Of a stretch of DNA of 64,000 bases, positions 1-64,000 are shown piece by piece. The stretch is from Chloroflexia bacterium (lineage in GTDB: Bacteria; Chloroflexota; Chloroflexia; Chloroheliales; Chloroheliaceae): the NCBI GenBank assembly GCA_038210655.1, contig JBBQWM010000003.1:49729-113728 (forward strand), read 5' to 3'. Positions within the stretch are counted from its first letter, which is position 1. Every line of letters starts with the position of its first letter. Both the position numbers and the translations under genes were made by a program. The notes under the pieces are model-generated. The model had not been told where the DNA came from and searched no databases. It was given only the letters and a program-made list of their open reading frames with translations.

Positions 1-2
1 AC

Positions 3-578
3 CAGCGGTTGGCCCGCAACGATTTTACCGAATATCTCAAGCGCGGCGAAAGCGATTACTTGCGCGGGGTCGCCAGAGAGCAGTTGTCGGCGCTAGTGCC
101 GGACAAGGCCGACAGTCAGGCCAGCCTTTCGCATTGGCGTAATGAGGGCGTGCGGTTGAATGCTGAGGCCAGCAGCGCGGCCAATCCGCGTGGCGAGGGC
201 GAGGAAAAGACCGCGCCGGAATGGGCCAAAGCGGTCGCCCTTTATAATAAGGCTATCGCGGCTTTCGACCGCGCCCTGGAAGCCAATTCTAAAGATGTCC
301 AGACCCGCATAGGGCTACTGGCGGCTTTGAACGAACAGGCCGAGGCTTATCGCCAGATGGGGGAGTACGATCTGGCGTTGGAGAACTATAACCGCGCCCG
401 GCAGGTCTGGCCTCAACCCCGTCAGCTTTTCTTACGGGCTGAGACGCTCTGGGAGGCCGAGCGCAAAGACCTAGCCCGCGCCGCCTTCACCGAATATCTT
501 AAACAGGCCGATGACCCTTCGCTCCGCGTTCAGGCCGAAAAATATTTGCAGATCAAAGAAACAAAGGCTGGACGCTGA
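3..578 (+). CDS. TPR-repeat protein, C-terminal part (truncated by window edge)
   Basis: Frame open from the left edge; TPR-like helices (ALYNKAIAAFDRALEANS, LAEAYRQMGEYDLALENYNRA-like); stop overlaps next ATG (TGATG). Confidence 0.75.
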   Translation, partial: QRLARNDFTEYLKRGESDYLRGVAREQLSALVPDKADSQASLSHWRNEGVRLNAEASSAANPRGEGEEKTAPEWAKAVALYNKAIAAFDRALEANSKDVQTRIGLLAALNEQAEAYRQMGEYDLALENYNRARQVWPQPRQLFLRAETLWEAERKDLARAAFTEYLKQADDPSLRVQAEKYLQIKETKAGR

Positions 579-1933
579 TGCAATCGGTTTCGCTGGTGGT
601 GGTCAGCTACGGTTCCGCTGCGTTCTTGCCGGAATGTTTGTCCAGCCTGATGGCCGAGGTAGCAAACTATAGGGTGGCCCAGGTCGCTTTGGTCGAGAAT
701 AAGCCCGATCAGGCCACCCGCCGCGAGACCGAAAGAGTGGCTGCGCCTTTTATCGCCCAGGGCTTGCGCTATCTGCCCGCTCCGATCAATCTGGGTTATG
801 GAGGAGCGGCGAATTGGGGTTGGGAACAATTGGCTCAGGCCGACCTATATCTTGTGCTAAACCCGGATATGAGCTTTCCGGCTGGCTGGCTGGCCCGTTT
901 TGTGGCTCCCTTTGAGCGGGACGAGCGGGTCGGGGTGGTCGGCTGCAAGCTGCTAAATCGTAATGGCACGCTTCAGCACGCCGGGGGCTTGCTGCGCTAC
1001 GGGCTGGCGCTGGCCGAGCATTTTGGTTATGGCGAACCGAACGACGGACGTTGGGACGAGTCGTGCGAGGTCGAGTTTGTGACGGGGGCGGCGCTGGGTT
1101 TGCGTGGCACGGTTTTGCAAGCGCTGGGCGGTTTTGACCCGGCTTACTTTCCGGGCTATTACGAAGATGTTGATTTGTGCTGGCGGGCGCGGGCTGCCGG
1201 CTGGCGGGTCTGGTACGAAGCGGAGGCTGTCGCCTCCCATTACGAAGGGGCGACTTTCGGGCGCGAACTTGGCTATTACCGGGCGCTTCATCGTAATCGG
1301 CTGCGCTTTGTCTTACAAAATTTCGACAGCCGTACCCTTTTGCAAGAGTTCGTCCCGGCGGAACGCGCCCGCTTGCAAGGCACGCTGGCGGAACTTGACC
1401 GAGCGGCGAGTGGTGCAGTCTACCGGGCGGCGGCGCGTTCATTTAGCCTTAATTTTTCAACTTTGCCCAATCAGGAGAAGAAAGTTATCTTGAAAACATA
1501 TTCTAGTGCTAACGATCTGTTTAGCCATTATGACCCGGCCTTTGAAACCGAATTTAGCGACCCGCAAGAAGCGGCCCTGGTCGAACGGTTGACAACCCAC
1601 GCTGCCGAGGTCAAACAAGGCTGGCTGGTCGAAGAAAAGCCCTTTCGGTCGCGGTTGCCTTTTGTGGCAGCCTGGCGCGAACGGTTTAACTCGATCTCGA
1701 CGCGCTGGTATGTCAAGCCGATCCTGGCCCAGCAGGTCGATTTTAACGCTGCCGTCGCCCGTTCTATCGAGGACCTTAGCAAGCTGGCGCTCGGCAGTAG
1801 CACGGCTAACCAGATGCAAACCGCAACGCTCTCGGCCCGCATGCTGGCCCTCGAAACTCGCCTTGAGCGGATCGAAGCTTTGCTCGAAAAGCTGACCGGA
1901 ATCGATCAGGATAGCGATAATAGTGATGTTTGA
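578..1933 (+). CDS. Glycosyltransferase family 2 (GT2/WbbL-like) with C-terminal coiled-coil extension
   Basis: VVVSY start, LVLNPD (DxD-like), FVTGAALGLR, GGFDPAYFPGYYEDVDLCWRA motifs. Confidence 0.9.
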   Translation: MQSVSLVVVSYGSAAFLPECLSSLMAEVANYRVAQVALVENKPDQATRRETERVAAPFIAQGLRYLPAPINLGYGGAANWGWEQLAQADLYLVLNPDMSFPAGWLARFVAPFERDERVGVVGCKLLNRNGTLQHAGGLLRYGLALAEHFGYGEPNDGRWDESCEVEFVTGAALGLRGTVLQALGGFDPAYFPGYYEDVDLCWRARAAGWRVWYEAEAVASHYEGATFGRELGYYRALHRNRLRFVLQNFDSRTLLQEFVPAERARLQGTLAELDRAASGAVYRAAARSFSLNFSTLPNQEKKVILKTYSSANDLFSHYDPAFETEFSDPQEAALVERLTTHAAEVKQGWLVEEKPFRSRLPFVAAWRERFNSISTRWYVKPILAQQVDFNAAVARSIEDLSKLALGSSTANQMQTATLSARMLALETRLERIEALLEKLTGIDQDSDNSDV

Positions 1934-2065
1934 TAATCAGGCTAATGAAGCCCATCGAGGGTCTTTTGCTGAAACCCTTGCCACTTTCGGGACGTATAAT
2001 ATACTGGGATAACTGGGGTCGTTACAATACAATTTTAGTTTAGTTTTAGCCGAAAGGATCAACCG

Positions 2066-2482
2066 ATGCGAATTATTTACGCGGATGATGCACCTACTAT
2101 TATGGAACAGGTTTGCGACTGTTTGCGAAGTAACGGTCACGAGGCGGTTGGGGTGGAAACCGACAATTTGCTCGATTTCCAGGATCAGATCAGTTTTATG
2201 CTCAAAAAAGGCTTTGCGCCGGATGTGCTGGTACTGGGTGGTCATAATCTTTTGCGCGACCGGAGTGGACAGCCACTACTTGATATAAGCGGGTTTGATT
2301 TGTGTAACTGGCTTTCGGCTGCTCAACCGGTCAAGGAGTGCCGGGTGATCCTTTTCTCACGCGATGAAGACCTTCGTAAATTTGCTCACCAGTACCCGGA
2401 ACTTGGCTTTAAAGCGGTGGTCGCTAAAGACGACCCCAATTATTTATCTAACCTAGTAAGGGCTATCGAAACAAATGAATGA
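2066..2482 (+). CDS. Stand-alone receiver (REC) domain protein, atypical
   Basis: IIYADD acidic pocket, ILFS and VAK motifs present; the beta3 phosphoacceptor position reads PDVLVLGG instead of ...LD. Confidence 0.7.
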   Translation: MRIIYADDAPTIMEQVCDCLRSNGHEAVGVETDNLLDFQDQISFMLKKGFAPDVLVLGGHNLLRDRSGQPLLDISGFDLCNWLSAAQPVKECRVILFSRDEDLRKFAHQYPELGFKAVVAKDDPNYLSNLVRAIETNE

Positions 2483-3194
2483 AGTTTTAGAGCCGGTTGT
2501 GATTGTGGGCGGCTTTCTAAGCGGGCCGAATAATTACACGGGCTGGCAAACCCTGCTGGCAAAACCACCCTATCGGCGGCGCAGTTTTGTAGCCGGGATC
2601 AATTTGGTGGATTGGACGACGACCCGTGACGAGTCTTTCCGGCCTCAGTTGGCGGCAGTCGCCGAGGCGGTCGAACGCGCCCGCCGCACGACCGGGGCCG
2701 AAAAGGTCTGGTTGGTTTGCCATAGCGCAGGTGGGCGGATTGCTCGCCTTTGGATGGGCGATCAACCCTATGGCGAAAGCCGTTGTGGTGGCAATCCTTA
2801 CGTGCGGGGAGTGGTCTTTTTGGGTTCTCCCTACACTACCGCCGAACCCTGGGCCAGACGTAGCGCGGTCTTCGCCAACCAGAATTATCCCGGTGCGTTT
2901 TACCCTCATATCACCTATGTATCGGTTATCGGTAAATCGGTTTTTGGGCAGCGCGACGGCTCTATCGAGCAGCGTTTGGCCTACCGTGCCTATAGTTCGC
3001 TTGACCCCCAACGGGCGGAACGGTGGGGCGATGGGGTAATTACGCTGGCTTCGGCCCATGTGCCAGGAGCCGAAAATCACGTTCTGGATCGGATTTATCA
3101 CGTGGGCCTGTTGGGTCGGCCCGGCTATGTTGCTCCGCAGGCTCTCAAGGTCTGGGCAAGTCATCTGGACTCAAATGAGGCTGCCTCTGCCTGA
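2475..3194 (+). CDS. Alpha/beta hydrolase (lipase/PGAP1-like)
   Basis: Oxyanion VGGFL, nucleophile elbow CHSAGG, GDGVI Asp and late His (IYHVG). Confidence 0.85.
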   Translation: MNEVLEPVVIVGGFLSGPNNYTGWQTLLAKPPYRRRSFVAGINLVDWTTTRDESFRPQLAAVAEAVERARRTTGAEKVWLVCHSAGGRIARLWMGDQPYGESRCGGNPYVRGVVFLGSPYTTAEPWARRSAVFANQNYPGAFYPHITYVSVIGKSVFGQRDGSIEQRLAYRAYSSLDPQRAERWGDGVITLASAHVPGAENHVLDRIYHVGLLGRPGYVAPQALKVWASHLDSNEAASA

Positions 3195-3240
3195 GCTATG
3201 CTATTGACCTGAACACAAAAGGCTAAACCTGAGATAATGT

Positions 3241-3316
3241 AGGTATCAGGTAGCAGGTATCAGGTACCGGGTTTTAGCCGGGCTAAGTCTTACCTGAAGC
3301 CTGAGACCTGATACCT
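3241..3316. repeat. Heptamer tandem repeats in inverted arrangement: (AGGTA[T/G]C)x4 ... (ACCTGAN)x3
   Basis: aggtatc aggtagc aggtatc aggtacc at 3241-3268 and complementary acctgaa gcctgag acctgat acct at 3292-3316. Confidence 0.7.
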
Positions 3317-3380
3317 AAAAAATTAATCTTTAAAGCGCAGACCAGTAATATTAACCCTCGAACAATAAGAAAGGTACTTC

Positions 3381-4268
3381 TTGAAAATAGCAGCTTTTTC
3401 GGATATTCACGCTAACTTGTACGCCCTACAAGCCGTTTTGGAAGATATTAGTCGGTTGGGCGGAGACGTGCAATTGGTGGTAGCGGGCGACTTTTTGAAC
3501 TGCGGCCCCTTTCCACGCGAAACGCTCGAATTGATACGTGCTTTGCCTGGAGCGGTGATTATCGCCGGGAACCACGAGGAGTATGTGCTGGAACAGGACG
3601 CGGCTTTGCAAAATGGCGGTGTGAAGCCGCCCTACCGAACTTTGTTTGCTCCCGCGATCTGGACAACTAACCAGCTTACCAGAGAGGAACTGGAATGGTT
3701 GCGTGAATTGCCCCGGCAGGCGACCCTGGCGGGGCCGGACGGTTCGCAAGTCGCGATTGTGCATGGTTCGCCCCGCCACCAGACCGAGGGCCTTACGCCT
3801 GATTTGGACGAACTTCGGCTGAACGAGATTTTTGAGGGGCAGGTTGCACCGACCCGCCTCTGGATTTCGGGCCATACCCATCGCCCGGTGATTATTCGCT
3901 GGCGGGGAATGACCATTACCAATTGCGGTTCGGTCGGAGCGCCCTTTGATGGGGATCACCGGGCCTCTTATCTGCTGGCGGAGTGGGACGAGCGCCAGGC
4001 CGATTGGTACGTCGAACATCGGCGGGTCGCTTACGATCACGAAAAAGCGCTGGCTGCGATGCAGGCCAATAGCGCCTACGACCAGGGCGGGCCGTTTATG
4101 CGCTTGATGTGGTACAACCTTAAAATCGCCGGTACTTGCGACGTGCGCAGCTTTGTCAGCCATTATACCAAATTGGGCGATTATCCCGCCCCGCCCGATG
4201 ACTTTCCCCACCTCGAAAGGGCGGTTGAGGTGCATCTAGCCCGCTATCAGGCCACCCACAAATCTTAA
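3381..4268 (+). CDS. Calcineurin-like metallophosphoesterase (YfcE family)
   Basis: SDIHAN, GDFL, GNHE, HGSP, GHTH motifs; TTG start with AAGG RBS. Confidence 0.9.
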   Translation: MKIAAFSDIHANLYALQAVLEDISRLGGDVQLVVAGDFLNCGPFPRETLELIRALPGAVIIAGNHEEYVLEQDAALQNGGVKPPYRTLFAPAIWTTNQLTREELEWLRELPRQATLAGPDGSQVAIVHGSPRHQTEGLTPDLDELRLNEIFEGQVAPTRLWISGHTHRPVIIRWRGMTITNCGSVGAPFDGDHRASYLLAEWDERQADWYVEHRRVAYDHEKALAAMQANSAYDQGGPFMRLMWYNLKIAGTCDVRSFVSHYTKLGDYPAPPDDFPHLERAVEVHLARYQATHKS

Positions 4269-4388
4269 ATTTAATAGTCAGTCTAAAATCCAGTTAGAAA
4301 GGGGGTTGACCTTCTGCTCGAAATTATGTAAACTAAAAGGGTGTCGTAACGGTTGGTGGCTGGATAACTTAGATTACAGGCGACTCGT

Positions 4389-6407
4389 GTGGCTCGAAGC
4401 AAATTCTCTTTCAGGCAATCCTGGCCCTTAAAACGAAACCAGTTGGGACTGGCCCTTATAGTTTGGCTGTTGACCGCACTGGTCTTGTCCGGTTGTGGGG
4501 ACGAACCGCGCCCTCCCGTGCGTAGCCAGGTCGATTTGCCGGGCGACCCGACTGCGACCCCGCCTTTTCCGGCGCGGGGTGGGCCGACTACCCCGACCCC
4601 GACCAGCGATGCCGCCCGCGCCTTTGACAGTCCGCCACCGCTTTTCCCGACTAACACCCCTTTGCCCTCGTCTCGCCCGGTCGATGCGACCGCGACGGCT
4701 GGTTTTTTGGAAACCAATTTGACCCCGACCGCCGTCCCGACCGGTCAACTGGCCTATGTCCAGGCCGGCAATCTGTGGCTAATTGATGATACGGGCAGCA
4801 ATCGTCGTCAGCTGACCGATAGCGCCGACATCGGCAGCGATTCGGTTTTAAGCTGGAGTCTGGCGCGTGATCGGCTGGTGTATGTCTCCCGGGCCGCTGA
4901 ATTGTGGACGGTGGATTTGCAGGGTAAGCGCACGCTGGTTTTTAGCGCGACCCGCTCGGCCCGCTTGAGCGCTCCGGCGAAATTACCGCCTTTGCCGACC
5001 GTCCCCCAGCCCGAAACTACTACTCCGCGCCCAAACCCACCCACGCCCACGGCGGCCCCAGTTCGGAGCGGCCTTCAAATATCCAGCCCGGTTTGGTCGC
5101 CGGACGGTCGTTATGTAGCCTTCAATTTCTATGCGGGTGAGAGTGGTTTATTGGCTGGGAGCGAGGTTTGGATTGCCGACTTGTTGACCGAGAAAATTAT
5201 TTTGAAAAAAGTGGGCGATGGTTTTGGGCCGGGCTGGTCGCCCGATAGCCGTACCCTGGCCTACCTGAGCCGAGGCGAGACCCGGGCCGGAGCGCCCCGC
5301 CCGACGATCAATCTGACCCCGCCCGGTACTTCGCTTTTGCCAGTCACACGCGGCTCTAACGCCGAAGCCGCCCAACCCCCGGCCGCTACCACTCCGCCCG
5401 GTCCAAGTCCGGCGGCCCTCACCCCTAGTCCCTCACAGGTAGCGGCCAGCCCGACCTCGTTTATTATCCGGCCCGGTTCGACTTTACAACCCAGCCCAAA
5501 CGGAAGTCCGAGCGCTACGCCTGCCCCCACTCCGACTCCAACCCCGACCCTCAATCTGGTAGCTTTGCCATCGCCGACTCCGACCCCGACTTATCCGCCG
5601 GTCTATCTGGGAAGCTATGCCGCCAACAAGTTATTGCTCTATACTGTTGCTAACGGCAAAACTAGCACGCTACTAGATAGCGATAAGCTGCCGGAAGCTT
5701 TTATTGATGTTAATAATCTGTTGCGCTCGTATGTGCCGGTTCCGTTGCAAGCGGCCTGGTGGTCGCCCGATGGTCGCTATATTGCGTTTGCCGACCGCGT
5801 ATCGGTAGTGGGGGTGCTGGCTATCACGGCGGGGAGTAGCCCGGTAATCTGGACTGGCTTGCCTCAGGGTTATGCCGTTTACGATTTGGATTGGCTACCA
5901 CGCAGCGATGGCGTTTTCTACCGCTTTAACAATCCTTACGGGGATGATAGTAGCCGAGTGGCGTTGGTCACTTTTAGTAATGTTAGTGGTAACGCGGGTG
6001 CAAGTGGGGATGTGACTAACCGAAGTCTAATCAAGATTAACATCTTGTCGGGTACACAAGTGAGTTGTCCGAGCTTATCGCCGGGCGGTAATTATTTTTC
6101 GTACTACGATGGGGCCGTGTTGGTCATAACCAGGCCGGACGGCTCGGTCGTCAGTAGCTATTCCGACTCAACCTGTCCAGCCTGGTCTCCCTTTGGGCGC
6201 ACTTTTGCGACCATCCGCAAAAACAGTGATGGTACGATTGTCCTGAATAGTCTCGATCAAGCCCAACCGCGTTTGCTCTTATCGGCGCGGGCGGTCGAAC
6301 GGGTCTACTGGATACGTTCGGACCCGTCTTACCTGGGCGGTCAACCGCCGGTCGGCAACCCGGTCGCGCCGACCGCCCTCGCCAACCCGCTTACGCCCCG
6401 ACCCTAA
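4389..6407 (+). CDS. Lipoprotein with TolB-like PD40 beta-propeller and Pro/Thr-rich linkers
   Basis: Lipobox LSGC; repeated WSPDGRYVAF/WSPDSRTLAY/WSPDGRYIAF motifs; PT-rich spacers. Confidence 0.8.
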   Translation: MARSKFSFRQSWPLKRNQLGLALIVWLLTALVLSGCGDEPRPPVRSQVDLPGDPTATPPFPARGGPTTPTPTSDAARAFDSPPPLFPTNTPLPSSRPVDATATAGFLETNLTPTAVPTGQLAYVQAGNLWLIDDTGSNRRQLTDSADIGSDSVLSWSLARDRLVYVSRAAELWTVDLQGKRTLVFSATRSARLSAPAKLPPLPTVPQPETTTPRPNPPTPTAAPVRSGLQISSPVWSPDGRYVAFNFYAGESGLLAGSEVWIADLLTEKIILKKVGDGFGPGWSPDSRTLAYLSRGETRAGAPRPTINLTPPGTSLLPVTRGSNAEAAQPPAATTPPGPSPAALTPSPSQVAASPTSFIIRPGSTLQPSPNGSPSATPAPTPTPTPTLNLVALPSPTPTPTYPPVYLGSYAANKLLLYTVANGKTSTLLDSDKLPEAFIDVNNLLRSYVPVPLQAAWWSPDGRYIAFADRVSVVGVLAITAGSSPVIWTGLPQGYAVYDLDWLPRSDGVFYRFNNPYGDDSSRVALVTFSNVSGNAGASGDVTNRSLIKINILSGTQVSCPSLSPGGNYFSYYDGAVLVITRPDGSVVSSYSDSTCPAWSPFGRTFATIRKNSDGTIVLNSLDQAQPRLLLSARAVERVYWIRSDPSYLGGQPPVGNPVAPTALANPLTPRP

Positions 6408-6615
6408 GAGCGTAGATTTTGCGGGCTTTTCCCAGCTTCTTTTTCGCTTCTTCGATGCGCTCTTCCAACCCGGCTACCCGCTTTTTCCAGCCTTCCTGCT
6501 CCTGCTTGTTTTTGGCAGCACTGGCAGCGTAAATCTGGTACATGCCCAACGTTTTTTCGAGCATCTCAATCTCATTTTCGATCCACTTGGGGTCGGTTGA
6601 AGCTCCACCTCGCAT
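6391..6615 (-). CDS. Small coiled-coil hypothetical protein (74 aa)
   Basis: Strong RBS AAAGGAG upstream of ATG; amphipathic heptad pattern; convergent overlap with previous stop. Confidence 0.6.
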   Translation of the reverse strand: MRGGASTDPKWIENEIEMLEKTLGMYQIYAASAAKNKQEQEGWKKRVAGLEERIEEAKKKLGKARKIYALRVGA

Positions 6616-7109
6616 AGCATTACTCCTTTAAATTAACAGGGATGTACACACCCATACGGGCGTAAACAGGCTAAAATATAGTCCCCTGTGACTGGCTAGT
6701 TTGATTGGCCCGCTTGCGTCCTGCTCACAGCATCGCTTTCTTTAGTTTAAGACAGGTTTTATATAATTATAACCCATCTCAAGCTGACTATAGCTGACTA
6801 TAAAGGAAGGTTTGGAGAAGAGATGAGTAAGGAAAATAAGAAAAAGTGATTAATAGGAAAAGCTGCCTGACACCTAAAGAGGGGTCGGCAGCTAAACCTG
6901 AGGGGATAGGGGAAGAGATGTTGAGAGGGTCTGGAGGAGCTGACCCACTCAGCACTATGGCTTAAATTCAATGGATAAGTGCTTTCGAGCTTGCAGAACC
7001 TTTGGCTCTACCTATTTGTATTTCCTTCATGGCTATAATAGCGCAGAGATGTTAATAGGACTTTAAGAAGTCTTTAATATCCTGTTATAGCCGGGTTAAA
7101 GTTTAGTTC

Positions 7110-7146
7110 AAAAAAAAAGCCCTCACCTAAATACTGTGAGAGCTTT
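7110..7146 (-). terminator. Rho-independent terminator of the lipoprotein gene
   Basis: Minus strand: aaagctctcac-loop-gtgagggc followed by T9. Confidence 0.75.
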
Positions 7147-7174
7147 ATTCTGAAGTTTATCTGATTGGGAGGAC

Positions 7175-7621
7175 TTATTTCTCTCCCGTGAAGACCATAT
7201 AAAGCGTGTCTTTATCGGTCACGCCGGTAAACCCGATCAAACTGGCAGCGGAACCAGGCAGGCCCATTATAATAGCAGCCTTATTATCCTTCTGATAACC
7301 AACCACAAAGCCTTTGAGTTGGTCTAGCGATTTGGCTGCGTCCGCCCCCATTTCGCTGGTCTTGTCGTCCCAACCGTTCTTGCTAAAGTTGTCGGTGAAG
7401 AAAGACTTAACCTTGTTGGTGTCGTCGCCAGTCTTGTAGGCTTCGACTTTGGCGTTCTTGACATCCTTGATCCCCGAAGTAAACTGGGTCTTGAGTGCGT
7501 CCGGCATGGTAACACTGGTACCGCCAGTGTAGGTAGGAACGGTAGCATCTCCGCCACAGGCCACCAGTAGGACGCTTGTCAACAGGGCCATGATAAACAG
7601 AGATACAATACGTTTTTTCAT
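7175..7621 (-). CDS. Lipoprotein of unknown function (148 aa)
   Basis: True start MKKRIVSL at 7621 with AAGGAG RBS; lipobox LVAC; core motif AYKT..D...K.KSFF...F..NGW. Confidence 0.8.
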   Translation of the reverse strand: MKKRIVSLFIMALLTSVLLVACGGDATVPTYTGGTSVTMPDALKTQFTSGIKDVKNAKVEAYKTGDDTNKVKSFFTDNFSKNGWDDKTSEMGADAAKSLDQLKGFVVGYQKDNKAAIIMGLPGSAASLIGFTGVTDKDTLYMVFTGEK

Positions 7622-8035
7622 AGATACTCTCCTTCTAAACTGCTTGACTAATAAAATCAGTTGCAAAAGTCTCACAAATAACGGATCGCACCTTACTAGC
7701 AATCTGTAGAACCGGATGATAAATACCTTAGTGTGAATTATACACTCATTTAGGTTAAAACCAGTGCCTACAATCACAGTTTTTGAGTTAGCTAAGTCAT
7801 AGCTTATGGCTTCTTCTTCGAGTCAGATCAGGCTATTTTTACAACAGCCATTTGTCTTTTGTGAGGGCCAGGTTTGGTTAAGGTTGGAAAATTAGAGATG
7901 GGTTAAAGAATTAGGAATACCGATTGGTTTATTAAAAAGGCCGTAGGTTAAAAGCTCATGCTAAAAGACGGCTTCAATCTAAGGCAGTTCAAAAGGATTA
8001 AAGCCGTTTTAACACTGATAAATTGTTTGATAAGG

Positions 8036-8272
8036 TTAGATCTCGTAAGAAAGCGGCAAGGGGCCACTCTTGAGTTGGCGACTGGCTTCTAGGGCGGTGG
8101 CTAGATAGGCCCGTGCATTCGCCAGATTTGTCCAGATGTAATGAAATTCGCTCCCCTGGCAGGTACTAATTTGGAGGGCCAGCCGGTTCACCTCGGCTTG
8201 TACCTGCTCGATCTCCTGGCACAACTCATTTTTGCCCTGCGTCCCACGCTTGTCCAATTCAGCTTGTTTCAT
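8036..8272 (-). CDS. Small hypothetical helical protein
   Basis: GAGG RBS before MKQAEL; downstream hairpin plus T-run at about 7962-8012. Confidence 0.45.
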   Translation of the reverse strand: MKQAELDKRGTQGKNELCQEIEQVQAEVNRLALQISTCQGSEFHYIWTNLANARAYLATALEASRQLKSGPLPLSYEI

Positions 8273-8577
8273 ACTTTTACCTCTTTCCCCGGTCTGCACA
8301 TCAGTAAGTTAAGTTTGTTAGTATAATAAGTCAAGATTAGCCATTTGTCAAGTTATTGGCGATTTAGCCTAATTTTAGCATACTCAAGTTGAGTAAGAAA
8401 TGAGCAGTTTTTGGTCTGGAAATTTAACATTCTGATGGTAAACTGGTACTGTTTTGAAACGGTAAACTTATTGGACAGGTTTTGTAAAATGGTAATTCTA
8501 GGATCGGTTCGGTAAGGGAAAGTTATCGACCGCTGGAGCGGGCTTTGGGGTAAAAATATAAAAAGTAGGAGAGAGCT

Positions 8578-10011
8578 ATGTCAAAATACCAGTATGATTT
8601 AGTCGTAATTGGGGGTGGTTCAGGTGGATTAGTAGCGGCCAGGGTGGGGGCAGCGTTGGGCGCTCGTACCTGCTTGATTGACAAAGAACGGTTAGGGGGC
8701 GATTGTTTGCATTATGGTTGTGTGCCTAGCAAAAGTCTGATCCACGCTGCCAAGATCGTCCAAACCGCGCGTGAGGCGGCTATGTTTACCGTTAGCGGAG
8801 AAGAAGTTAAGCTAGAAATTGACATGGCGAAAGTGACCGCTCGGATTCAAGGGGTGATCGAGCGTGTGAGCGAGGCGGAGCAGGTTTACGTCGAGGATGT
8901 GGAGGTAAAGTTTGGTCAGGCCGAATTTGTATCGGCTCACGAGTTGCTATTGGACGGTCAGAGCCTGACCGCTCAAGCTTTTATCATCGGCACTGGCTCC
9001 CGGCCCAATGTGCCAAATTTAGAAGGTTTGGAAGAGGCCGGGTATTTGACCAACGAAGATGTATTTGATTTGATGCATCTGCCGCCTACGGTAGTGATCG
9101 TGGGGTGTGGGCCGATTGGGGTCGAGATGGCCCAGGCTTTTGCCCGGTTGGGTAGCCAGGTGACGGTGTTACAGGGGCCAGACCGCATCTTGCCCAGAGA
9201 AGAGCCGGAAATGTCCGAAATTATCAGCGAAGTCCTGACCCGTGCTGGCGTAAAGGTATTGACCGGGACGCGGTTGCAACAGGTTCGCAAAGAGGGTGAT
9301 AAGAAAATCGTGCTGGCGAAACGGGTCGATAACGAAGTGGTAGAAATATCCACCGACGAGATTATTCTGGCGCTGGGACGCACCCCCAATACTGCTGGAT
9401 TAAAGCTGGAAGAGGCCGGTATCAAGTACGACGCGAAGGGGATCAAGGTCAACGATTATTTGCAGACCGAGGCCGATAATATCTACGCCATTGGCGATGT
9501 GATCGGCGGCTACCTGTTTACCCACGTGGCGGCTTATCAGGGTGGTGTAGCCGTCCGCAATGCGCTGGTTCCGATTGGGCGCAAAAAGGTCGATTATCGG
9601 GTCGTTCCCTGGACGACCTTTACCGACCCGGAAGCTTCCCGCGTCGGTCTGACCGAGGAAGAAGCCCGCAAACAGCATGGCAAAATTCAGGTATTGCGGT
9701 TCCCATGGAAAGAGATTGATCGCGCCCAGGCCGAAGGCGAAACGGATGGTTACATCAAGCTAGTGCTGAACGAAAAGGGCGAAGAAATCCTGGGAGCGCA
9801 TTTGGTTGGGGCGCGGTCGGGAGAAATGCTGGCGGAAGTCGCATTGGCGATGCAGCACAAATTGGGGATTAGTGGCATTCTGGCGACGATCCACGCCTAC
9901 CCAACTATCGCGACCGGATTGCAGAACGCCGCATTTGAAGCTTATCTCGCCTCAAATGCGGCTCGCTCAAACAAAAAGATCGTTAGCACCGTGCTTTCGT
10001 TCCGAGGTTAG
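8578..10011 (+). CDS. Class I pyridine nucleotide-disulfide oxidoreductase (dihydrolipoamide dehydrogenase/mercuric reductase-like)
   Basis: GGGSGG FAD motif, redox pair GGDCLHYGCVPSK, GCGPIG NAD(P) motif, HAYPT; no MerA C-terminal Cys pair. Confidence 0.9.
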   Translation: MSKYQYDLVVIGGGSGGLVAARVGAALGARTCLIDKERLGGDCLHYGCVPSKSLIHAAKIVQTAREAAMFTVSGEEVKLEIDMAKVTARIQGVIERVSEAEQVYVEDVEVKFGQAEFVSAHELLLDGQSLTAQAFIIGTGSRPNVPNLEGLEEAGYLTNEDVFDLMHLPPTVVIVGCGPIGVEMAQAFARLGSQVTVLQGPDRILPREEPEMSEIISEVLTRAGVKVLTGTRLQQVRKEGDKKIVLAKRVDNEVVEISTDEIILALGRTPNTAGLKLEEAGIKYDAKGIKVNDYLQTEADNIYAIGDVIGGYLFTHVAAYQGGVAVRNALVPIGRKKVDYRVVPWTTFTDPEASRVGLTEEEARKQHGKIQVLRFPWKEIDRAQAEGETDGYIKLVLNEKGEEILGAHLVGARSGEMLAEVALAMQHKLGISGILATIHAYPTIATGLQNAAFEAYLASNAARSNKKIVSTVLSFRG

Positions 10012-10025
10012 GCCATTTTTATTGT

Positions 10026-10115
10026 GTAGAGGCGACCCATGCGGCAATTGCTCCAAGTAATTAGAAAGTCGATCTGTAATTATTTGGAGCAATTGCCGCA
10101 TAGGGTCGCCCCTGC
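10026..10115. repeat. REP-like palindrome, family B (GTAG-GGCGACC...GGTCGCCC)
   Basis: gtagaggcgacccatgcggcaattgctcc ... ggagcaattgccgcatagggtcgcccctgc inverted arms just after the stop codon. Confidence 0.75.
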
Positions 10116-10264
10116 CAGCCCGATGCCTTTGCAATTTGCTGTAAAGCCTGCCTTATTTCAATGGGGTTGCTCCTGACCCGTAAACCTTTCTTAATTCCCC
10201 TCCAAAGCCCGGCACAAATAGACTTTATGTACAGATATGAACTCTATTCTTCACTTTAAAATCG

Positions 10265-10345
10265 TTGCGAAGTACATCTCTTTGGCTTATAATAGCGTAC
10301 AATAAGAGAAGTAGATGCAAGCATTTGCAATCCCAATGAATTGCA
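10265..10345 (+). promoter_or_regulatory. Sigma70 promoter of the metal ABC operon with downstream inverted-repeat operator candidate
   Basis: TTGCGA(10265)-N17-TATAAT(10288); TGCAAT-N8-ATTGCA at 10326-10345. Confidence 0.5.
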
Positions 10346-10392
10346 TCATTATGAGTTACATTATTGGAACACAACTCAGGAGAGACTTTTTT

Positions 10393-11577
10393 ATGACTAA
10401 CCGAAAATTGCGTCTGGCTCCCGGAATAACGCTGGTTCTGCTGACTGCCATTTTGCTGGCGGCTTGTGGCGATGCTACTAATACGACGGCTCCTGCAACC
10501 GTAGCGGCTACCACCAGGGCTGCGACAACAGCGGCGACGACGACTGTGGCGGCAGCAACGACCGCCTCGGCGACGACTGCGGCAGTAACTACGGTGGCGG
10601 CTACTACAGCTGTTGCTACGACTGCGGTGCCGACGACCTCTGCTGTAACAACTACGGCTGCCGCGACTGCTGCCGCTGCCCCGACCAAGAAGTTAAACGT
10701 AGTAACCTCCGTCGCGCCGATTAACAATATTGCCCTGAATGTTGGGGGCAATCGGGTTAACCTGACCCAGCTGATCCCAGACGGCACTGACTCGCATACC
10801 TTTGAACCGGCGGCAGGGGATGCCCGGATTTTGAACGAGGCTGATTTGATTATCGTCAATGGGATCGGCCTGGAAACCCCGACCCTCAAGCTGGCAGACA
10901 GCACCAAAAAAAAGGACACTCCGATCTTGAAGCTGGCTGATAATACGATCACCGAAAAGGAATGGGTTTTCGATTTCTCCTTCCCTAAAGATAAGGGCGA
11001 TCCCAATCCGCACCTTTGGATGAACCCGGACTATGCCAAAAAGTATGCTCAACTTATCAACGATCAGTTGGCGAAGCAAGACCCTGCTGGTAAGGATTAT
11101 TATGCCGCTAACCTGAAGGCTTACCTGAACCAGTTGAACGAGATGGATAAAGCGATGGCGATTGCCCTGGCGACCGTGCCGGAGAAGAACCGCAAGTTGG
11201 TGACTTATCACGACTCGTTTGCGTATTGGGCGAACCACTTCAAGTGGTCGGTTATCGGGGCGATCCAGCCTGCCGACTTCAAAGAGCCGAGTGCTAAGGA
11301 AGTCGCCGATATTATCGAGCAGTTGAAGAAGGAGCAGATTCCTGCTATCTTTGGGTCGGAAGTTTTCCCGTCCAAAGTTTTGGAGCAGATTGCCAAAGAA
11401 GCCAACGTCAAATTCTACGATACTTTGCGCGATGATGATCTGCCCGGCAAGCCGGAAGCCCCGGAGCATAGTTACGTCGGTATGCAACTCGAAAATACTG
11501 TTACAATGATTGCGGCTCTGGGTGGCAAGGCCGATAACTTGAAGGGCTTTAACGCCGCTAATACTTACGGCAAGTAA
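10393..11577 (+). CDS. Zn/Mn ABC transporter substrate-binding lipoprotein (ZnuA/TroA family)
   Basis: AGGAG RBS, lipobox LAAC, about 70-aa Thr/Ala stalk, metal ligands SHTFEP, NPHLW, YHDSF. Confidence 0.92.
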   Translation: MTNRKLRLAPGITLVLLTAILLAACGDATNTTAPATVAATTRAATTAATTTVAAATTASATTAAVTTVAATTAVATTAVPTTSAVTTTAAATAAAAPTKKLNVVTSVAPINNIALNVGGNRVNLTQLIPDGTDSHTFEPAAGDARILNEADLIIVNGIGLETPTLKLADSTKKKDTPILKLADNTITEKEWVFDFSFPKDKGDPNPHLWMNPDYAKKYAQLINDQLAKQDPAGKDYYAANLKAYLNQLNEMDKAMAIALATVPEKNRKLVTYHDSFAYWANHFKWSVIGAIQPADFKEPSAKEVADIIEQLKKEQIPAIFGSEVFPSKVLEQIAKEANVKFYDTLRDDDLPGKPEAPEHSYVGMQLENTVTMIAALGGKADNLKGFNAANTYGK

Positions 11578-11651
11578 TGGTCAGTGGTTAGAAAGTTTAG
11601 GTTGAAGCAATCTGCTACTAAACTCCTGACCACCAGTAAGAACCGATCCCA

Positions 11652-11691
11652 ATAGGAGCGACCTGTCAATTGGTTGTATGGTCGCCCCTAC
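11652..11691. repeat. REP-like palindrome, family B variant
   Basis: taggagcgacc-tgtcaattggttgtat-ggtcgcccctac; near-identical to 28831-28869. Confidence 0.7.
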
Positions 11692-11727
11692 CAGCAGACG
11701 ATTGGGATCGGCTCTAAAGAGGAAAAA

Positions 11728-12558
11728 ATGGGAACAACCGAGAAGCGTTCGGTAGTAGCTTTGCGAGAGGTAAGTTGCGGCTATGAGGGGCAGAGCGTCT
11801 TTCGCAACTTAAACCTGGACTTGCCCGAAGGGGTCTTTACCGGACTGGTTGGGCCGTCGGGGTCGGGTAAGACGACCTTGCTGCGTACTATAATGGGCCT
11901 GGTTACGCCGACTGCCGGACAGGTGATTGTCAATGGTTCGGCGTTGAGGGCGGGGCGTAGGCCGATTGGGATCGGTTATGTACCCCAGCTTGAAACGGTC
12001 GATTGGAATTTCCCGGTTACGGTCGAGCAGGTGGTATTGATGGGTCGCATCCGTTCGATGAGTATGCTACCCTGGCCCAGTCGGGCCGACCGGCAGGCTC
12101 TCCAGGGCTTGCTGGAGCGCTTGGGTTTGCAAGAACTGGCTCACAAGCATATTCGGGAGCTTTCGGGCGGGCAACAACAACGGGTCTTTTTGGCCCGCGC
12201 CCTGATTAGCAACCCTAAATTATTGCTTTTGGACGAGCCGACCAGTGGGGTAGATGTTAAAACCCGCAACGAGGTGTTGGCGCTCTTGACCGAATTAAAC
12301 AAACAGGGCATCGCTATCGTCCTGACGACCCACGATTTGAATTCGGTTGCGGCTTATCTACCGCAGGTGGTATGTATCAATGGAGCGGTTATCGCTCAGG
12401 GTACGCCAGACGAAGTTTTTAAGCCGGAGATATTGAGCCGGACTTATAGTGCCGATCTGGATGTTGTGCGCCATCGGGGGCATTTGCTGGTAATCGAGAA
12501 TGAAGTACCCCTCACAGCGACCCTGAATGGGGCTACCCGGAAAGAAGGAGTCTTATGA
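11728..12558 (+). CDS. Zn/Mn ABC transporter ATP-binding protein (ZnuC family)
   Basis: GPSGSGKT, YVPQ, LSGGQQQRV, LLLDEPT, TTHD; GAGG RBS before MGTTEK. Confidence 0.92.
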   Translation: MGTTEKRSVVALREVSCGYEGQSVFRNLNLDLPEGVFTGLVGPSGSGKTTLLRTIMGLVTPTAGQVIVNGSALRAGRRPIGIGYVPQLETVDWNFPVTVEQVVLMGRIRSMSMLPWPSRADRQALQGLLERLGLQELAHKHIRELSGGQQQRVFLARALISNPKLLLLDEPTSGVDVKTRNEVLALLTELNKQGIAIVLTTHDLNSVAAYLPQVVCINGAVIAQGTPDEVFKPEILSRTYSADLDVVRHRGHLLVIENEVPLTATLNGATRKEGVL

Positions 12559-13589
12559 CCCTGGCAATCTCATTTTGGGACGATCCGCTGCGCTGGCTGG
12601 CAGAGCCATTTAAATACGAATTTGTCCAACGCGCTTTTCTATGCGCCATCATCATCGGGGCTATGTGCGGGCTGGTTGGGGTTTACGTCGTATTGCGGCG
12701 GATGAGCTACATCGGTCACGGTCTGTCCCACTCCATTTTCGGTGGAGCGGTTGTCAGCTATGTTATCAAGCTGAATTTCTATATCGGGGCCAGCGCCTGG
12801 GGCTTTTTATCGGCCCTGCTGATTATCTGGACCAGCCGCAAACGCAAGATCGGCGCGGATGCCGCTATTGGGATCATTACAACCGCCAGCTTTGCGGTCG
12901 GCGTGATTATCATCAGTGTTAGCCGCAACTTCCGTACCAACTTTGATGCCGCCCTTTTCGGCAACATCCTGGGTATTCGGGATGAGGATGTTTGGGTGGT
13001 GATTGGGACGGCTATAATGATCTGTGTCTTGATCTTTATCTTCTACAAACAGCTACTTTTTACGACCTTTGACCCGGAAGTCGCTGGGGTTTACGGCGTG
13101 AGAATCGGCTGGATGGATGCGCTATTTTCGTTTTTGCTGGCTTCACTGTTGATCGCTTCGATGCAAATCGTCGGTGTCACCCTGATCGCAGCCTCGCTGA
13201 TTACCCCGCCAATAGTGGCCCGTTTGCTAACCGATAGCTTCCATAAGCTAATAATCATCTCGACTATCGTCGGGGCGGTCGGTGGTGTGAGCGGGGTTTA
13301 TGCCAGTTGGTATTTGAACTGGGCAACCGGGGCGACCATCGTGATAACCCACGCTTCGCTGTTTGTGATAGCCTTGATCTACACCAATACCGTCCGGCCT
13401 TTGCTGGCTCGTCGTCGTCTGAGTGCTGCCGCGCCCGCTTTGCATAGCATGGTTCCCGGTACAGCATCGCTACCCGATCAGGGTATCCCCGCCGCCGATA
13501 GCGGTCATCCCGAACACGATCACCCCCATGCCCACGAACACCGCCATCGCCACATTCCTGAGCATCACAAAGACGAATTGTTTCATTAG
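12555..13589 (+). CDS. Zn/Mn ABC transporter permease (ZnuB/ABC-3) with His-rich C-terminal tail
   Basis: RRMSYIGHGLSH, LFGNIL, FDPE motifs; tail HPEHDHPHAHEHRHRHIPEHH. Confidence 0.92.
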   Translation: MTLAISFWDDPLRWLAEPFKYEFVQRAFLCAIIIGAMCGLVGVYVVLRRMSYIGHGLSHSIFGGAVVSYVIKLNFYIGASAWGFLSALLIIWTSRKRKIGADAAIGIITTASFAVGVIIISVSRNFRTNFDAALFGNILGIRDEDVWVVIGTAIMICVLIFIFYKQLLFTTFDPEVAGVYGVRIGWMDALFSFLLASLLIASMQIVGVTLIAASLITPPIVARLLTDSFHKLIIISTIVGAVGGVSGVYASWYLNWATGATIVITHASLFVIALIYTNTVRPLLARRRLSAAAPALHSMVPGTASLPDQGIPAADSGHPEHDHPHAHEHRHRHIPEHHKDELFH

Positions 13590-13614
13590 TAAGCCGGAAA
13601 AATAAGCCAAAAGC

Positions 13615-13646
13615 GAGGCGAAACTAGGGAGTTTCGCCTCTTTTTA
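13615..13646 (+). terminator. Rho-independent terminator of the metal ABC operon
   Basis: gaggcgaaact-aggg-agtttcgcctc then T5. Confidence 0.85.
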
Positions 13647-13770
13647 TGCTAGGTTTAACTGCCCGAAACAAGCCCCAGCTTGACAAAGCCTATCTTATTT
13701 GTCAAAATCCGTCCGGCGACTTAGGATAATGCCTTAGTAAGAATTTCATTAAAAGCCTCATTATAGAAAG

Positions 13771-13952
13771 GGGTGCGCGTCAGAATTTTACAAATTAGCC
13801 AGGCTGTACCACACTCTAAACCGAGGAGTGGGTATAGGTTAGAAAATTCCGCAGAAAATTTTCTAACCTATACTTTTGAGTGGATTGGAGCGGGGTCTTC
13901 ACGATCACTCATTTTTACGGTTTGAATCCGTGCAAAAATCTGGCGCTCACCC
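13771..13952. mobile_element. MITE copy 1 (182 bp) with perfect 9-bp target-site duplication
   Basis: TIRs GGGTGCGCGTCAGAATTTTACA / GGGTGAGCGCCAGATTTTTGCA; TATAGAAAG at 13762-13770 and 13953-13961; central AT-rich palindrome. Confidence 0.85.
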
Positions 13953-13979
13953 TATAGAAAGCAGTTTAGAAAGTAATTC

Positions 13980-14951
13980 ATGATAAAACCAACGGATCAA
14001 GAAATTGAATTGGTGAAGCCTGTCCGGATCGGCGGGCGGCCCAAAATCTCAAAGCCGGTTGTGTTAATGGTATTGGTAGTGGCATCCTGGGCCAGCGCGA
14101 CGGTCGCCTCCAAACATCTTTACCTCGAACACCTCATTACCCCCCTTACGCTGGTGGTGTGTCGCTTTACCCTGGCCGGAACTTTCGCCCTTCTCCTGTT
14201 TGGATTGGGGCAACGACGACGGCATAAACTTGAATTACCTCTGGTGGGCAACTGGCGGGCTTATCTATTGGGCGGCGTGCTGATAAGCATGTTTATTCTC
14301 GGTTTTAACGTTGCTTTGCTTTACATAACAGCGACATTGGGTGGCCTCTACTTCTTTGCCCTAACCCCGGTTATTATGCTGGTGGTCGGGCATTTCTGGC
14401 TTGGCACGAACTTTGGCTGGCGACAAGTAGCTGGAATTGTAACCGCCTTGTTTGGGGTGGTAATCGTTATCAGTGGCGGCGATTTGCAACACCTGATAGA
14501 TAGTTTCAAGGGGAGCAATTTGCCGCTTGGCCTGGGGCTAATGACGGTCGGGGCGGTGGGCTGGGGTATCTACGGGTTATGGGGTAAACGCTATGGCAGT
14601 CCGCGACCCGGTGCAAGCTTGCTCTCAACCGGGTTTAACCAGCTTATTGGGGTCGCCCCAGTCTGGGTCTTGTTGCTCTTGCTCGAACCGCAAAGCCTTT
14701 TTTCACTTTCACTCGAAGCGTGGCTTTTTATTTTGTACATCGGGATCGTGCCTTCGGCGCTTGGTTTTGCGCTCTTTTACTCGATCCTCAAAGACCTGAC
14801 CCTCAATCAGGCTGCCACGATCCAGCTTTTCTCGCCAGTCTTTACCGCGATTATGGCAATTGCCTTTCTGGGTGAGCCTTTCAGTCTGGCATTGGTGATT
14901 GGGACGGCGGCCTTGTTGTGTGGGGTGCGGCTTGGGACGGCGGCTAAGTAA
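13980..14951 (+). CDS. DMT/EamA family transporter
   Basis: About ten hydrophobic segments in two EamA halves; LVVCRFTLA, FLGEPFS motifs. Confidence 0.85.
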   Translation: MIKPTDQEIELVKPVRIGGRPKISKPVVLMVLVVASWASATVASKHLYLEHLITPLTLVVCRFTLAGTFALLLFGLGQRRRHKLELPLVGNWRAYLLGGVLISMFILGFNVALLYITATLGGLYFFALTPVIMLVVGHFWLGTNFGWRQVAGIVTALFGVVIVISGGDLQHLIDSFKGSNLPLGLGLMTVGAVGWGIYGLWGKRYGSPRPGASLLSTGFNQLIGVAPVWVLLLLLEPQSLFSLSLEAWLFILYIGIVPSALGFALFYSILKDLTLNQAATIQLFSPVFTAIMAIAFLGEPFSLALVIGTAALLCGVRLGTAAK

Positions 14952-15564
14952 TTAGCTTTTCGAGCAATTCCTGGAAAAGCCGTTCACAATAGGGTGCTGC
15001 TTTGCGGACTTTGCCAACTTCTATTTTTTGCAAAAGCTCCGACGCATGGCGGGTTTTGTGATACTCACCCTTTTTACTATTTTTGGTAGCTTCCTTGAGA
15101 GCTTTTTCCAACTCGGCTTTATCAATATTCTCTATATCGCGCCGTTTCGGAAGCGAGTTTGGTTTGAAGCCTGCCCCATAAAACTCTTTCAAAGCTCTTA
15201 TGTCGGCAATCAGCCAGGTTTCCATCGTTTGCACCATCAAATGGCATTGATTCTCCTGGTAGCTTGATAAGTTCCAGCCATCTTGCTTTTGTAAATGGTT
15301 TCGCGGGTCCTTTTCGAGTACCGAATTTTCAGCATCAACCAGGAGCAGGTTGAATGCGTCAGGATGATCGATCAAAGCTCGTTCAAAATCTTTGAAAGTC
15401 TCGCTTCGAGACCCACATAAAATGATACTAAACCCGATTTTATGTACCCTGGCCTTGTCTCTAACCTCGCTTAGAAAAGTGTTAAACCCCTGGCGCATAC
15501 GCCGGATAGTTTCACTATTTTTTTGCCCACCACCTTCGATATAAATCCGTATCTCGCTTACCAA
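14944..15564 (-). CDS. DUF4276 family protein (TOPRIM-like)
   Basis: IRIYIEGGG N-terminus, LLVDAE, VQTMETWLIAD, YHKTRHASELL; translationally coupled to the ATPase. Confidence 0.75.
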   Translation of the reverse strand: MVSEIRIYIEGGGQKNSETIRRMRQGFNTFLSEVRDKARVHKIGFSIILCGSRSETFKDFERALIDHPDAFNLLLVDAENSVLEKDPRNHLQKQDGWNLSSYQENQCHLMVQTMETWLIADIRALKEFYGAGFKPNSLPKRRDIENIDKAELEKALKEATKNSKKGEYHKTRHASELLQKIEVGKVRKAAPYCERLFQELLEKLIT

Positions 15565-16814
15565 CGAGTGCCTCCCAACTCACCCATTGCCCACAATTGG
15601 CCTAGCGAATAATCCTCAAGCCATTTTTTGAGTTTGTGAGGTTCCAAGCGTCGCAAATGCGTTCCGTCATTATCGCGCTCACAAACTACAACCGCTTCGG
15701 GAATTTCACTAAGGGCCGAGACCAGCATTTCTGAATGAGTGGTGATAACTAGTTGGGTACGTTGTGAGGCTTCGATCAGCAATTTAGCCAGATTCGGTAA
15801 TATGTCGGGGTGTAATCCCAGTTCTGGCTCTTCGATACAAACAATCGGTGGCGGTTGTGGATGGCACAATATTGATAGCAATGCTAAATAGCGTAAGGTT
15901 CCATCGGATAGGCGACTAGCTGAGATAGGTTGATCGAGGCTAGTTTCCCTTATAAAAAGCTGCACTCTGTCCGGCCCTCCATAGGCGGTAAATTCATCGT
16001 GCATTTCTTCAACGATAATTTCTTCTACCGCTTCGTTAAACCGCTTGAGTTCCTCGGTAATACGTTCTATAACTCTATCTAAGGAATATCTATGCTTCAA
16101 AATAAATAATACGGACGTTAAATTACCAGCATTCTCATCGAGAAAAGCTTTAGCCAGCTCTAAGCGTTGGGGGATACGTGGTGCAGTATTATACGTAAAA
16201 TTCCAGTTGCGATATAATCGGATGTCGGAAAAATCTTTGCCAACTCTATAAATTTCTGGAAAGAGTCTCAAATTTTTTAGTTGGGTCAGAATTGATTGAT
16301 TATTATCTTCGGGAGCTATATTAGACTCGACCCTATTGGTTGTGTCTCCCAGTGTCCCATTACCATTAGCGTTGATAAATACCTTTGCAGTTTTGAGATC
16401 GCTAATATAGTGATAAAATTCAGCCTCAGGAATGTCACTAATGACTGTTCCATCTATAAACTTAACGGGGTCTGTAACCCGCCCTACTGTTTCTTCTATC
16501 ACTTGAGGCTGATTTTCAATATTTGTAAAGCGTAGCAAATAGTTGAATAAAAAGAATTTGGTTTTTATCTCAGCAATCGGGGTTGGGCTGCCTTTCCAAA
16601 GCCATTCGTTTATACCGCCCCTTTCCCGAACATAAGAGGAAAGATCGTTAGGAATTGCTTGTAGCAATCCGATTGCTTCAAGCAGATTTGATTTGCCGGA
16701 ACCATTGGGGCCGATAAGCACGTTAAGCGGCTGAAGCTCAAGCTCTATGCCAGTGCTTCCAAAAGAGAGTAGGTTTTTTATTTGCAGGGTCTTAATGAAT
16801 AGCTTGCCGTCCAT
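15558..16814 (-). CDS. AAA_21/ABC-type ATPase (AriA/PtuA/RecF-like clan)
   Basis: GPNGSGKS, LSDGTLR signature, IVCIEEPE Walker B, GLHP D-loop, ITTHS; start MDGKL with AGGTGG RBS. Confidence 0.85.
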   Translation of the reverse strand: MDGKLFIKTLQIKNLLSFGSTGIELELQPLNVLIGPNGSGKSNLLEAIGLLQAIPNDLSSYVRERGGINEWLWKGSPTPIAEIKTKFFLFNYLLRFTNIENQPQVIEETVGRVTDPVKFIDGTVISDIPEAEFYHYISDLKTAKVFINANGNGTLGDTTNRVESNIAPEDNNQSILTQLKNLRLFPEIYRVGKDFSDIRLYRNWNFTYNTAPRIPQRLELAKAFLDENAGNLTSVLFILKHRYSLDRVIERITEELKRFNEAVEEIIVEEMHDEFTAYGGPDRVQLFIRETSLDQPISASRLSDGTLRYLALLSILCHPQPPPIVCIEEPELGLHPDILPNLAKLLIEASQRTQLVITTHSEMLVSALSEIPEAVVVCERDNDGTHLRRLEPHKLKKWLEDYSLGQLWAMGELGGTRW

Positions 16815-16924
16815 TTTCCACCTATCTAAAGTTGATTGCAACTAGATAAAGTAAACATATCACAGAAGTTGGTCGGGGGCAATCACTTTTACAAGCTATT
16901 GATCGGTAAGCATATCAGGTTGGG

Positions 16925-17755
16925 TTACTTTTCGGGTTGGCAGACCGGGCAAAGATAGGTTCCGCGCTGACCAACCGCGATCTTGACGATAGCCTCGCCA
17001 CAGTTAAGGCATGGTTCACCTTTGCGGTCGTGGACGAGCAGCATATCCTGATTGCGGCCCTTTTGTCCATCGCCGTCCAGATAATCGCTGAGAGTGGTAC
17101 CCCGGTTGTCAATCGCCTTGTTGAGGACGAACCGAATAGCGTGGTAAAGCCGTTGCTGCTCGTTCTCGTTCAGGGTGCGGACGTTGCGTTGCGGGTGTAG
17201 ACCACTGACGAATAGGGCTTCGTTGACGTAGATGTTACCCAATCCCACCAGCAACCCCTGGTCGAGTAAAAGCGGCTTGAGCATGCCCTTGCGCTGGCTG
17301 AGTAATTCGGCAAAGTGTTGTTCGGTAAAGCTGTCCAAGAGTGGCTCCGGCCCCAGCTTTTGGAGCAATTTATCAAGCTCCTCACGGCTGGTAAAGAGAT
17401 AGACCCGCCCAAACTTACGTAGATCGGCAAAGCGCAACTCGCTACCATCGGTAAAGCCCAGCACAAAATGGGTATAACGGTCGGGATCGGCTCCGCCTTC
17501 GCGCCAGAACAAGTTGCCGGTCATCTTGCGATGAAAAACCAAAAATTTGTGGTTGGTCAACTCGATCAAGATGTATTTAGCCCGGCGCTCCAGCCCCACA
17601 ATTTGTTCGCCTACCACTTCCCGCGCCAGTTCTTCGGGCGTATGGGTTTGGATCAGGCGAGGCCAGTCGGCCCAAAGTAGCCCGGCAATCGTGCGGCCCG
17701 GCAGGTATTGGCGCAAATCGCGCACCGTAGTTTCAACTTCGGGTAGTTCAGGCAT
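16925..17755 (-). CDS. mutM: Formamidopyrimidine-DNA glycosylase
   Basis: MPELPEVET N-terminus, GLGNIYVNE H2TH motif, C-terminal C4 zinc finger. Confidence 0.97.
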   Translation of the reverse strand: MPELPEVETTVRDLRQYLPGRTIAGLLWADWPRLIQTHTPEELAREVVGEQIVGLERRAKYILIELTNHKFLVFHRKMTGNLFWREGGADPDRYTHFVLGFTDGSELRFADLRKFGRVYLFTSREELDKLLQKLGPEPLLDSFTEQHFAELLSQRKGMLKPLLLDQGLLVGLGNIYVNEALFVSGLHPQRNVRTLNENEQQRLYHAIRFVLNKAIDNRGTTLSDYLDGDGQKGRNQDMLLVHDRKGEPCLNCGEAIVKIAVGQRGTYLCPVCQPEK

Positions 17756-17774
17756 TTTACCTCGCTAAAAAGAG

Positions 17775-17806
17775 AAAAAAGCCGCTTCTCGATCACCAAG
17801 AAGCGG
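17775..17806 (-). terminator. Rho-independent terminator
   Basis: ccgcttct-loop-agaagcgg followed by T6 on the minus strand. Confidence 0.65.
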
Positions 17807-17854
17807 TAGTTTGATTGGGTTAATTATAGCACAAATTACCCTATTCAGCCAAAC

Positions 17855-19606
17855 CTAGAACAGACGACGGGCAAACCAGGCTCCCCCCAGCGCCCCGATT
17901 ACGATAAGTGGGAAAGCGATCCAAGTAACAATTTGCAGCAAGTTCAGGTAGCCCATTTTACTGCTACAGGAAGCTTTATCAAATTGAACTTGCCCGATAG
18001 CGGCACAACTGGATTTGTCGAAAGCTTCCTGGTTGGCCTGGGATAGTTTGTCCAAGCCGTCCAACACCCGGTTGGAGCTTTCGTTGGAAAGGCCAAAGCT
18101 AATCCGGGCGGCCTCCGCTACCAAGCCTTTGTTGAACTGGTCGATGATAAGATTATGTTGTTCAAGATAGGCGTTCCAGGCGAAGGGCAAGCTTTTGCCG
18201 TCCTTATCGCGGGGCCTTTCGCTGGCGGAACATTTTGGGCCAATCCCGGTTGGGTTGTCATAGATTGCACATAACGCAGTTCGTTCTTTTGGATAGGTCA
18301 CATTCGACCAGGCCAGGGCCATTTGCTTTTCGACCTCAGCTTGTTTGGCCTTAAAATTATCAGCCAATAACTTAGCATCAAAAGCTTGTTTGACCTCGGC
18401 GGTCAGATCAGGGTTGGTACTGTCCAATCCGGAGCTATTGGGACTGAGCAGCAGGCGCGACTCGTCCCCGTTAAAATCCAGGACGCTTTGTTTGGCGGTC
18501 GAAGCGGCGTTGATGCTGATAAAGCTATCTTTAGAGATGGTTTTGTAATCATCGTTAGCCTGGGTCAAAATGTAGATTAACCAGCCCAGCATTACAATCG
18601 CCAGAGCCAGACCAATCGTAAAACCGGGGTTGATAATCCGATGGGTCAGCACGGCATAGCGGAAGCTCAACCAGGCCGCTACCCCCAGGACAAGTATGAC
18701 CGCCACAATAACCAGGATCAAGTTTATACTGGCAGCATTGTTGACCGCGCTGGCGGCTTTATCGAGTTCAACATTATTTATTTTGGCAAGTTTGGCAATA
18801 TTAGCTTCGAGGCCCAGATACTGATCGTTGACCTTGAGGTCTTTCCAACCATTCTGACGTAAGACTTCCTCGCTAGAACGACCATTTTGAAGTGGCAGAC
18901 CGCCTAAATTACCGATTACAATATCGTGTGCGGCTTTATATTGGGCCAGGGCGGCTTCCCGATGACCGATATCCAGTTCGTGACGCATCACTTCGATCCG
19001 AGCCAGGTAATCGTAAAAGCGTGTTCCGATGACGTTGATTGCGTCGGCCTCACCGGGGTAAGTGATATTAGAGCGGGCCAGGAAAAGCGCGTCGTTAAGA
19101 TCGCGGCGGGCCTGGTTGTAACGCTGAGAAGCGTCGTTACGCAAGCCTTTGTCGCCATAAACATTAGCATTAAAATCGGGGCTGGTTACGTCCACCCGCG
19201 ATGTCACCTGAAAGTCGGCGGCAGCCGTATCAAGGGCGTTAAGGGATTGTCCTAGCTTCTCAGCAGCAACAATGCTAGGCGAGGAGCTTACTACTATCTC
19301 CTGGAAGTTTTTGGCACTGGTGCTAAGTACAAAATAGGAGACCCCCATTGCCACCAACGCTAATACCGCCGCCAATAGTGCCAGCGTAGTAAACTGTCCG
19401 GCCAGGGTATCAAAGCGGGTCAGCGAACGTATTTGGGCCAGACCGGTCGCCGGAACCAGGGGGGCCGGGTTGTTGCCGGGCGCGGGTACAATCGGCCCAC
19501 CACCTGGGGCGGGGGTCTGGGTTGGTAGCTGAAAAGGTGCAAAGCTACCGGGAGCCAGGCGGCCTGTGCTTCTGGGTTTGCCGGTAGGTCTCTGCTGAAG
19601 CGACAT
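17855..19606 (-). CDS. Membrane protein with two extracytoplasmic four-helix-bundle-like domains and no cytoplasmic output domain
   Basis: Four TM segments; internally similar halves (PSIVAAEKLGQSLNALD / ISINAASTAKQSVLDFN); start MSLQQ with AGAGGA RBS. Confidence 0.7.
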   Translation of the reverse strand: MSLQQRPTGKPRSTGRLAPGSFAPFQLPTQTPAPGGGPIVPAPGNNPAPLVPATGLAQIRSLTRFDTLAGQFTTLALLAAVLALVAMGVSYFVLSTSAKNFQEIVVSSSPSIVAAEKLGQSLNALDTAAADFQVTSRVDVTSPDFNANVYGDKGLRNDASQRYNQARRDLNDALFLARSNITYPGEADAINVIGTRFYDYLARIEVMRHELDIGHREAALAQYKAAHDIVIGNLGGLPLQNGRSSEEVLRQNGWKDLKVNDQYLGLEANIAKLAKINNVELDKAASAVNNAASINLILVIVAVILVLGVAAWLSFRYAVLTHRIINPGFTIGLALAIVMLGWLIYILTQANDDYKTISKDSFISINAASTAKQSVLDFNGDESRLLLSPNSSGLDSTNPDLTAEVKQAFDAKLLADNFKAKQAEVEKQMALAWSNVTYPKERTALCAIYDNPTGIGPKCSASERPRDKDGKSLPFAWNAYLEQHNLIIDQFNKGLVAEAARISFGLSNESSNRVLDGLDKLSQANQEAFDKSSCAAIGQVQFDKASCSSKMGYLNLLQIVTWIAFPLIVIGALGGAWFARRLF

Positions 19607-19884
19607 AAGAAAATCCTCTCTTAGCCTAAAGCCTGTTATAGCCAATTATAGTTTAGCCTTGTTTGCAAAGGCTAAAGCGCTCTTTCATTCTAGCCTGCAC
19701 TGCTTATTTACGCAAGACAACCTTAAAATGTTCTAAGAATCTGCCCGACTATTTTAATCTCGCTTTATCCACCATAGCTTAACCCAAACTAGCAGCTTTG
19801 GGCTTGCCGTCCGTTCGTTACATTCTGTACAATACCTGTAGTTGGGCTATCTTTAGCACCTGGAAGGGTTAGATTGGGATAAAG

Positions 19885-21351
19885 ATGAAGATTGCAGTTC
19901 ACTGGTTCCGGCGCGACTTACGGCTGTTGGATAATACGGCCCTGACCCGTGCAACCGAAGCGGCGGAGCAGGTCGTGGCGGTGTTCGTTCTCGACCCCCG
20001 TTTGACGGACGGGCCGAAGGTCTGCCAGGCCCGGCTGGCTTTTATGTATAGCTGCTTGCACGAACTGAGCGAAAAATTGGCGGCGCGTGGCGGGCGGTTG
20101 ATTATTCGGCAAGGCGAACCAGCGACCGAATTGCATCGGGTGCTGCACGAGCTAGAAGCCGAAGCCCTTTTCTTTAACCGCGACTATACGCCCTATGCCC
20201 GCCGTCGGGATACAGCGGTTGAAAGCGAATTGCTTGCCGAGGGTTATGCCGTCCAATCTTTCAAAGACCTGGTGGTTTTCGAGAAAGACGAAGTGCTGTC
20301 CGGCGCTAATACGGTTTATACGGTTTTTACGCCCTATAAAAAACGCTGGCTTGATCGAATGGGAGATTTATCTCTTCAACGCCTGGAACCAAAATGGGTC
20401 AGTTTGAAGCTCGAAAATAAAAAGGCTCTGAGCTTAGCCACGTTGGAACTACCCGCTATACCCGCCGGGGTCGAGCAAGCCTTCTTTATGCCGGGAGGCG
20501 AGGAAGCCGGACGCAAGCGTCTGGCGGCTTTTGCCGGGGCGTTGGCTGGTAACGTTGGTCAGGCCGAGCAGCAGCCTCCCATTACCGAGTATGTTGCCCG
20601 GCGTAATTTCCCGGCTCAAGTTGGAACCAGCCAATTATCGCCTTTCTTGCGGTTTGGAGCGCTCTCGCCCCGCCAGTGTTATCGGGCCGCCCTTCATGCC
20701 CGTGAACGAGCCAACCGGGTAGCCCAGCAGGACAGTTGTGATACCTGGATCGGGGAGCTAATCTGGCGTGATTTTTACTATCAAATTATGTGGAATTTCC
20801 CGCACGTGGCCCGCTCGTCGTTCCAGCGGCGTTACGCTAATATGCAGTGGGAGAACAACGACGAACACTTTGCGGCCTGGTGCGAAGGTCGTACCGGCTA
20901 TCCAATTGTGGATGCCGCCATGCGCCAGCTTAATAGCCTCAACTGGATGCATAATCGCTTACGGATGATTACAGCCAGCTTTTTGACCAAAGATTTGCTG
21001 ATCGATTGGCGGTTGGGGGAACGCTATTTTTGGGAAAAGTTGGTGGATGGCGACCCAGCCTCAAATAATGGCGGTTGGCAATGGGCCGCCTCGACCGGGA
21101 CGGATGCCCAGCCCTACTTCCGCATGTTTAACCCAACCGCCCAGGGCCAAAAGTTCGACCCGACCGGGGAGTTCGTCCGGCAATGGGTTCCCGAACTGGC
21201 GAAAGTTCCCGACAAATATCTTCACGAACCAGTCACCATGCCACGCTCGCTCCAGGAACACCTGGGTGTGGTCATAGGCCGCGATTATCCGGCCCCTATC
21301 GTCGATCATCAGGCGGCCCGCGAGAGGGTGCTAAGAGTTTACAAGCAATAA
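19885..21351 (+). CDS. phrB: Deoxyribodipyrimidine photolyase (class I CPD)
   Basis: HWFRRDLRLLDN, TSQLSPFLRFG, ELIWRDFY, GRTGYPIVDAAMRQL, MHNRLRM, NNGGWQW. Confidence 0.95.
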   Translation: MKIAVHWFRRDLRLLDNTALTRATEAAEQVVAVFVLDPRLTDGPKVCQARLAFMYSCLHELSEKLAARGGRLIIRQGEPATELHRVLHELEAEALFFNRDYTPYARRRDTAVESELLAEGYAVQSFKDLVVFEKDEVLSGANTVYTVFTPYKKRWLDRMGDLSLQRLEPKWVSLKLENKKALSLATLELPAIPAGVEQAFFMPGGEEAGRKRLAAFAGALAGNVGQAEQQPPITEYVARRNFPAQVGTSQLSPFLRFGALSPRQCYRAALHARERANRVAQQDSCDTWIGELIWRDFYYQIMWNFPHVARSSFQRRYANMQWENNDEHFAAWCEGRTGYPIVDAAMRQLNSLNWMHNRLRMITASFLTKDLLIDWRLGERYFWEKLVDGDPASNNGGWQWAASTGTDAQPYFRMFNPTAQGQKFDPTGEFVRQWVPELAKVPDKYLHEPVTMPRSLQEHLGVVIGRDYPAPIVDHQAARERVLRVYKQ

Positions 21352-21365
21352 AAGTTGATTGTCAG

Positions 21366-22124
21366 ATGCTAAAAATTGAAAATATTGAAGTAATAAAGAA
21401 AAGACCGCGATCTAGCCATGAACCTGGCTATGAGATAGTTTTCAATGATGGCAGGTCAATTTGGATCACTAAAGGCCGAACAATTATAGCTTTATTGATC
21501 TTGATTAAATATGGCGAAGGTTCTGAAAGTGATCTAGCTAAAGGCTCTGAGAAGATACCCGAAATTAAAAAAATACTTCAAGGCAAATACCCAGAAAAGT
21601 TAATCAAAGATTATTATAGCGATGCCAATAAACCTTTTAGCGAACTCTGGAACGAAGAAGGCTTTGTTTGGATTAAAAATCCTATTGGACAACGCCGAGA
21701 ACGGAGCCAAAGCTATGTTCTTTTGCGTGAAGACCACGAAAAGCTTTTTGCGAAAGTAACCAAAGCTCATCGCAAAGGGCTTTCAACTATCGAGATTGTG
21801 AATTTAATACAGAGATTGCCCGGTTCTTGTAATCTTTGTGGTTCGAGAGTAGTGGTTGACCCACAGTTACCTCCTCACCCATTTAGTCGAGACAGGCTAA
21901 AAAGACGTATAGATCATCGTATTCCTGTTGAAAAAGGTGGAAGTAGCGACGATACGGCTAATTTCCAGGTATTGTGTTTTTACTGTAATAAAAGCAAGTG
22001 GCAAGTCTGTAATATATGCCCATTGCCTAATTGCAGCCAGACCTGCGTTTTAGCCTTCCCTGAAAGGAGTCATATAGTAGCTCCCACCGGAGAAGATATT
22101 TCTGACAGAATAAAAATCCTATAG
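21366..22124 (+). CDS. HNH endonuclease, putative restriction endonuclease
   Basis: CNLC...DHRIPVEKGG...NFQVLCFYCNKSK...CNIC; AT-rich; convergent with a C5 MTase. Confidence 0.75.
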   Translation: MLKIENIEVIKKRPRSSHEPGYEIVFNDGRSIWITKGRTIIALLILIKYGEGSESDLAKGSEKIPEIKKILQGKYPEKLIKDYYSDANKPFSELWNEEGFVWIKNPIGQRRERSQSYVLLREDHEKLFAKVTKAHRKGLSTIEIVNLIQRLPGSCNLCGSRVVVDPQLPPHPFSRDRLKRRIDHRIPVEKGGSSDDTANFQVLCFYCNKSKWQVCNICPLPNCSQTCVLAFPERSHIVAPTGEDISDRIKIL

Positions 22125-22136
22125 ACTCGGTAATAT

Positions 22137-23144
22137 TTAGAGATTCGCGTGGGCCAGAAATTCTTTAATATCAGAACCTATAGAAAAAATCACCGATGGA
22201 CAGACAGCGTTAGCTAATTGTTTTATAGCATGAGTTCTTGAGACACTAAACTTAAAATCGTCTGGGAATCCCATTATGCGTTTTATTTCTAGCAAGCTTA
22301 GATGTCTTCTTTCTTTGGTGTAAACTGGGATCATTGCACCTCCGCCACTATTACTTACTGCAAAAGTCGGAAGTGGAGCATCTATTGAACAGGCTCGAAT
22401 TCCACTCGATCTCATTTGAAGCACACAATCTTCTAAATTAACCCCTTTGTTTGCACTTTCGATAGCGATCCTTGTTTTTGGTAAATCGAACTCGATATCA
22501 TTTACGGTTATTTTATTGGTATAAAGATCTATATAGCGTTCCCACTTAGCTGAAATTGGAATACTATAATCACCCTGAGCTATAAAATGTTTAAAAGGAA
22601 TTTTACGAGTCCGTGCGTTAGTTATAGAAAAAAACAAACTGCTATGAACTTCTCTAAGAAACCCCAAAATATATACACGTTTTCTATGCTGTGGCACGCC
22701 AAAAAAAGCACTGTCCAAAATTTTGTAGTGAATATCGTAGCCTATCAAGTTAAGTTGCTGAAGAAGTGTTCGGAATGTTATCCCATCATTATGAGAAACA
22801 AAATTTGCCACGTTTTCTAAGATTAAAATAGGGGGTTTCTTAATTCCTATGATACGAAGAAGTTGGAGCAGGACTACTCCTCGTGGGTCTTGAAGTCCTA
22901 AGCGTTTGCCAGCTATTGAAAACGGTTGGCAGGGAAAGCCTGCACAGAAGATTTCAAAATCTGGCAGGTTATCAGGATTTAGATTAAAAATATCTTTTGC
23001 GCGAAATCTATCGCCGAAATTGAGATGGTAAGTTGCTTCGCAGTTATCATCTATTTCACATGAATAAACACAAGTCCAACCAATTTTCTCTAAACCGAGG
23101 CGAAATCCACCAATACCGGCACAAAAATCTGCAAATCTAAGCAT
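22137..23144 (-). CDS. DNA (cytosine-5) methyltransferase
   Basis: FADFCAGIGG, AGFPCQPFS, ENV, QHRKRVY, RIMGFP, KQLANAV (motifs I, IV, VI, VIII, IX, X). Confidence 0.93.
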   Translation of the reverse strand: MLRFADFCAGIGGFRLGLEKIGWTCVYSCEIDDNCEATYHLNFGDRFRAKDIFNLNPDNLPDFEIFCAGFPCQPFSIAGKRLGLQDPRGVVLLQLLRIIGIKKPPILILENVANFVSHNDGITFRTLLQQLNLIGYDIHYKILDSAFFGVPQHRKRVYILGFLREVHSSLFFSITNARTRKIPFKHFIAQGDYSIPISAKWERYIDLYTNKITVNDIEFDLPKTRIAIESANKGVNLEDCVLQMRSSGIRACSIDAPLPTFAVSNSGGGAMIPVYTKERRHLSLLEIKRIMGFPDDFKFSVSRTHAIKQLANAVCPSVIFSIGSDIKEFLAHANL

Positions 23145-23149
23145 TTTTA

Positions 23150-24256
23150 CTACCTTGAGGCTCGAAGCCGCTGCATCCGTTCCCATAGCAAATACATAGC
23201 GCGGTTATAAACGAGGTCGTAGGCTCCGGCGTAGCGCACGACTTCGCCCCCAAAGCCTTGCTTGAACCGATAGACCCCCCACAAACCGTCGCGGACATTT
23301 TTTTGGTCGAGGGTTTCGTTTTCGGGGACGCTATCGTCGGCGCCAACTTCGTCGGGGATACCCCAAAAGTCGTACCAGCTTGCGCCTTGTTCTTTGGCCC
23401 ATTGTAGCGCCTTCCATTGCAAAAGATAGGTTGGCATTTCGCGGCGATGTTCGTCGCTACTGGCTCCATAGAGATAGGCCGATTCTGGCCCAAAAGCGAA
23501 GACCATCAGGCCGGCTACCAGTTGACCCTGGAATTCGGCTAACCAGAGCGCCCCGCGCCCGCTATCTTCCGGCGAGTTGTAGAAAGTTTCCCAGACATCT
23601 TTGTAATAGTTAGCGGAGTGAATCCCAAAGCTATCACGTTGCCCGGTTTGCTCCATCAGTTTGTAGAAATTGCTAAAATCTGCCGGGTTGTTCGGGTCGG
23701 CCTGACGGCAAGTCACGCCCCGCCGTTCAGCCAGCCGAATATTATAGCGCGTTTTGTTTTTCATGCGTTCCAGCCAGCTTTCGGGTGGGCCGCTCAAGTC
23801 TACCCGGATCGTGCTGCGCGGCTGAACCGTCTCTGGCGAGAGCCGAAAATTATAGCGGTCGTGCAAAGCTTGTTCAAATTGGGGGTCAGCCGGATGGTTC
23901 GGCTCGATTTTGAGGTAGATTGCCCGGCGGCGGCGGGTGACTTGCCGCAAAGTATCCAGGAGGGTTTGCACCAACGGCCCATTGTTCCAATCGACGACCG
24001 GGCCTTTGGGGATATAAGCAACCGAGAGACCGGCCATTTCACGAAACAAAACCTGCGCTCCAGCCAAAATGCGCTCCTGGCCTGGCTCGGTAATAATTAC
24101 GCGCAAGCCTGGCCATTGGTGGCGGCGCTTAAAGTCGCCCCAGGCATAGCTCTGGAGCAAATGGCCGTTGGGATGGCCCAATACAAAACTATCCCAACGA
24201 CGACGCTGCCCTGGGCCGACCAAAATCGTGCCAGTTAGACCAGTTTCTTTTAGCAC
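23150..24256 (-). CDS. FemAB/FemX-family peptidoglycan bridge aminoacyltransferase
   Basis: LLQSYAWGDFK, YIPKGP, KTRYNIRLAERRGV, YLYGAS, YDFWGI, YRFKQGFGG. Confidence 0.92.
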   Translation of the reverse strand: MLKETGLTGTILVGPGQRRRWDSFVLGHPNGHLLQSYAWGDFKRRHQWPGLRVIITEPGQERILAGAQVLFREMAGLSVAYIPKGPVVDWNNGPLVQTLLDTLRQVTRRRRAIYLKIEPNHPADPQFEQALHDRYNFRLSPETVQPRSTIRVDLSGPPESWLERMKNKTRYNIRLAERRGVTCRQADPNNPADFSNFYKLMEQTGQRDSFGIHSANYYKDVWETFYNSPEDSGRGALWLAEFQGQLVAGLMVFAFGPESAYLYGASSDEHRREMPTYLLQWKALQWAKEQGASWYDFWGIPDEVGADDSVPENETLDQKNVRDGLWGVYRFKQGFGGEVVRYAGAYDLVYNRAMYLLWERMQRLRASR

Positions 24257-24260
24257 CCTG

Positions 24261-24857
24261 CTAATTGCCCGGAGTGTGATGATGGCCCAGACCTAGCAAC
24301 GGTACGTTGGCGGGTTGCATGCCCTGGTGCCGGTCAAACTCGGTTAATGGGTTAAGGGTCGGACGACAACCGCCACTGCGGAAAATATCCGGAATAGTAG
24401 CGATTTCGGTGAAATGGTCAACCAGGTTGATAAGCTCGTTTGAGGTGCTGATGCCAAAGCTAATCAACTCAAAGCGCACCCCTTTATCCTGGATCGCCCG
24501 TACCAAGCGGGCAAAGTCGCCATCCCCGCTAACCAGTACTACGACATCCAGGTTTTGGGATAGCAGCATCATATCGACGGCGATTTCAATGTCAAGGTTA
24601 GCTTTGATCCGCCCGGTGTCGTACTTATGAATATCCTTGCAAACTACCTTATAGCCATTGGCGCTCAGAAAGTCGATAAACTTCTTCTGGCTGTTGTTGT
24701 CCGGGTCGATGCCGGTATAAGCGCAGGCCCGAATCAGGTCGCGCCCGCGCGTGGAATAATCCAGCAATCGACAGTAATTAACTTCTACCCCGGCGCTCTT
24801 GGCCGAGTAAAACAAATTGGACACGTCTACAAAGACGCCTACATTTTGTCCCATCAA
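24261..24857 (-). CDS. NYN domain protein (LabA/DUF88)
   Basis: VFVDVSNL, KANLDIEIAVD, LVSGDGDF, SNELINLVDHF. Confidence 0.9.
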   Translation of the reverse strand: MMGQNVGVFVDVSNLFYSAKSAGVEVNYCRLLDYSTRGRDLIRACAYTGIDPDNNSQKKFIDFLSANGYKVVCKDIHKYDTGRIKANLDIEIAVDMMLLSQNLDVVVLVSGDGDFARLVRAIQDKGVRFELISFGISTSNELINLVDHFTEIATIPDIFRSGGCRPTLNPLTEFDRHQGMQPANVPLLGLGHHHTPGN

Positions 24858-24928
24858 AACACCTCATTTTCTGCTGTAAAAGAGTCTTAAAAAGTCGCTT
24901 TTATAAAAATTCCCTACTCTATCTTAAA

Positions 24929-26149
24929 TCAAGCTTCCAATTCGCGTTGGATTACCTCGCCTAGCTTACGAAGACCCGGCTCGATTTCTTCCAGCTTGAG
25001 ATAACTGAAGGCCAGACGAATGGTGTTACGTCCGCCTCGGCTGGCAAAACAGGCTGGCCCTGGTAGATAATTAACACCAGCCTCGATTGCTTTCGGTAAC
25101 ATTTTAACAGTATCTATCCCTTCAGGCAACTCTAACCATATAAAGAAGCCGCCCTGGGGTTGAGTCCAGCGTGCGCCCTCCGGCATATAACGTTCTAACC
25201 CGGCCAGAGTGCGGTCGCGCTTCTTGCGGTAAATGTCAATCAGCTTTTTGGTATGAGCTTCAAGCTGACCGTTTTCGGCGAACTTGGCGGCTGTATAACC
25301 AGCAAAGGAGTTCGTTCCGCCATCATCCTTGAGCGAGGCCATCTTGCCCACCAATTGAGCCGGGCCACCGACCCAGCCCAGACGCATCCCGGCTGCCAGT
25401 GTTTTTGAGAAAGTGCCACAGTGCAGCACGTTTTGGTTCTGGTCGAGCGTCCATAGCCAGGGTGGAACCTGTCCCTCGAAAATCAAGCCGTGATAGGCAT
25501 CGTCCTCCAAAATCAGAATCTGGTGGCGGCGAGCGATTTCAAGCATGGCCTGACGGCCTTCCAGGTTGAGTGTAACGCCGGTCGGATTCTGGAAAGTCGG
25601 GATCGTATAAAGAAACTTGACCCGCTTGCCAGCCGCCTTTAGTTCGGTCAGCTTTGCGTCCAGCGCCTCAATATTTATACCCTCGTCGCCCAGCGGCACT
25701 TCGGCAATTTCGGCTTCGTGGTTTTGAAAAGTCCGTACTGCACCCAAAAAGGTCGGTGCTTCGACCAGAATATAATCACCGGGGTCGATCAACAACCGAC
25801 AAACTAATCCCAACGCCTGACTCGACCCTGCCGTTATCAAAAGATTCTGGTGGGTTAGTTCCAGCCCCTGATCGCGCTTGATAGCATCGAGCAAGTAATT
25901 GGTTAGCGGACGGGGTGCGCCGTATTGCAAAGCAGCGGCGGCCTGTTCGCGCATTACTGCTTCCGCCGCTTCCGCGAGTTCTTTAGCCGGGAAGGACGGC
26001 TCGTCCGGCAGGCCATAAACAAACGAAATGACCTGCCCGGCCCCGCTCGGCATCATGGCCGGGGGCAAATTCGCGGCCCGATGCGCCAGCAAACCTTCGC
26101 TCCAATTGGCCTCAGTTCCAGTTGTGGTATCTTTAGGTGCGGTTGTCAA
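24929..26149 (-). CDS. PLP-dependent aminotransferase class I/II (LysN/ARO8-like)
   Basis: YTIPTFQNPTG, EDDAY, GTFSKTLAAGMRLGW, PQGGFFIW, IRLAFS. Confidence 0.92.
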   Translation of the reverse strand: MTTAPKDTTTGTEANWSEGLLAHRAANLPPAMMPSGAGQVISFVYGLPDEPSFPAKELAEAAEAVMREQAAAALQYGAPRPLTNYLLDAIKRDQGLELTHQNLLITAGSSQALGLVCRLLIDPGDYILVEAPTFLGAVRTFQNHEAEIAEVPLGDEGINIEALDAKLTELKAAGKRVKFLYTIPTFQNPTGVTLNLEGRQAMLEIARRHQILILEDDAYHGLIFEGQVPPWLWTLDQNQNVLHCGTFSKTLAAGMRLGWVGGPAQLVGKMASLKDDGGTNSFAGYTAAKFAENGQLEAHTKKLIDIYRKKRDRTLAGLERYMPEGARWTQPQGGFFIWLELPEGIDTVKMLPKAIEAGVNYLPGPACFASRGGRNTIRLAFSYLKLEEIEPGLRKLGEVIQRELEA

Positions 26150-26382
26150 TGCTTGCCTCTCTCTCTAAAATTTCTTTTTGGTTGGTTTATCTTTATTAGA
26201 TCACGAATCGTGTTTATTGTACTAAAAGACCGCTCTAAATGTATCCGTTAAGTAGCCTAATCTGCCTTTTTGTTTGTTTAGCAACCGAGCATAAACTTTT
26301 TATGAGATAATTTCCCTGGGTGCTAAAGGCGGGCGACGAGAAGGCCAAATCCGATTTCTAAATATTAGACTCAACTCTCCAA

Positions 26383-26997
26383 TTAACTCTCATAATCGAA
26401 CAAATCCGAAACGGGCATGGTGAAGCCGGACAAGATTTCTTCACCCTCAAGCTGATCGCTGCGACCCAGAAGCTTGACTGGCTTTAAGCTATCTTGCAGG
26501 TGATAGATTTCAACAGTTCCAATCTTCTTTTTAGGGGCCGTTTTAAGCGGGTAGATCAGCCAGACTACATTCCACCCGGCAGTTCGGTAATCCTCAAATT
26601 TCTCTCGATACAGACCGGGTCTATCGTGGGTCGAGTAGACTTCGACTGCCAGACTGGGCCTGACCGTAACCGCTCCTGCGTCCAGGGTGCTAATCAAACT
26701 GGCCGGTATAAAAGTCAGATCAGGTGAGCGTATTGTGTCGGTATCGGGGTCAACTTTCAGCTTGAAGAGGCCCGGCGGTAATACTCGCCCTAGCCGTTTG
26801 GAACGTACATAATCCCTAAGTGCGCCGTATAAGTTATCCGCTACCAACATGTGTTCACCGCCTGGATGTGACATCTCTTGGATTACTCCTCTCACCAACT
26901 CATAGCGTTTGTCTGGGTCAAGCTCCATAGTCATAAATTCTTCGGCGGTGTAGAGCCGAGTACGCGGTGTGTCGGTAGTTCTTAACGGTAAAGCCAT
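26383..26997 (-). CDS. Uma2 family endonuclease (DUF820), paralog 2
   Basis: YELVRG, RSPDLTF, LAVEVYS, K..DY..AG, WLIYP. Confidence 0.9.
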   Translation of the reverse strand: MALPLRTTDTPRTRLYTAEEFMTMELDPDKRYELVRGVIQEMSHPGGEHMLVADNLYGALRDYVRSKRLGRVLPPGLFKLKVDPDTDTIRSPDLTFIPASLISTLDAGAVTVRPSLAVEVYSTHDRPGLYREKFEDYRTAGWNVVWLIYPLKTAPKKKIGTVEIYHLQDSLKPVKLLGRSDQLEGEEILSGFTMPVSDLFDYES

Positions 26998-27039
26998 ACT
27001 TTCACGCTCCTTTTTCCAGCACTGAACTCTCCTGGTTGA

Positions 27040-27651
27040 TTAGCTCTCGTAATCGAACAGATCGGCGACCAGCATCGTGAAGCCGGACAAGCTTTCTTCG
27101 CCTTCAAGTTGATCGGTGCGACCTAGAATCTTGACTGGCTTTAAGCTGTCTTGCAGGTGATAGATTTCGACTGTTCCAGTCTTCTTTTTTGGCATCTCGT
27201 GGAGCGGGTAGATCAGCCAGACTACATTCCACCCGGCAGTTCGGTAATCCTCAAATTTCTCTCGATACAGACCGGGTCTATCGTGGGTCGAATAAACCTC
27301 AACTGCCAAATTGGGTATGACGGTGAAAGCGCGGGGTTGTCCGGTGATCTTTTCTTTGGAGAGGAAAACCAGGTCAGGCGAACGTACTGTGTCAGTCTCA
27401 GGCTCAATCTTTAGCTTGAAGTTGCCGGGTGGTAGCACCCGGCCCAGGCTTCTAGACCGCACATAGTCTCTAAGCGCTCCATAAAGGTTATCCGTTACGA
27501 GGGTATGTTCTTCGCCGGGATGTGACATTGCTTCCACAACTCCTCTCACCAGTTCATAGCGTTTGCCTGGGTCAAGGTCCAGGGTCATAAATTCTTCGGC
27601 GGTATAGAGCCGAGTACGTGGGGTGTCGGTAGTTCTTAACGGTAAGGCCAT
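27040..27651 (-). CDS. Uma2 family endonuclease (DUF820), paralog 1
   Basis: Same motifs; tandem duplicate of the adjacent gene. Confidence 0.9.
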   Translation of the reverse strand: MALPLRTTDTPRTRLYTAEEFMTLDLDPGKRYELVRGVVEAMSHPGEEHTLVTDNLYGALRDYVRSRSLGRVLPPGNFKLKIEPETDTVRSPDLVFLSKEKITGQPRAFTVIPNLAVEVYSTHDRPGLYREKFEDYRTAGWNVVWLIYPLHEMPKKKTGTVEIYHLQDSLKPVKILGRTDQLEGEESLSGFTMLVADLFDYES

Positions 27652-27728
27652 ATTTTTACGCTCCTGACTTTTCCTGAGTCGATATTCTTTACGGCAAATT
27701 GCAAAGAGCTTGGGCTATCCGATTTTCT

Positions 27729-27801
27729 GTAGGAGCGAGCTTCTGCTCGCGATTGGACACCCAGCCGTATCTTCCAATCGCGAGCAGAAGCTCGCTCCTA
27801 C
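27729..27801. repeat. REP doublet (REPIN-like), family A
   Basis: GTAGGAGCGAGCTTCTGCTCGCGATTG-spacer-CAATCGCGAGCAGAAGCTCGCTCCTAC. Confidence 0.88.
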
Positions 27802-27826
27802 AAGGGATCAATCTCTTTGTAACTAC

Positions 27827-28768
27827 TTAGCGGTTGCCCAAAACATTGAGCGGGTTGTTGGAGTAGACGATTTCGGCTAGGGCTTCGGTAGCGGCGGTTG
27901 CCAGCGTCTCGTCTTCGCTTTTGTTTAAGAGGTTGAGCATGCGATTGGCTTCCGGCCCGCCGATCTGACCGAGCGCCCAGATTGCCGCCAATTGTACCTC
28001 GCGGTCTTCGTCCTCGACCAAACCGATAATCGGTTGCAAAAGTTCTTCGGAGGCCAGTTCCCCAGCAGCAGTGGCGGCTTCGTAGCGCAAAGCCGGTTCG
28101 CGGCTGCTCAATTCTTTGCCGACTTCCGGCAACCAGCGTTTGTTGACCGAGCGACCCATCGCCTTGAGAGCGCTTTGTTTAACCAGATCATCATCGCTGG
28201 CATAAGCGTTGTCGATCAATTTTAGGGTACGGTCGTCCTGCCCGAAATAGCCGAGCGCCTCGATACAACGCCGCCGGACATAGACCGAGCTATTTTCGGA
28301 GGTGCATTGGGCAAAAAGCTCTTCGCGCATCCGCTCGACCAACCGGCCCTTGAATTTGCCAAGTTCAGCCAGGTAAGCGAAATGGCTCAGGCCCAACGCC
28401 GCTTTCTCGCGCACGGTCTCATCCGGGTCGTTTGTCAACATCGTCAGCAGCTTGCTCAAAAAGTCGCGGGTTTCGTCTTCCCATAATCCCTCGATAGCCC
28501 GGCCCCGCACCTGAGCATCCGGGTCGTCCAGCATGTGGAAGAAAGGAATATTATAGACCAGTTTTACATCATCCTCGGCCAGTTCAATCATAGTCGAAAC
28601 GACCTTGCGCCGTCGTTCAAGCGGTAAGTCCTTCCATGTCGCTTCAAAGCTGGCCTGATCTTCTGGCTCCATATCCGAGAGGGCCGCAAGCGCCAGCGCC
28701 GACAAAGGCTGTTCGACATCCCTAATCTTAGCCAGACTTTCATTAAATTTTGGTGGTTGGTTTGCCAT
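27827..28768 (-). CDS. HEAT/PBS-lyase repeat protein
   Basis: Repeated VR..A..ALG units (DPDAQVRGRAIEGL, DPDETVREKAALGL, DEDREVQLAAIWALG). Confidence 0.85.
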   Translation of the reverse strand: MANQPPKFNESLAKIRDVEQPLSALALAALSDMEPEDQASFEATWKDLPLERRRKVVSTMIELAEDDVKLVYNIPFFHMLDDPDAQVRGRAIEGLWEDETRDFLSKLLTMLTNDPDETVREKAALGLSHFAYLAELGKFKGRLVERMREELFAQCTSENSSVYVRRRCIEALGYFGQDDRTLKLIDNAYASDDDLVKQSALKAMGRSVNKRWLPEVGKELSSREPALRYEAATAAGELASEELLQPIIGLVEDEDREVQLAAIWALGQIGGPEANRMLNLLNKSEDETLATAATEALAEIVYSNNPLNVLGNR

Positions 28769-28806
28769 TATATTATCTACCTCTGAATATAAATAAATTT
28801 CCAATA

Positions 28807-28881
28807 AGAGCCTATCCCAATAGATTGAGGGTAGGGGCGGCCTGTCAACTGGTTGTATGGTCGCCCTACTGGAATAGGCTC
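28807..28881. repeat. REP-like palindrome family B inside a larger inverted repeat
   Basis: gtaggggcggcc-tgtcaactggttgtat-ggtcgccctac at 28831-28869 flanked by agagcctatcccaatag / ctactggaataggctct. Confidence 0.7.
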
Positions 28882-29082
28882 TAAGGGAAAATTCTTACGA
28901 AATAAATAGCACCTGGGTTCGGCGCAATTTTTGAGCCTACCGCCAGGGCTGTATTCTTCTAAACCCTTACTATTTTAACATGATTGGCAAGTGAAGGTCT
29001 GATATTTGTGGGAATAGGCTGGGTGTCAGATTTTTGCATAGACTCAACCTCCGCTTAGGGGGCGGTAAAGCTGGGATACCCT

Positions 29083-29637
29083 CTAAGGTTTCTTTTTGAG
29101 AAAATCGGGGATTGCCAGGGTTGGGTCGCTCAGGGAGGGTACAATACCCCGGAAAGGATGATCTGCGTCCATATCGTGGCACAAGCGGAGCCATTCTTCA
29201 AGCTGGACTTCTTGACGGATTGTGCTGGCGCTGACCCGTTCGAGGCAACGCGCCGGAATATAGGTCAGTTTACCACCCCAATCCCAGCCTTTTTTGAACA
29301 GTTCGGGCGCATCCAGCAAAAGCCCCTGGTTGCGGTCATCATAAGGAATTATACCAATCTCGCTTACCGAGAATAACCCTTCGCCTTGCGCGATCAGGTA
29401 GCGTTCGGCCTCGATCAGGCGGTAGACAAAAAAGCCGGGGGTTTTTACCGTCCGGTCGAGCCTGCTCATCCAATACATATACCAGACCGTATAAGTCAGG
29501 CTAGTATGAATAGTGGGCAGGGTTCCTCTGGCAAACAAAGGTTGACCGTCCAGTTGTACCAGCGTTCCGTGATAGAAGCGGGATTTGGCGGCCTCGCTGT
29601 GCGCCATTTTCGATTTTGAACCCGATATTGTCTCCAT
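29083..29637 (-). CDS. Hypothetical protein
   Basis: Long ORF filling the gap, globular composition; no recognised family. Confidence 0.55.
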   Translation of the reverse strand: METISGSKSKMAHSEAAKSRFYHGTLVQLDGQPLFARGTLPTIHTSLTYTVWYMYWMSRLDRTVKTPGFFVYRLIEAERYLIAQGEGLFSVSEIGIIPYDDRNQGLLLDAPELFKKGWDWGGKLTYIPARCLERVSASTIRQEVQLEEWLRLCHDMDADHPFRGIVPSLSDPTLAIPDFLKKKP

Positions 29638-29691
29638 AGCCTTAGTATAATAAACTAGCCTGACCTTAAGCACAATACCCGTCCGATGTAA

Positions 29692-29873
29692 GGGTGTACG
29701 TCAATTTTTTGCAAACTAACCAGGTTGTACCACTGCCTAAACCGGGGTGATGAGTATATATTAGAAAAATTTTCTACGAAAATTTTCTAATATATTTTTA
29801 GTAGTTTAGAGCGGAGTTTTCACAGTCTCCTGTTATTGTTGTTTGAACTCATGCAAAAAACTGACGCGCACCT
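29692..29873. mobile_element. MITE copy 2 (182 bp)
   Basis: TIRs GGGTGTACGTCAATTTTTTGCA / AGGTGCGCGTCAGTTTTTTGCA; colinear with copy 1; degenerate 9-bp TSD ccgatgtaa / ccaatctaa (7/9). Confidence 0.82.
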
Positions 29874-29896
29874 CCAATCTAATATTAAGGCTATAA

Positions 29897-29932
29897 ACAA
29901 AACAGGCTACCTTGGTGGGGCAGCCTGCTTTT
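29897..29932 (-). terminator. Rho-independent terminator of the FHA gene
   Basis: caggctgcc-loop-ggtagcctg followed by a T-rich run on the minus strand. Confidence 0.65.
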
Positions 29933-29951
29933 CGGTCGTTTTCAAAGGGTT

Positions 29952-31157
29952 CTAAGTGCGCGTAGTTCCCTTGACTGCGTCGGTAGGCCCTTGCAACAAG
30001 AGTAAAAAAGTGTCCCCAACTTTTATTTTGTCTTTAGCACTCGGAACAATAATATTCACTCCCGCCAGTGTTTGCGAGTCCTTGACCGGCAAGATGGCTA
30101 TCGCTGCCGATTGATCGCCTTTGGTAAAGACCGGCCCGGTAGAGCTAGACCTGGTCGCATCTTCGGTCCAGCCTTTTTTCTTCATCTCGTCTCGATAGAA
30201 AGAGAGAAGCGCATCGGAACTTTCGCTGGTAGTGTAGGCAGCGTATTTTAGCTTGCTCGTATCGATCTTCTGGCCTGATAGCTGAGTAAACTTATCAAAG
30301 TCCTGGCTGGCGAAATCCAGTTTGGTTCCGGTCTTGGGTGCAGGCAAATCACCGACGACCCCGCTTCCGCTACTACTGACCAAAAAGAAAACCAATACGA
30401 TGACCAGCACTAACAGCAGCGCCCCGACCCCAATTAGAATAGGCAGCAGGCTGCTTTTTTTGGCGGCAGGGCTACCCGTCGGCGCGGGAGGCTGACCGTA
30501 GGCGACTTGTTGACCGCCATAATCGTAGCCTTGCGGTTGGGCATAGCCTTGCGGCTGATTGTAATCGGGTTGAGGTTGCCCGTAGCCCTGGGCCTGCCCT
30601 TGCGGTTGGGCATAGTTCTGGGCCTGTCCGTAATCGGCTTGCGGTTGGGCCGCCGGTGGTTGCCCGTAGCTTTGAGGCTGGTTATAGCCCTGTCCATAAT
30701 CGGGTTGGGCCGAAGGTTGGGGGGGATTATAGCCCTGGCCCTGCTGCCCATAGCTCTGGAATTGACCGTAATCGCGGGTAGAACCCGGAGGGCCACTCGA
30801 ATAACCCTGCTCGGCAAAACCATCCGGCGCGGCTGATTGATAGCCACTCGGAATAGTGCTGGCATTGTTTGGGGAGTCAACCACTTTCAAGACGGTCGTA
30901 CCGATCTGGACTGTATCACCGGAGCGCAAAGTCTGAGGCGAACTGATCCGGGTTCCGTTTACGAAGGTACCGTTCGACGAGTTGAGATCGGTCACGATCA
31001 AATTCCCGCCGCGTTCTTCGATCTCAGCGTGCTTGCGCGAGACTTGCTCATCCGGCACTACTACATCATTGCCCGACTGCCGCCCCACGACTACTTTATG
31101 GTTCGCTACATCGTAGGTGCGACCCGGTTCCGCACCTGTTTGAACTACAAGTTGCAT
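29952..31157 (-). CDS. FHA-domain bitopic membrane protein with Gln/Gly/Tyr-rich repeat linker
   Basis: [29 protein letters not shown] motifs; QPQ(G/D)Y repeats; single TM; C-terminal globular domain. Confidence 0.88.
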
Positions 31158-31428
31158 GGCTTTCCCTTGTTTTTCGTTTCTAAACCTTCGCTAAATTTGC
31201 GGTTCCACGCCTACTCAATCTCATTTCACTCTTAATACCATTTAATTATACAACGTTAGTTCCAGTCAGGCAATGTAAAACCAACCGCAAGACCAACTAA
31301 TAGCTCAAACTGTTCCCTGCCGCCTAAACAAATTGCTATCGCCTTGAAGTACCGCCTACCAAGTTTGGCTATCTTTGAGCGATGGGAAACTTTTAGCAAG
31401 TTATCCAGGCTTCTACCAGCCACTTAAT

Positions 31429-32724
31429 CTAGTAATGCACTTTGACCGGCGTTCCAATCGAGGCCCAGCCATACATAAACTTGGCGGCAGGGGTCGGCAA
31501 ATTTACGCAACCATGACTCATTGGACGACCGAAATTGTTGTGCCAGTAAGTACCGTGAATAGCGTAATTCGAGTAGAAATACATCACGTAAGGTACGCCG
31601 GGCAGATAATAATATTCACGCCCACTTCCGCCACTCATCGCCTGGCTACCGTATTTGACGTAAATGTTAAAGGTTCCCGTTACGGTCGGGTGGTTTGAAA
31701 CCCCGGTGCTAACCAGCGTGCTAAACACGGCAGTCTTGCCATCATAAGCGGTCAGTCTTTGTTTACTCAAATTTACGTCGATCCACTTACCACTGGTATC
31801 GGTATTGATGACCGAGGGAGGGACCGGTTGGGCTGCGACGGCGGTCGCTTTGGGCTGAGGTGCTACAGCCCCGCTTGCGCCCGGAATAGTCAGGACCTGG
31901 CCGGAGAAAATCAGGCTGGGATTGACAATATTGTTGGCCCGTTGGATCGCCTCGACGGTGGTATTAAAACGAGTGGCAATACTAGAAAGGTTATCGCCCG
32001 ATTGTACCGTATAAGTCCCGCTACTTACTGTTGATGAAGGGGGGGCGGGGGCCACTGCCGAGGCTGCCACTGCGGTTGCCGTTGAAGCCGGAGCCGCCGT
32101 ATCAGAAGCTATAATTGGGGTAGCGGTCGGCGGAATGGGTGTCGCGGTCGCTGGAGCAGGGGTAGCCGTCGGTGGAATGGGCGTAAAAGTCGGGGCTACT
32201 ATCACGGTGGGAGCCGGGTTAACCGTCTCGGAAGCCGGGGTGGTGGCTGCCAGGGCTGAGGCCACTTTGCCCGGAATCCGCAAACTCTGTCCGGCATAAA
32301 TATAATTCATGACCGAGATTTTGTTGGCGGAAGCCAGTTCGAGTAGGGTTACATTAAAGCGAGCGGCAATTGTAGAAAGGTTGTCGCCACGCTGTACAAT
32401 GTAGGCTTGCTCATTGGTGGTCGGTGGAGTGGGACTGTTGTTAGAATTGGAGCCATTGGCGTTCGGGATCGTAAGTTTTTGCCCGCCGAAAATATTGTTG
32501 ACGTTGAGGATGTCGTTGGCTTTTGCAATCGAACTGACTGTCACACCATAACGGGCCGCAATACTGGTCAGATTATCGCCGCGCTTGACTACATAAGTTT
32601 CATCGGCGGCTTCGGCAGTCTCCACTACCACCAGTCCAATCGACAAAACCAGCACCAGCGCAATCACTAGCGAAAGCCAGCCCTGTCCCCATCCTTTTCC
32701 ACGCATAACTGCCCTGTTAAACAT
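31429..32724 (-). CDS. Secreted 3xLysM plus YkuD L,D-transpeptidase
   Basis: Signal peptide, three LysM motifs (Y.V..GDNL..IA.RF), AIHGTYW...SHGCVNL catalytic motif. Confidence 0.93.
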   Translation of the reverse strand: MFNRAVMRGKGWGQGWLSLVIALVLVLSIGLVVVETAEAADETYVVKRGDNLTSIAARYGVTVSSIAKANDILNVNNIFGGQKLTIPNANGSNSNNSPTPPTTNEQAYIVQRGDNLSTIAARFNVTLLELASANKISVMNYIYAGQSLRIPGKVASALAATTPASETVNPAPTVIVAPTFTPIPPTATPAPATATPIPPTATPIIASDTAAPASTATAVAASAVAPAPPSSTVSSGTYTVQSGDNLSSIATRFNTTVEAIQRANNIVNPSLIFSGQVLTIPGASGAVAPQPKATAVAAQPVPPSVINTDTSGKWIDVNLSKQRLTAYDGKTAVFSTLVSTGVSNHPTVTGTFNIYVKYGSQAMSGGSGREYYYLPGVPYVMYFYSNYAIHGTYWHNNFGRPMSHGCVNLPTPAAKFMYGWASIGTPVKVHY

Positions 32725-32979
32725 TGATCGTCCCTCTCAATGGGGCCACAAAAGTTACCCCTTAAACCTGGTTCGGTTTTTACTTTACCTTATAATGAAC
32801 TGCTAAAACTTGCAGGTGTGCATTGACATAACTTTACCTGTATCTCGATTATACCACCAATTTTCAACTTGACAATAAATTTGGAACTGAATTTTAGAAA
32901 AAGATTGAAAATAATTTATTTACTAAGTTTTAGCTTTCTCGGCGGTCTCTGGGGTGAGTAGTTCCAAAATTCTTATGAA

Positions 32980-33009
32980 ATAAAAAGGCGCGACGGGAAT
33001 CGCGCCTTT
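32980..33009 (-). terminator. Rho-independent terminator ending the peptide/NHLP-like transcript
   Basis: aaaggcgcga-loop-tcgcgcctttttatt on the minus strand. Confidence 0.75.
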
Positions 33010-33243
33010 AGTGGTTAAATGGGTAGTTGGGTAAGGTAAATTGGTTTATTCCTGGTTAGCGCAGACTTGGGTTCTCGCTGTTAAGTTGGCTACCCGCCGA
33101 AGTTTTATAACTAACGTTAACTAACTTCTTGGCTAGTGCGCTTAACTTACGAGGTCGGCCCTTTAGACTACAGCTAAAGAAGACCCGCCCGCTATGCTAA
33201 TTTTTGTTGTATTGCGCCACTTTGAAACTGAGACAGCCTATAT

Positions 33244-33591
33244 TTAGGCTGATCGCAAACTGCGTGCCGCCTCTGGCTGATAATTGCCAAGAGTGCCGGA
33301 ACCGACCACTGCCAGGGCGCGGCGTTGTTCTTCGCGCTCGAATCGGTCGCGCTCTTCGATAAGCAAGCGACAAAACTGCCGGAAATCCGTTGTCGCACCG
33401 GCCACGTGCTGAAGCATTTCGACTTCCAGGCGTGGCAGAGTGCAGATCGGACTGGAGTCCACTGCCATTTGCCGATTATACTCGTGAGCGGCTTCGAGAG
33501 GGTCGCGCATTAAAAGCTGCTTAAATTCACAATCAGCGACTGCCATCTCGATCAAAACATTCAGTTGTAAGGCGCTTTTTAGACTCTTCAT
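33244..33591 (-). CDS. Small protein with NHLP-leader-like N-terminus
   Basis: LIEMAVADCEFKQLLMRDPLEA resembles the nitrile-hydratase-like leader motif A..D..F+..L..DP; GAGGGGAG RBS; no Gly-Gly plus Cys/Ser/Thr core. Confidence 0.6.
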   Translation of the reverse strand: MKSLKSALQLNVLIEMAVADCEFKQLLMRDPLEAAHEYNRQMAVDSSPICTLPRLEVEMLQHVAGATTDFRQFCRLLIEERDRFEREEQRRALAVVGSGTLGNYQPEAARSLRSA

Positions 33592-33692
33592 TTCCAAATC
33601 TCCCCTCTACCAGTTCCAGAGATATTAAATCTCAAAACTGTGAGAAGTAATCGATACCAGCCATAAATCTAATTTAAGGCTAAGAGAGTCCC

Positions 33693-33845
33693 CTAGTAAC
33701 CCGAACCGTTGTCCGGCATATCGTAACCCGAACCGTTGTCCGGCATATCGTAACCCGAACCATTGTCCGGCATATCGTAACCAGAGCCGTTATCCGGCAT
33801 ATCAAGTGTGTAAACGCCCAACCCCGCAAATTTAACCTTATTCAT
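33693..33845 (-). CDS. Unannotated 50-aa peptide MNKVKFAGLGVYTL-(DMPDNGSGY)x4
   Basis: GAGGTGGAGG RBS 8 nt before ATG; four in-frame 27-nt repeats differing only at synonymous third positions; TAG directly after the last repeat. Confidence 0.85.
   Translation of the reverse strand: MNKVKFAGLGVYTLDMPDNGSGYDMPDNGSGYDMPDNGSGYDMPDNGSGY
33696..33803. repeat. Four direct tandem 27-bp repeats (coding)
   Basis: gtaacccgaaccgttgtccggcatatc x2, gtaacccgaaccattgtccggcatatc, gtaaccagagccgttatccggcatatc; no spacers. Confidence 0.95.
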
Positions 33846-34293
33846 CGAAGTAACCTCCACCTCGTTAATTCTTCTGACGTACTAGCAGGAGACCCGTTAA
33901 AGCACCAATGCTGTCGTGACTATCAGTAGACCCGTTTAGTGGACCCGTGTAAGACTTAACTTACTTGTATGGGTGTATCATACAGGATGATTCTTGTAGG
34001 TATCTTGCAGTTTTCGGTGGTTTTGAGGTTTTTTTTTCATCAATTACGCAAAATAGGGCTTTTCCTATTTTGCATCATGCCGAAATGAGGTTATAATAGA
34101 GGTAGAACCAAGTTATAGCGTATTGATGATTTGGTCTCAAATGGGAATAGCGGTTTATACTAATTTACCTCTCGATTATAAGGTATAAGTGACCGCAAGT
34201 ATAGGGTCTGGGGTAATCCAGAAGGGTAGTTATTAAAAGTAAGGCTGTAAGACCGTTCAGTAACGGTACGAAGGGTAACGGAAAAATACCATC

Positions 34294-37200
34294 ATGTTGA
34301 CCATACCTGCAACTCGCTTGCTTGTCCCGGCCCGACCCGCGCCGGAACGCTTGCTCGAACGTCGTCGCCTGTTGAGTAAATTAACCGAGCGCCGCCGCAA
34401 GCTGATGATGCTGGTCGCTCCGGCAGGTTTCGGAAAAACGACCCTGGCGCTCGACTACGTTGCCAGCAATAATTTGTGGCAGGTCGGGGAAGCCGTAGCA
34501 TGGCTTTCGCTTGACCTGGGGGGAATCGTCAAATGGGATACGCGCATTTTTGTCCAGGCCCTTAGCCTTTCTTTAAAGAATGCGTTACCCAGCCTTGACC
34601 TCTCTGAAATTCAGCACGAACTGGCGGCTATGCCACCCGGTAGTGAACTCTCCGAAGAAATGGCGGCCCACCTGACTTTTTCGCTTTGTAACGCGCTGGC
34701 CCAGCAACCCCGTCCGGTGCTGCTAACCATCGACGATTATCATATGGTCTGCGACGAGCGGAGCGTCAAGGATGCCGGGCTTATCAACGATATTGTCAAC
34801 GCCTTTCTTATAACCTCACCTGGTCAGGTGCGGATTTTGCTTTCCAGCCGGGTCTATCCACGAGTGGATACGCTTAAACTGGTCGCCGACGATGAGTTGG
34901 TGGTAGTTAATAAGAAGGAACTCAAGTTTACTGAGGATGAAATCAAAGCTTTCCTTAGTTTACGCAGCAAAGATACCGCTCTATCCAACAAGGTGATGGA
35001 AGAGAGCGGAGGTTGGGCGGCAGCTATTTCGCTCAAACTGCAAAACCTCGATATGGAGGCCCAACTCAAAGAGCAGAACTATGGTGGGGCGATTGTCGCT
35101 TCTAGCCGTTACAACATTCTGGCTGAGGAAATGCTCAAACAGCTTGAGCGTCCTTTACGCCGCCTGCTCGAAGCTTGTTCGGCCCTCGAACTTGGGATCA
35201 ATGCCCCACTTGCCAGCCGCCTGATAAGCTGTTACGAGGTGATCGAAGCGCCAATCTCGGAGGCTATTATAGAAGCGCAGCTTCAAAAGCTGGAAATTTC
35301 CGGCCTGATCGAGCGCAACGAGACCAATCCCATTGCCGACGAGAAGGTTTCCCTCTACCGTCTGCACAGCCTTCTAAAAGAATATCTCGAAAAGAACCTG
35401 AGTGAACAGGCTTCCCAGGCTCTCAACAGTGCCGCCAGCGCCTATTATCTTGAGATCGGGGATTGGTCGCTGGCTTTTGAACACGCCCTCAAAGCTGGGA
35501 ATCACCCGGAAGCCGCCGAAATTCTCGAAAGACAGGCTTACGAACAGTTCAAGAGTAGTAAGGTTTCGGAGATTGAAAAATACGTCTCGCGTTTAGATGA
35601 GTCGGCCCTGGAAAAACACCCTCACTTGCTGTTGGTAGCAGGGATGGCAAGCTTTACCGCCGGACATACCGATAAAGCGCTGGCTTATTATCACGCGGCA
35701 AACAAACGTTGGGGTCGCTACGACGCTTTAGACCAGCTGATTTATAATGAAAATCTGGGGCCGGAAAATACTCTTACCATCGTGCCGCCTGCGCTCAATA
35801 TGGATTTGTTCCGTCTACTCAACAAGGCTGAAACGGTCGTGATTATGGCCCGGCTATGGCAGGCTACCGGGCGCAACCTTAAAGCGATTGCCGCCCTGGA
35901 AGGGGTCAAAGGTTTCCTCGACTCTTTGCAGAGCGAAAGCGAGCAGAGCGAAGACCGGCGGCTTTACGTGCTGGCGCTGGCCCGGCGCTTTTTGGGCAAT
36001 TGTTATCGGTTGGACGGGCGGCTCAACGAAAGCATCGAAGAGTTGACCCGTGCCATTAACATTTTTGTCCAACTGGACGATGGTTATAATATTGCAAGCT
36101 GCCGCCAGAACCTCGGTATTTCATGGCGACAGTTGGGCAACCAGGCCCGCGCCGAATTAAACTTCCGCCAATCGCTCGAATATTGGGAGCGGCAAGGTTT
36201 TAACACCAGTCAACTTAGCAATACCCTGAATAGCCTGGCGGTCGGTTTGATTAACGAAGGTCGTTACCAGGAAGCGGTCGGGTTGCTACTCAAAGCGCTT
36301 GATAAGGCCGTCGAAGCCGGTCACGAAGCGATGAACCACTATATTCTGGCCGGTTTGGGGGATGCTTACCTGGGGTTGCGCGACAAAGAAAAGGCCCTTG
36401 CGTGTTACGCTCAGGCCGGGGCCGAGGCCAGTCGCCAGAATAATTTTGAGATGCTGACCTACGCCAAGTTGGGAACCGCTCGGAGCCAGCGCCGGGGCGG
36501 AGAAATGTCTCAGGCGCGGCAGGCAATTCTGGCCGCGCTGGATTACGCCGACGAAGGCAGCGACGGAGATCGAGCCGCTGCGACCCTCGAAAACGGGGTC
36601 TATCTATTATTTAACTCGCATATCGAACTAGCTCAGGCCAATATTGAAGGGGCGCTGGCCCTGGCTCACAAGGTGCAATCCCGCCAGACCGAGGCGCTGG
36701 CCCATTTCTGGCTGGCCTATCTCTACTTTAAAGTAGGCCGTTATAAACCGTCCAACGACAATATGCGTAAGGCAATCAATCTGGCTCAGGAGCTTGGCTA
36801 TGATGCTTTCTTGCACGAGGAAGCGACCGAACTGACCGACTTTGCCCAGCATTTCCGGGTCAACCCTAACGATGCGGTGGGCGCTTTCTTTGCGCGTGGT
36901 GACGATTACGCCGCTAACCCGGCTACCAAGATCGAGCTACGGGCCTTTGGCAAGGGCCGGATTTTGCGAGGCGGTCAAGAAGTCCCTTCGGTCAGCCGCA
37001 AGGCCCGCGAGTTAATCTTTTTGTTGGGCGATGAGAAAGTGCCGGTTAGCGGCGAACGGCTTTCCGAAATGCTGTGGCCTGAAATAGTGCTGGCCGGTAG
37101 TGGGCTAGGTAGCGGTTTTTATAGCACGATTACCCACGCTCGGCGGGCGTTGGGTAGCCCGGAGTCGATCCGGGCTTCGGACGGCTCCTATTCGCTCAAT

Positions 37201-37671
37201 TTGCGTTATTTTTACGATGTCGATCAGTTTGAGGATCATTTAAGCCGGGCTGAGAAGCTGACCGAACTAGAAACCCGGATCGAGTATTTGCTGGCGGCGC
37301 TCGATTTGGTCAAGGGTGAATTCCTGATTGATGTGGATAGCGAATGGGCGCACCAGCGTCGCCAACAGCTTTTGAATAAAAAGCTGCGAGTTCTTCGGTT
37401 GTTAGCGACCGCTTATATCGCCCTGGACAATCGAGAAAAAGCGCTGGATACTTTAACCCTATTAATGGAGGCCGACCCTTATGATGAGGAGGCTTTGCGA
37501 GAATACACTAATCTTTTGGCGGAGGTCAAGAGTAAAACCATTGCGCTTAATTTCCTGCGTCGCAAGATGGAAGAACTAACCAAAGATGGGATCGAGCCGG
37601 AAGAAGTTACTCAACAGCTTTTCGATGAACTCGATGTTTCTCGCTCGGTAGCCCGGCGGCGAAAAGCTTGA
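34294..37671 (+). CDS. Large transcriptional regulator: MalT-type ATPase, TPR array, C-terminal wHTH/BTAD (SARP-like)
   Basis: APAGFGKT, LLTIDDYH; multiple TPRs; LRAFG..., LWPE, DVDQFE, KGEFL...W, ADPYDEE BTAD motifs. Confidence 0.9.
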   Translation: MLTIPATRLLVPARPAPERLLERRRLLSKLTERRRKLMMLVAPAGFGKTTLALDYVASNNLWQVGEAVAWLSLDLGGIVKWDTRIFVQALSLSLKNALPSLDLSEIQHELAAMPPGSELSEEMAAHLTFSLCNALAQQPRPVLLTIDDYHMVCDERSVKDAGLINDIVNAFLITSPGQVRILLSSRVYPRVDTLKLVADDELVVVNKKELKFTEDEIKAFLSLRSKDTALSNKVMEESGGWAAAISLKLQNLDMEAQLKEQNYGGAIVASSRYNILAEEMLKQLERPLRRLLEACSALELGINAPLASRLISCYEVIEAPISEAIIEAQLQKLEISGLIERNETNPIADEKVSLYRLHSLLKEYLEKNLSEQASQALNSAASAYYLEIGDWSLAFEHALKAGNHPEAAEILERQAYEQFKSSKVSEIEKYVSRLDESALEKHPHLLLVAGMASFTAGHTDKALAYYHAANKRWGRYDALDQLIYNENLGPENTLTIVPPALNMDLFRLLNKAETVVIMARLWQATGRNLKAIAALEGVKGFLDSLQSESEQSEDRRLYVLALARRFLGNCYRLDGRLNESIEELTRAINIFVQLDDGYNIASCRQNLGISWRQLGNQARAELNFRQSLEYWERQGFNTSQLSNTLNSLAVGLINEGRYQEAVGLLLKALDKAVEAGHEAMNHYILAGLGDAYLGLRDKEKALACYAQAGAEASRQNNFEMLTYAKLGTARSQRRGGEMSQARQAILAALDYADEGSDGDRAAATLENGVYLLFNSHIELAQANIEGALALAHKVQSRQTEALAHFWLAYLYFKVGRYKPSNDNMRKAINLAQELGYDAFLHEEATELTDFAQHFRVNPNDAVGAFFARGDDYAANPATKIELRAFGKGRILRGGQEVPSVSRKARELIFLLGDEKVPVSGERLSEMLWPEIVLAGSGLGSGFYSTITHARRALGSPESIRASDGSYSLNLRYFYDVDQFEDHLSRAEKLTELETRIEYLLAALDLVKGEFLIDVDSEWAHQRRQQLLNKKLRVLRLLATAYIALDNREKALDTLTLLMEADPYDEEALREYTNLLAEVKSKTIALNFLRRKMEELTKDGIEPEEVTQQLFDELDVSRSVARRRKA

Positions 37672-37677
37672 TTTTTA

Positions 37678-37781
37678 GTAACTACTCAGCTTACCCATTT
37701 TGGGCGACCACACAGGGTCGCACCCTACAACCGATTTCGGGTAGGGGCGACCAGATAGGGTCGCCCGGTGTGAGTAGTTAC
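37678..37781. repeat. Composite REP doublet family B with TAACTACTCA / TGAGTAGTTA outer arms
   Basis: gggcgaccacacagggtcgcaccctac-aaccgatttcgg-gtaggggcgaccagatagggtcgccc; near copy at 59263-59364. Confidence 0.8.
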
Positions 37782-37853
37782 GATTTTTAAGAAAACAGGA
37801 CACGGCAAAAAGACTTTCAACAATTAAAACCGAAACCCTATTAAAAAAAGCTT

Positions 37854-38711
37854 ATGACGAACCAAAAACCGAAAATGCTGATCGTACTGAGCCTGCTACT
37901 ACTGGCGGGTCTTTTGGTTGCCTGTGGCTCGAACGCGCCGACGCAAAACCAGGCGACCGCTACCCTGGCCCAGCCCAGCCCGACCGTCGCGGTTGAGACG
38001 ACGCTGGCGACTACCCTAACCACGCCTACACCCCAGGAGATTTTGCCGGCCGCTACGCCCGAACCAACTCCGACTATTTTTGTCCCAACCCTTACGCCCG
38101 TGCCGGACGCAACCATCGAGCCGACCCCGACTGCCCTTGCCGTAGCATCTCCGACTGTTGCTGCCGAAACGCCTCCGACTGATGGGGCTGTTCTAATAAA
38201 TATACCGGCTCCTGAGCCACCGCTCACTCCTACACCCGCCCCCGACCCGGTGGTGACCGGTTTGATCGTTGAGCCGCCGGTCAAAGATAGCGGGCGCTGG
38301 ATCGACTTTAACCTGGGCGATGGAGTTACCCGACTGGTCGAGGGCCGTAAAGTTATCCGCGAGTTGCCGAGCGCCTATGGTTATGGCATTCCCGGCAGCC
38401 CTACCGATTATTTTAGCACCGCCCCCGGCCAATATCAGGTCTATAGTAAGCAGGAAGCTTTGCATCAAGATACCGAGTATACCGGGCTGTATTTCCAGGG
38501 TTGGGTTGGGTTCGACTCTAGCCGGGCGAATGGCTTTCACTCTTTTTTGCTGGATGACAAGGCCAGCGTGGTGGATAGCAAGCTAGGGCCGATCTCGCAC
38601 GGCTGCGTCCGCACCGAAGATTGGAAAGCGGTCTTTGATTTTGCTGAAATTGGGATGCCGGTGATCGTTCACGGCACGTCGCCGCACGTGGCCCAGGCTC
38701 GGACACCCTAG
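37854..38711 (+). CDS. L,D-transpeptidase (YkuD) lipoprotein with Pro/Thr stalk
   Basis: Lipobox LVAC; RWIDFNL, GFHS...SHGCVR catalytic motif. Confidence 0.85.
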   Translation: MTNQKPKMLIVLSLLLLAGLLVACGSNAPTQNQATATLAQPSPTVAVETTLATTLTTPTPQEILPAATPEPTPTIFVPTLTPVPDATIEPTPTALAVASPTVAAETPPTDGAVLINIPAPEPPLTPTPAPDPVVTGLIVEPPVKDSGRWIDFNLGDGVTRLVEGRKVIRELPSAYGYGIPGSPTDYFSTAPGQYQVYSKQEALHQDTEYTGLYFQGWVGFDSSRANGFHSFLLDDKASVVDSKLGPISHGCVRTEDWKAVFDFAEIGMPVIVHGTSPHVAQARTP

Positions 38712-38751
38712 CCTGATAAGCAGCCCCCAAACATGATATTGGAGATAGTAT

Positions 38752-40677
38752 TTGACCATAGATGCTTTATCGCTGGCAGCGATCCGAACCGAGGCGTTGG
38801 AGGCGGCACGAGGCTATCGCATCCAGAAAATTGTCCCGACCGGGCCTTTGTCGATTGTTTTTGAAGTTTATAATTCGGCTCGGCGTGGGCGGGTACAACT
38901 CTTGATGTCGGCGGACGCACAATACGCCCGCTTCCAGATTATTCAAGAAAAAGTCAGCCAGCAACCGGGCGAACCGACCCCTTTTTTGTTGCTCTTGCGT
39001 AAATATGTCCGTTCCGGCATTTTGACCAATATCGAGCAATTGCCTTTCGAGCGCATTGTGATCTTGACCATCGAAAAGAAATTCCCGCTCGGCAAGCGGC
39101 CCTATTTTGGGGCGGCGGGTTCCGTGCCGCACGCACCCGATCCCGACGAAGCAGATGACGATCAGGACGAAGAACCCGGTGACGATGAGAATTTTGAGCT
39201 TTATCAATCGAAGCTGGTTTGCGAGATGATGGGTCGCCATAGCAATATTATGCTGTTGAGTGAGGAAGGCGTTATTATAGACGCGATCAAGCGGGTCGCA
39301 CCTAGCAAGAACCGCTACCGTTTGATCTTGCCCCACCAGCCCTATGTACCGCCGCCGCCCCAATCCAAACAGGCTTTTCATCTGGAGTCACCCGCCAGCT
39401 TTACCCGCCTCATGAGCAGTCTGGCCGAGAAAGAGCCGGGAGCCAGCCTGTGGCAAACTCTGGTTGGCACTTTTAGCGGGGTTGGCCCCGAATTGGGCCG
39501 CGAACTGGCCTATCGGATGGCGGAAGCTAAAGGCCAGACCAAAACCGAACTCAAGCTAGGCGATCTACAACGCTGGGAAGGGCTGTACAGCGAAATGCGG
39601 CTGTTGCTTTGGCCGCTCAATCCCAACTATAAGCCGGGCGAAGAAAAGATTGTACCCTCTATCGTGCGCGACGAGGAGGACGAAATCGTGGCCTTTGCGC
39701 CCTACGAGATTCGTCAGTTCCGCTCGAAAGGGCTGGAACCGCAGTTGGTCGAAAGTGTTAGCCGGGCAGCGGAAGAATATTTCGGGCAGACCGAGGCGGT
39801 TGGTGGGCAATCTCAGCGCAAGGCCCAGATTGCTCTCATGCTCGGCGAACATCAGGAGCGCTTGCGCCGCCGGGCCGCTGCAATGGAAGCTTCACTCAAA
39901 AAGGCTGCCAGTGCCGAAGAACTCAAGCGCAAAGGCGAAGCAATTTACGCTCACCTGTGGGAGATACAGCCCGGCCAGACTAAGCTGGTCGCCGATGGTC
40001 TCTCGGTCGATCTTGACCCCGACCGTACCCCCAGCGAGAACGCCCAAACTTATTTCCGCGACTATGATAAAGGGCGGCAGGCGTTGGCGGGGGTTCCCGA
40101 ACTGCTCGAAGAAGCCCGCTATGAAATGAGTTATCTGGATGAGATGCTGACCGCTCTTGACCTGGCGGAGAGCTTTGAAGAGGTGGTCGGTATTCGGGCC
40201 GAACTATCCGAAAACGGCTACGGTTCGCGGGTGACGGCAAAAGAGGCCGTCAAAACCCGCACTACCCGGCCCAAGAAACGCAAACTACCCCAAACCCCCA
40301 CCTTTACCTCGCCGGATGGTTTTAGTATCTTTGTCGGCAAGAGCGCCCAGCATAACGATTTTGTGACTTTCGAGCTGGGAGAAAAGTCCGATATTTGGTT
40401 GCACGCCCGTGGAATCCCCGGTTCGCATGTTATAATCAAGACGGGCGGTCGAGAAGCACCCGCCCCAACCCTCGAAATGGCAGCGGCCCTGGCGGCTTAT
40501 TATTCCAAAGGCCAGACCAATACCAAAGTCGAGGTGGTCTACGCCCCGCAAAAATACGTCCGTAAGATCAAAGGGCCGCACCCCGGTCTGGTCACATACA
40601 GCCAGGAACTAGGCTCGATCAACGTCAAACCGCAAGCCTTTGGCACTCGTCGCTCGAAGCCGGTAGCCCGTAGCTAA
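38752..40677 (+). CDS. rqcH: NFACT-family ribosome quality control protein (Rqc2/FbpA homolog)
   Basis: DALSLAA start, LLLRKY, EMMGRHSNIML, VGKSAQHND, WLHARGIPGSHV, AALAAYYSK. Confidence 0.92.
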   Translation: MTIDALSLAAIRTEALEAARGYRIQKIVPTGPLSIVFEVYNSARRGRVQLLMSADAQYARFQIIQEKVSQQPGEPTPFLLLLRKYVRSGILTNIEQLPFERIVILTIEKKFPLGKRPYFGAAGSVPHAPDPDEADDDQDEEPGDDENFELYQSKLVCEMMGRHSNIMLLSEEGVIIDAIKRVAPSKNRYRLILPHQPYVPPPPQSKQAFHLESPASFTRLMSSLAEKEPGASLWQTLVGTFSGVGPELGRELAYRMAEAKGQTKTELKLGDLQRWEGLYSEMRLLLWPLNPNYKPGEEKIVPSIVRDEEDEIVAFAPYEIRQFRSKGLEPQLVESVSRAAEEYFGQTEAVGGQSQRKAQIALMLGEHQERLRRRAAAMEASLKKAASAEELKRKGEAIYAHLWEIQPGQTKLVADGLSVDLDPDRTPSENAQTYFRDYDKGRQALAGVPELLEEARYEMSYLDEMLTALDLAESFEEVVGIRAELSENGYGSRVTAKEAVKTRTTRPKKRKLPQTPTFTSPDGFSIFVGKSAQHNDFVTFELGEKSDIWLHARGIPGSHVIIKTGGREAPAPTLEMAAALAAYYSKGQTNTKVEVVYAPQKYVRKIKGPHPGLVTYSQELGSINVKPQAFGTRRSKPVARS

Positions 40678-40732
40678 GAACCAATGCAAACTACAGATAA
40701 TTCTATCGCTTAATATGTAGAAGTTGTGAAAA

Positions 40733-41404
40733 ATGAGCAAAATTGATCGACAGTCTATTATAGAGCAATTGAACCAGTTAGGCCCGGCGCTGGACTTAAG
40801 CGGATTAGATTTATCTGGATTAGATTTATCCAATCTTGACTTGCGAGGAGTTAATCTGGACAATACTAAGCTTTGGGACACCAATTTAAGTGGGAGTGAT
40901 TTAAGAGGCACTTGCTTGAATTTCAGTAGCTTTTCTAAAACGGTATTTGACAATGCCAATTTAGAGGGAGCCGGATTGTTAAGTGCTTATCTAAATTATC
41001 TTTCATTTAAAAAAGCCAATCTCCGAAAGGCCCATTTATATGAGGCCGACCTAAACTATAGTAACCTTGAAGGCGCTATTCTGAGTCAAGCCAACTTATA
41101 TGGGGCAGACTTAAAAAAATGCAATCTTCAATTCGCTGATTTAAGTGATAGTGATTTAACCTGGGCGAACTTAGTTTGGACTAATCTTCAAAGCTCCAAT
41201 TTAGAATTGGCCGATCTGGAAGACGCTAATTTACGTTGGGCAAATTTAACACGAGCTAATCTAACACGAGCTAATTTAGGTGGTGCTATAATGATTGGTG
41301 CTATTTTGAAAGATGCCATATTAATTAACGCTACCTACAATCCCGAAACAGTTTGGCCTAGACGATTTAACCCTGAAATTGCCGGTGCTATTAAAATAGA
41401 TTAG
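40733..41404 (+). CDS. Pentapeptide repeat protein
   Basis: Continuous A(D/N)LxX repeats (ANLTRANLTRANLGGA); AT-rich. Confidence 0.92.
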   Translation: MSKIDRQSIIEQLNQLGPALDLSGLDLSGLDLSNLDLRGVNLDNTKLWDTNLSGSDLRGTCLNFSSFSKTVFDNANLEGAGLLSAYLNYLSFKKANLRKAHLYEADLNYSNLEGAILSQANLYGADLKKCNLQFADLSDSDLTWANLVWTNLQSSNLELADLEDANLRWANLTRANLTRANLGGAIMIGAILKDAILINATYNPETVWPRRFNPEIAGAIKID

Positions 41405-41523
41405 AACCAGCAACCTGGACAGACGGATCGTCCTTGTACCAGGATGGAATTAGGTGTTGTGCTATCATGGAGATGAGCCAGGCTGGATCAATCTCTATTC
41501 TATTAATTTTGAAGGAGTGACCT

Positions 41524-41946
41524 ATGGCTGATTTTGAAGAGCAGGAGCAAAGAATCGCCAAAGTGCTGGGCAAGAAAGCGGTTCCCAGTGTTAGCCACGC
41601 AACCTTGCAAAAGTATCTGGCCTATTTGAAGCAAGCCATCACCCTGCCTTGCCTGCTAACCGGGATTGAAGATTTTCCCTGGGAAGAGCGTTATGTTTTG
41701 GGATACGGGAGTAAAGCTGAATACGAGCGGTTGAAAACGACTCAACCGTCTTATACCGATACCTATGAACTGGTCAGCTTTGAGGATGAAGAGGACGATA
41801 TGCGGGGTCTTCTGGTCAAGGTCAAGCGCAAGTCCGATAAAAAGAATTTTGTACTGCCTTTGGCGGAGTTAAAGGCGGTCGATGAGCAATCGAAGAATTA
41901 TGAGTTACTTCACGACTTTTCGGTTTGGTTTGTCAATTGGAATTAA
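41524..41946 (+). CDS. CcbP-like calcium-binding protein family member
   Basis: LTGIEDFPWEE.Y..G and LPLAELKAVD..SKNY.LL.DFSVWF resemble the cyanobacterial CcbP family; GAAGGAG RBS. Confidence 0.6.
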   Translation: MADFEEQEQRIAKVLGKKAVPSVSHATLQKYLAYLKQAITLPCLLTGIEDFPWEERYVLGYGSKAEYERLKTTQPSYTDTYELVSFEDEEDDMRGLLVKVKRKSDKKNFVLPLAELKAVDEQSKNYELLHDFSVWFVNWN

Positions 41947-42049
41947 TCGTGGCTCCCATTCTAGTTTAAGGACCTATCGCGGTAAATAGATCAGCCTACC
42001 AAGATCGGTTCTTAGTTTTAGCAGATTTCAACAAAAGGACTACAATGTT

Positions 42050-43090
42050 ATGAAAAGACCTAATTTCACCCTTATTATCGGCCTGGTTTTGTTTGTTTTA
42101 GGAGCGGTGCTTTTCTTTCCGGCCCTGGCTGCCAGCCCGGAGACTGGCTCAACCGGCCCCTATAGCGTGACCGTCGATAGCCGGGGGGTGGTCTACGCCT
42201 CCGATTATGAAGACCGACTGGTACAGAAGTTCGATAGTAATGGCAAATCGCTTGGCAGCCTGAATGGGATCGGACGGTTCGGCTACCCTGGCGCACTGAC
42301 TGTCGATAAAAATAACGCGGTCTATATCTCGGATTGGGATCGTGATGTGGTCTATTACTACGACCCGGCGGGCAACTATGTAACCGAATGGGGCAGCAAA
42401 GGCGGTGGCCCCGGCCAATTTAACTTCCCCAACTTTATGACCACCGATACCGAGGGCAATATCTTTGTAACCGACAATATTAACTTTCGGGTGCAGAAAT
42501 TCGATAGCAATCGGATTTACCAGTTCCATTGGGGTAGCGATGGAACTGACGACGGTCAATTTAAAGACCCGCGCGGGGTGGCAGTCGATTCCCAAAAGAA
42601 TATCTACGTCAGCGATAGCAGGCTCAACCGCATCCAAAAGTTCGATTTTGACGCGAACTTTATTACCAAGTGGGGTAGCACCGGCAGCGGCGACGGCCAG
42701 TTTTTGAACCCACGTGGGTTGGTGGTGGACGGCCAGAACAACCTTTACGTGGTCGAGCGCGGCAATAATCGGGTCCAGAAATTTGATAGCAACGGCAAAT
42801 TTCTGGCTAAATGGGGTAGCCAGGGTAGTGCCGCCGGGCAGTTCAACACTCCTTTAGGGATTGCCATCGATACTCAGAGCAATCTCTACGTCGCCGATTA
42901 CGATAATTCGCGCGTTCAGAAATTCGACCCGAACGGCAAGTTCCTGACCCAATGGCAAAGCGACGAATGGAAATCGAAAAAGAAATTGACGCTAGGCGTA
43001 GCTTCGAGCGCGGCCCTGATGCTGGTCGGAGCGATTTTCTTGTTGCGCTGGGGGTTGGGTCGCCGCAAATTAAAAAAAGACCATTACTAA
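42050..43090 (+). CDS. Surface NHL-repeat beta-propeller protein with C-terminal membrane anchor
   Basis: Six repeats of GQF..P.G.AVD...N.YV.D..N.RVQKFD; N-terminal signal and C-terminal TM plus basic tail. Confidence 0.9.
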   Translation: MKRPNFTLIIGLVLFVLGAVLFFPALAASPETGSTGPYSVTVDSRGVVYASDYEDRLVQKFDSNGKSLGSLNGIGRFGYPGALTVDKNNAVYISDWDRDVVYYYDPAGNYVTEWGSKGGGPGQFNFPNFMTTDTEGNIFVTDNINFRVQKFDSNRIYQFHWGSDGTDDGQFKDPRGVAVDSQKNIYVSDSRLNRIQKFDFDANFITKWGSTGSGDGQFLNPRGLVVDGQNNLYVVERGNNRVQKFDSNGKFLAKWGSQGSAAGQFNTPLGIAIDTQSNLYVADYDNSRVQKFDPNGKFLTQWQSDEWKSKKKLTLGVASSAALMLVGAIFLLRWGLGRRKLKKDHY

Positions 43091-43144
43091 TCGCCCCGGC
43101 AAAGATACCTTTATTTATAGCAGAATGTAGAGAAATTGACCCCT

Positions 43145-43216
43145 GTAGGAGCGAGCTTCTGCTCGCGATGGAAGATACGGCTGGGTGTTCAATCGCGAGC
43201 AGAAGCTCGCTCCTAC
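43145..43216. repeat. REP doublet family A (opposite orientation to 27729 copy)
   Basis: Same arms; spacer gaagatacggctgggtgt is the reverse complement of the 27729 spacer. Confidence 0.88.
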
Positions 43217-43370
43217 AGATTCTTGGAAGCTCAAAGGCTTTGCATTGGGCTATAGTTCGCCTGCTTTCTAACTCGAACTCACTAGGACAGGCTGTTAATT
43301 TTGCTTTAGTACCAGCAACGTTATATCGTTGAAACAATTTTATTATAGCATAGTCATACGATTGTGCTAT

Positions 43371-43859
43371 TCAATGGCAGAGCGCGAGGGCAAGTGAAGC
43401 GGTTGCCGCTAGTGTCGTTACCGTCCGAACATGATTCCAGGCTGTCCATTTGATAAGGTAATTAGCCCAGAGGTTTGCACTATCGGGCGCGGTGGGCGCG
43501 ACGGCTGCCAGCGCATTGTTTTTAGGTATATTGACAATTATCGTCACCAGAAAGCTGCCCACCAAATAGAGTGCGCCCCCGATTAGTAAGTAAATCGCCT
43601 GTGGCTCTTGCCAACGTAGTAAGGCTGAGGCTAACATAATGCCACTGGTCGCGGCTGTACCCAGGAAAACCGTCAAGAACAAGGGATTGACTATTAGGAG
43701 GTTGATGGACTGCATAGTGCTTATACCTTGAGACGATGGTAGCCGCCCAAGAACCTTCATCAGGAAAACCGAAAAGGTAAAAAATACTCCGGCCATCAAT
43801 CCGCAACCGAGTACCGTAAAAAGCGTGAGAGCAAAAAGCCACTCGTTAACAGTTGCCAT
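43371..43859 (-). CDS. DUF1772/anthrone oxygenase family membrane protein
   Basis: GLMAGVFFTFS..M..L, MQSIN, NIPKNNAL, W..WNHVRT. Confidence 0.85.
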   Translation of the reverse strand: MATVNEWLFALTLFTVLGCGLMAGVFFTFSVFLMKVLGRLPSSQGISTMQSINLLIVNPLFLTVFLGTAATSGIMLASALLRWQEPQAIYLLIGGALYLVGSFLVTIIVNIPKNNALAAVAPTAPDSANLWANYLIKWTAWNHVRTVTTLAATASLALALCH

Positions 43860-43906
43860 AAAACCTCCTATAAATCAGCGTCCAGAGGTCAGTCTGCTTA
43901 AAGTAC

Positions 43907-43964
43907 TTTACACTGTGTCAATTGACATTGTGTAAACTATACTATATACTTTACAGTATGTCAA
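43907..43964. promoter_or_regulatory. TetR operator array in a divergent promoter
   Basis: Three TTTACA-N3-TGTCAA-type sites: 43907-43921, 43922-43936 (inverted), 43950-43964 overlapping the TetR ATG. Confidence 0.75.
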
Positions 43965-44566
43965 GTGGTGAATCTGAAACTCGAATACGCATTCTTGAGG
44001 CAACCTGGCGACTGATGGAAGAACAGCGCGGTCAGGGTGTTCGTATGAGTGATATTGCGGCGGCGGCGGGAGTCTCGCGGCAAGCTTTGTATCTTCACTT
44101 TAGTTCTCGGACGGAATTATTGGTGGAGACTACTCGGTATGGGGATGAGGTGCGGGGAGTTGAGGAACGCTCGATCCGTTGTCGGGCCGCACCCACCGGG
44201 GTGGAGGTATTGACCGCCTATATTGAATTCTGGGGGAATTACGTCCCGGAGATTTATGGAATAGCGAAGGCATTGCTGGCGGTTCGTGAGACGGATGAGG
44301 CCGCTGCTGCCGCCTGGAACGACCGAATGGGGATGCTGCGGGATTGCTGCCGCTATACGATTGAGGCTATTCAGCGCGATAAAATGCTTGCGCCCGAATG
44401 GACTTGTGAGGAAGCGACTGATCTATTGTGGACGATCCTATCGATCCAAAATTGGGAACAGCTTACGGTGGAATGCGGTTGGTCAATCAGTCAATATGTA
44501 GTTTGGATTCAAACCGTATCGAGGCGCATCTTTGTGCAAGGCGAAGGCACGCGCAGCAAGCCCTAA
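43958..44566 (+). CDS. TetR/AcrR family regulator
   Basis: RILEAT...MSDIAAAAGVSRQALYLHFSSRTEL HTH. Confidence 0.92.
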   Translation: MSSGESETRIRILEATWRLMEEQRGQGVRMSDIAAAAGVSRQALYLHFSSRTELLVETTRYGDEVRGVEERSIRCRAAPTGVEVLTAYIEFWGNYVPEIYGIAKALLAVRETDEAAAAAWNDRMGMLRDCCRYTIEAIQRDKMLAPEWTCEEATDLLWTILSIQNWEQLTVECGWSISQYVVWIQTVSRRIFVQGEGTRSKP

Positions 44567-44694
44567 ATAGGCCGGTCAAAACCAAATCCGGCCCTGGCGC
44601 ATTAGGTAAAACTATGCCAGAAGGAATTAAGCACCTTACTCGCTAGGATTTTGACCGCCATGTCTAAAGCAATCTGTAGATTTATTGATCCCAT

Positions 44695-44766
44695 GTAGGA
44701 GCGAGCTTCTGCTCGCGATTGAAGACCTAGCTGTGGCTACAATCGCGAGCAGAAGCTCGCTCCTAC
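44695..44766. repeat. REP doublet family A
   Basis: Same 24-27 bp arms with a diverged spacer; lies between convergent genes. Confidence 0.88.
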
Positions 44767-44813
44767 AGATAAGTTATAGCTCAATTGCTTTGCAATTTGA
44801 TATAAAGTTTGGT

Positions 44814-45176
44814 TTAGCCCCGGTAAACTAATGTAGTAATACGGTCGTCGGTCTCGATGAATTTGCCACTGGCGACCAATAGCGCGAAAATAAAAGGAGC
44901 GCGACGTTGGGCCTTGAGGCCCCGTACCCGCAGGCTTTCTTTGGTCAGTTCGCGGTTGCGCTGCCCGTAGTAGTCCAGCACTTCTTTGATCCAGAGCCAT
45001 TCGACTTCGGCAGCCGGTTTCCAGCCGCCACCTTTATCCTGGCTTTCCACCAGTAAACCGGCCTCGGTAATATCCACGATTCGTTCGCCCAGGGACGACC
45101 GGCCCAGTGTGGCGATAATCTGCCCTTTCAAGCGTCGGGCCGTAGCCTGTACCACCTTCATGTCCGCTTCTACCAT
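44814..45176 (-). CDS. Hypothetical protein
   Basis: 120-aa ORF co-oriented downstream of clpS; no family recognised. Confidence 0.55.
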   Translation of the reverse strand: MVEADMKVVQATARRLKGQIIATLGRSSLGERIVDITEAGLLVESQDKGGGWKPAAEVEWLWIKEVLDYYGQRNRELTKESLRVRGLKAQRRAPFIFALLVASGKFIETDDRITTLVYRG

Positions 45177-45249
45177 CTTATTCGTTAATCCTTATCGAAA
45201 GCATTTTCTAACTACTTAGTCGCTTTTATAGGTGACAGTTAACCTAAGA

Positions 45250-45576
45250 TCACTCGTCCGGCTCGATGGTGCAACCTAATCCGAAGCTGAGAATACGCTC
45301 CTGGTAATATTCGGCGGTCTCCTGTGGCACAACAATAACGATGGCAGTCCCTTCGTTGTGGGCCGTCAGCATTATCTCAAGCGCCTCATGCTCGTTGAGC
45401 GACGGCACCGACTTGATAAGGGCAACGATTACAAAATCCATCGAATGATGATCGTCGTTGTGCAGAATAACTTTGTAGGGTGGGCAAAGTTTTGAAAATA
45501 CCTCTTGATCGATGGTCGGTGTCGTCTCAGTCCGTAACCGAGGTTGCAACCCGGCGAGCTGATAATTCACTGGCAT
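45250..45576 (-). CDS. clpS: ATP-dependent Clp protease adaptor
   Basis: PPYKVILHNDDHHSMDFV, IMLTAHNEG, ETAE; AGGAG RBS. Confidence 0.92.
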   Translation of the reverse strand: MPVNYQLAGLQPRLRTETTPTIDQEVFSKLCPPYKVILHNDDHHSMDFVIVALIKSVPSLNEHEALEIMLTAHNEGTAIVIVVPQETAEYYQERILSFGLGCTIEPDE

Positions 45577-45720
45577 CTTTTTGTTACTCCTGTCTCTACC
45601 TATTAAACCAGCCAAAACCAGTCACTACTTGCCATTATTTGTTGAGAGAGAATTATACTATAGTGACTTGCGCTCCGACAAGCCTAAAAAGCTAAATGGA
45701 TCAGCCGTTGAGATTTAATT

Positions 45721-46545
45721 TTATTCGCTGTCGGTGGGGGAGGCAGTATTGGTGAGGACGACTGGCTTGACCTCAGTTTCGATCTCAGTCCCGGTTTCAG
45801 GTTCGGTTTCAGCTTTGGAGATTGCTCTAGGGGGGCGGGAAGGGGAGTCTTGCAAACGTTCGTACCAGGCGATGTCTTCTTTGGTACGCATGAGTTGGAG
45901 ATAATTGATTGTAAAGTGGGCTACGATTATGATAAAAAGGCTATTAGTAATAATAAAGATCGCGCCGAAGAGCATCCCGACCAGCCCGACCAATATAATA
46001 CCGAGGATACCCTGGGGCGAGTGCATCAGGCCGAAGATAATGCTTCCGGCGACTGCCATTGCCCAGGGATTAACGATAAGCGAAAAGCCGCCGATCAAGA
46101 GCGCCCGAAAGAGCATTTCTTCCAAAGCAACCGCCAGCAGTAGCGGTGGGATGATTAGCACCCACTCGATTTGATTGCGTGGAACTAAGCTTTTAGCAAA
46201 TTGGGGTGAGTAGATCGATTTGCCCCAGATACGGATAGCAACAGTCGAAAGGATGTTGATCGCAAAAACCATCACAAAACCGACCGTAAGACCGATCACA
46301 AGGTCGGCGATTGGCTGTTTGGGAGGCCAGCCGATCAATTTATCCAGTCTTACTACGTCCAGGGAATTAGCCAGGCCAAAGCAAAAGCCGAGCATCAGAA
46401 GCTTGAAGATAAATTCCGGCACACTCAAAAACAGGTTGCCGTTAATTTCGACAGTCTTGTTTTTCAAAGCACGGGCGCTCATATAGGCGGCCCAATAGAG
46501 GAAGGCGAGTAGGGCCAGTGTACCGATCAAAAAGAGTGGATTCAT
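45721..46545 (-). CDS. CPBP (Abi/CAAX) intramembrane metalloprotease
   Basis: EEMLFR, FGLMH, AHFTIN motifs; polytopic. Confidence 0.88.
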   Translation of the reverse strand: MNPLFLIGTLALLAFLYWAAYMSARALKNKTVEINGNLFLSVPEFIFKLLMLGFCFGLANSLDVVRLDKLIGWPPKQPIADLVIGLTVGFVMVFAINILSTVAIRIWGKSIYSPQFAKSLVPRNQIEWVLIIPPLLLAVALEEMLFRALLIGGFSLIVNPWAMAVAGSIIFGLMHSPQGILGIILVGLVGMLFGAIFIITNSLFIIIVAHFTINYLQLMRTKEDIAWYERLQDSPSRPPRAISKAETEPETGTEIETEVKPVVLTNTASPTDSE

Positions 46546-46612
46546 TGCCCTTGTAGTGGGGATTGCCGGTTGCAACCTTTGGGTAGAAGTCCAACAACCG
46601 GCAACCGCTGAA

Positions 46613-46924
46613 TTACTTTTGCGCTACTTGTTCTTCGATAATTTCTTCCCGTCCGTCCGGGTGCTTGATGATCCGGCGACGCATAGTTACTTCCGGCTGA
46701 GCAATAGTGGCCGCAGGCGTGACGGTCGAAACCGGCGGGAAGTTGGTCGCAACTGGGGCATCAACCTTCTTTTCTTGGCCTAGCCCGGTTTGGGTCTCAT
46801 CCTTGAACTCTTTGATACTCTTGCCAAGCGATCTGCCAATATCGGGCAGTTTACCGGCTCCGAAGATCAACAGCACGATCACCAGGATTATTACCCAGGT
46901 TAGTGGTTTATCAAACGCAAACAT
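46613..46924 (-). CDS. tatA: Twin-arginine translocase TatA/E subunit
   Basis: IILVIVLLIFGAGKLPDIGRSLGKSIKEFK; GGAGG RBS. Confidence 0.93.
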   Translation of the reverse strand: MFAFDKPLTWVIILVIVLLIFGAGKLPDIGRSLGKSIKEFKDETQTGLGQEKKVDAPVATNFPPVSTVTPAATIAQPEVTMRRRIIKHPDGREEIIEEQVAQK

Positions 46925-47354
46925 TTTAACTATCCTCCAAGCTTTAATGGCTTAGTACTTACGCCGTCAGGTGAACCAGATCAGCCCCGGCTTTCTTTGA
47001 GTATAACACAACCCCCTATCAAAGTCTATTACTTTGACGACCCAATAGGAGACATGGGCCAGCCCGGTTTTTACTACCGTTTGGTCTATCTATTAGTATA
47101 ACGCTTTTTCGTTACCAATTTATTAAACGTAAGTAAACAATTTTCGGATTAATCGCCAAAATTGGCCCACTTTTGCTCTTACTCTTAACGCTAGGCGGTT
47201 TCGGCCTTTTGGACGTGGTGAGACAAGTCTGCTTGTATAGCTGATTTTAAAACAAGTTTAATTGCCACTAAATAATTATTGACTTTACAAAAACCTATAA
47301 TAAAATAAGATAGACAAGAAGTTAGCTTCAAGTTAAGTCAAGGAGTATCATGCT

Positions 47355-47858
47355 ATGAAGGGTTCTGCGGTTTTTATGCTTATTATTTTAGGGCTATATC
47401 TCTTACCAGCCCTAATTGCCCTCAGCTGCAAAAGGAGGAATGCTGGCCCTATTTTTGTGCTAAATTTGTTATTGGGTTGGAGTGTTATAGGTTGGGTGGT
47501 GGCGTTGGTCTGGGCTTCTACCAAAGATACACCCAAAATTAATGTTTACAATCTGTCGCCCCAATATCCCATTTATCCCATCCAGCCGGGCTATTACGCC
47601 TACCCTCCTCAGCAAGGTTATTACGCCTACCCTCCTCAACAAGGCTATTACGCCTACCCTCCTCAGCAAGGTTACTACGTCTACCCTAATCAGCCGGGTT
47701 ATTATGGTTATCCTCCCCAGTCGGGCTATTTGCCACCTGCGCCGGGCAATTATCCAGCGCCTTACACGCCACCACCATATTATCCCACTGATAAACCAAT
47801 CTACGGTTTTCCACCCCCTCAAAACCAGGGTTGGGATCGTAATAATAAGGATGAGTAG
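47355..47858 (+). CDS. Superinfection-immunity (T4 Imm-like) membrane protein with Tyr/Pro/Gln repeat tail
   Basis: YLLPALIA...R.N...IFVLNLLLGWSVIGWVVALVWA; AGGAG RBS. Confidence 0.8.
   Translation: MKGSAVFMLIILGLYLLPALIALSCKRRNAGPIFVLNLLLGWSVIGWVVALVWASTKDTPKINVYNLSPQYPIYPIQPGYYAYPPQQGYYAYPPQQGYYAYPPQQGYYVYPNQPGYYGYPPQSGYLPPAPGNYPAPYTPPPYYPTDKPIYGFPPPQNQGWDRNNKDE
47589..47723 (+). repeat. Five tandem 27-bp coding repeats (GYYAYPPQQ)
   Basis: ggctattacgcctaccctcctcagcaa x3 plus two degenerate copies. Confidence 0.88.
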
Positions 47859-47862
47859 AACC

Positions 47863-47953
47863 GGGTGCGCGTCAATTTTTCTAATATATACTCACCTCCC
47901 CGATTTCGGGTGTGGTACAGCCTTGCCAATTTGCAAAAGACTGAGGCTCACCC
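47863..47953. mobile_element. MITE copy 3, internally deleted (91 bp)
   Basis: TIRs GGGTGCGCGTCAATTTTT / GGGTGAGCCTCAGTCTTTTGCA; body matches the reverse complement of the left half of copies 1-2; TSD agtagaacc / aataaaacc (7/9). Confidence 0.8.
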
Positions 47954-48065
47954 AATAAAACCGTTCTGCTAGATTTTAGCCCGGTTTTCCAGTAAGATGT
48001 AATTGCGCTATTACGGCGCAATTTTATTTTTTGATTTGTCTAAGGCATAGCGAGGGTGGTTCCGC

Positions 48066-48929
48066 GTGACAAAAACAGGGGGCGTTCTTTATATCGTTAG
48101 TACGCCGGTCGGCAATTTAGAAGATATTACTTTGCGGGCCTTGCGGATATTGCGTGAAGTGGGCCTGATTGCGGCGGAAGATACCCGCCACACCCGCAAA
48201 TTGCTCAATCATTTTGAAATCCCGACCCCGGCGACCGCCTATCACGAGCATAACAAGCTGACCCGATTGGATTACATTTTGGAAAAGTTGCGGGCGGGCG
48301 AAAACGTTGCGCTGGTTTCGGATGCCGGGACACCTTGTCTGTCTGACCCCGGTTGGGAATTGGTGCAGGCGGCCCTGGACGCAGGCTTGACAGTGGATGC
48401 CGTGCCGGGGCCTGCCGCCCCGATTATCGCGCTGGTCTTGAGTGGGTTCGCACCCCACGAATTTACCTATGTTGGATTTGCGCCACGCAAGAAAAGCGAA
48501 CTGATCGCCTGGTTTGCCCGGTTGCGCCCGGAGGTCGAGCGCCGCCCTCTGATCTTCTTTGAAGCGCCCCATCGTCTGGTTGCGACTTTGCAAGTGGCGC
48601 TCGAAACGCTGGGCGACCGACCTGTAGCGGTCGGGCGCGAACTAACCAAGTTGCATCAGGAAGTCCGCCGCGAGAATTTGAGTGCCGCCCTGGCCCATTT
48701 CGAGGCGACCGACCCACGTGGCGAATTTACGCTAGTATTGGCTCCTAGCTCTGGTTCGCGCCCGACCGAGCCTACCGAGGAACAGCCAGAGGTCAACCCC
48801 CTAACCCGGTTGCGCGAACTCAAGGCTAACGGCCTACGGGCCAAAGAAGCGGTTGAATTGGTTTCCAGGGAGAGCAGCCTGCCACGCCGTCAGGTCTACG
48901 AGCTTTGGCTTAAGCTTAACCCTGAATAA
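48066..48929 (+). CDS. rsmI: 16S rRNA (cytidine1402-2'-O)-methyltransferase
   Basis: LYIVSTPVGNLEDITLRAL, AAEDTR, VSDAGTP..SDPG, FEAPHR, RELTKLHQE, RGEF. Confidence 0.96.
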   Translation: MTKTGGVLYIVSTPVGNLEDITLRALRILREVGLIAAEDTRHTRKLLNHFEIPTPATAYHEHNKLTRLDYILEKLRAGENVALVSDAGTPCLSDPGWELVQAALDAGLTVDAVPGPAAPIIALVLSGFAPHEFTYVGFAPRKKSELIAWFARLRPEVERRPLIFFEAPHRLVATLQVALETLGDRPVAVGRELTKLHQEVRRENLSAALAHFEATDPRGEFTLVLAPSSGSRPTEPTEEQPEVNPLTRLRELKANGLRAKEAVELVSRESSLPRRQVYELWLKLNPE

Positions 48930-49350
48930 ATCCTAGCTTAACTTCTCATTTCTAGGGACGCTAGACCTTTACAAAGCCATTGGTTTGTAATTCGCCATAA
49001 GTGATTATAGGAAAAAGCGAATCTCGCTTTGAGCAAATCGTCACAAATTCCCTGGAGATGCTATAATAGATCGGAAATATGCGAAAAACCGGATGAATAT
49101 ATTGGCAGAGCCATAGATTTTCCGCCAGTTGATTTGTTGGATAGGCTATTAATCTCGTTAGAATATTCGTGTTGGTAGGAGCCAGCCATGCAAGCTTTAG
49201 GTGGCAGGCAATTGTGTAAAAGGGGCGCAGGACAACCCCCCGTTAATATTATAATTATCGACCCCAGTGGGGTTCCTTAATATAACAAATGGGTTAGCAA
49301 TTTTCCCCTGTATTCCCCTCAATTTTGGTGGTGAAATGAGGTATTTGATA

Positions 49351-50814
49351 ATGAACAGTTTTTCTCTCGATGCACACAACGACGAAGCTAAATTTGAAAA
49401 TAACCAGCTAAAGGATACTCTACCAGCAACCGGTTCGCCTAGTAACCAGTTGTTGGGCGCTTTGCTAGAAATGAGCCGCCAGGTAATGTCTTCGCTCGAT
49501 TTACAAGAGGTCTTAGATCGACTTACTAAGCATGCCCAAATGGTGATTGGCACCGATATGGTGTTGATTGCCCTGGTGGAAAAAGATGGGTTAACCAGGG
49601 TTAGCCATCAAGGTCTGGGAGCTAATTACGATTTTAGCCTTTCCGCCGCAAGTTATCTTGCGGGAAAAGGGTTGGGTGGTATGGCCTATAATAGTGGGCA
49701 GATTATTGCTTGTGAAGATTATTGGACCGACCCACGCATCGATCATGACCCCCTGATTGATGCGCAGACCCGCGAGGCTGAGACTGTGGCAGTATTGGTT
49801 GTACCGATCAAGTTAGGTGGTGAGACTGTAGGTCTGATGTGGGCTAACAAGGCTCAACCCTATTCCTGGACACCAACAGATTTGGTACAGGCCGGACAAT
49901 ATGGTGAGATTGCTGGACTGGCAATTTGCAATGCTCGTCTATATTTTCAGCTGGAAGTTTTGAACCGGGAATTGCAAAACCGTAATCGAGAATTAGAAGC
50001 TTTGCAGGAATTTAACCGCCGGTTGCGCGGGCCAATCGAAAGCTATGCTACCGCAGAACGAGCTTTGACGTTGGCGATGGAAGCAGTCTCGGCGGATACC
50101 GGGATACTCCATTTGCTAAACGAGCAGCACCCCCAGGAATTGGTTTTGGTGGTCGCCGTTGAGCGCGACAGCGAAGATCGGCAAAAATTGGCGGTACTAA
50201 TAAATCCCTCAACCGCTATAGCAATTCCCAAATGGCTGCGTAATATTAAGATTGGGGAGGGCCTGGTTGGTAAAGCGCTCGAGACTGGCGAGAGTATTTT
50301 GATAAAGGATATCTTGGAAAAGCGGGCGGAAGACCCTCAAGTCACCCTCGATCCGGATCCTCACTGGCGTTCCGGGCTTTTTGTACCTTTGATGGTAGCC
50401 GAACGCAAGCTGGGTGTAATTGCACTTAGCAAATGGGAACCAGGGAGTTTTTCGGAGGCCCAGTTGGGTTTTGTCGAAATGATAGCCGGGCAGATTGCGA
50501 CCGCACTGGAACAAGTCGCCAAGATCGAGGCTCAGAAAGAGCGCGAACAATTGTCGGCGGTACTGGCCCTCGCCCGGACTGCTGCCCACGATTTGAACCA
50601 ACCCTTATCGGTTTTGCAGGGCGAACTGGATTTGGTGGCTATCGCTGGCATTTCTCCCGACGAAGAAGTGCTGGCTCGTATGCAAAATGCAGTCGAACAG
50701 ATGACCACCCGTATTCGAGCCTACCAAAAGATTGTTCGGTTTCAAATGACCGAGGCCCTTCCAGGCATTACGGTGCTAAATTATCACAATGCAGGTCCTA
50801 AAAGCCCGCTATAG
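49351..50814 (+). CDS. Tandem-GAF sensor ending in a HisKA dimerisation domain, no HATPase domain
   Basis: Two GAF domains (VLVVPIKLGGETVG, LFVPLMVAERKLG); H-box AAHDLNQPL about 70 aa before the stop; no N/G boxes. Confidence 0.8.
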   Translation: MNSFSLDAHNDEAKFENNQLKDTLPATGSPSNQLLGALLEMSRQVMSSLDLQEVLDRLTKHAQMVIGTDMVLIALVEKDGLTRVSHQGLGANYDFSLSAASYLAGKGLGGMAYNSGQIIACEDYWTDPRIDHDPLIDAQTREAETVAVLVVPIKLGGETVGLMWANKAQPYSWTPTDLVQAGQYGEIAGLAICNARLYFQLEVLNRELQNRNRELEALQEFNRRLRGPIESYATAERALTLAMEAVSADTGILHLLNEQHPQELVLVVAVERDSEDRQKLAVLINPSTAIAIPKWLRNIKIGEGLVGKALETGESILIKDILEKRAEDPQVTLDPDPHWRSGLFVPLMVAERKLGVIALSKWEPGSFSEAQLGFVEMIAGQIATALEQVAKIEAQKEREQLSAVLALARTAAHDLNQPLSVLQGELDLVAIAGISPDEEVLARMQNAVEQMTTRIRAYQKIVRFQMTEALPGITVLNYHNAGPKSPL

Positions 50815-50815
50815 G

Positions 50816-51409
50816 TCAGGCGCGAATGGCGGTTTCGATATACTCGATGATATGCTCGACCGCCCGCTCCATATGAATCGGGTCGTCGTATAATTTGGTG
50901 AGCATAATGGCCCCTTCCATCAGGGCAATCAGGATGCTTGCCAATTTAATAGGGTCTACTTCGGGCCGGATTTCCCCGGTATTAATGCCATCGTTTACGA
51001 TCCGCTGGATCATGCGGAACCATTTGTCCATCGCCTTACGAGCGCGTTCGAGCAGTTGCGGATGTGCATCATCGCTTTCGATAGCGGTATTGAGGATCGG
51101 ACAGCCTCCGACTAGCACCGGGTTTTCGACTAAAATCTCAAAAACCGAAATGGTCGCCTTTAGACGGTCTATCGAGTTGGTTTTACCAGCGAGGGCCAGG
51201 CGCTGTTGGTTGGCAACCAACTCGACGGCATAATCAAAAGCTTCCAGAGCTAGTTCTTCTTTGCTCTTGAAGTGGTTGTAAATGCCGCCTTTTTCGAGGC
51301 CAGTCTCGCGCATAATATCGCTCAGAGACGCTCCAAAATAGCCTTGCCGGTTGAAAAGCTGCGCCGCTCGATCCAAAATCATCTCGCGGGTTTGATCGCC
51401 TTTGTTCAC
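50816..51409 (-). CDS. TetR family regulator (LmrA/YxaF-like)
   Basis: TREMILDRA...LSDIMRETGLEKGGIYNHFKSKEEL; GGCP; GTG start with GGGGAG RBS. Confidence 0.92.
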   Translation of the reverse strand: MNKGDQTREMILDRAAQLFNRQGYFGASLSDIMRETGLEKGGIYNHFKSKEELALEAFDYAVELVANQQRLALAGKTNSIDRLKATISVFEILVENPVLVGGCPILNTAIESDDAHPQLLERARKAMDKWFRMIQRIVNDGINTGEIRPEVDPIKLASILIALMEGAIMLTKLYDDPIHMERAVEHIIEYIETAIRA

Positions 51410-51430
51410 AAAATTTCTCCCCCATGCGTT

Positions 51431-51448
51431 ACAGACCAATCAGTCTGT
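51431..51448. promoter_or_regulatory. Probable TetR autoregulatory operator
   Basis: ACAGACCAATCAGTCTGT palindrome just upstream of the TetR start. Confidence 0.55.
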
Positions 51449-51497
51449 TTTGAAAATTGTAACAAATCCCTGGTGCTGTGTCAAGTTTATTTGCCAA

Positions 51498-51650
51498 TGG
51501 TGAGAGCCTCAAATTTGTACGGGTTGAACCAGTAAGAGCGGGCGACCGTGAAAATCTCAGCCCAAATCACTAAAAAATATCTTAGAAAAATTTCCTGCGG
51601 GAATTTTTCTAAGATATTAAATCCCTGCTTAGAGTAATGCTACGACTTGC
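51498..51650. mobile_element. MITE copy 4, degenerate, one end lost
   Basis: ggtgagagcctcaaatttgtacgggttgaacc and aatatcttagaaaaatttcctgcgggaatttttctaagatatt align to the reverse complement of copies 1-2. Confidence 0.65.
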
Positions 51651-51667
51651 GCGATCACTAATAATCT

Positions 51668-51709
51668 AAAAAGGTCAGCTATCGGAATGTGTATTTCGGA
51701 TAGCTGATC
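51668..51709 (-). terminator. Rho-independent terminator
   Basis: tcagctatccgaaat-acac-attccgatagctga followed by ccttttt on the minus strand. Confidence 0.75.
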
Positions 51710-51721
51710 GTCGCTACTTTA

Positions 51722-52432
51722 TTAGCCGCCTTGCGGACCTCGGCCTGTACCACTGCCAACCGTTTCGCGTGGCTGGGACATGCTGGTCGCTACCGCTTTC
51801 GGTCGGAGCGCCAGACTGATCCCGCCCGCTATCAAGCCTAACACACCGACCACGATCCCGATAATGCCAAAGGTGGTAGCCGAAGAAGCTTTATCGTTGG
51901 CATCCTTGACCTGCTGATCGAGGGCCGAACCGCCCGCCGCCGGGAACAACTTGGGGTCTTCAACCGAGTTGAAGCCGTCCTTGCCGGAAACGACCCGCTC
52001 GTCAATCTTGTCGCCGTTGATCGTGCCGGTAAAATGGAAAGTATACTCCCCGGCTTTGGAGGGGAAGAAGTAACCGTTGTACTTGCCATCGGCCCGGAAG
52101 CGCGGCTTGAGTTCGACCGGTAAGGTCTGGCTTCCGAAGATAACTTCGGCCTTCATGGTTTTGTCAGCATCCTTGATCGGGTTTTTCAGGCTGCCATCGT
52201 CGTTGCTGTCGCATTTGCCCTGGCAGACTGTCAGGTCGATCCCGTTCTGCCCGCCAGTAAAGGCCGGTTCACCCAAAAAGCCAAAGACAATCTCGTACTT
52301 ATCGTTGACCAACGTCCGTCTGCCGTGCGCCGAAGCCTGGTCGGTCGCCAGTAGCGCCAGCAAACTAAACATCATGAGGGCCACTAGCCCGGCAGCCATA
52401 AACTTCCGATAGTTGATCGTTGTAAGCGTCAT
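51722..52432 (-). CDS. Secreted, C-terminally membrane-anchored protein with predicted mature N-terminal His
   Basis: AGGAG RBS; signal peptide ending ASA-HGRR; C-terminal TM. Confidence 0.7.
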   Translation of the reverse strand: MTLTTINYRKFMAAGLVALMMFSLLALLATDQASAHGRRTLVNDKYEIVFGFLGEPAFTGGQNGIDLTVCQGKCDSNDDGSLKNPIKDADKTMKAEVIFGSQTLPVELKPRFRADGKYNGYFFPSKAGEYTFHFTGTINGDKIDERVVSGKDGFNSVEDPKLFPAAGGSALDQQVKDANDKASSATTFGIIGIVVGVLGLIAGGISLALRPKAVATSMSQPRETVGSGTGRGPQGG

Positions 52433-52695
52433 AATAAACATTCTCCTAAATATTAAATTAACCGCCTTCTGGCGCACGCCGGGTGGCCCGGCCCACTAAA
52501 AATGGCACCAGAATCGTGAGTGAGTTCCAATTAAACCAGCAATGGTTCCATCGATGGTATAGGTATTAGAGGTTGTAGCCTGCTTTTTATTTTTCCGAGT
52601 TGCTGCTGTGTAAAGTGCTTTTTGAGTGCTTAAAGTCGGTACTTAGCACGACACACAAAAAGACAGGAGCGATTTAATAAGCGACTTTTCTAACT

Positions 52696-53214
52696 CTAAT
52701 ACCCGGTTGAGGAAATAGTGGGAGGTTTATCAGGAGCGGTCAGATAAGGATCGAGTGGATGGGGAGTGTTATCGGAAAGTTGGCGGGCCAATAGCGTTGG
52801 CGGCTTCAAAGCCGGTAGAGCCTGGGCCTGATCGCAGGTAGGCGTGAACAGGCGGAACATCTCTGGCCCCGAATCGCTGCTATCCAGCGAGGTATAGCGA
52901 CTGTAGAAGCGTTCGGAAGGGCGCGTTTCCGGCTCAAGTACGACCTGGAATACCCCGTTTGGTTGAGGTTTGTGACTATGGGCCGCCGTTGCGCCTTCGT
53001 GGAGATGTACCAACCCGCCGAATAGCTGCAAATGAACCAGTTTTGTAGCCTCGCTGGAGGTTATACCCGCCTCGAAGCTTGCGTCACCCGGTGCAGCCAG
53101 CACCAATGCCGCACCCAGTCCGCCGTTTAGCACTGCCAGGGTCAGCAACAAAACTGCCGCCACTCGCAGCCCATGCTTGCCTAGCTTCTTCAGTTCGAGC
53201 CACAATAAGGCCAA
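52696..53214 (-). CDS. Hypothetical membrane-tethered His-motif protein with Pro-rich C-terminus
   Basis: TM segment, HLQLFGGLVHLHEG..HSH, C-terminal PDKPP. Confidence 0.5.
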   Translation of the reverse strand: MALLWLELKKLGKHGLRVAAVLLLTLAVLNGGLGAALVLAAPGDASFEAGITSSEATKLVHLQLFGGLVHLHEGATAAHSHKPQPNGVFQVVLEPETRPSERFYSRYTSLDSSDSGPEMFRLFTPTCDQAQALPALKPPTLLARQLSDNTPHPLDPYLTAPDKPPTISSTGY

Positions 53215-53343
53215 AGTTACTCTGTTTTCTGGTGCTATCTCTGGTGCTATCAGTCAGTGCTCAACTTACCAAACCATTCTAACATCGCGTGGCCTACTTG
53301 CCAATATGTCCTTAGACCTATTTAAGGCAAAAGCTAAGCTGGT

Positions 53344-53399
53344 AGGTGTCAGGTGTCAGGTGTCAGGTAAGGATCAGCTTGGCTGATACCTGACACCTA
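53344..53399. repeat. Heptamer repeats (AGGTGTC)x3 with inverted partner
   Basis: aggtgtc aggtgtc aggtgtc aggt ... ctgatacctgacaccta. Confidence 0.7.
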
Positions 53400-53426
53400 T
53401 CGACTTAGTATCCAAAGCTCAGGTCA

Positions 53427-53882
53427 TTAAACTTTATGGGTCGCGTCGTTGGCTGCGGCGGTCGTGGCGGTCAAGGGTTCCAGGTTGACTATGATAGGCT
53501 CTTGTGAATTCCGCACGATCACCCATTGCGAGGGCGTATCGGGCGAAGGATTGATCTCTTGATGCGGGACAAAAGGTGGGACAAAGATAAAATCGCCCGG
53601 TTCGACCTCTTCTTCAAATTCCATCTGGTCGCCCCAGCGCATCTTGCCCCGGCCTGACACAACATAGATAACCGTTTCCTGCTCGCCGTGATGATGTACG
53701 CCACTGGCGACATTGGGTTGCACGACGGTCACGCCTGCCCATAACCCTTCCGAACCAGTTAACTGCCGTGAGACTGCCGCCGCCCGTTGCATCCCCGGCG
53801 TTTGGGGCGTATTCGAGTCGAACATGTGCGGCTTCATGATGCGGACGGTCAGTTTTTCTTTTTCATGATTTTCTTGACTCAT
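53427..53882 (-). CDS. Cupin domain protein
   Basis: SGVHHHGEQETVIYVVSG and PGDFIFVPPFVPHQE motifs. Confidence 0.88.
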   Translation of the reverse strand: MSQENHEKEKLTVRIMKPHMFDSNTPQTPGMQRAAAVSRQLTGSEGLWAGVTVVQPNVASGVHHHGEQETVIYVVSGRGKMRWGDQMEFEEEVEPGDFIFVPPFVPHQEINPSPDTPSQWVIVRNSQEPIIVNLEPLTATTAAANDATHKV

Positions 53883-53900
53883 CAGCCTGCTCCTATTTGA

Positions 53901-55079
53901 TTACAAGTTAAATTTCCCGTCTGCCAGCAAAATCATCCCATCAGCCTCCAGAATAGCCTGTTGCACGACTAAATCCCAATGGAGGGCGCTGTTGTTGAGA
54001 CCCCCCAGGGCGCGGTTCTCGCCCAGTGCTAGATGGCAGGTTCCAATCATCTTCTCGTCGAGGAGGGTGTAGCCGGTCACACGGTTGACGGCGGGGTTGA
54101 GGCCAACCCCAAATTCACCCAACTGGGCTGAGTCGCCCCCGGCGTTAGCGACCACTTCCCGGAAAAGATCAAGGCCGTCTTTGGCCCCTAACGCTTTCAC
54201 TTGCCCGGCTTCAAAGACCAATTCGAGGCCGCGTATCGGTTGGCCCTGCCAGAAGGCCAATTCGATATAGGCGGTTCCCCAGGCGCTATCTTCCGGCGGC
54301 GCAAAACAAACCTCCCCGGACGGCAGATTGAGATAGGGCGAACCCTCCGCCAGGTCGTCCGGGCCGATCACGCCGTCATCCCGTTCGAGCGGGCGACCGC
54401 CTGCCCCCCGGCGGAGCCAAAGATCGGTGCGCCCTGCGGCATCGCGTAGCCGGATTTCACGGGCTGCCGCCAAGCGGTCGGCCAGGGCGCGGGCCTGTAC
54501 GCCAAGCGGTTCGTAATCGACCGCCATCGCTTGCCAGAACAGCTTTTGAAAGTCGAGCCAGTCGCAACCGAGCGCGGCAGCCTGCCCCGGTGTAGGCACT
54601 TCCGTCCCGATCCAACGGCGCGTCCCGTCAAAGATCACATCGCTAGGGGCTTCCTCGCTTTGCTTGAAGGCGCGAAGACGGGCGGGCGCAATATGGTCAA
54701 AGGGGCGCGGGTCGGCCCGCTCGAAAAAGGTGGTGATAACTACATCCGAAGCGGTCAGGGCCGCCACCAGTTGTGGGCTAGGCCGGGCCAACGTTTCTTC
54801 GCTAATTTGTGGATCGGCCAGCGCCGCCAGCAGCGCTGCATCGCTCCCGACTACCACAAAAGGTAGCGCGTCCAACCGGCGGCATTCCAATTCGAGCGCT
54901 TCACAAAAGTCGAGGCTATCGGCCCGACCCAGAATCGTTACCCGTTCGCCTGCCTGGACACGAGCGCTGACCCGCACCAACCGGGCGGCGATCTCGGCGG
55001 GATACCCCCATTTTGGGATCGGTTGGCTGCCCCCCGGCGGGGACTGGCGAAACGCGGGATGAGGATTGATTTCGGGCAT
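53901..55079 (-). CDS. M29 (AmpS/PepS-type) aminopeptidase
   Basis: NLPSGEV, GEFGVGLN, DEKMIGTCHLALG, HWDLV. Confidence 0.88.
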   Translation of the reverse strand: MPEINPHPAFRQSPPGGSQPIPKWGYPAEIAARLVRVSARVQAGERVTILGRADSLDFCEALELECRRLDALPFVVVGSDAALLAALADPQISEETLARPSPQLVAALTASDVVITTFFERADPRPFDHIAPARLRAFKQSEEAPSDVIFDGTRRWIGTEVPTPGQAAALGCDWLDFQKLFWQAMAVDYEPLGVQARALADRLAAAREIRLRDAAGRTDLWLRRGAGGRPLERDDGVIGPDDLAEGSPYLNLPSGEVCFAPPEDSAWGTAYIELAFWQGQPIRGLELVFEAGQVKALGAKDGLDLFREVVANAGGDSAQLGEFGVGLNPAVNRVTGYTLLDEKMIGTCHLALGENRALGGLNNSALHWDLVVQQAILEADGMILLADGKFNL

Positions 55080-55360
55080 TGGGCGATACTCCTGGTCGGG
55101 TTAAAATATGCAGCGCGGCTTGCTGAAGCTGACCACGCCTGTTTATTGTACACACTTTAAGGCCCCAATTACAAGTCATCGTTAACAATGGGCAGAGCTA
55201 CACCTACAGTATTTTGCAGAGTTATGGCTCAATTGTTTTGCAATTTGCTATAACAGCTTCACCTGTCCCTGACAATCGGGGTTCTTTGTGGGAGGGATTT
55301 CCAATCCCGATTTGGCTCTATCGGGATTGGAAATCCCTCCCACAAATCAGTAATTATGGG

Positions 55361-56623
55361 TCAGCTAGGCTCAGTGTCGGCCCCTTTCCAGACTGCCAGC
55401 CGACCGGCAACCGCTACAAAGCGGGTTGCTTCCAGGTCGGCGATATTTTGGAGCGGGTTGCCTGCAACGCCCAGCAAATCGGCCCGTTTGCCGACTGTCA
55501 GCACGCCGGTATCAGTCAGGCCGCAACCTCTGGCTGCCAGCGAGGTAGCACTCAGCAGGGCTTGATAGGGCGATAGACCAATTTCGGACACCAGCACCCC
55601 TATATCGGCGGCGAAATCCTCGAAATAGGCTCCCGGTATGCCGGAGTCGCTGCCGCTCACCAGCATTACGCCCTGGGCGTGCAGGCGGCGGAAATTCTTG
55701 TACCGCTCGAATCTTCCGGCGACCCAGGCTGCCATTGCCGGATTGTCCCGTTCGTAATTTGGGTTGGCGGCTATTTTGCGCGAGATGGCAACCCCGATAG
55801 TCGGGACGACCATTATCCCGGCCTCGGCAATTTCTGCCGCTACTTCCGGCTCGTAGACTAGGCCGGTTTTGGTTGCAAAGGTGCAATGCTCGATGGTATC
55901 GACCCGCGCCGCCACCGAATTACGCACGCCGGGGCTACCGTGAGCGTGGGAAGAAACAAGCTTGCCCAGTCGTCGGGCTTCGGCGGTGGCCGTTTTCATC
56001 TCAGCTTCGGTGTACTGCGCTTCCAGGGTATTCGTGCCGGGCGTGAGACCGCCGCCGGTCGCGAAAATCTTGATAAAATCGGCTCCGGCTTTGACTTGCG
56101 AACGTACCGCTTTGCGTACCTCATCGGCGCTATCGGCCTCGATCCCAAAGTAGTAGCAATGCCCGCCGGTAGTCGTGATGCCGTGACCACTGGCTATCAC
56201 CCTCGGCCCGGTCAGCAAACCGCTTTGGACGGCATTCCTGACCGCAAAGACTACTTCGTTGAGCGTACCACAGTCGCGGATAGTTGTTATGCCCGCCTGC
56301 AAAGACCGTTGCAAATTATCGACCGCCCGCAAGGTGAGGGTCGGCAGACCCGCCGCCTGCTCTTTGAAATAATCCGCCAGGACCGTATCGGAGGCGGTAA
56401 AAGTCAGGTGGGTGTGCATATTAATCAGACCCGGCAGGAGGGTACAATCGCCCAGGTCGTAAAGGGTTGCATCCATCTCCTGAGCAGCCTGACTCCCTAG
56501 TTCGCTTTGTCGCCCGATAGCGGCAATCTTACCCTCTTTGACCAACAAAAACGGGGTAGGCCATACTTCCGAAGCGACCCCATCCCACAGGCGGGCCGCT
56601 TTAATCAACATATTTTGAGGCAT
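55361..56623 (-). CDS. Metal-dependent amidohydrolase (Xaa-Pro dipeptidase-like)
   Basis: PGLINMHTH, GITTIRDCG, GGH, IKIFATGG, SHAHG, IEHC, GSDSG, GKRADL. Confidence 0.9.
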   Translation of the reverse strand: MPQNMLIKAARLWDGVASEVWPTPFLLVKEGKIAAIGRQSELGSQAAQEMDATLYDLGDCTLLPGLINMHTHLTFTASDTVLADYFKEQAAGLPTLTLRAVDNLQRSLQAGITTIRDCGTLNEVVFAVRNAVQSGLLTGPRVIASGHGITTTGGHCYYFGIEADSADEVRKAVRSQVKAGADFIKIFATGGGLTPGTNTLEAQYTEAEMKTATAEARRLGKLVSSHAHGSPGVRNSVAARVDTIEHCTFATKTGLVYEPEVAAEIAEAGIMVVPTIGVAISRKIAANPNYERDNPAMAAWVAGRFERYKNFRRLHAQGVMLVSGSDSGIPGAYFEDFAADIGVLVSEIGLSPYQALLSATSLAARGCGLTDTGVLTVGKRADLLGVAGNPLQNIADLEATRFVAVAGRLAVWKGADTEPS

Positions 56624-56922
56624 TTTCTCTCACTCCCCTGTAACTAACACTCTCATTCTCCCTGGCAACTGGCTACATTTTCACAGAAATTAAGCCTAAA
56701 AGAAAATCAGGTCGCCTTTGTAATCTAGGCCACTTTTCAAAAAAAATATTGCTTTTAGTATTGGGATTGGCTATAATTTGATTGTATTTGCAGTGCAGTT
56801 CCTTCTCAAGCAAATCTTCTAATAATTACACGGCCCATTACAAACGCCAATGTGTTTTTAGCCTGATTAAGATCGCAGCTTTTAGCTACATCAAGTTAAT
56901 ATCATTCTAAAAAGGGGAATCG

Positions 56923-59109
56923 ATGAAAAACCCGTCCTATTTTTCAGCAACCCGTTATGCCAAATTCTCCTGGTTGACGGCACTTATGTTGGTGCTTTTG
57001 CCACTGACCGCTTGCGGTGACTCGCCGACCGCTACACCGGTTCCGACGACTGCCGCCGCTACGACCGCCCCGGCTACTACTACGGCAGCAACGACCATTG
57101 CCGCAACAACTGCCGCAACAACTGTGGTAGCCACGACTACCGTCCCGGTTACCACAACCGCCGCTACGACGGCAGCCGCCACGACATCTAAAGCGGCTTC
57201 TACTCCTACAGCCGTGCGTACCGTGCCGTTGATGGCGACGGTCGGTCGCGCCCCGGTTCCGACGGCGGCTCCGACCACCCCTTCGGCTAATCCGACCACG
57301 CCCGCCCAACCGCGTCCCACCTTGCCGCCGCCCGATCCAAGCAGCAAGGCCGACCCCTTGCTGGTCAGTATCATCAGCCTTTATACCAAAACGCAGGGTA
57401 CTGACGATCAGAAGCTCAAAGCGGCCCGTGATTTTGCTATCGATATTGAAGCTTTGATCGAAGATCAGGACGAAATAGCGCTCGATATTGAGGTAGCCAG
57501 CACCGCTGATATAAAGCCCGTTTCGGACAAGATCGTGGCAATGGGTGGCTCTGTGGACGATACCGAAGAAATCGTCGGGACACACCTGTTGCTGGCTTCT
57601 GTGCCGCTTAAGATTTTTGTGACTTATGCTAACCCGACCACCAAAGATAACTTCTTGCGCGATCTGGGTGGTACTGCCGGGGTCAAGCTGATTAATTTGC
57701 CTTTCGCCGAAGATACCAAAGAATTGAAAGGCTTGCCGAACAACATCGACGCGCTACGGGCCTTATTCCAGGCCAACAAGAACCAGGGTGTCAAGGTGAT
57801 GGGGGCCGACAAGTGGCAAGCCGTCGGGATCACCGGCAAAGGTGTGACGGTCGGTATTATCGATAGTGGCTACCGCTTCCACCAGCAATTGCGTGGGACG
57901 GCCTTGCCCGTCGATTTTAAGGTCGAAGACTTTTCCCAAAAACTTCTCAAAGAGGATAGTATCGAAAAGAGCGTTCACGGGACTGCCGTAGCTGAAATCA
58001 TCTACTCTGTCGCGTCGGATGCCAAACTGATCGCGACCTCGATCAGTGGGACGGATGCCGAATTTAGCGAGGCGATTGACTATCTGGTTGCTCAGAAAGT
58101 CGATTTTATTTCGGTTTCGATGGGCAACAACTCCGAAGCCGAAGACGGTCAATCGGCCCTTAGCAAGAAGGTTGAGGAAGTTAATAAGCAGACCGGCATT
58201 GTCTTCTTTATGGCTTCCGGCAACGAAGGTCAGGAGCATTACGCTGGGATTTTTGCTCCGGATGTCCGAGGTTCCCACCAGTGGATACCAAAAGTAGACC
58301 GCATGGCAATTGGCAACCCGACCGATCAACCGCTCCCCAGCACGGTTCTACTGCGTTGGGATCAGTGGCTCAATGGTGGGGTGAACCCCCAGGCGACCGA
58401 CTTTGATCTGGTGATCGAGGATGCCAGTGGCGCGGTCTTGTTTGTTTCGGATGCCGACCAGCGCAGCCGTCCACCGCTCGAAGCCGCCCGACTTAATATC
58501 CCGCCCAAAGCCCTGATTTATATCAAGGTGCGGGTCAAGGATGGCACGCCAATGCCGGAGAAGCCGGTACGCTTGCATATTTTCGTGACAGGTGGCATTC
58601 CGCCCCAGTTTCTCACACCGGTCATGACGGTCGGGACTTCGGCTGACTCCAAAGGCGCGATTGCGGTCGGCTCGATTGACCCGCCCGATGGCGATCTTAT
58701 CGCTACCTATAGCAGTCAGGGGCCTCTCAGTGATGGACGCTTGAAGCCGGAAATCGTGGCTCCTGGCGGGGTCAACAGTGCCGCTTACGAGGCTAACGGT
58801 GGCTCGGTTTTCAACGGAACCAGCGCGGCTACTCCCCAGGTCAGTGGTCTGGCCGCCCTGATAAAGAGCGGCAATCTGACCCTAACACCCGCCGAGGTAG
58901 TCCAAATCCTGTTGGAAAACGCCAAAGCTCCGGCAGGGGCGCAACTCCCCAACTCGGTCTACGGCTACGGGCGGGCCGATGTGTCGAACCTGCCACCCGG
59001 CCCAGTCAAGCCAAAAGGCTCGCTGGCCCCATTGCCCGCGCCCAACCTTAACCCGCCCTTGCCGCTCGACATTGTCACCGGCTATCCCGCTCCTGTCCAG
59101 GGGAACTAG
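56923..59109 (+). CDS. S8 subtilase lipoprotein with Thr/Ala/Pro stalk
   Basis: Lipobox LTAC; catalytic IIDSG, HGTAVA, ASGNEG, GTSAATP. Confidence 0.9.
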   Translation: MKNPSYFSATRYAKFSWLTALMLVLLPLTACGDSPTATPVPTTAAATTAPATTTAATTIAATTAATTVVATTTVPVTTTAATTAAATTSKAASTPTAVRTVPLMATVGRAPVPTAAPTTPSANPTTPAQPRPTLPPPDPSSKADPLLVSIISLYTKTQGTDDQKLKAARDFAIDIEALIEDQDEIALDIEVASTADIKPVSDKIVAMGGSVDDTEEIVGTHLLLASVPLKIFVTYANPTTKDNFLRDLGGTAGVKLINLPFAEDTKELKGLPNNIDALRALFQANKNQGVKVMGADKWQAVGITGKGVTVGIIDSGYRFHQQLRGTALPVDFKVEDFSQKLLKEDSIEKSVHGTAVAEIIYSVASDAKLIATSISGTDAEFSEAIDYLVAQKVDFISVSMGNNSEAEDGQSALSKKVEEVNKQTGIVFFMASGNEGQEHYAGIFAPDVRGSHQWIPKVDRMAIGNPTDQPLPSTVLLRWDQWLNGGVNPQATDFDLVIEDASGAVLFVSDADQRSRPPLEAARLNIPPKALIYIKVRVKDGTPMPEKPVRLHIFVTGGIPPQFLTPVMTVGTSADSKGAIAVGSIDPPDGDLIATYSSQGPLSDGRLKPEIVAPGGVNSAAYEANGGSVFNGTSAATPQVSGLAALIKSGNLTLTPAEVVQILLENAKAPAGAQLPNSVYGYGRADVSNLPPGPVKPKGSLAPLPAPNLNPPLPLDIVTGYPAPVQGN

Positions 59110-59123
59110 CTTTTTACATCAAC

Positions 59124-59160
59124 CTAATAAAACCGCCCCAGATTGGGGCGGTTTTATTAG
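59124..59160. terminator. Bidirectional rho-independent terminator
   Basis: ctaataaaaccgcccca-gat-tggggcggttttattag perfect stem between convergent genes. Confidence 0.85.
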
Positions 59161-59262
59161 GCTGAAAAGCCTTCTTACTTTCTTTACCTACTTAATTTAC
59201 TCTGATCCAGGCTTTGACGGAACATTTGAACAGGGTTAGAGGGAAACTAAAATTTTTAGATT

Positions 59263-59364
59263 GTAACTACTCAGGCCGGGCGACCACATAGGGTCGCACC
59301 CTACAACAGATTTTGGTAGGGGCGACCCTATGTGGTCGCCCAAAGGATGAGGCTGTGTAGTTAC
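59263..59364. repeat. Composite REP doublet family B with outer arms
   Basis: gtaactactcag..gggcgaccacatagggtcgcaccctac..gtaggggcgaccctatgtggtcgccc..gtgtagttac. Confidence 0.8.
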
Positions 59365-59370
59365 TTTAGA

Positions 59371-60132
59371 TTAAGGTACATTTTTAATACAAGCTGATTT
59401 TCGCTCTATTACGGTTTTATCTTCTCGACAATAAAAGTCGAAATCTTTGAAGCCTTGCCATAACACGATCTGATCAGGTTGCTCGTTTAATGTTTTAATA
59501 ACCCAACTTTCATTACTTGTAGGGCTGAAAAATCCAACCCCTGACAAACTTAGATCAGAGTTCAATATCGGTTTACTTCTCACGACAGTAGCAAGTACAA
59601 AGCCTTGAGATAAATATACAAAGCTAATAGTGTAACTAATTACATTCTTATCATAATAATCATGCTGGGCGGTTGCTCTAATATGGCTAGGTTGCCCATA
59701 AGCCTTGATTAAGTCACCAAGTAGGAAGGGTGTCGGATAGTTAGAATGTATTTCATAAATTACAGGGATAGCTTGTTGTAATAAATATCGAGCGGAACCG
59801 CCCGGCTGACCATCTAACCACTTCCAACTTATCTCCCCATGTTTATCACTGGGGCTAAAACTATCCAGCTTCGCCTCCCGGATAAGAAAATTCTTCTTTA
59901 GAATATCTACTGCTTCGGTACTGGTCGTATGTCCAGGTGTAATCCCTTCCCAGCAAGGTGGACGACAGGGTATGCCTTTCAACCAGCGCGATTGCCAGTC
60001 TTTAGTCGATGTAGCACTATCATCGTCACAGGCAGCTAAAAACAGGCAGCTACACAAACACACAAAGATCAGCCTACACCAATAATGCTGAAACGGTGCT
60101 AGACGCTTATTTCTAAACTTCGATTGTAACAC
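59371..60132 (-). CDS. Hypothetical lipoprotein (C..PCW.GI.PG motif)
   Basis: Lipobox LAAC; CRPPCWEGITPG; AT-rich. Confidence 0.65.
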   Translation of the reverse strand: MLQSKFRNKRLAPFQHYWCRLIFVCLCSCLFLAACDDDSATSTKDWQSRWLKGIPCRPPCWEGITPGHTTSTEAVDILKKNFLIREAKLDSFSPSDKHGEISWKWLDGQPGGSARYLLQQAIPVIYEIHSNYPTPFLLGDLIKAYGQPSHIRATAQHDYYDKNVISYTISFVYLSQGFVLATVVRSKPILNSDLSLSGVGFFSPTSNESWVIKTLNEQPDQIVLWQGFKDFDFYCREDKTVIERKSACIKNVP

Positions 60133-60276
60133 AATTATCTCCTCTTACCCGCGAATTTACATCGGTCGAAGCGGATGGGCGAGGCTTATAAACTAGCTAG
60201 AGCCGGGGCAAGTTGTCTGCCCTGGCTCTTATTTTTATAGAAATGAGGGCCTCTGCTATAAGTAAAGAGGCTGGAT

Positions 60277-60693
60277 TTAGCCCCGACTCAACGAAGGATG
60301 CTCATCGTCGGCAGGCTCTTGCGGTTCGTCGCTTTCCTGCCCGGCAGTTCGGTAGATACCAAGTGCTTTGAGCGAGATAGCATTGGCACGGGTAAAGATG
60401 GCCCGCTTTTCTTCCAGGCTAGGCTGATTTAATTCTGCTGCCAACCAATAGTCGAATTTGGCAACTTCCTGGCGCAGCCCCTCAAAGTCGCTATCCCCTT
60501 CACCCTCAGTCACAACCGTTTGGTGTAGCGCAACTGCTTTTTGGTAAATAGAATAGACTTTGGTATAGAGCGCCTTGAGATCTTCGGAGGAAGCCGACCC
60601 ATCTTCCTGGGCCTGCGTACTTGCCAACCAGGTATCAATTTCGGCGATTTCCCGGCTTAATTTCTCTAAATATTTATACGAAATAGGTGGCAT
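60277..60693 (-). CDS. Hypothetical protein with two-fold internal helical repeat
   Basis: LSREIAEIDTWLA...LKALYTKV / LRQEVAKFDYWLA...KRAIFTRA. Confidence 0.6.
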   Translation of the reverse strand: MPPISYKYLEKLSREIAEIDTWLASTQAQEDGSASSEDLKALYTKVYSIYQKAVALHQTVVTEGEGDSDFEGLRQEVAKFDYWLAAELNQPSLEEKRAIFTRANAISLKALGIYRTAGQESDEPQEPADDEHPSLSRG

Positions 60694-61140
60694 GAGTTTT
60701 TGCTCGCTTCTGTCTATTGCAAAATGTTTGGTTACTCAACTACATCGTAACTTATGAGGCTAAAATCGTAAGCGGACAAAGCTCGACAGTTTTTTCAAGC
60801 TACTGACTTTAGTGTAAACCAAAGCGGGTCGCCCTGTCAAGCCCAATCGAACATCGAACATCTAAGTGCGAACTACTCCACCTAGAATAATTGAACCCTG
60901 CAAACAAGTTATCGGGCGATTGCTTTGCTTGCTGCAAGGTGTATAATAAGCCCGGAAAAATCGATAAAGCAAGCTAACTACTCATTTTTGGCTTTCCGAG
61001 CGCCCTTAAGCTGGCTCTAATCTGAGAGCAAATTGGAGCGCAGAGCAGCGACGATTGAGCAGTTATAAATTAAAAGGCTTTTTTGAACCCTGACGGGGGG
61101 AGGTGAAGCTTTTACAGGCGAAAGGTAGTTTTATAAAAGC

Positions 61141-61866
61141 ATGTCACAAACTAAAGAGTTAGAATTAACTTGTCCTCAATGTAATGTTGAGTTTAGCCGT
61201 CCGGGTCATATGGTCGTTGATATGGCAGATGAGGCCGATAGCGAAGCGCTCTGGCAGCTTCAAAATGGTAGCCTCAACCGGGTGGAGTGTCCTAATTGTG
61301 GTGCGCCCGGTATGATCCCGATCCCGGTTATCCTGAATATCCCGGAGCAAGAACTACTCTTACTTTTCGTACCCGGCCTGGAACAGATGGAGCAGGCCCA
61401 GTTGAACTGGACAATCCAGTCGGCTATGCAGGAGTTTATTGAGCAGTTGCCGGAGGAGCGCCAGGCCGAATATCTGCTCCAACCGATTATTACCGATGAA
61501 ATCACTACCCTCCAACAGGCGGCACGGGGAGAATTGACCGCCGAGGATTTGATGATGGAAGGCGAAGAAGACGGCGAATATGACGATGACGACAGCGAGG
61601 ACGAAGAAGAAGGCGGCGAACTGACTGAGGAAGAGCAGCAGGAGATGCTTGAACGCATGAACTTGTTGCAACAGCTGTTCCAGGCTTCCGATAGCCTTGA
61701 GCGGATCAGCTTTATGCGGAACTCACAGCCTTTAGTGGATGATCTCTTTTTGGAGATGATCGCTATCATGAGTCAGCAGGCGGAGACGACTCAGCCTGAA
61801 ATCATTCCTATCTTGCAAAAGATCATGAACGAGGCCGAAGTCTTTATTGCCTCGAACCCAAACTAG
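61141..61866 (+). CDS. CpXC domain protein with acidic linker
   Basis: CPQC...G.LN...CPNCG; Asp/Glu-rich tract. Confidence 0.8.
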   Translation: MSQTKELELTCPQCNVEFSRPGHMVVDMADEADSEALWQLQNGSLNRVECPNCGAPGMIPIPVILNIPEQELLLLFVPGLEQMEQAQLNWTIQSAMQEFIEQLPEERQAEYLLQPIITDEITTLQQAARGELTAEDLMMEGEEDGEYDDDDSEDEEEGGELTEEEQQEMLERMNLLQQLFQASDSLERISFMRNSQPLVDDLFLEMIAIMSQQAETTQPEIIPILQKIMNEAEVFIASNPN

Positions 61867-61870
61867 AACA

Positions 61871-61987
61871 AGGGATGAGGGATGAAGGGGATTTACGATT
61901 TACGATTTACGATTTACGATTGAAGGTTCAGAAGTTACATTCTGCCTTCTGACTTCTGCATTGTTCATCCCTCATCCCTCATCCCTC
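61871..61987. repeat. Composite heptamer array between convergent genes
   Basis: (AGGGATG)x2, (ATTTACG)x4, (TTCTG.C)x3, (TCATCCC)x3. Confidence 0.88.
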
Positions 61988-63338
61988 GCTTGACTTCTTC
62001 GTAGACTTCACGCCAGGGGCGACCACTCTGGCGGGCGAGGGCGGTTACGCTTTCGTATTCGGGGACGGCTTCGACGAATTGTCCATCAAGTAGCTTGAGC
62101 TTGACTTGGGCTGGGCCGAGCGAAGTTTCCACCTGACGAAATTCGCGGCCCGCTAAATAGCGCGTGTAGCGTACACAGCGCACCCCAAAAGTGCTGCTTT
62201 CTCTCAAGATCAAGGCCGCCAACCGAGCCTCGTCGCTAGGACGGGCCAGCACGCTTAACTTGGTGGCCGGACGGTTTTTCTTCATCTGGATCGGCGTAAA
62301 ATAAGCATCCAACGCCTCTGCCGCCATCAACTTTTCCAGCAAATAACCTAACCCTTCCGGGGTCATATCGTCCAGGTTCGTTTCGAGCAAGGCAACCTCA
62401 GCAGGGTCGAAGGATGAAGTAAGGGATGAGGGATGAGGGATGAGGGATGAGGGATGAAGCAAGGGATGAGGGATGAAGGATGAGGGGTGAGGGGTGGTTT
62501 GTAGGGGGTGTTCGTGTTCATGATTATGATCTTGGTCGTGGGTGTGGGTGGTGTGGTGTTGGATGGGTGGAGTGGGGGCGGTGGTTTGACCGAGCCAGAG
62601 GCGTAGGGCGTTAGGCCAGGCGAATTCGCGGCTACCAAAGCCATAGCCGACCCCGTTCAGGCTCATGGCTGGTCGGCCCTGACTGGCTGGTTGGCACAGA
62701 CTGACGATCAAGGCTGCTCCGGTCGGGGTAATCATTTCACCTCTGGCGGGATATTCCACTCCATCGCTCAGGGTGACGGTCGGGGTGAGCGTCGCGCCCC
62801 ATTCAGCCAATAGCTGTAAGGTAGCCGGGGCCGGAACCGGCAACAATCCGTGCGCGGCCCGTACAAAACCACTCCCTAACGGTAGTGGGCTGCAATAAAA
62901 CTCCTCAATCTCGAAGTACTCGAAGCCAATGCAACTTCCCACAATATCGACTAGCGCGTCTACCGCGCCGACCTCGTGAAAATGGATCGCTTCCGGCGGC
63001 CTATTGTGGATACGGCCCTCGGCTTCCGCCAACGCCCAAAAGACTTTTTTGGCCCTTGTTTGTACCCTCGCCGGTAGTCCGCTCTGCTCAATCAGAGCTT
63101 GAATATCGCCGACCGAACGGTGCTGCTGCTCGGTCTGCTCGACCAGCACGTCTAGTTTGATGCCGCTAATCTGGTGTTGCTCGGTAGGGCGCATTTCCAA
63201 ACGGTAGCCCGGCAGCTTGAGCTTGGTGAGGTTATCTTGCAAGTAATCCAGAGGTAAGCCCAGATGCAGCAAGGCTCCAAGCGTCATATCCCCACTCAGC
63301 CCCGAATAGGCATCAAAGTAAAGTACCCTGGTCATCAA
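61965..63338 (-). CDS. larC: Nickel-pincer cofactor biosynthesis protein
   Basis: YFDAYSGLSGDMTLGAL, HFHEVGAVDALVDIVG, HGLLPVPAPAT, ITPTGAA, LETNLDDMTPE, MKKNRP, PEYE. Confidence 0.94.
   Translation of the reverse strand: MMTRVLYFDAYSGLSGDMTLGALLHLGLPLDYLQDNLTKLKLPGYRLEMRPTEQHQISGIKLDVLVEQTEQQHRSVGDIQALIEQSGLPARVQTRAKKVFWALAEAEGRIHNRPPEAIHFHEVGAVDALVDIVGSCIGFEYFEIEEFYCSPLPLGSGFVRAAHGLLPVPAPATLQLLAEWGATLTPTVTLSDGVEYPARGEMITPTGAALIVSLCQPASQGRPAMSLNGVGYGFGSREFAWPNALRLWLGQTTAPTPPIQHHTTHTHDQDHNHEHEHPLQTTPHPSSFIPHPLLHPSSLIPHPSSLTSSFDPAEVALLETNLDDMTPEGLGYLLEKLMAAEALDAYFTPIQMKKNRPATKLSVLARPSDEARLAALILRESSTFGVRCVRYTRYLAGREFRQVETSLGPAQVKLKLLDGQFVEAVPEYESVTALARQSGRPWREVYEEVKRGMRDEG
62410..62497 (-). 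repeat. In-frame (CATCCCT)n heptamer array inside larC
   Basis: About 11 AGGGATG-type units encoding PHPSSFIPHPLLHPSSLIPHPSSL next to the His-rich loop. Confidence 0.88.
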
Positions 63339-63357
63339 CACCTCAATTATTTATTTA

Positions 63358-63441
63358 ACACGGATTAACAGGATTAACGGGATATAAAACTATCCTAAAT
63401 CGTAAATCCCCTTTCATCCCTCATCCCTCATCCTTCATCCC
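63358..63441. repeat. Nonamer (ACGGATTAA-like) plus heptamer repeats between rlmN and larC
   Basis: acacggattaacaggattaacgggat; taaatcgtaaatcccctttcatccctcatccct is the inverted copy of 61871-61902. Confidence 0.8.
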
Positions 63442-63999
63442 TCGAACGCGGCCCTTATCCGACTCGACTTTAAGCTGTCCGCAGGCGGCTTGAATATCGC
63501 GGCCTTTTTCGACGCGCACGCTATTAGGGATACCGGAGCGATCCAGGGCCGCCTGAAAAGCTTTTACCCGCTCGTTGCCCGACCCACGTTGCGGGCTACC
63601 CGGAACCGGGTTCATCGGGATCAAGTTGACGTGACACAGCATCCCCTTGAGCAACGCGCCGAGTTCGCGTCCGGCGGCGGGGCTGTCGTTTTGGCCTTCC
63701 ACCAGCGTATACTCGAAGCTGAGGCGGCGGTTGGTTTTAGTAATATATTCGCGGCAGGATTCGATCAGGTCGGCGATAGGATAACGCTGGTTGATCGGCA
63801 GCATCGAACCCCGCAAAGTATCGTTGGCGGCGTGCAGCGAAATCGCCAGGTTGATCGGCAACTCCTCATCGGCAAAGCGCCGGATCATGGGGGCCAGTCC
63901 GACCGTCGAAACGGTCATCTTTCGCGCTCCCATATTCAGACCGTCCGGGTCGTGAAAGCGGCGGATCGCTTTCCAAAGGTTCAAATAATTCGCCAACGG
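63421..63999 (-). CDS. rlmN: 23S rRNA (adenine2503-C2)-methyltransferase, C-terminal part (truncated by window edge)
   Basis: TVSTVG, LAISLHAAND, EYTL...ND, NLIPMNP, DIQAACGQL. Confidence 0.93.
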   Translation of the reverse strand, partial: PLANYLNLWKAIRRFHDPDGLNMGARKMTVSTVGLAPMIRRFADEELPINLAISLHAANDTLRGSMLPINQRYPIADLIESCREYITKTNRRLSFEYTLVEGQNDSPAAGRELGALLKGMLCHVNLIPMNPVPGSPQRGSGNERVKAFQAALDRSGIPNSVRVEKGRDIQAACGQLKVESDKGRVRGMKDEG

Positions 64000-64000
64000 T

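Follow-up and report, generated by a model that had tools for sequence, protein, structure and literature searches.

A three-gene module of a STAND-TPR-SARP regulator, a repeat peptide and a remote NHLP-clan protein in Chloroflexota: a candidate AfsR/AfsS-type regulatory pair

Results and Discussion

Within the 64,000-nt stretch of DNA that we analysed (the window), which comes from an uncultured Chloroflexota bacterium, a 1125-aa regulator gene on the plus strand is divergent from a minus-strand repeat-peptide ORF and the gene of a 115-aa helical protein. We give a probability of about one half to the reading that this trio is an AfsR/AfsS-type regulatory pair, with its domain order permuted and a partner protein added. 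The arrangement goes beyond chance, since it recurs in 13 loci from two genera, is present in an all-or-none fashion and shows a strong synonymous bias in its repeat units; sequence comparison thus supports the view that the three genes form one co-inherited functional unit.

Organization and conservation of the locus

The minus-strand unit, its terminator and the divergent regulator gene all lie where the original prediction had placed them (Table 1), and the divergent intergenic region, put there at 450 bp, measures 448 bp. The repeat-peptide ORF and the 115-aa gene are probably co-transcribed as an operon. The terminator falls between the 115-aa gene and a LysM-YkuD gene, which lies downstream of it and has a promoter-like site of its own (32875-32848). 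The sequencing runs that contain the locus sequence are DNA runs only.

Table 1. Features of the locus, with positions counted within the 64,000-nt window.
Feature	Position	Strand	Description
Intrinsic terminator	32984..33009	-	11-bp stem with 6 GC pairs, 4-nt loop, then T-run
115-aa all-helical protein	33244..33591	-	Starts MKSLKS; remote Os1348/'Os17' NHLP clan member by profile comparison
Repeat-peptide ORF, 50 aa	33693..33845	-	14-aa leader MNKVKFAGLGVYTL followed by 4 x DMPDNGSGY
Shine-Dalgarno site of the peptide ORF	33854..33861	-	GGTGGAGG (GGAGG); GGAGG kept in the 13-locus alignment
Three CGGGTC(C/T)(A/C)CT repeats	33886..33947	-	Sequence repeats in the peptide mRNA leader
-10 element of the peptide operon promoter	33977..33982	-	TATGAT; constant spacing between TAnnnT and the box in 12/12 loci
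SARP-type box (predicted)	33991..34008	-	GCAAGAT-acct-ACAAGAA; two heptamers, 11-bp period, 3' heptamer 8 bp upstream of the -10
Regulator's own sigma-70-type promoter	34069..34097	+	TTTGCA-17-TATAAT; TATTATAAC block conserved in the 13-locus alignment
Regulator, 1125 aa	34294..37671	+	MalT-type STAND NTPase aa 1-450, TPR ~560-840, SARP (wHTH + BTAD) ~880-1125

The co-occurrence expected of the three genes was borne out across related genomes. Orthologs of the regulator (49-75% identity) always adjoin the small genes; they occur in exactly those related genomes in which the small genes are found, and six genomes that lack the small genes have no ortholog either. The genes flanking the trio differ in some of the loci (L009, L023-L025).

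The regulator

The proposed succession of STAND ATPase, TPR and wHTH/BTAD domains is matched in each of its parts. Residues 1-450 correspond to the MalT NTPase (NF003420, E 2.4e-40; PDB 8bob, E 1.2e-16), the protein contains a Walker A motif (APAGFGKTT), TPR_12, TPR_2 and TPR_1 match residues 561-831, and a BTAD domain covers residues 975-1113 (Pfam, E 3.2e-16). For the AF2 model of the last 262 aa (pLDDT 88.6), the top Foldseek matches are the AfsR SARP on the afsS promoter (8k60 and 8hvr; TM 0.75-0.81) and also EmbR (TM 0.73-0.81 with EmbR included); as modelled, the C-terminal domain has an AfsR-SARP-like fold. Conservation along the regulator is highest in the wHTH.

MalT is a STAND activator of E. 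coli that is controlled by its ligand and by the partners MalK, MalY and Aes. Besides the homologous NTPase module, our regulator would share with it the logic of an oligomerising switch under the control of ligand and partners; it differs in having a SARP output (wHTH + BTAD) where MalT has a LuxR-type HTH, a longer TPR array as sensor and, as presumed partners, small dedicated proteins from the neighbouring genes. Membership of the MalT/LAL regulators was ruled out on the output, the C-terminus being wHTH + BTAD with no LuxR-type HTH.

The promoter of the peptide operon

The box at the peptide promoter, GCAAGAN-4-[AG]CAAGAN-8-TAnnnT, is invariant in sequence and spacing in 12/12 loci from two genera, although its spacers vary, and the combination of box and -10 is found once in the 6.7-Mb genome. 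The geometry of this predicted site matches that of known SARP sites (PMC10972967; PMC11301090), and homologous cassettes of another family have (C/A)AGAG repeats ahead of the peptide gene, with 8 nt between the final repeat and the -10. Because an invariant SARP-type box in a single genomic copy stands at the peptide promoter, the regulator very probably activates the peptide operon directly and would bind the box DNA, which lends support to the autoregulatory wiring of the original prediction in the direction from regulator to peptide operon.

The repeat peptide

The final DMPDNGSGY unit ends exactly at the stop codon, with no residues beyond it, and TRF finds a period of 27 with 4.0 copies (33696-33803). 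The repeat units differ by 224 synonymous versus 10 non-synonymous codon changes in the frame of the ORF, compared with 3/227 and 3/219 in the two alternative frames; judged by this pattern, they are translated and under strong selection for identity. Orthologous peptides have 1-6 units with the consensus D-x-P-D-x-G-[SA]-x-aromatic: tandem nonapeptide units (1-6) occur in 10 loci of genus g1 type, and the peptides of genus g3 are single-copy forms with ends APDNTFDD/G. The CGGGTC(C/T)(A/C)CT repeats of the mRNA leader are present in 2-3 copies in most orthologous loci, and in none in L006 and L009.

Units that are identical within a gene, differ between species and run in exact register from leader to stop codon, after a leader whose last residue, directly before Asp, is always hydrophobic, are what one would expect of a secreted multi-copy pheromone. 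After export, its precursor would be cleaved behind every aromatic residue to give DMPDNGSGY 9-mers, which would re-enter or signal back, bind the TPR region and switch on the STAND ATPase in a positive feedback. The peptides of homologous and paralogous modules consist of an N-terminal charged segment, a membrane or signal-like hydrophobic segment and a short tail, much like Phr-type propeptides, and one genus g3 genome (G010) has a second ORF with a signal-like segment beside its signal-less form, the only such case. We nevertheless consider a secreted pheromone unlikely. By inspection, the peptide has no Sec-type export signal: the leaders (11-16 aa, of which at most 9 form a moderately hydrophobic stretch) fall short of what Sec export needs in both length and hydrophobicity, and the 17-25-aa forms of genus g3 have no such stretch. 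The orthologous loci share no exporter, processing peptidase, importer (Opp system) or modifying enzyme as part of the module, no spacer or recognition sequences separate the units, and the TPR region is well conserved and not hypervariable while the peptide unit varies between species.

The idea of a peptide ligand for the TPR array had been drawn from the RRNPP systems. These comprise Rap, NprR, PlcR and PrgX with Phr-type propeptides, some of which are multi-copy. Both place a TPR-containing regulator beside a short gene for a peptide, and some Phr genes likewise encode the mature unit in several copies per precursor. However, an RRNPP receptor is a compact HTH (or phosphatase) plus TPR protein without an NTPase, not a 1125-aa STAND ATPase with SARP output, its propeptide carries the Sec/PptAB-type export signal that our inspection did not find here, and the present locus has no export or import genes and a host that is not a Firmicute. 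The analogy is unsupported for receptor and peptide alike, and so is an RRNPP-like secreted ligand.

The 115-aa helical protein

The family of the 115-aa protein is represented by 11 clusters only among 5.8 billion proteins, and searching 1.84 billion representatives with its profile gave just 3 matches. The protein is conserved over its full length except for the tail, its most variable part, which is disordered and ends in an invariant R-[ST]-A. The AF2 model (pLDDT 78.5) has five helices with residues 99-115 disordered, and a Foldseek search with it gave no match in the PDB.

Of the description "NHLP-like", the remote homology stands and the membership by curated cut-offs does not. HMMER scores are far under those of TIGR03793 and NF038399 (12.5 bits vs 50.9; 13.9 vs 40), with the sub-threshold matches going consistently to NHLP, Os17 and Frankia_peptide; hhalign of the family against Os17-clan proteins, however, gives a probability of 90.8% and an E-value of 1.2e-6 (columns 8-81 vs 4-62), and an Os17 HMM run against the genome's own ORFs retrieves the 115-aa gene as its fourth and last match (E 8e-5). 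By these profile comparisons the protein is a remote homolog in the Os1348 ("Os17") NHLP clan. Its N-terminal ~80 residues align with the clan (TIGR03793, NF038399) at the profile level, and the motifs A-x-x-D-x-x-F-[KR]-x-L-L and L-x-x-E-E-x-x-x-L are common to it and Os17-like proteins. Apart from scoring under every curated cut-off, it differs from the clan by a 12-aa insert, a long extra helix and the tail, and by having neither a GG cleavage site, nor a Cys/Ser/Thr-rich core, nor maturation enzymes nearby.

That the NHLP clan is a RiPP leader family raises the idea of an orphan RiPP or bioactive-peptide locus, which we hold to be improbable. The repeat ORF would then be a multi-core precursor, a role that its layout fits, the SARP regulator a cluster-situated activator, in keeping with SARPs as classical pathway activators (PMC10972967), and the 115-aa protein, whose consistent sub-threshold matches and variable tail would agree with it, a second precursor or a leader-like chaperone, with tailoring and export genes elsewhere in the genome. 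Yet conservation is limited to the three genes, and no rSAM, YcaO, LanM, ATP-grasp or PCAT gene is present in the window or at any orthologous locus. The missing GG site and core of the 115-aa protein and its invariant extreme C-terminus also argue against a RiPP precursor, as does the usual setting of Os17-clan proteins, most of which are encoded after cyclase-STAND-TPR genes and not after biosynthetic enzymes.

Small proteins of the Os17 clan adjoin STAND-TPR proteins in 14 of the 19 loci sampled from related genomes, a wider pattern into which the suggested role of the small NHLP-like protein as partner of a STAND-TPR regulator fits well. Their recurrence beside STAND-TPR proteins of different output types points to direct partnership. 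This, and the strict co-inheritance with this particular regulator in two genera, weigh against a one-way output, in which the regulator would sense an unrelated signal through its TPR and NTPase, and the small products would act elsewhere with no feedback on it, for example by capturing metal or calcium through the Asp-rich units or by modulating another STAND protein. We regard such a scheme as quite unlikely, although the uniqueness of the box in the genome would make these products the regulator's whole output, and G009 has a peptide and Os17-like pair with an ABC ATPase and no regulator nearby.

A proposed AfsR/AfsS-type pair

The original prediction took the circuit to be of a type not yet described, which is too strong a claim, as AfsR-AfsS of Streptomyces, the nearest described system, is a close functional precedent: a SARP/STAND/TPR regulator activates the gene of an adjacent small tandem-repeat protein via a box placed 8 bp ahead of the -10, and AfsS binds AfsR back through its repeats (PMC10832544). 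AfsS has 2-5 repeats with low identity between species, its gene adjoins afsR and is activated by AfsR, AfsS binds AfsR with a Kd of 4.7 uM in a repeat-number-dependent manner, and by ChIP AfsR has afsS as its only high-affinity target (PMC10832544; PMC2267785; bioRxiv 10.64898/2026.09.02.748808). The Chloroflexota trio shares the SARP, STAND NTPase and TPR modules of the regulator, the adjacent small tandem-repeat gene (1-6 repeats here) with its fast divergence between species, and the direct repeats of ~11-bp period in the small gene's promoter, the proximal one at the same distance from the -10. The predicted SARP domain superposes on that of AfsR (TM about 0.8), and the small gene would be essentially the sole high-affinity target here too, as suggested by the uniqueness of the predicted box. 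The two systems differ in domain order (SARP-NTPase-TPR in AfsR, NTPase-TPR-SARP with a MalT-like NTPase here), in gene orientation (tandem there, divergent here) and in phylum. The units here are of 9 aa and perfectly identical, the repeat peptide has no detectable sequence homology to AfsS, and the second, probably co-transcribed gene, that of the Os17/NHLP-clan protein, has no counterpart on the AfsS side. Binding of product to regulator is known in Streptomyces, whereas here it is proposed.

In the AfsR/AfsS-type reading, the regulator would be expressed from its own sigma-70 promoter and, once its NTPase switch is on, two C-terminal SARP domains would occupy the pair of GCAAGAN heptamers standing in for the -35 element of the divergent promoter and recruit RNA polymerase to the peptide operon, which appears to be the regulator's single dedicated target. 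The transcript would encode a small acidic protein of 1-6 identical nine-residue units and the Os17/NHLP-clan helical protein, both most likely intracellular and binding back to the regulator. All the protein-protein contacts of the trio are ones that we infer: the repeat protein may be a multivalent ligand of the regulator, as AfsS is of AfsR, the helical protein may bind through its domain or through its invariant C-terminal R-S-A tail, and such binding may stabilise or redirect the active regulator oligomer.

We favour this AfsR/AfsS-type reading because the trio keeps together, also in those loci whose flanks differ, the invariant unique box is paired with a most-conserved wHTH and an AfsR-SARP-like fold, homologous cassettes of another family carry the same promoter logic, and the repeat units are strongly selected to stay identical, while what the module conserves includes neither a signal peptide nor an exporter, peptidase or modifying enzyme. 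The AfsS precedent and the recurrence of Os17-clan proteins beside STAND-TPR proteins add to this. On the other side, the exact leader-to-stop register is more typical of a cut precursor than of an intact repeat protein, and the membrane or signal-like peptides of related modules, like the signal-like form in G010, hint at an exported ancestry. The different domain order, the lack of sequence similarity to AfsS, and the fact that the operon as only target leaves the physiological output of the circuit unexplained weaken the reading further. A related but unlikely idea is that the trio is a branch of a wider, undescribed Chloroflexota signalling system of STAND (NLR-like) TPR proteins with a small Os17/NHLP-clan adaptor, a short peptide tail (x-P-D-x...G-S-G-aromatic) as activating ligand and SARP or nucleotide-cyclase output. 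In the present branch the ligand would no longer have a membrane anchor and would have been amplified into a pheromone-like precursor of 4-6 copies; no earlier peptide-signalling circuit would then have had a STAND protein as its receptor.

Conclusions

If the AfsR/AfsS-type reading holds, the AfsR-AfsS logic, in which an NLR-like switch activates a tiny repeat protein that binds back, would not be a Streptomyces peculiarity; it would be an ancient design shuffled across phyla, with its domains reordered here. With no more than three genes, a promoter box and a single target, the module lends itself to direct tests in a heterologous host and could be put to use as a compact orthogonal switch. 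The adjacency of Os17-clan proteins to STAND-TPR proteins with SARP or cyclase outputs in this bacterial class suggests that they are partners of bacterial NLR-like sensors, which would give the Os1348/Os17 NHLP-clan proteins, annotated only as putative RiPP leaders, their first functional context.

Organization and inheritance of the module

The repeat-peptide ORF, the 115-aa gene, the terminator and the divergent regulator were found as the original prediction had described them, with every coordinate correct. A GGAGG ribosome-binding site lies upstream of the 50-aa ORF, within which Tandem Repeats Finder detected a 27-nt unit in 4.0 copies. Folding of the spacer that separates the peptide ORF from the 115-aa gene does not surpass that of shuffled sequence (z -1.65), so that we do not claim an attenuator there. 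No credible Rfam match was obtained for the intergenic region, and a search for RNA-seq runs retrieved DNA metagenomes alone. The CGGGTC(C/T)(A/C)CT repeats of the peptide mRNA leader, which may represent an operator or RNA motif, occur in two to three copies at most orthologous loci, with none at loci L006 and L009.

Features of the module and of its paralog on contig C8 of the same genome
Feature	Position	Strand	Remarks
50-aa repeat-peptide ORF	33693-33845	-	MNKVKFAGLGVYTL then four DMPDNGSGY units
115-aa gene	33244-33591	-	~100 nt downstream of peptide ORF
Strong intrinsic terminator	33009-32984	-	3' of 115-aa gene
Regulator, 1125 aa	34294-37671	+	divergent from peptide operon, gap 448 bp
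Three CGGGTC(C/T)(A/C)CT repeats	33886-33947	-	5' leader of peptide mRNA
Box and -10	34008-33977	-	window copy of GCAAGAN-4-[AG]CAAGAN-8-TAnnnT
YkuD L,D-transpeptidase gene pair	31429-32724; 37854-38711	-; +	flanking the module; one with three LysM domains
C8 regulator, 1192-aa STAND-SARP		-	divergent from three genes
C8 peptide, 59-aa membrane peptide	36100-36279		last residues RCDPGSPW
C8 Os17-like protein, 84 aa	36452-36706		
C8 histidine kinase			third divergent gene

Co-occurrence of the three genes, which had been proposed as a check, was borne out: on every contig long enough for context, the regulator lies divergent from a small repeat ORF and a homolog of the 115-aa protein. Whole-genome searches found the small protein in 4/9 genomes of the window's genus and 3/3 of a second genus (g3), and a regulator ortholog (49-75% identity) in exactly the carriers searched and in none of six non-carriers from the same family. 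Flanking genes differ from locus to locus: YkuD transpeptidases in most cases, a ribosomal operon and a peptidase at L009, and other genes in the second genus; the conserved entity is therefore the three genes, not their neighbourhood. Since YkuD synteny, which holds within the genus, fails in the second genus and on one side of L009, the YkuD genes are probably unrelated to the module. As candidate processing enzymes, they and the Peptidase_S15 of L009 were rejected, as they are missing from g3 and vary among loci. The 115-aa protein has just 11 relatives among 5.8 billion clustered proteins, and a profile search with its family against 1.84 billion representatives gave just three matches, none outside the family, which is thus very narrow.

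The regulator and the peptide operon promoter

Approximately the first 450 residues of the regulator match the MalT NTPase (NF003420, E 2.4e-40; PDB 8bob, E 1.2e-16), followed by a TPR array and a C-terminal BTAD domain. [quoted passage not shown] A fold search was needed here, since the sequence profile of the SARP region, compared with PDB chains, matched designed TPRs only. In a domain-level comparison of ten related sequences, the wHTH is the most conserved segment of the regulator.

Alignment of the divergent regions of 13 loci revealed three conserved blocks: the regulator's own promoter (TTTGCA-17-TATAAT), a ribosome-binding site, and the box GCAAGAN-4 nt-[AG]CAAGAN-8 nt-TAnnnT, with variable spacer letters and a spacing that is fixed at 12/12 loci. 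In textbook SARP sites, two heptamers are paired at a period of 11 bp, and 8 bp separate the proximal heptamer from the -10 downstream of it (PMC10972967; PMC11301090); the box in the window has the same period and the same distance to the -10. The 6.7-Mb assembly contains a single copy of the box plus -10; other heptamer-pair matches in the genome lie inside genes, lack a -10 and were judged to be due to chance. Given the conservation, geometry and uniqueness of the box, the SARP fold and the similar boxes in a distant cassette (below), the prediction that the regulator activates the peptide operon directly is well supported. Such activation might also be a one-way output without feedback, an explanation we consider quite improbable.

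The repeat peptide

The repeat arrays of the orthologs are [DMPDCGSGM]x4, DNPDCASGW x1, [DEPDQGASY]x4, [DMPDGGSSF]x6, [DMPDNGSGF]x5, [DQPDAGAGF]x4, [DQPDAGSTF]x5, [D(T/M)PDNGAGF]x4 and [D(Q/M)PDNGAGF]x5, and the peptides of the second genus have one copy each, with APDNTFDD/G as the C-terminal end. When units were compared within genes, 224 synonymous and 10 non-synonymous codon differences were counted in the frame of the ORF, versus 3/227 and 3/219 in the remaining two frames. Judged from sequence, the peptide ORF is translated and its repeat units are kept identical. Arrays have grown by duplication of two-unit (54-nt) blocks. At L006, L009 and L022, alternate units are identical in DNA, and neighbouring units differ at synonymous sites only.

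A leader of 11-16 aa, partly hydrophobic, precedes the units, which run from its end exactly to the stop codon; inspection revealed no signal peptide in it, and Pfam and NCBIfam gave nothing above cut-off for either small product. An RTX-like or calcium-binding nonapeptide was rejected, as glycine positions vary across orthologs and the units of g3 are single. Two tandem peptide genes at locus L025 (G010:C157, 11502-11722) have the APDNTFDD end in common, one encoding 17 aa without a hydrophobic segment and the other 33 aa with a signal-like FVLALLGAAP.

The exact register of the units and the signal-bearing peptides of related modules speak for a secreted multi-copy pheromone, but the lack of an export or processing apparatus and the conservation of the TPR argue against this reading, which we regard as unlikely. 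The analogy of regulator and peptide to RRNPP systems, drawn in the original prediction, does not stand.

Os17-clan proteins as probable partners of STAND-TPR proteins

The 115-aa protein is conserved over its whole length apart from a disordered tail, whose final R-[ST]-A is invariant. AF2 models it with five helices (pLDDT 78.5), and Foldseek found no match to this model in the PDB. HMMER matches to NF038399 (Os17), TIGR03793 (NHLP) and PF14407 are sub-threshold but consistent. Compared profile to profile with an alignment of 16 Os17-like proteins taken from related genomes, the family matches over residues 8-81 with a 12-residue insert (90.8% probability, E 1.2e-6), and an HMM of that alignment retrieved the 115-aa gene as its fourth and last match among the genome's own ORFs. 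On these two grounds, the label 'NHLP-like' is right in the sense of remote homology. An orphan RiPP locus, which membership in a clan of RiPP-leader-like proteins might evoke, is very unlikely; the protein is no RiPP precursor by any defining feature.

Os17-family genes are present in 47/61 related genomes. Among 20 loci sampled for their neighbourhood, 19 kept the Os17 match; nine of these genes directly follow that of a protein of 1230-1650 aa, which proved to be a Guanylate_cyc-AAA_16-TPR protein in 5/5 cases checked, one of them in the window's own genome. That pair is L072 (C15:5574-9825); for relatives, the loci noted are L063-L071. Six of the 19 are near STAND-TPR-SARP regulators, one being also among the nine. 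Small proteins of the Os17 clan thus appear to be regular partners of STAND-TPR proteins. A literature search found no paper on this module, on an Os17-STAND link or on the pairing of Os17 with Guanylate_cyc-AAA_16-TPR proteins.

The same genome holds a second, paralogous module outside the window (C8:31880-37400; table). A distantly related, homologous cassette from another family of the same class (L027, G018:C8, 5138-12674; L073-L079) comprises an AAA-TPR-BTAD regulator, identical in architecture to that of the window, a 47-aa peptide with a membrane segment followed by an APD...GGPGSG tail, a DUF5317 protein, an Os17-like protein and a HAMP-GAF-PAS hybrid histidine kinase. In front of its peptide gene, 2-3 (C/A)AGAG repeats recur every 12 nt, and again 8 nt separate the final repeat from a TAnnnT -10. 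L026 (G009:C1, 7506-9041) encodes a 77-aa Os17-like protein and a 42-aa peptide whose C-terminus is DDPKLPW, and the gene after this pair is for an ABC-transporter ATPase. Because there is no STAND regulator within 8 kb of this pair, peptide and Os17-like protein can travel without one.

Comparison with AfsR-AfsS

Among described systems, AfsR-AfsS comes closest. The small protein AfsS carries 2-5 repeats in tandem, for instance three of 12 aa in S. coelicolor and four NTHITD units in S. avermitilis, and its interspecies identity is 17-38%, so that orthologs are recognisable by synteny and repeats only; afsS adjoins afsR and is activated by AfsR via a box of the kind described here (PMC10832544, PMC2267785, bioRxiv 10.64898/2026.09.02.748808). 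AfsS binds AfsR (Kd 4.7 uM) in a manner dependent on repeat number and enhances its promoter binding, and in ChIP, wild-type AfsR has afsS as its sole high-affinity target (PMC10832544, PMC2267785, bioRxiv 10.64898/2026.09.02.748808). The module in the window reproduces each genomic feature of this system, and the type is therefore not undescribed, as had been supposed, although the idea of a circuit with partner proteins holds. The module differs in the domain order of its regulator (NTPase-TPR-SARP), in units that are perfectly identical 9-mers and in its extra Os17-like gene.

We give a probability of roughly one half to the module being a feedback pair of the AfsR/AfsS type, with products that act on the regulator intracellularly; both small products would stay inside the cell and feed back onto it. 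With such a module, the AfsR-AfsS logic would reach into another phylum, and the Os17 clan would gain a context.

Follow-up and report, generated by a model that had tools for sequence, protein, structure and literature searches.

AfsS of Streptomyces is a protein of 63-87 aa whose gene adjoins afsR and is activated by AfsR; it carries two to five short repeats, and AfsS proteins share 17-38% identity (PMC10832544; PMC2267785). The repeats bind AfsR and so raise the affinity of AfsR for promoters, as has been shown experimentally in Streptomyces (PMC10832544). SARP sites are direct repeats at 11 (or 22) bp, the 3' one lying 8 bp from the -10 box; a site of this kind, which overlaps the -35 region, is bound by two SARP protomers (PMC10936776). 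In the RRNPPA systems, propeptide genes lie beside those of TPR receptors, the mature peptide is C-terminal, a propeptide can contain as many as six identical copies, and two propeptide genes accompany some receptors (PMC9765709). It is still not clear how large SARP/STAND regulators, AfsR included, are switched on, and for decades it was obscure what AfsS does.

We analysed a stretch of 64,000 nt (the window) from a genome of the Chloroheliaceae, Chloroflexota phototrophs with a type I reaction centre (PMC10972752). It contains a small ORF, composed mostly of exact repeats, next to the divergent gene of a large NOD-TPR-SARP regulator (Table 1). The locus resembles AfsR/AfsS of Streptomyces far more than it resembles a RiPP precursor. 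By analogy with AfsR/AfsS, we consider it somewhat probable that regulator and repeat peptide form a self-activating pair, the repeat unit being the probable ligand of the TPR sensor.

Table 1. Positions of features in the window.
Feature	Position	Strand	Details
Small ORF, 50 aa + TAG	33693..33845	-	MNKVKFAGLGVYTL(DMPDNGSGY)x4; orthologues in 11 other loci
N-terminal leader, 14 aa, basic/hydrophobic	33804..33845	-	Peptide alignment A5
Four 27-nt units, head-to-tail, without spacers	33696..33803	-	Tandem Repeats Finder
Ribosome-binding site	33854..33863	-	GAGGTGGAGG, 8 nt before ATG; GGAGG conserved in alignment A1
Hairpin just after peptide stop	33659..33681	-	AGCCTTAAAT-TAG-ATTTATGGCT; read from the sequence
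-10 box of peptide operon	33977..33982	-	TATGAT; columns T312, A313, T317 invariant in 11 loci
Putative SARP box	33991..34009	-	Direct repeats TGCAAGAT (34009..34002) and TACAAGAA (33998..33991)
Three GGGTC(C/T)NCT repeats	33888..33949	-	Within the ~125-nt operon 5' leader
115-aa protein, second operon gene	33244..33591	-	Co-transcription seen in orthologues
Intrinsic terminator closing the operon	32984..33009	-	11-bp stem and T-run
Divergent 1125-aa regulator	34294..37671	+	MalT-like NOD ATPase, TPR sensor, C-terminal SARP domain
Regulator promoter, near-consensus sigma-70	34069..34097	+	TTTGCA-17-TATAAT
Perfect 10-bp inverted repeat	34048-34073		GCAAAATAGG-N6-CCTATTTTGC
LysM-YkuD L,D-transpeptidase gene and FHA-protein neighbour	29952-32724
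Promoter of LysM-YkuD gene	32875..32848
Uma2-family endonuclease paralogues	26383-26997 and 27040-27651
Superinfection-immunity-domain membrane protein	47355-47858		PPQQGYYAY x3-4

The minus strand from 33845 to 33693 begins ATG AAT AAG and encodes MNKVKFAGLGVYTL followed by four DMPDNGSGY units, with the TAG stop immediately 3' of the last unit. Tandem Repeats Finder gives a period of 27 and 4.0 copies at 33696-33803, and translation agrees in every detail with the first-pass annotation, which had described the layout of the ORF, its strong ribosome-binding site, its leader and its four exact repeats. The longest mechanical ORF at the locus begins with a GTG (33860) and opens inside the ribosome-binding site, which makes the ATG the credible start of the 50-aa ORF; the arrangement of ribosome-binding site and ATG is kept in the orthologues (alignment A1). 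In alignment A5 the leader ends in L, which lines up with the aromatic residue that closes each unit. The window peptide is predicted to be disordered (AlphaFold2, pLDDT 47), which would suit a propeptide or an array of short linear motifs better than a folded mini-protein. A second copy of the peptide was not found in the 6.7-Mb genome. The hairpin behind the stop is common only to the window and the two closest loci, and the spacer between the peptide and 115-aa genes has no consensus RNA structure over all loci.

An equivalent small ORF occupies the same position in 11 further loci from congeners, the sister genus and metagenomes, making 12 in all (Table 2), and in every case it is flanked by the genes of a divergent NOD-TPR-SARP regulator on one side and of a conserved 115-aa helical protein on the other. 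The first-pass annotation had expected such ORFs beside orthologues of the regulator, with related leaders and variable repeats, and this is what we find: the leaders are similar, and both the number and the sequence of the repeats vary. The equivalents came from six-frame searches of relatives and of contigs reached through the neighbouring 115-aa protein. Protein-database searches with the peptide or its alignment gave no match among 5.8 billion sequences, as short, low-complexity queries fall below significance in a set of that size. Copy number ranges from one to six, and the unit is species-specific with the consensus D-x-P-D-x4-aromatic. Between loci it varies at five of its nine positions. 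D, P and D are the only invariant residues; Ser, Thr, Cys and Lys are not conserved, and DQPDAGAGF has none of them. The sister-genus peptides are single-core and end in PDNTFDD or PDNTFDG. In both genera, these single-copy peptides included, Pro-Asp stands exactly five residues from the C-terminus, every peptide ORF has its stop directly after the last unit, and the first Asp is preceded by a hydrophobic or aromatic residue, the kind that also ends the unit. The leaders are 11-16 aa long, basic and then hydrophobic (alignment A5), and among those compared only that of the second G010 paralogue, whose N-terminus MKIFSFLNFVLALLGAAPSQG is hydrophobic and signal-peptide-like, resembles a Sec signal.

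Table 2. Peptides of the 12 loci. The first eight are of the window's genus type.
Locus	Leader	Unit	Copies	Peptide or C-terminus
G000 (window)	MNKVKFAGLGVYTL	DMPDNGSGY	4
G005	MNTLVKFAVAGFSSF	DMPDNGSGF	5
G003	MEMVKCAKLGLYTC	DEPDQGASY	4
G004	METLVFAVRFA	DMPDCGSGM	4
L030	MNKLVKFEVLGFCSF	DMPDGGSSF	6
L034	MIKVVKGVGSFVF	DQPDAGAGF	4
L035	MIKVVKGVASFVF	DQPDAGSTF	5
L033	MQALNVVEMGLAIVSF	DNPDCASGW	1
G012 (sister genus)				MMKLNSRNCGLAPDNTFDD
G014 (sister genus)				...CGMGPDNTFDG
L062 (sister-genus type)				METNKLKLGPDNTFDD
G010 (sister genus)				Two adjacent peptide genes (L029 1180-1421), both ending APDNTFDD

In the window array, four columns vary among the repeats, all at third codon positions and all synonymous, from which the first-pass annotation had argued for selection on the peptide. 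Its argument extends to all seven multi-copy loci: at least 39 nucleotide differences lie within the arrays, and all (39/39) are synonymous changes at third positions, where random changes would be synonymous in ~20% of cases (log10 P = -26.5, P ~1e-26). Each array is thus held to one peptide, though the peptide varies between species. Frameshifts and non-synonymous repeat variation within arrays, which had been named as evidence against a peptide gene, were looked for in the orthologues and not seen, and the orthologues are transcribed (below). Comparison of the sequences therefore confirmed that 33693-33845 is a real gene under selection on its peptide, a strongly selected and, in its orthologues, highly transcribed case that gene callers miss. 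As we read the sequences, amino-acid changes must either have been fixed before the arrays re-expanded or have been homogenised with the synonymous differences left intact. In the G003, G004 and G005 arrays (L004, L005, L006) synonymous codon variants alternate ABAB, which argues that in these three, double units of 54 nt were duplicated as the arrays grew. Copy-number variants of the source sample are unreadable in Logan contigs, which break within the repeat.

Identity of the copies within an array, combined with units that are species-specific, is what a single cognate binding pocket would impose. We suggest that the D-x-P-D-x4-aromatic units are a species-specific ligand of the regulator, binding most likely at its TPR sensor, and that several identical copies would raise the dose or the valency of this ligand. 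We lean towards a free nonapeptide as the active species, released by a single cleavage specificity between a hydrophobic or aromatic residue and Asp, because the units have no spacers, the leader ends as a unit does, the stop follows the last unit and the five residues from Pro-Asp to the C-terminus are kept. For the window peptide, the sequence makes cleavage between Y and D (aromatic and Asp) plausible.

The same features could belong to a pheromone. In that case an exported propeptide would be cut into n identical acidic nonapeptides that are re-imported, bind the TPR of the STAND regulator and activate their own promoter, which would be quorum sensing with RRNPPA logic but a different receptor architecture. 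One to six copies, C-terminal units and the two peptide genes of G010, one of them with the signal-peptide-like N-terminus, would all be expected of it; species-specific units in identical copies would fit pherotype specificity, and the putatively autoregulatory promoter described below fits as well. The short basic/hydrophobic leaders also resemble those of SHP/ComS-type propeptides. A canonical Sec signal, however, needs more length than their 11-16 aa, the conserved unit neither contains nor adjoins a gene for an exporter, a processing protease or an oligopeptide permease, and we know of no peptide quorum sensing in Chloroflexota. Leaderless Rgg/ComR-type propeptides, moreover, were never found duplicated in the RRNPPA survey (PMC9765709). 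The RRNPPA systems (Rap/Phr, NprR/NprX, PlcR/PapR, AimR/AimP, Rgg/SHP) have, as here, a cytoplasmic TPR receptor and an adjacent small propeptide gene, and their active part is C-terminal, as we suppose for the unit. Their receptors differ in being HTH-TPR or phosphatase-TPR proteins with 5-9 TPRs and no ATPase, whereas the regulator of the window is a 1125-aa STAND ATPase with a SARP output, and they belong to Bacillota, whereas the window peptide comes from outside that phylum and has no canonical signal peptide. Export is in our judgement possible but unlikely. Were it real, this would be the first peptide signalling system in Chloroflexota, with a new receptor class, and the Chloroheliaceae would have species-specific 'pherotypes'.

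Our preferred reading, the self-activating pair, draws on the promoter of the peptide gene. The regulator-peptide intergenic alignment (A1; 11 loci, both genera) contains two invariant islands, the regulator -10 box (TATTATAAC on the opposite strand; invariant in 11 loci) and TGCAAGA-N4-NCAAGA followed by TAnnnT. The second island holds the putative SARP box: its repeats recur every 11 bp, and 8 bp separate the end of the 3' repeat from the -10 box TATGAT, which matches the site geometry given for SARP proteins (PMC10936776). A search of the genome with TGCAAGA-N6-[CA]AAGA returned eight hits, and only the one at the peptide promoter is intergenic with the correct -10 spacing. A hit in C76 lies inside a coding ORF, and a recurring pair in C106, 211 nt from each other, is not correctly spaced from a -10 box; none of these was accepted as a further target. 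As the genome has no second convincing box, the regulator appears to be dedicated to the peptide operon. From this anatomy and the SARP literature, we propose that the peptide operon is the dedicated target of the divergent regulator and that two SARP-domain protomers would bind the 11-bp-spaced repeats, overlapping the -35 region, and turn the operon on. A peptide acting on the regulator would close a positive feedback loop, as for AfsS and AfsR.

The three GGGTC(C/T)NCT repeats of the operon 5' leader recur in G005, L030, L033, L034 and L035 and are absent from G003 and G004. They may serve as a second operator or as an RNA element. Neither the leader nor the spacer matches an RNA family in Rfam. 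A role of the ORF as attenuator or leader peptide is unlikely, given the range of one to six copies and the strong ribosome-binding sites of both operon genes. On the other side of the intergenic region, a perfect 10-bp inverted repeat (GCAAAATAGG-N6-CCTATTTTGC) overlaps the -35 box of the regulator promoter and may be the operator of another factor.

No RNA runs holding the window's own sequence were found, and the evidence for transcription comes from the orthologues of G012 and G005. In four freshwater metatranscriptomes, contigs 100% identical to the G012 locus span only its positions 204-869, beginning ~20 nt downstream of the predicted start site and taking in the peptide ORF and the 115-aa gene, with nothing in the 470 nt upstream and minimal coverage of the regulator. 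For G005, the window's closest relative (5x DMPDNGSGF), contigs from four microbial-mat metatranscriptomes extend over the repeat array, spacer and 115-aa gene and a ~170-nt trailer. Word depths are 9-80 on the operon, whereas the regulator has 0-4.5 and the downstream LysM gene 0-5. Over both loci, depths are 4-80 on the operon and 0-5 on the flanks; the metatranscriptome contigs carry no strand. The G005 contigs start ~30 nt before the ATG, whereas the predicted start is ~108 nt upstream, and end ~170 nt past the stop of the 115-aa gene. They begin downstream of the GGGTC(C/T)NCT region. The RNA unit of these orthologues, its boundaries and its high level match the predicted two-gene operon. 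In the window, the small ORF would accordingly be the first gene of an operon that encodes the repeat peptide and the 115-aa helical protein.

The 115-aa protein is all-helical in a confident model (pLDDT 78), with a disordered basic tail, and has no fold match in the PDB. Its family is confined to the Chloroheliaceae, with four hits among 1.84 billion representatives (HMMER). The C-terminus ends in an invariant R-[ST]-A, and two Cys (C50, C74) are conserved (alignment A2). The tail is clade-specific as well as basic: the window's genus has Y-x-P-E...LRSA, the sister genus EERFExLTLRSA. Since the acidic peptide is clade-specific too, tail and peptide may interact. Residues 13-38 contain a weak 26-residue motif resembling NHLP and nitrile hydratase alpha (NHLP, E 0.04-0.1; nitrile hydratase alpha, E 1). 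Its scores against TIGR03793 / NF038399 (12.5 bits vs a cut-off of 50.9, 13.9 vs 40) and the lack of a conserved Gly-Gly site followed by a variable core led us to reject the protein as an NHLP leader. Weak NHLP-like hits elsewhere in the relatives (L048, L054) are unrelated small proteins with no such regulators nearby.

This NHLP-clan motif, faint as it is, would suit a multi-core RiPP precursor, to which the first-pass annotation had compared the ORF by way of the cyanobactins: cores modified by remote enzymes, for example cyclised after Pro or hydroxylated, with the regulator only controlling production. A leader followed by identical repeated cores is indeed a known RiPP layout, seen also in graspetides such as plesiocin and shared by the Kex2-processed repeat peptides of fungi, and the unit conserves Pro, Asp and an aromatic residue. 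The NHLP scores lie far below cut-off, however, and the ORFs examined within ~13 kb include no radical-SAM, YcaO, LanM, ATP-grasp, macrocyclase, prolyl oligopeptidase or peptidase-ABC exporter. No recognition or cleavage sequences separate the cores, and the unit, in which only D, P and D are invariant, offers no conserved Ser, Thr, Cys or Lys for modification. The conserved unit is only three genes, a self-contained module in changing neighbourhoods, with a different downstream neighbour in G003. We consider a RiPP highly improbable. The first-pass annotation had itself noted the absence of an adjacent modifying enzyme, which holds for the main ORFs at ~19.9-47.9 kb of the window (~13 kb around the ORF), where Pfam finds no RiPP maturation enzyme or peptide exporter, and had held an unmodified signal at least as likely. 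Of the two halves of its reading, the unmodified peptide linked with the regulator is the stronger; the cassette-RiPP half is not supported, and the AfsR/AfsS analogue was missed.

The main ORFs at ~19.9-47.9 kb encode cell-wall L,D-transpeptidases, an FHA protein, restriction-modification and housekeeping proteins; a CAAX-type protease lies 12 kb from the small ORF. Downstream of the operon, a LysM-YkuD L,D-transpeptidase gene with its own promoter is found across the genus (window, L030, L033, L036, L037), and next to it (window, L030, L031, L033) a gene for a membrane protein that has an FHA domain and a linker rich in Gln, Pro and Tyr. Because Ser/Thr phosphorylation controls regulators of the AfsR type, the FHA neighbour may be relevant. 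Beyond the regulator, on the other side, synteny is not conserved. Further off are two tandem, highly similar Uma2-family endonuclease paralogues and a superinfection-immunity-domain membrane protein with a period-9 repeat of its own (PPQQGYYAY), unrelated to the peptide gene.

These cell-wall and FHA neighbours, conserved in the genus, are compatible with a regulated output without feedback, in which the acidic disordered peptide, alone or with the 115-aa protein, would bind cations or the envelope/matrix or modulate another protein. The unit is Asp-rich with a period of nine, and the partner protein has an unassigned fold. Against such a role, Pfam gives no calcium-binding or RTX hit, and a bulk ion binder would hardly be expected to change fast between species while keeping strict identity within arrays, a pattern typical of a specific partner. 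The tight co-occurrence of the three genes and the AfsS precedent favour the regulator as that partner, and we regard an output of this kind as distinctly improbable. RTX repeats (GGxGxDxUx, beta-roll) were considered and rejected: in the register NGSGYDMPD Pro takes the hydrophobic position, the Gly at position 4 is lost in DEPDQGASY, and the AF2 model is disordered, with no Pfam hit. An EF-hand-like calcium motif was rejected by direct reading and for want of a Pfam hit.

Returning to the self-activating pair, its second member, the regulator, consists of NOD (1-~450), TPR (~560-860) and SARP (~885-1113) regions in that order. The N-terminus matches the NOD of MalT (PDB 8bob, E 1e-16; NCBIfam PRK04841, region 8-449), and Pfam assigns AAA_16/AAA_22, several TPR families at 561-831 and BTAD at residues 975-1113 (E 3e-16). 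The best PDB match of the C-terminal 256 aa is the SARP domain of AfsR, winged helix and BTA (8hvr_I, E 0.008). Although the peptide varies between species, the TPR block (561-860) is, by per-domain identity among ten regulators, no more divergent than the rest, the variable segments being residues 301-350 and 451-550; this counts against our reading. No repeat ORF stands beside the genome's four other BTAD-domain proteins, three of which are large (699-1189 aa).

Regulator, peptide and 115-aa genes occur together in exactly seven of the 16 family genomes (4/9 species of the genus, 3/3 of the sister genus). The module is present in a related enrichment culture, L227-5C. It was not found elsewhere in ~400 class-level and ~400 phylum-level genomes, and our literature search found no paper that describes such a module outside actinomycetes. 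The locus is a stripped-down natural version of its kind, with one regulator, one promoter and one tiny ligand-like peptide. Both the repetition within the peptide and the comparison of species spell out the active unit, which makes the hypothesis of a peptide acting on the TPR directly testable.

Among STAND activators, MalT of E. coli has a homologous N-terminal NOD ATPase and, like the window regulator, joins a ligand-sensing repeat domain to a DNA-binding output; that output is a LuxR-type HTH and the inducer is maltotriose, whereas here the output is SARP and the inducer is presumed to be a gene-encoded peptide. By analogy, the closest known counterpart is AfsR/AfsS, a small repeat protein that acts on the regulator itself. 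AfsR and the window regulator share three modules, SARP, NOD ATPase and TPR. In both systems the adjacent small gene is a direct target of the regulator, here a putative one by virtue of the promoter box, and its promoter has two direct repeats spaced by 11 bp near the -10 box. The small product consists mostly of short tandem repeats, two to five in AfsS and one to six here, and diverges fast between species in both; the likeness of AfsS and the window peptide is one of architecture. The domain order is SARP-NOD-TPR in AfsR and NOD-TPR-SARP here, and the small gene lies downstream of afsR in the one case and is divergent in the other. The repeats of the window peptide are exact and abutting, the last one reaching the stop, and follow a short hydrophobic leader, which AfsS is not known to have; a second conserved gene (115 aa) is co-transcribed. 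Finally, AfsR is a global regulator, whereas its counterpart in this member of the Chloroflexota has one target promoter that we could find.
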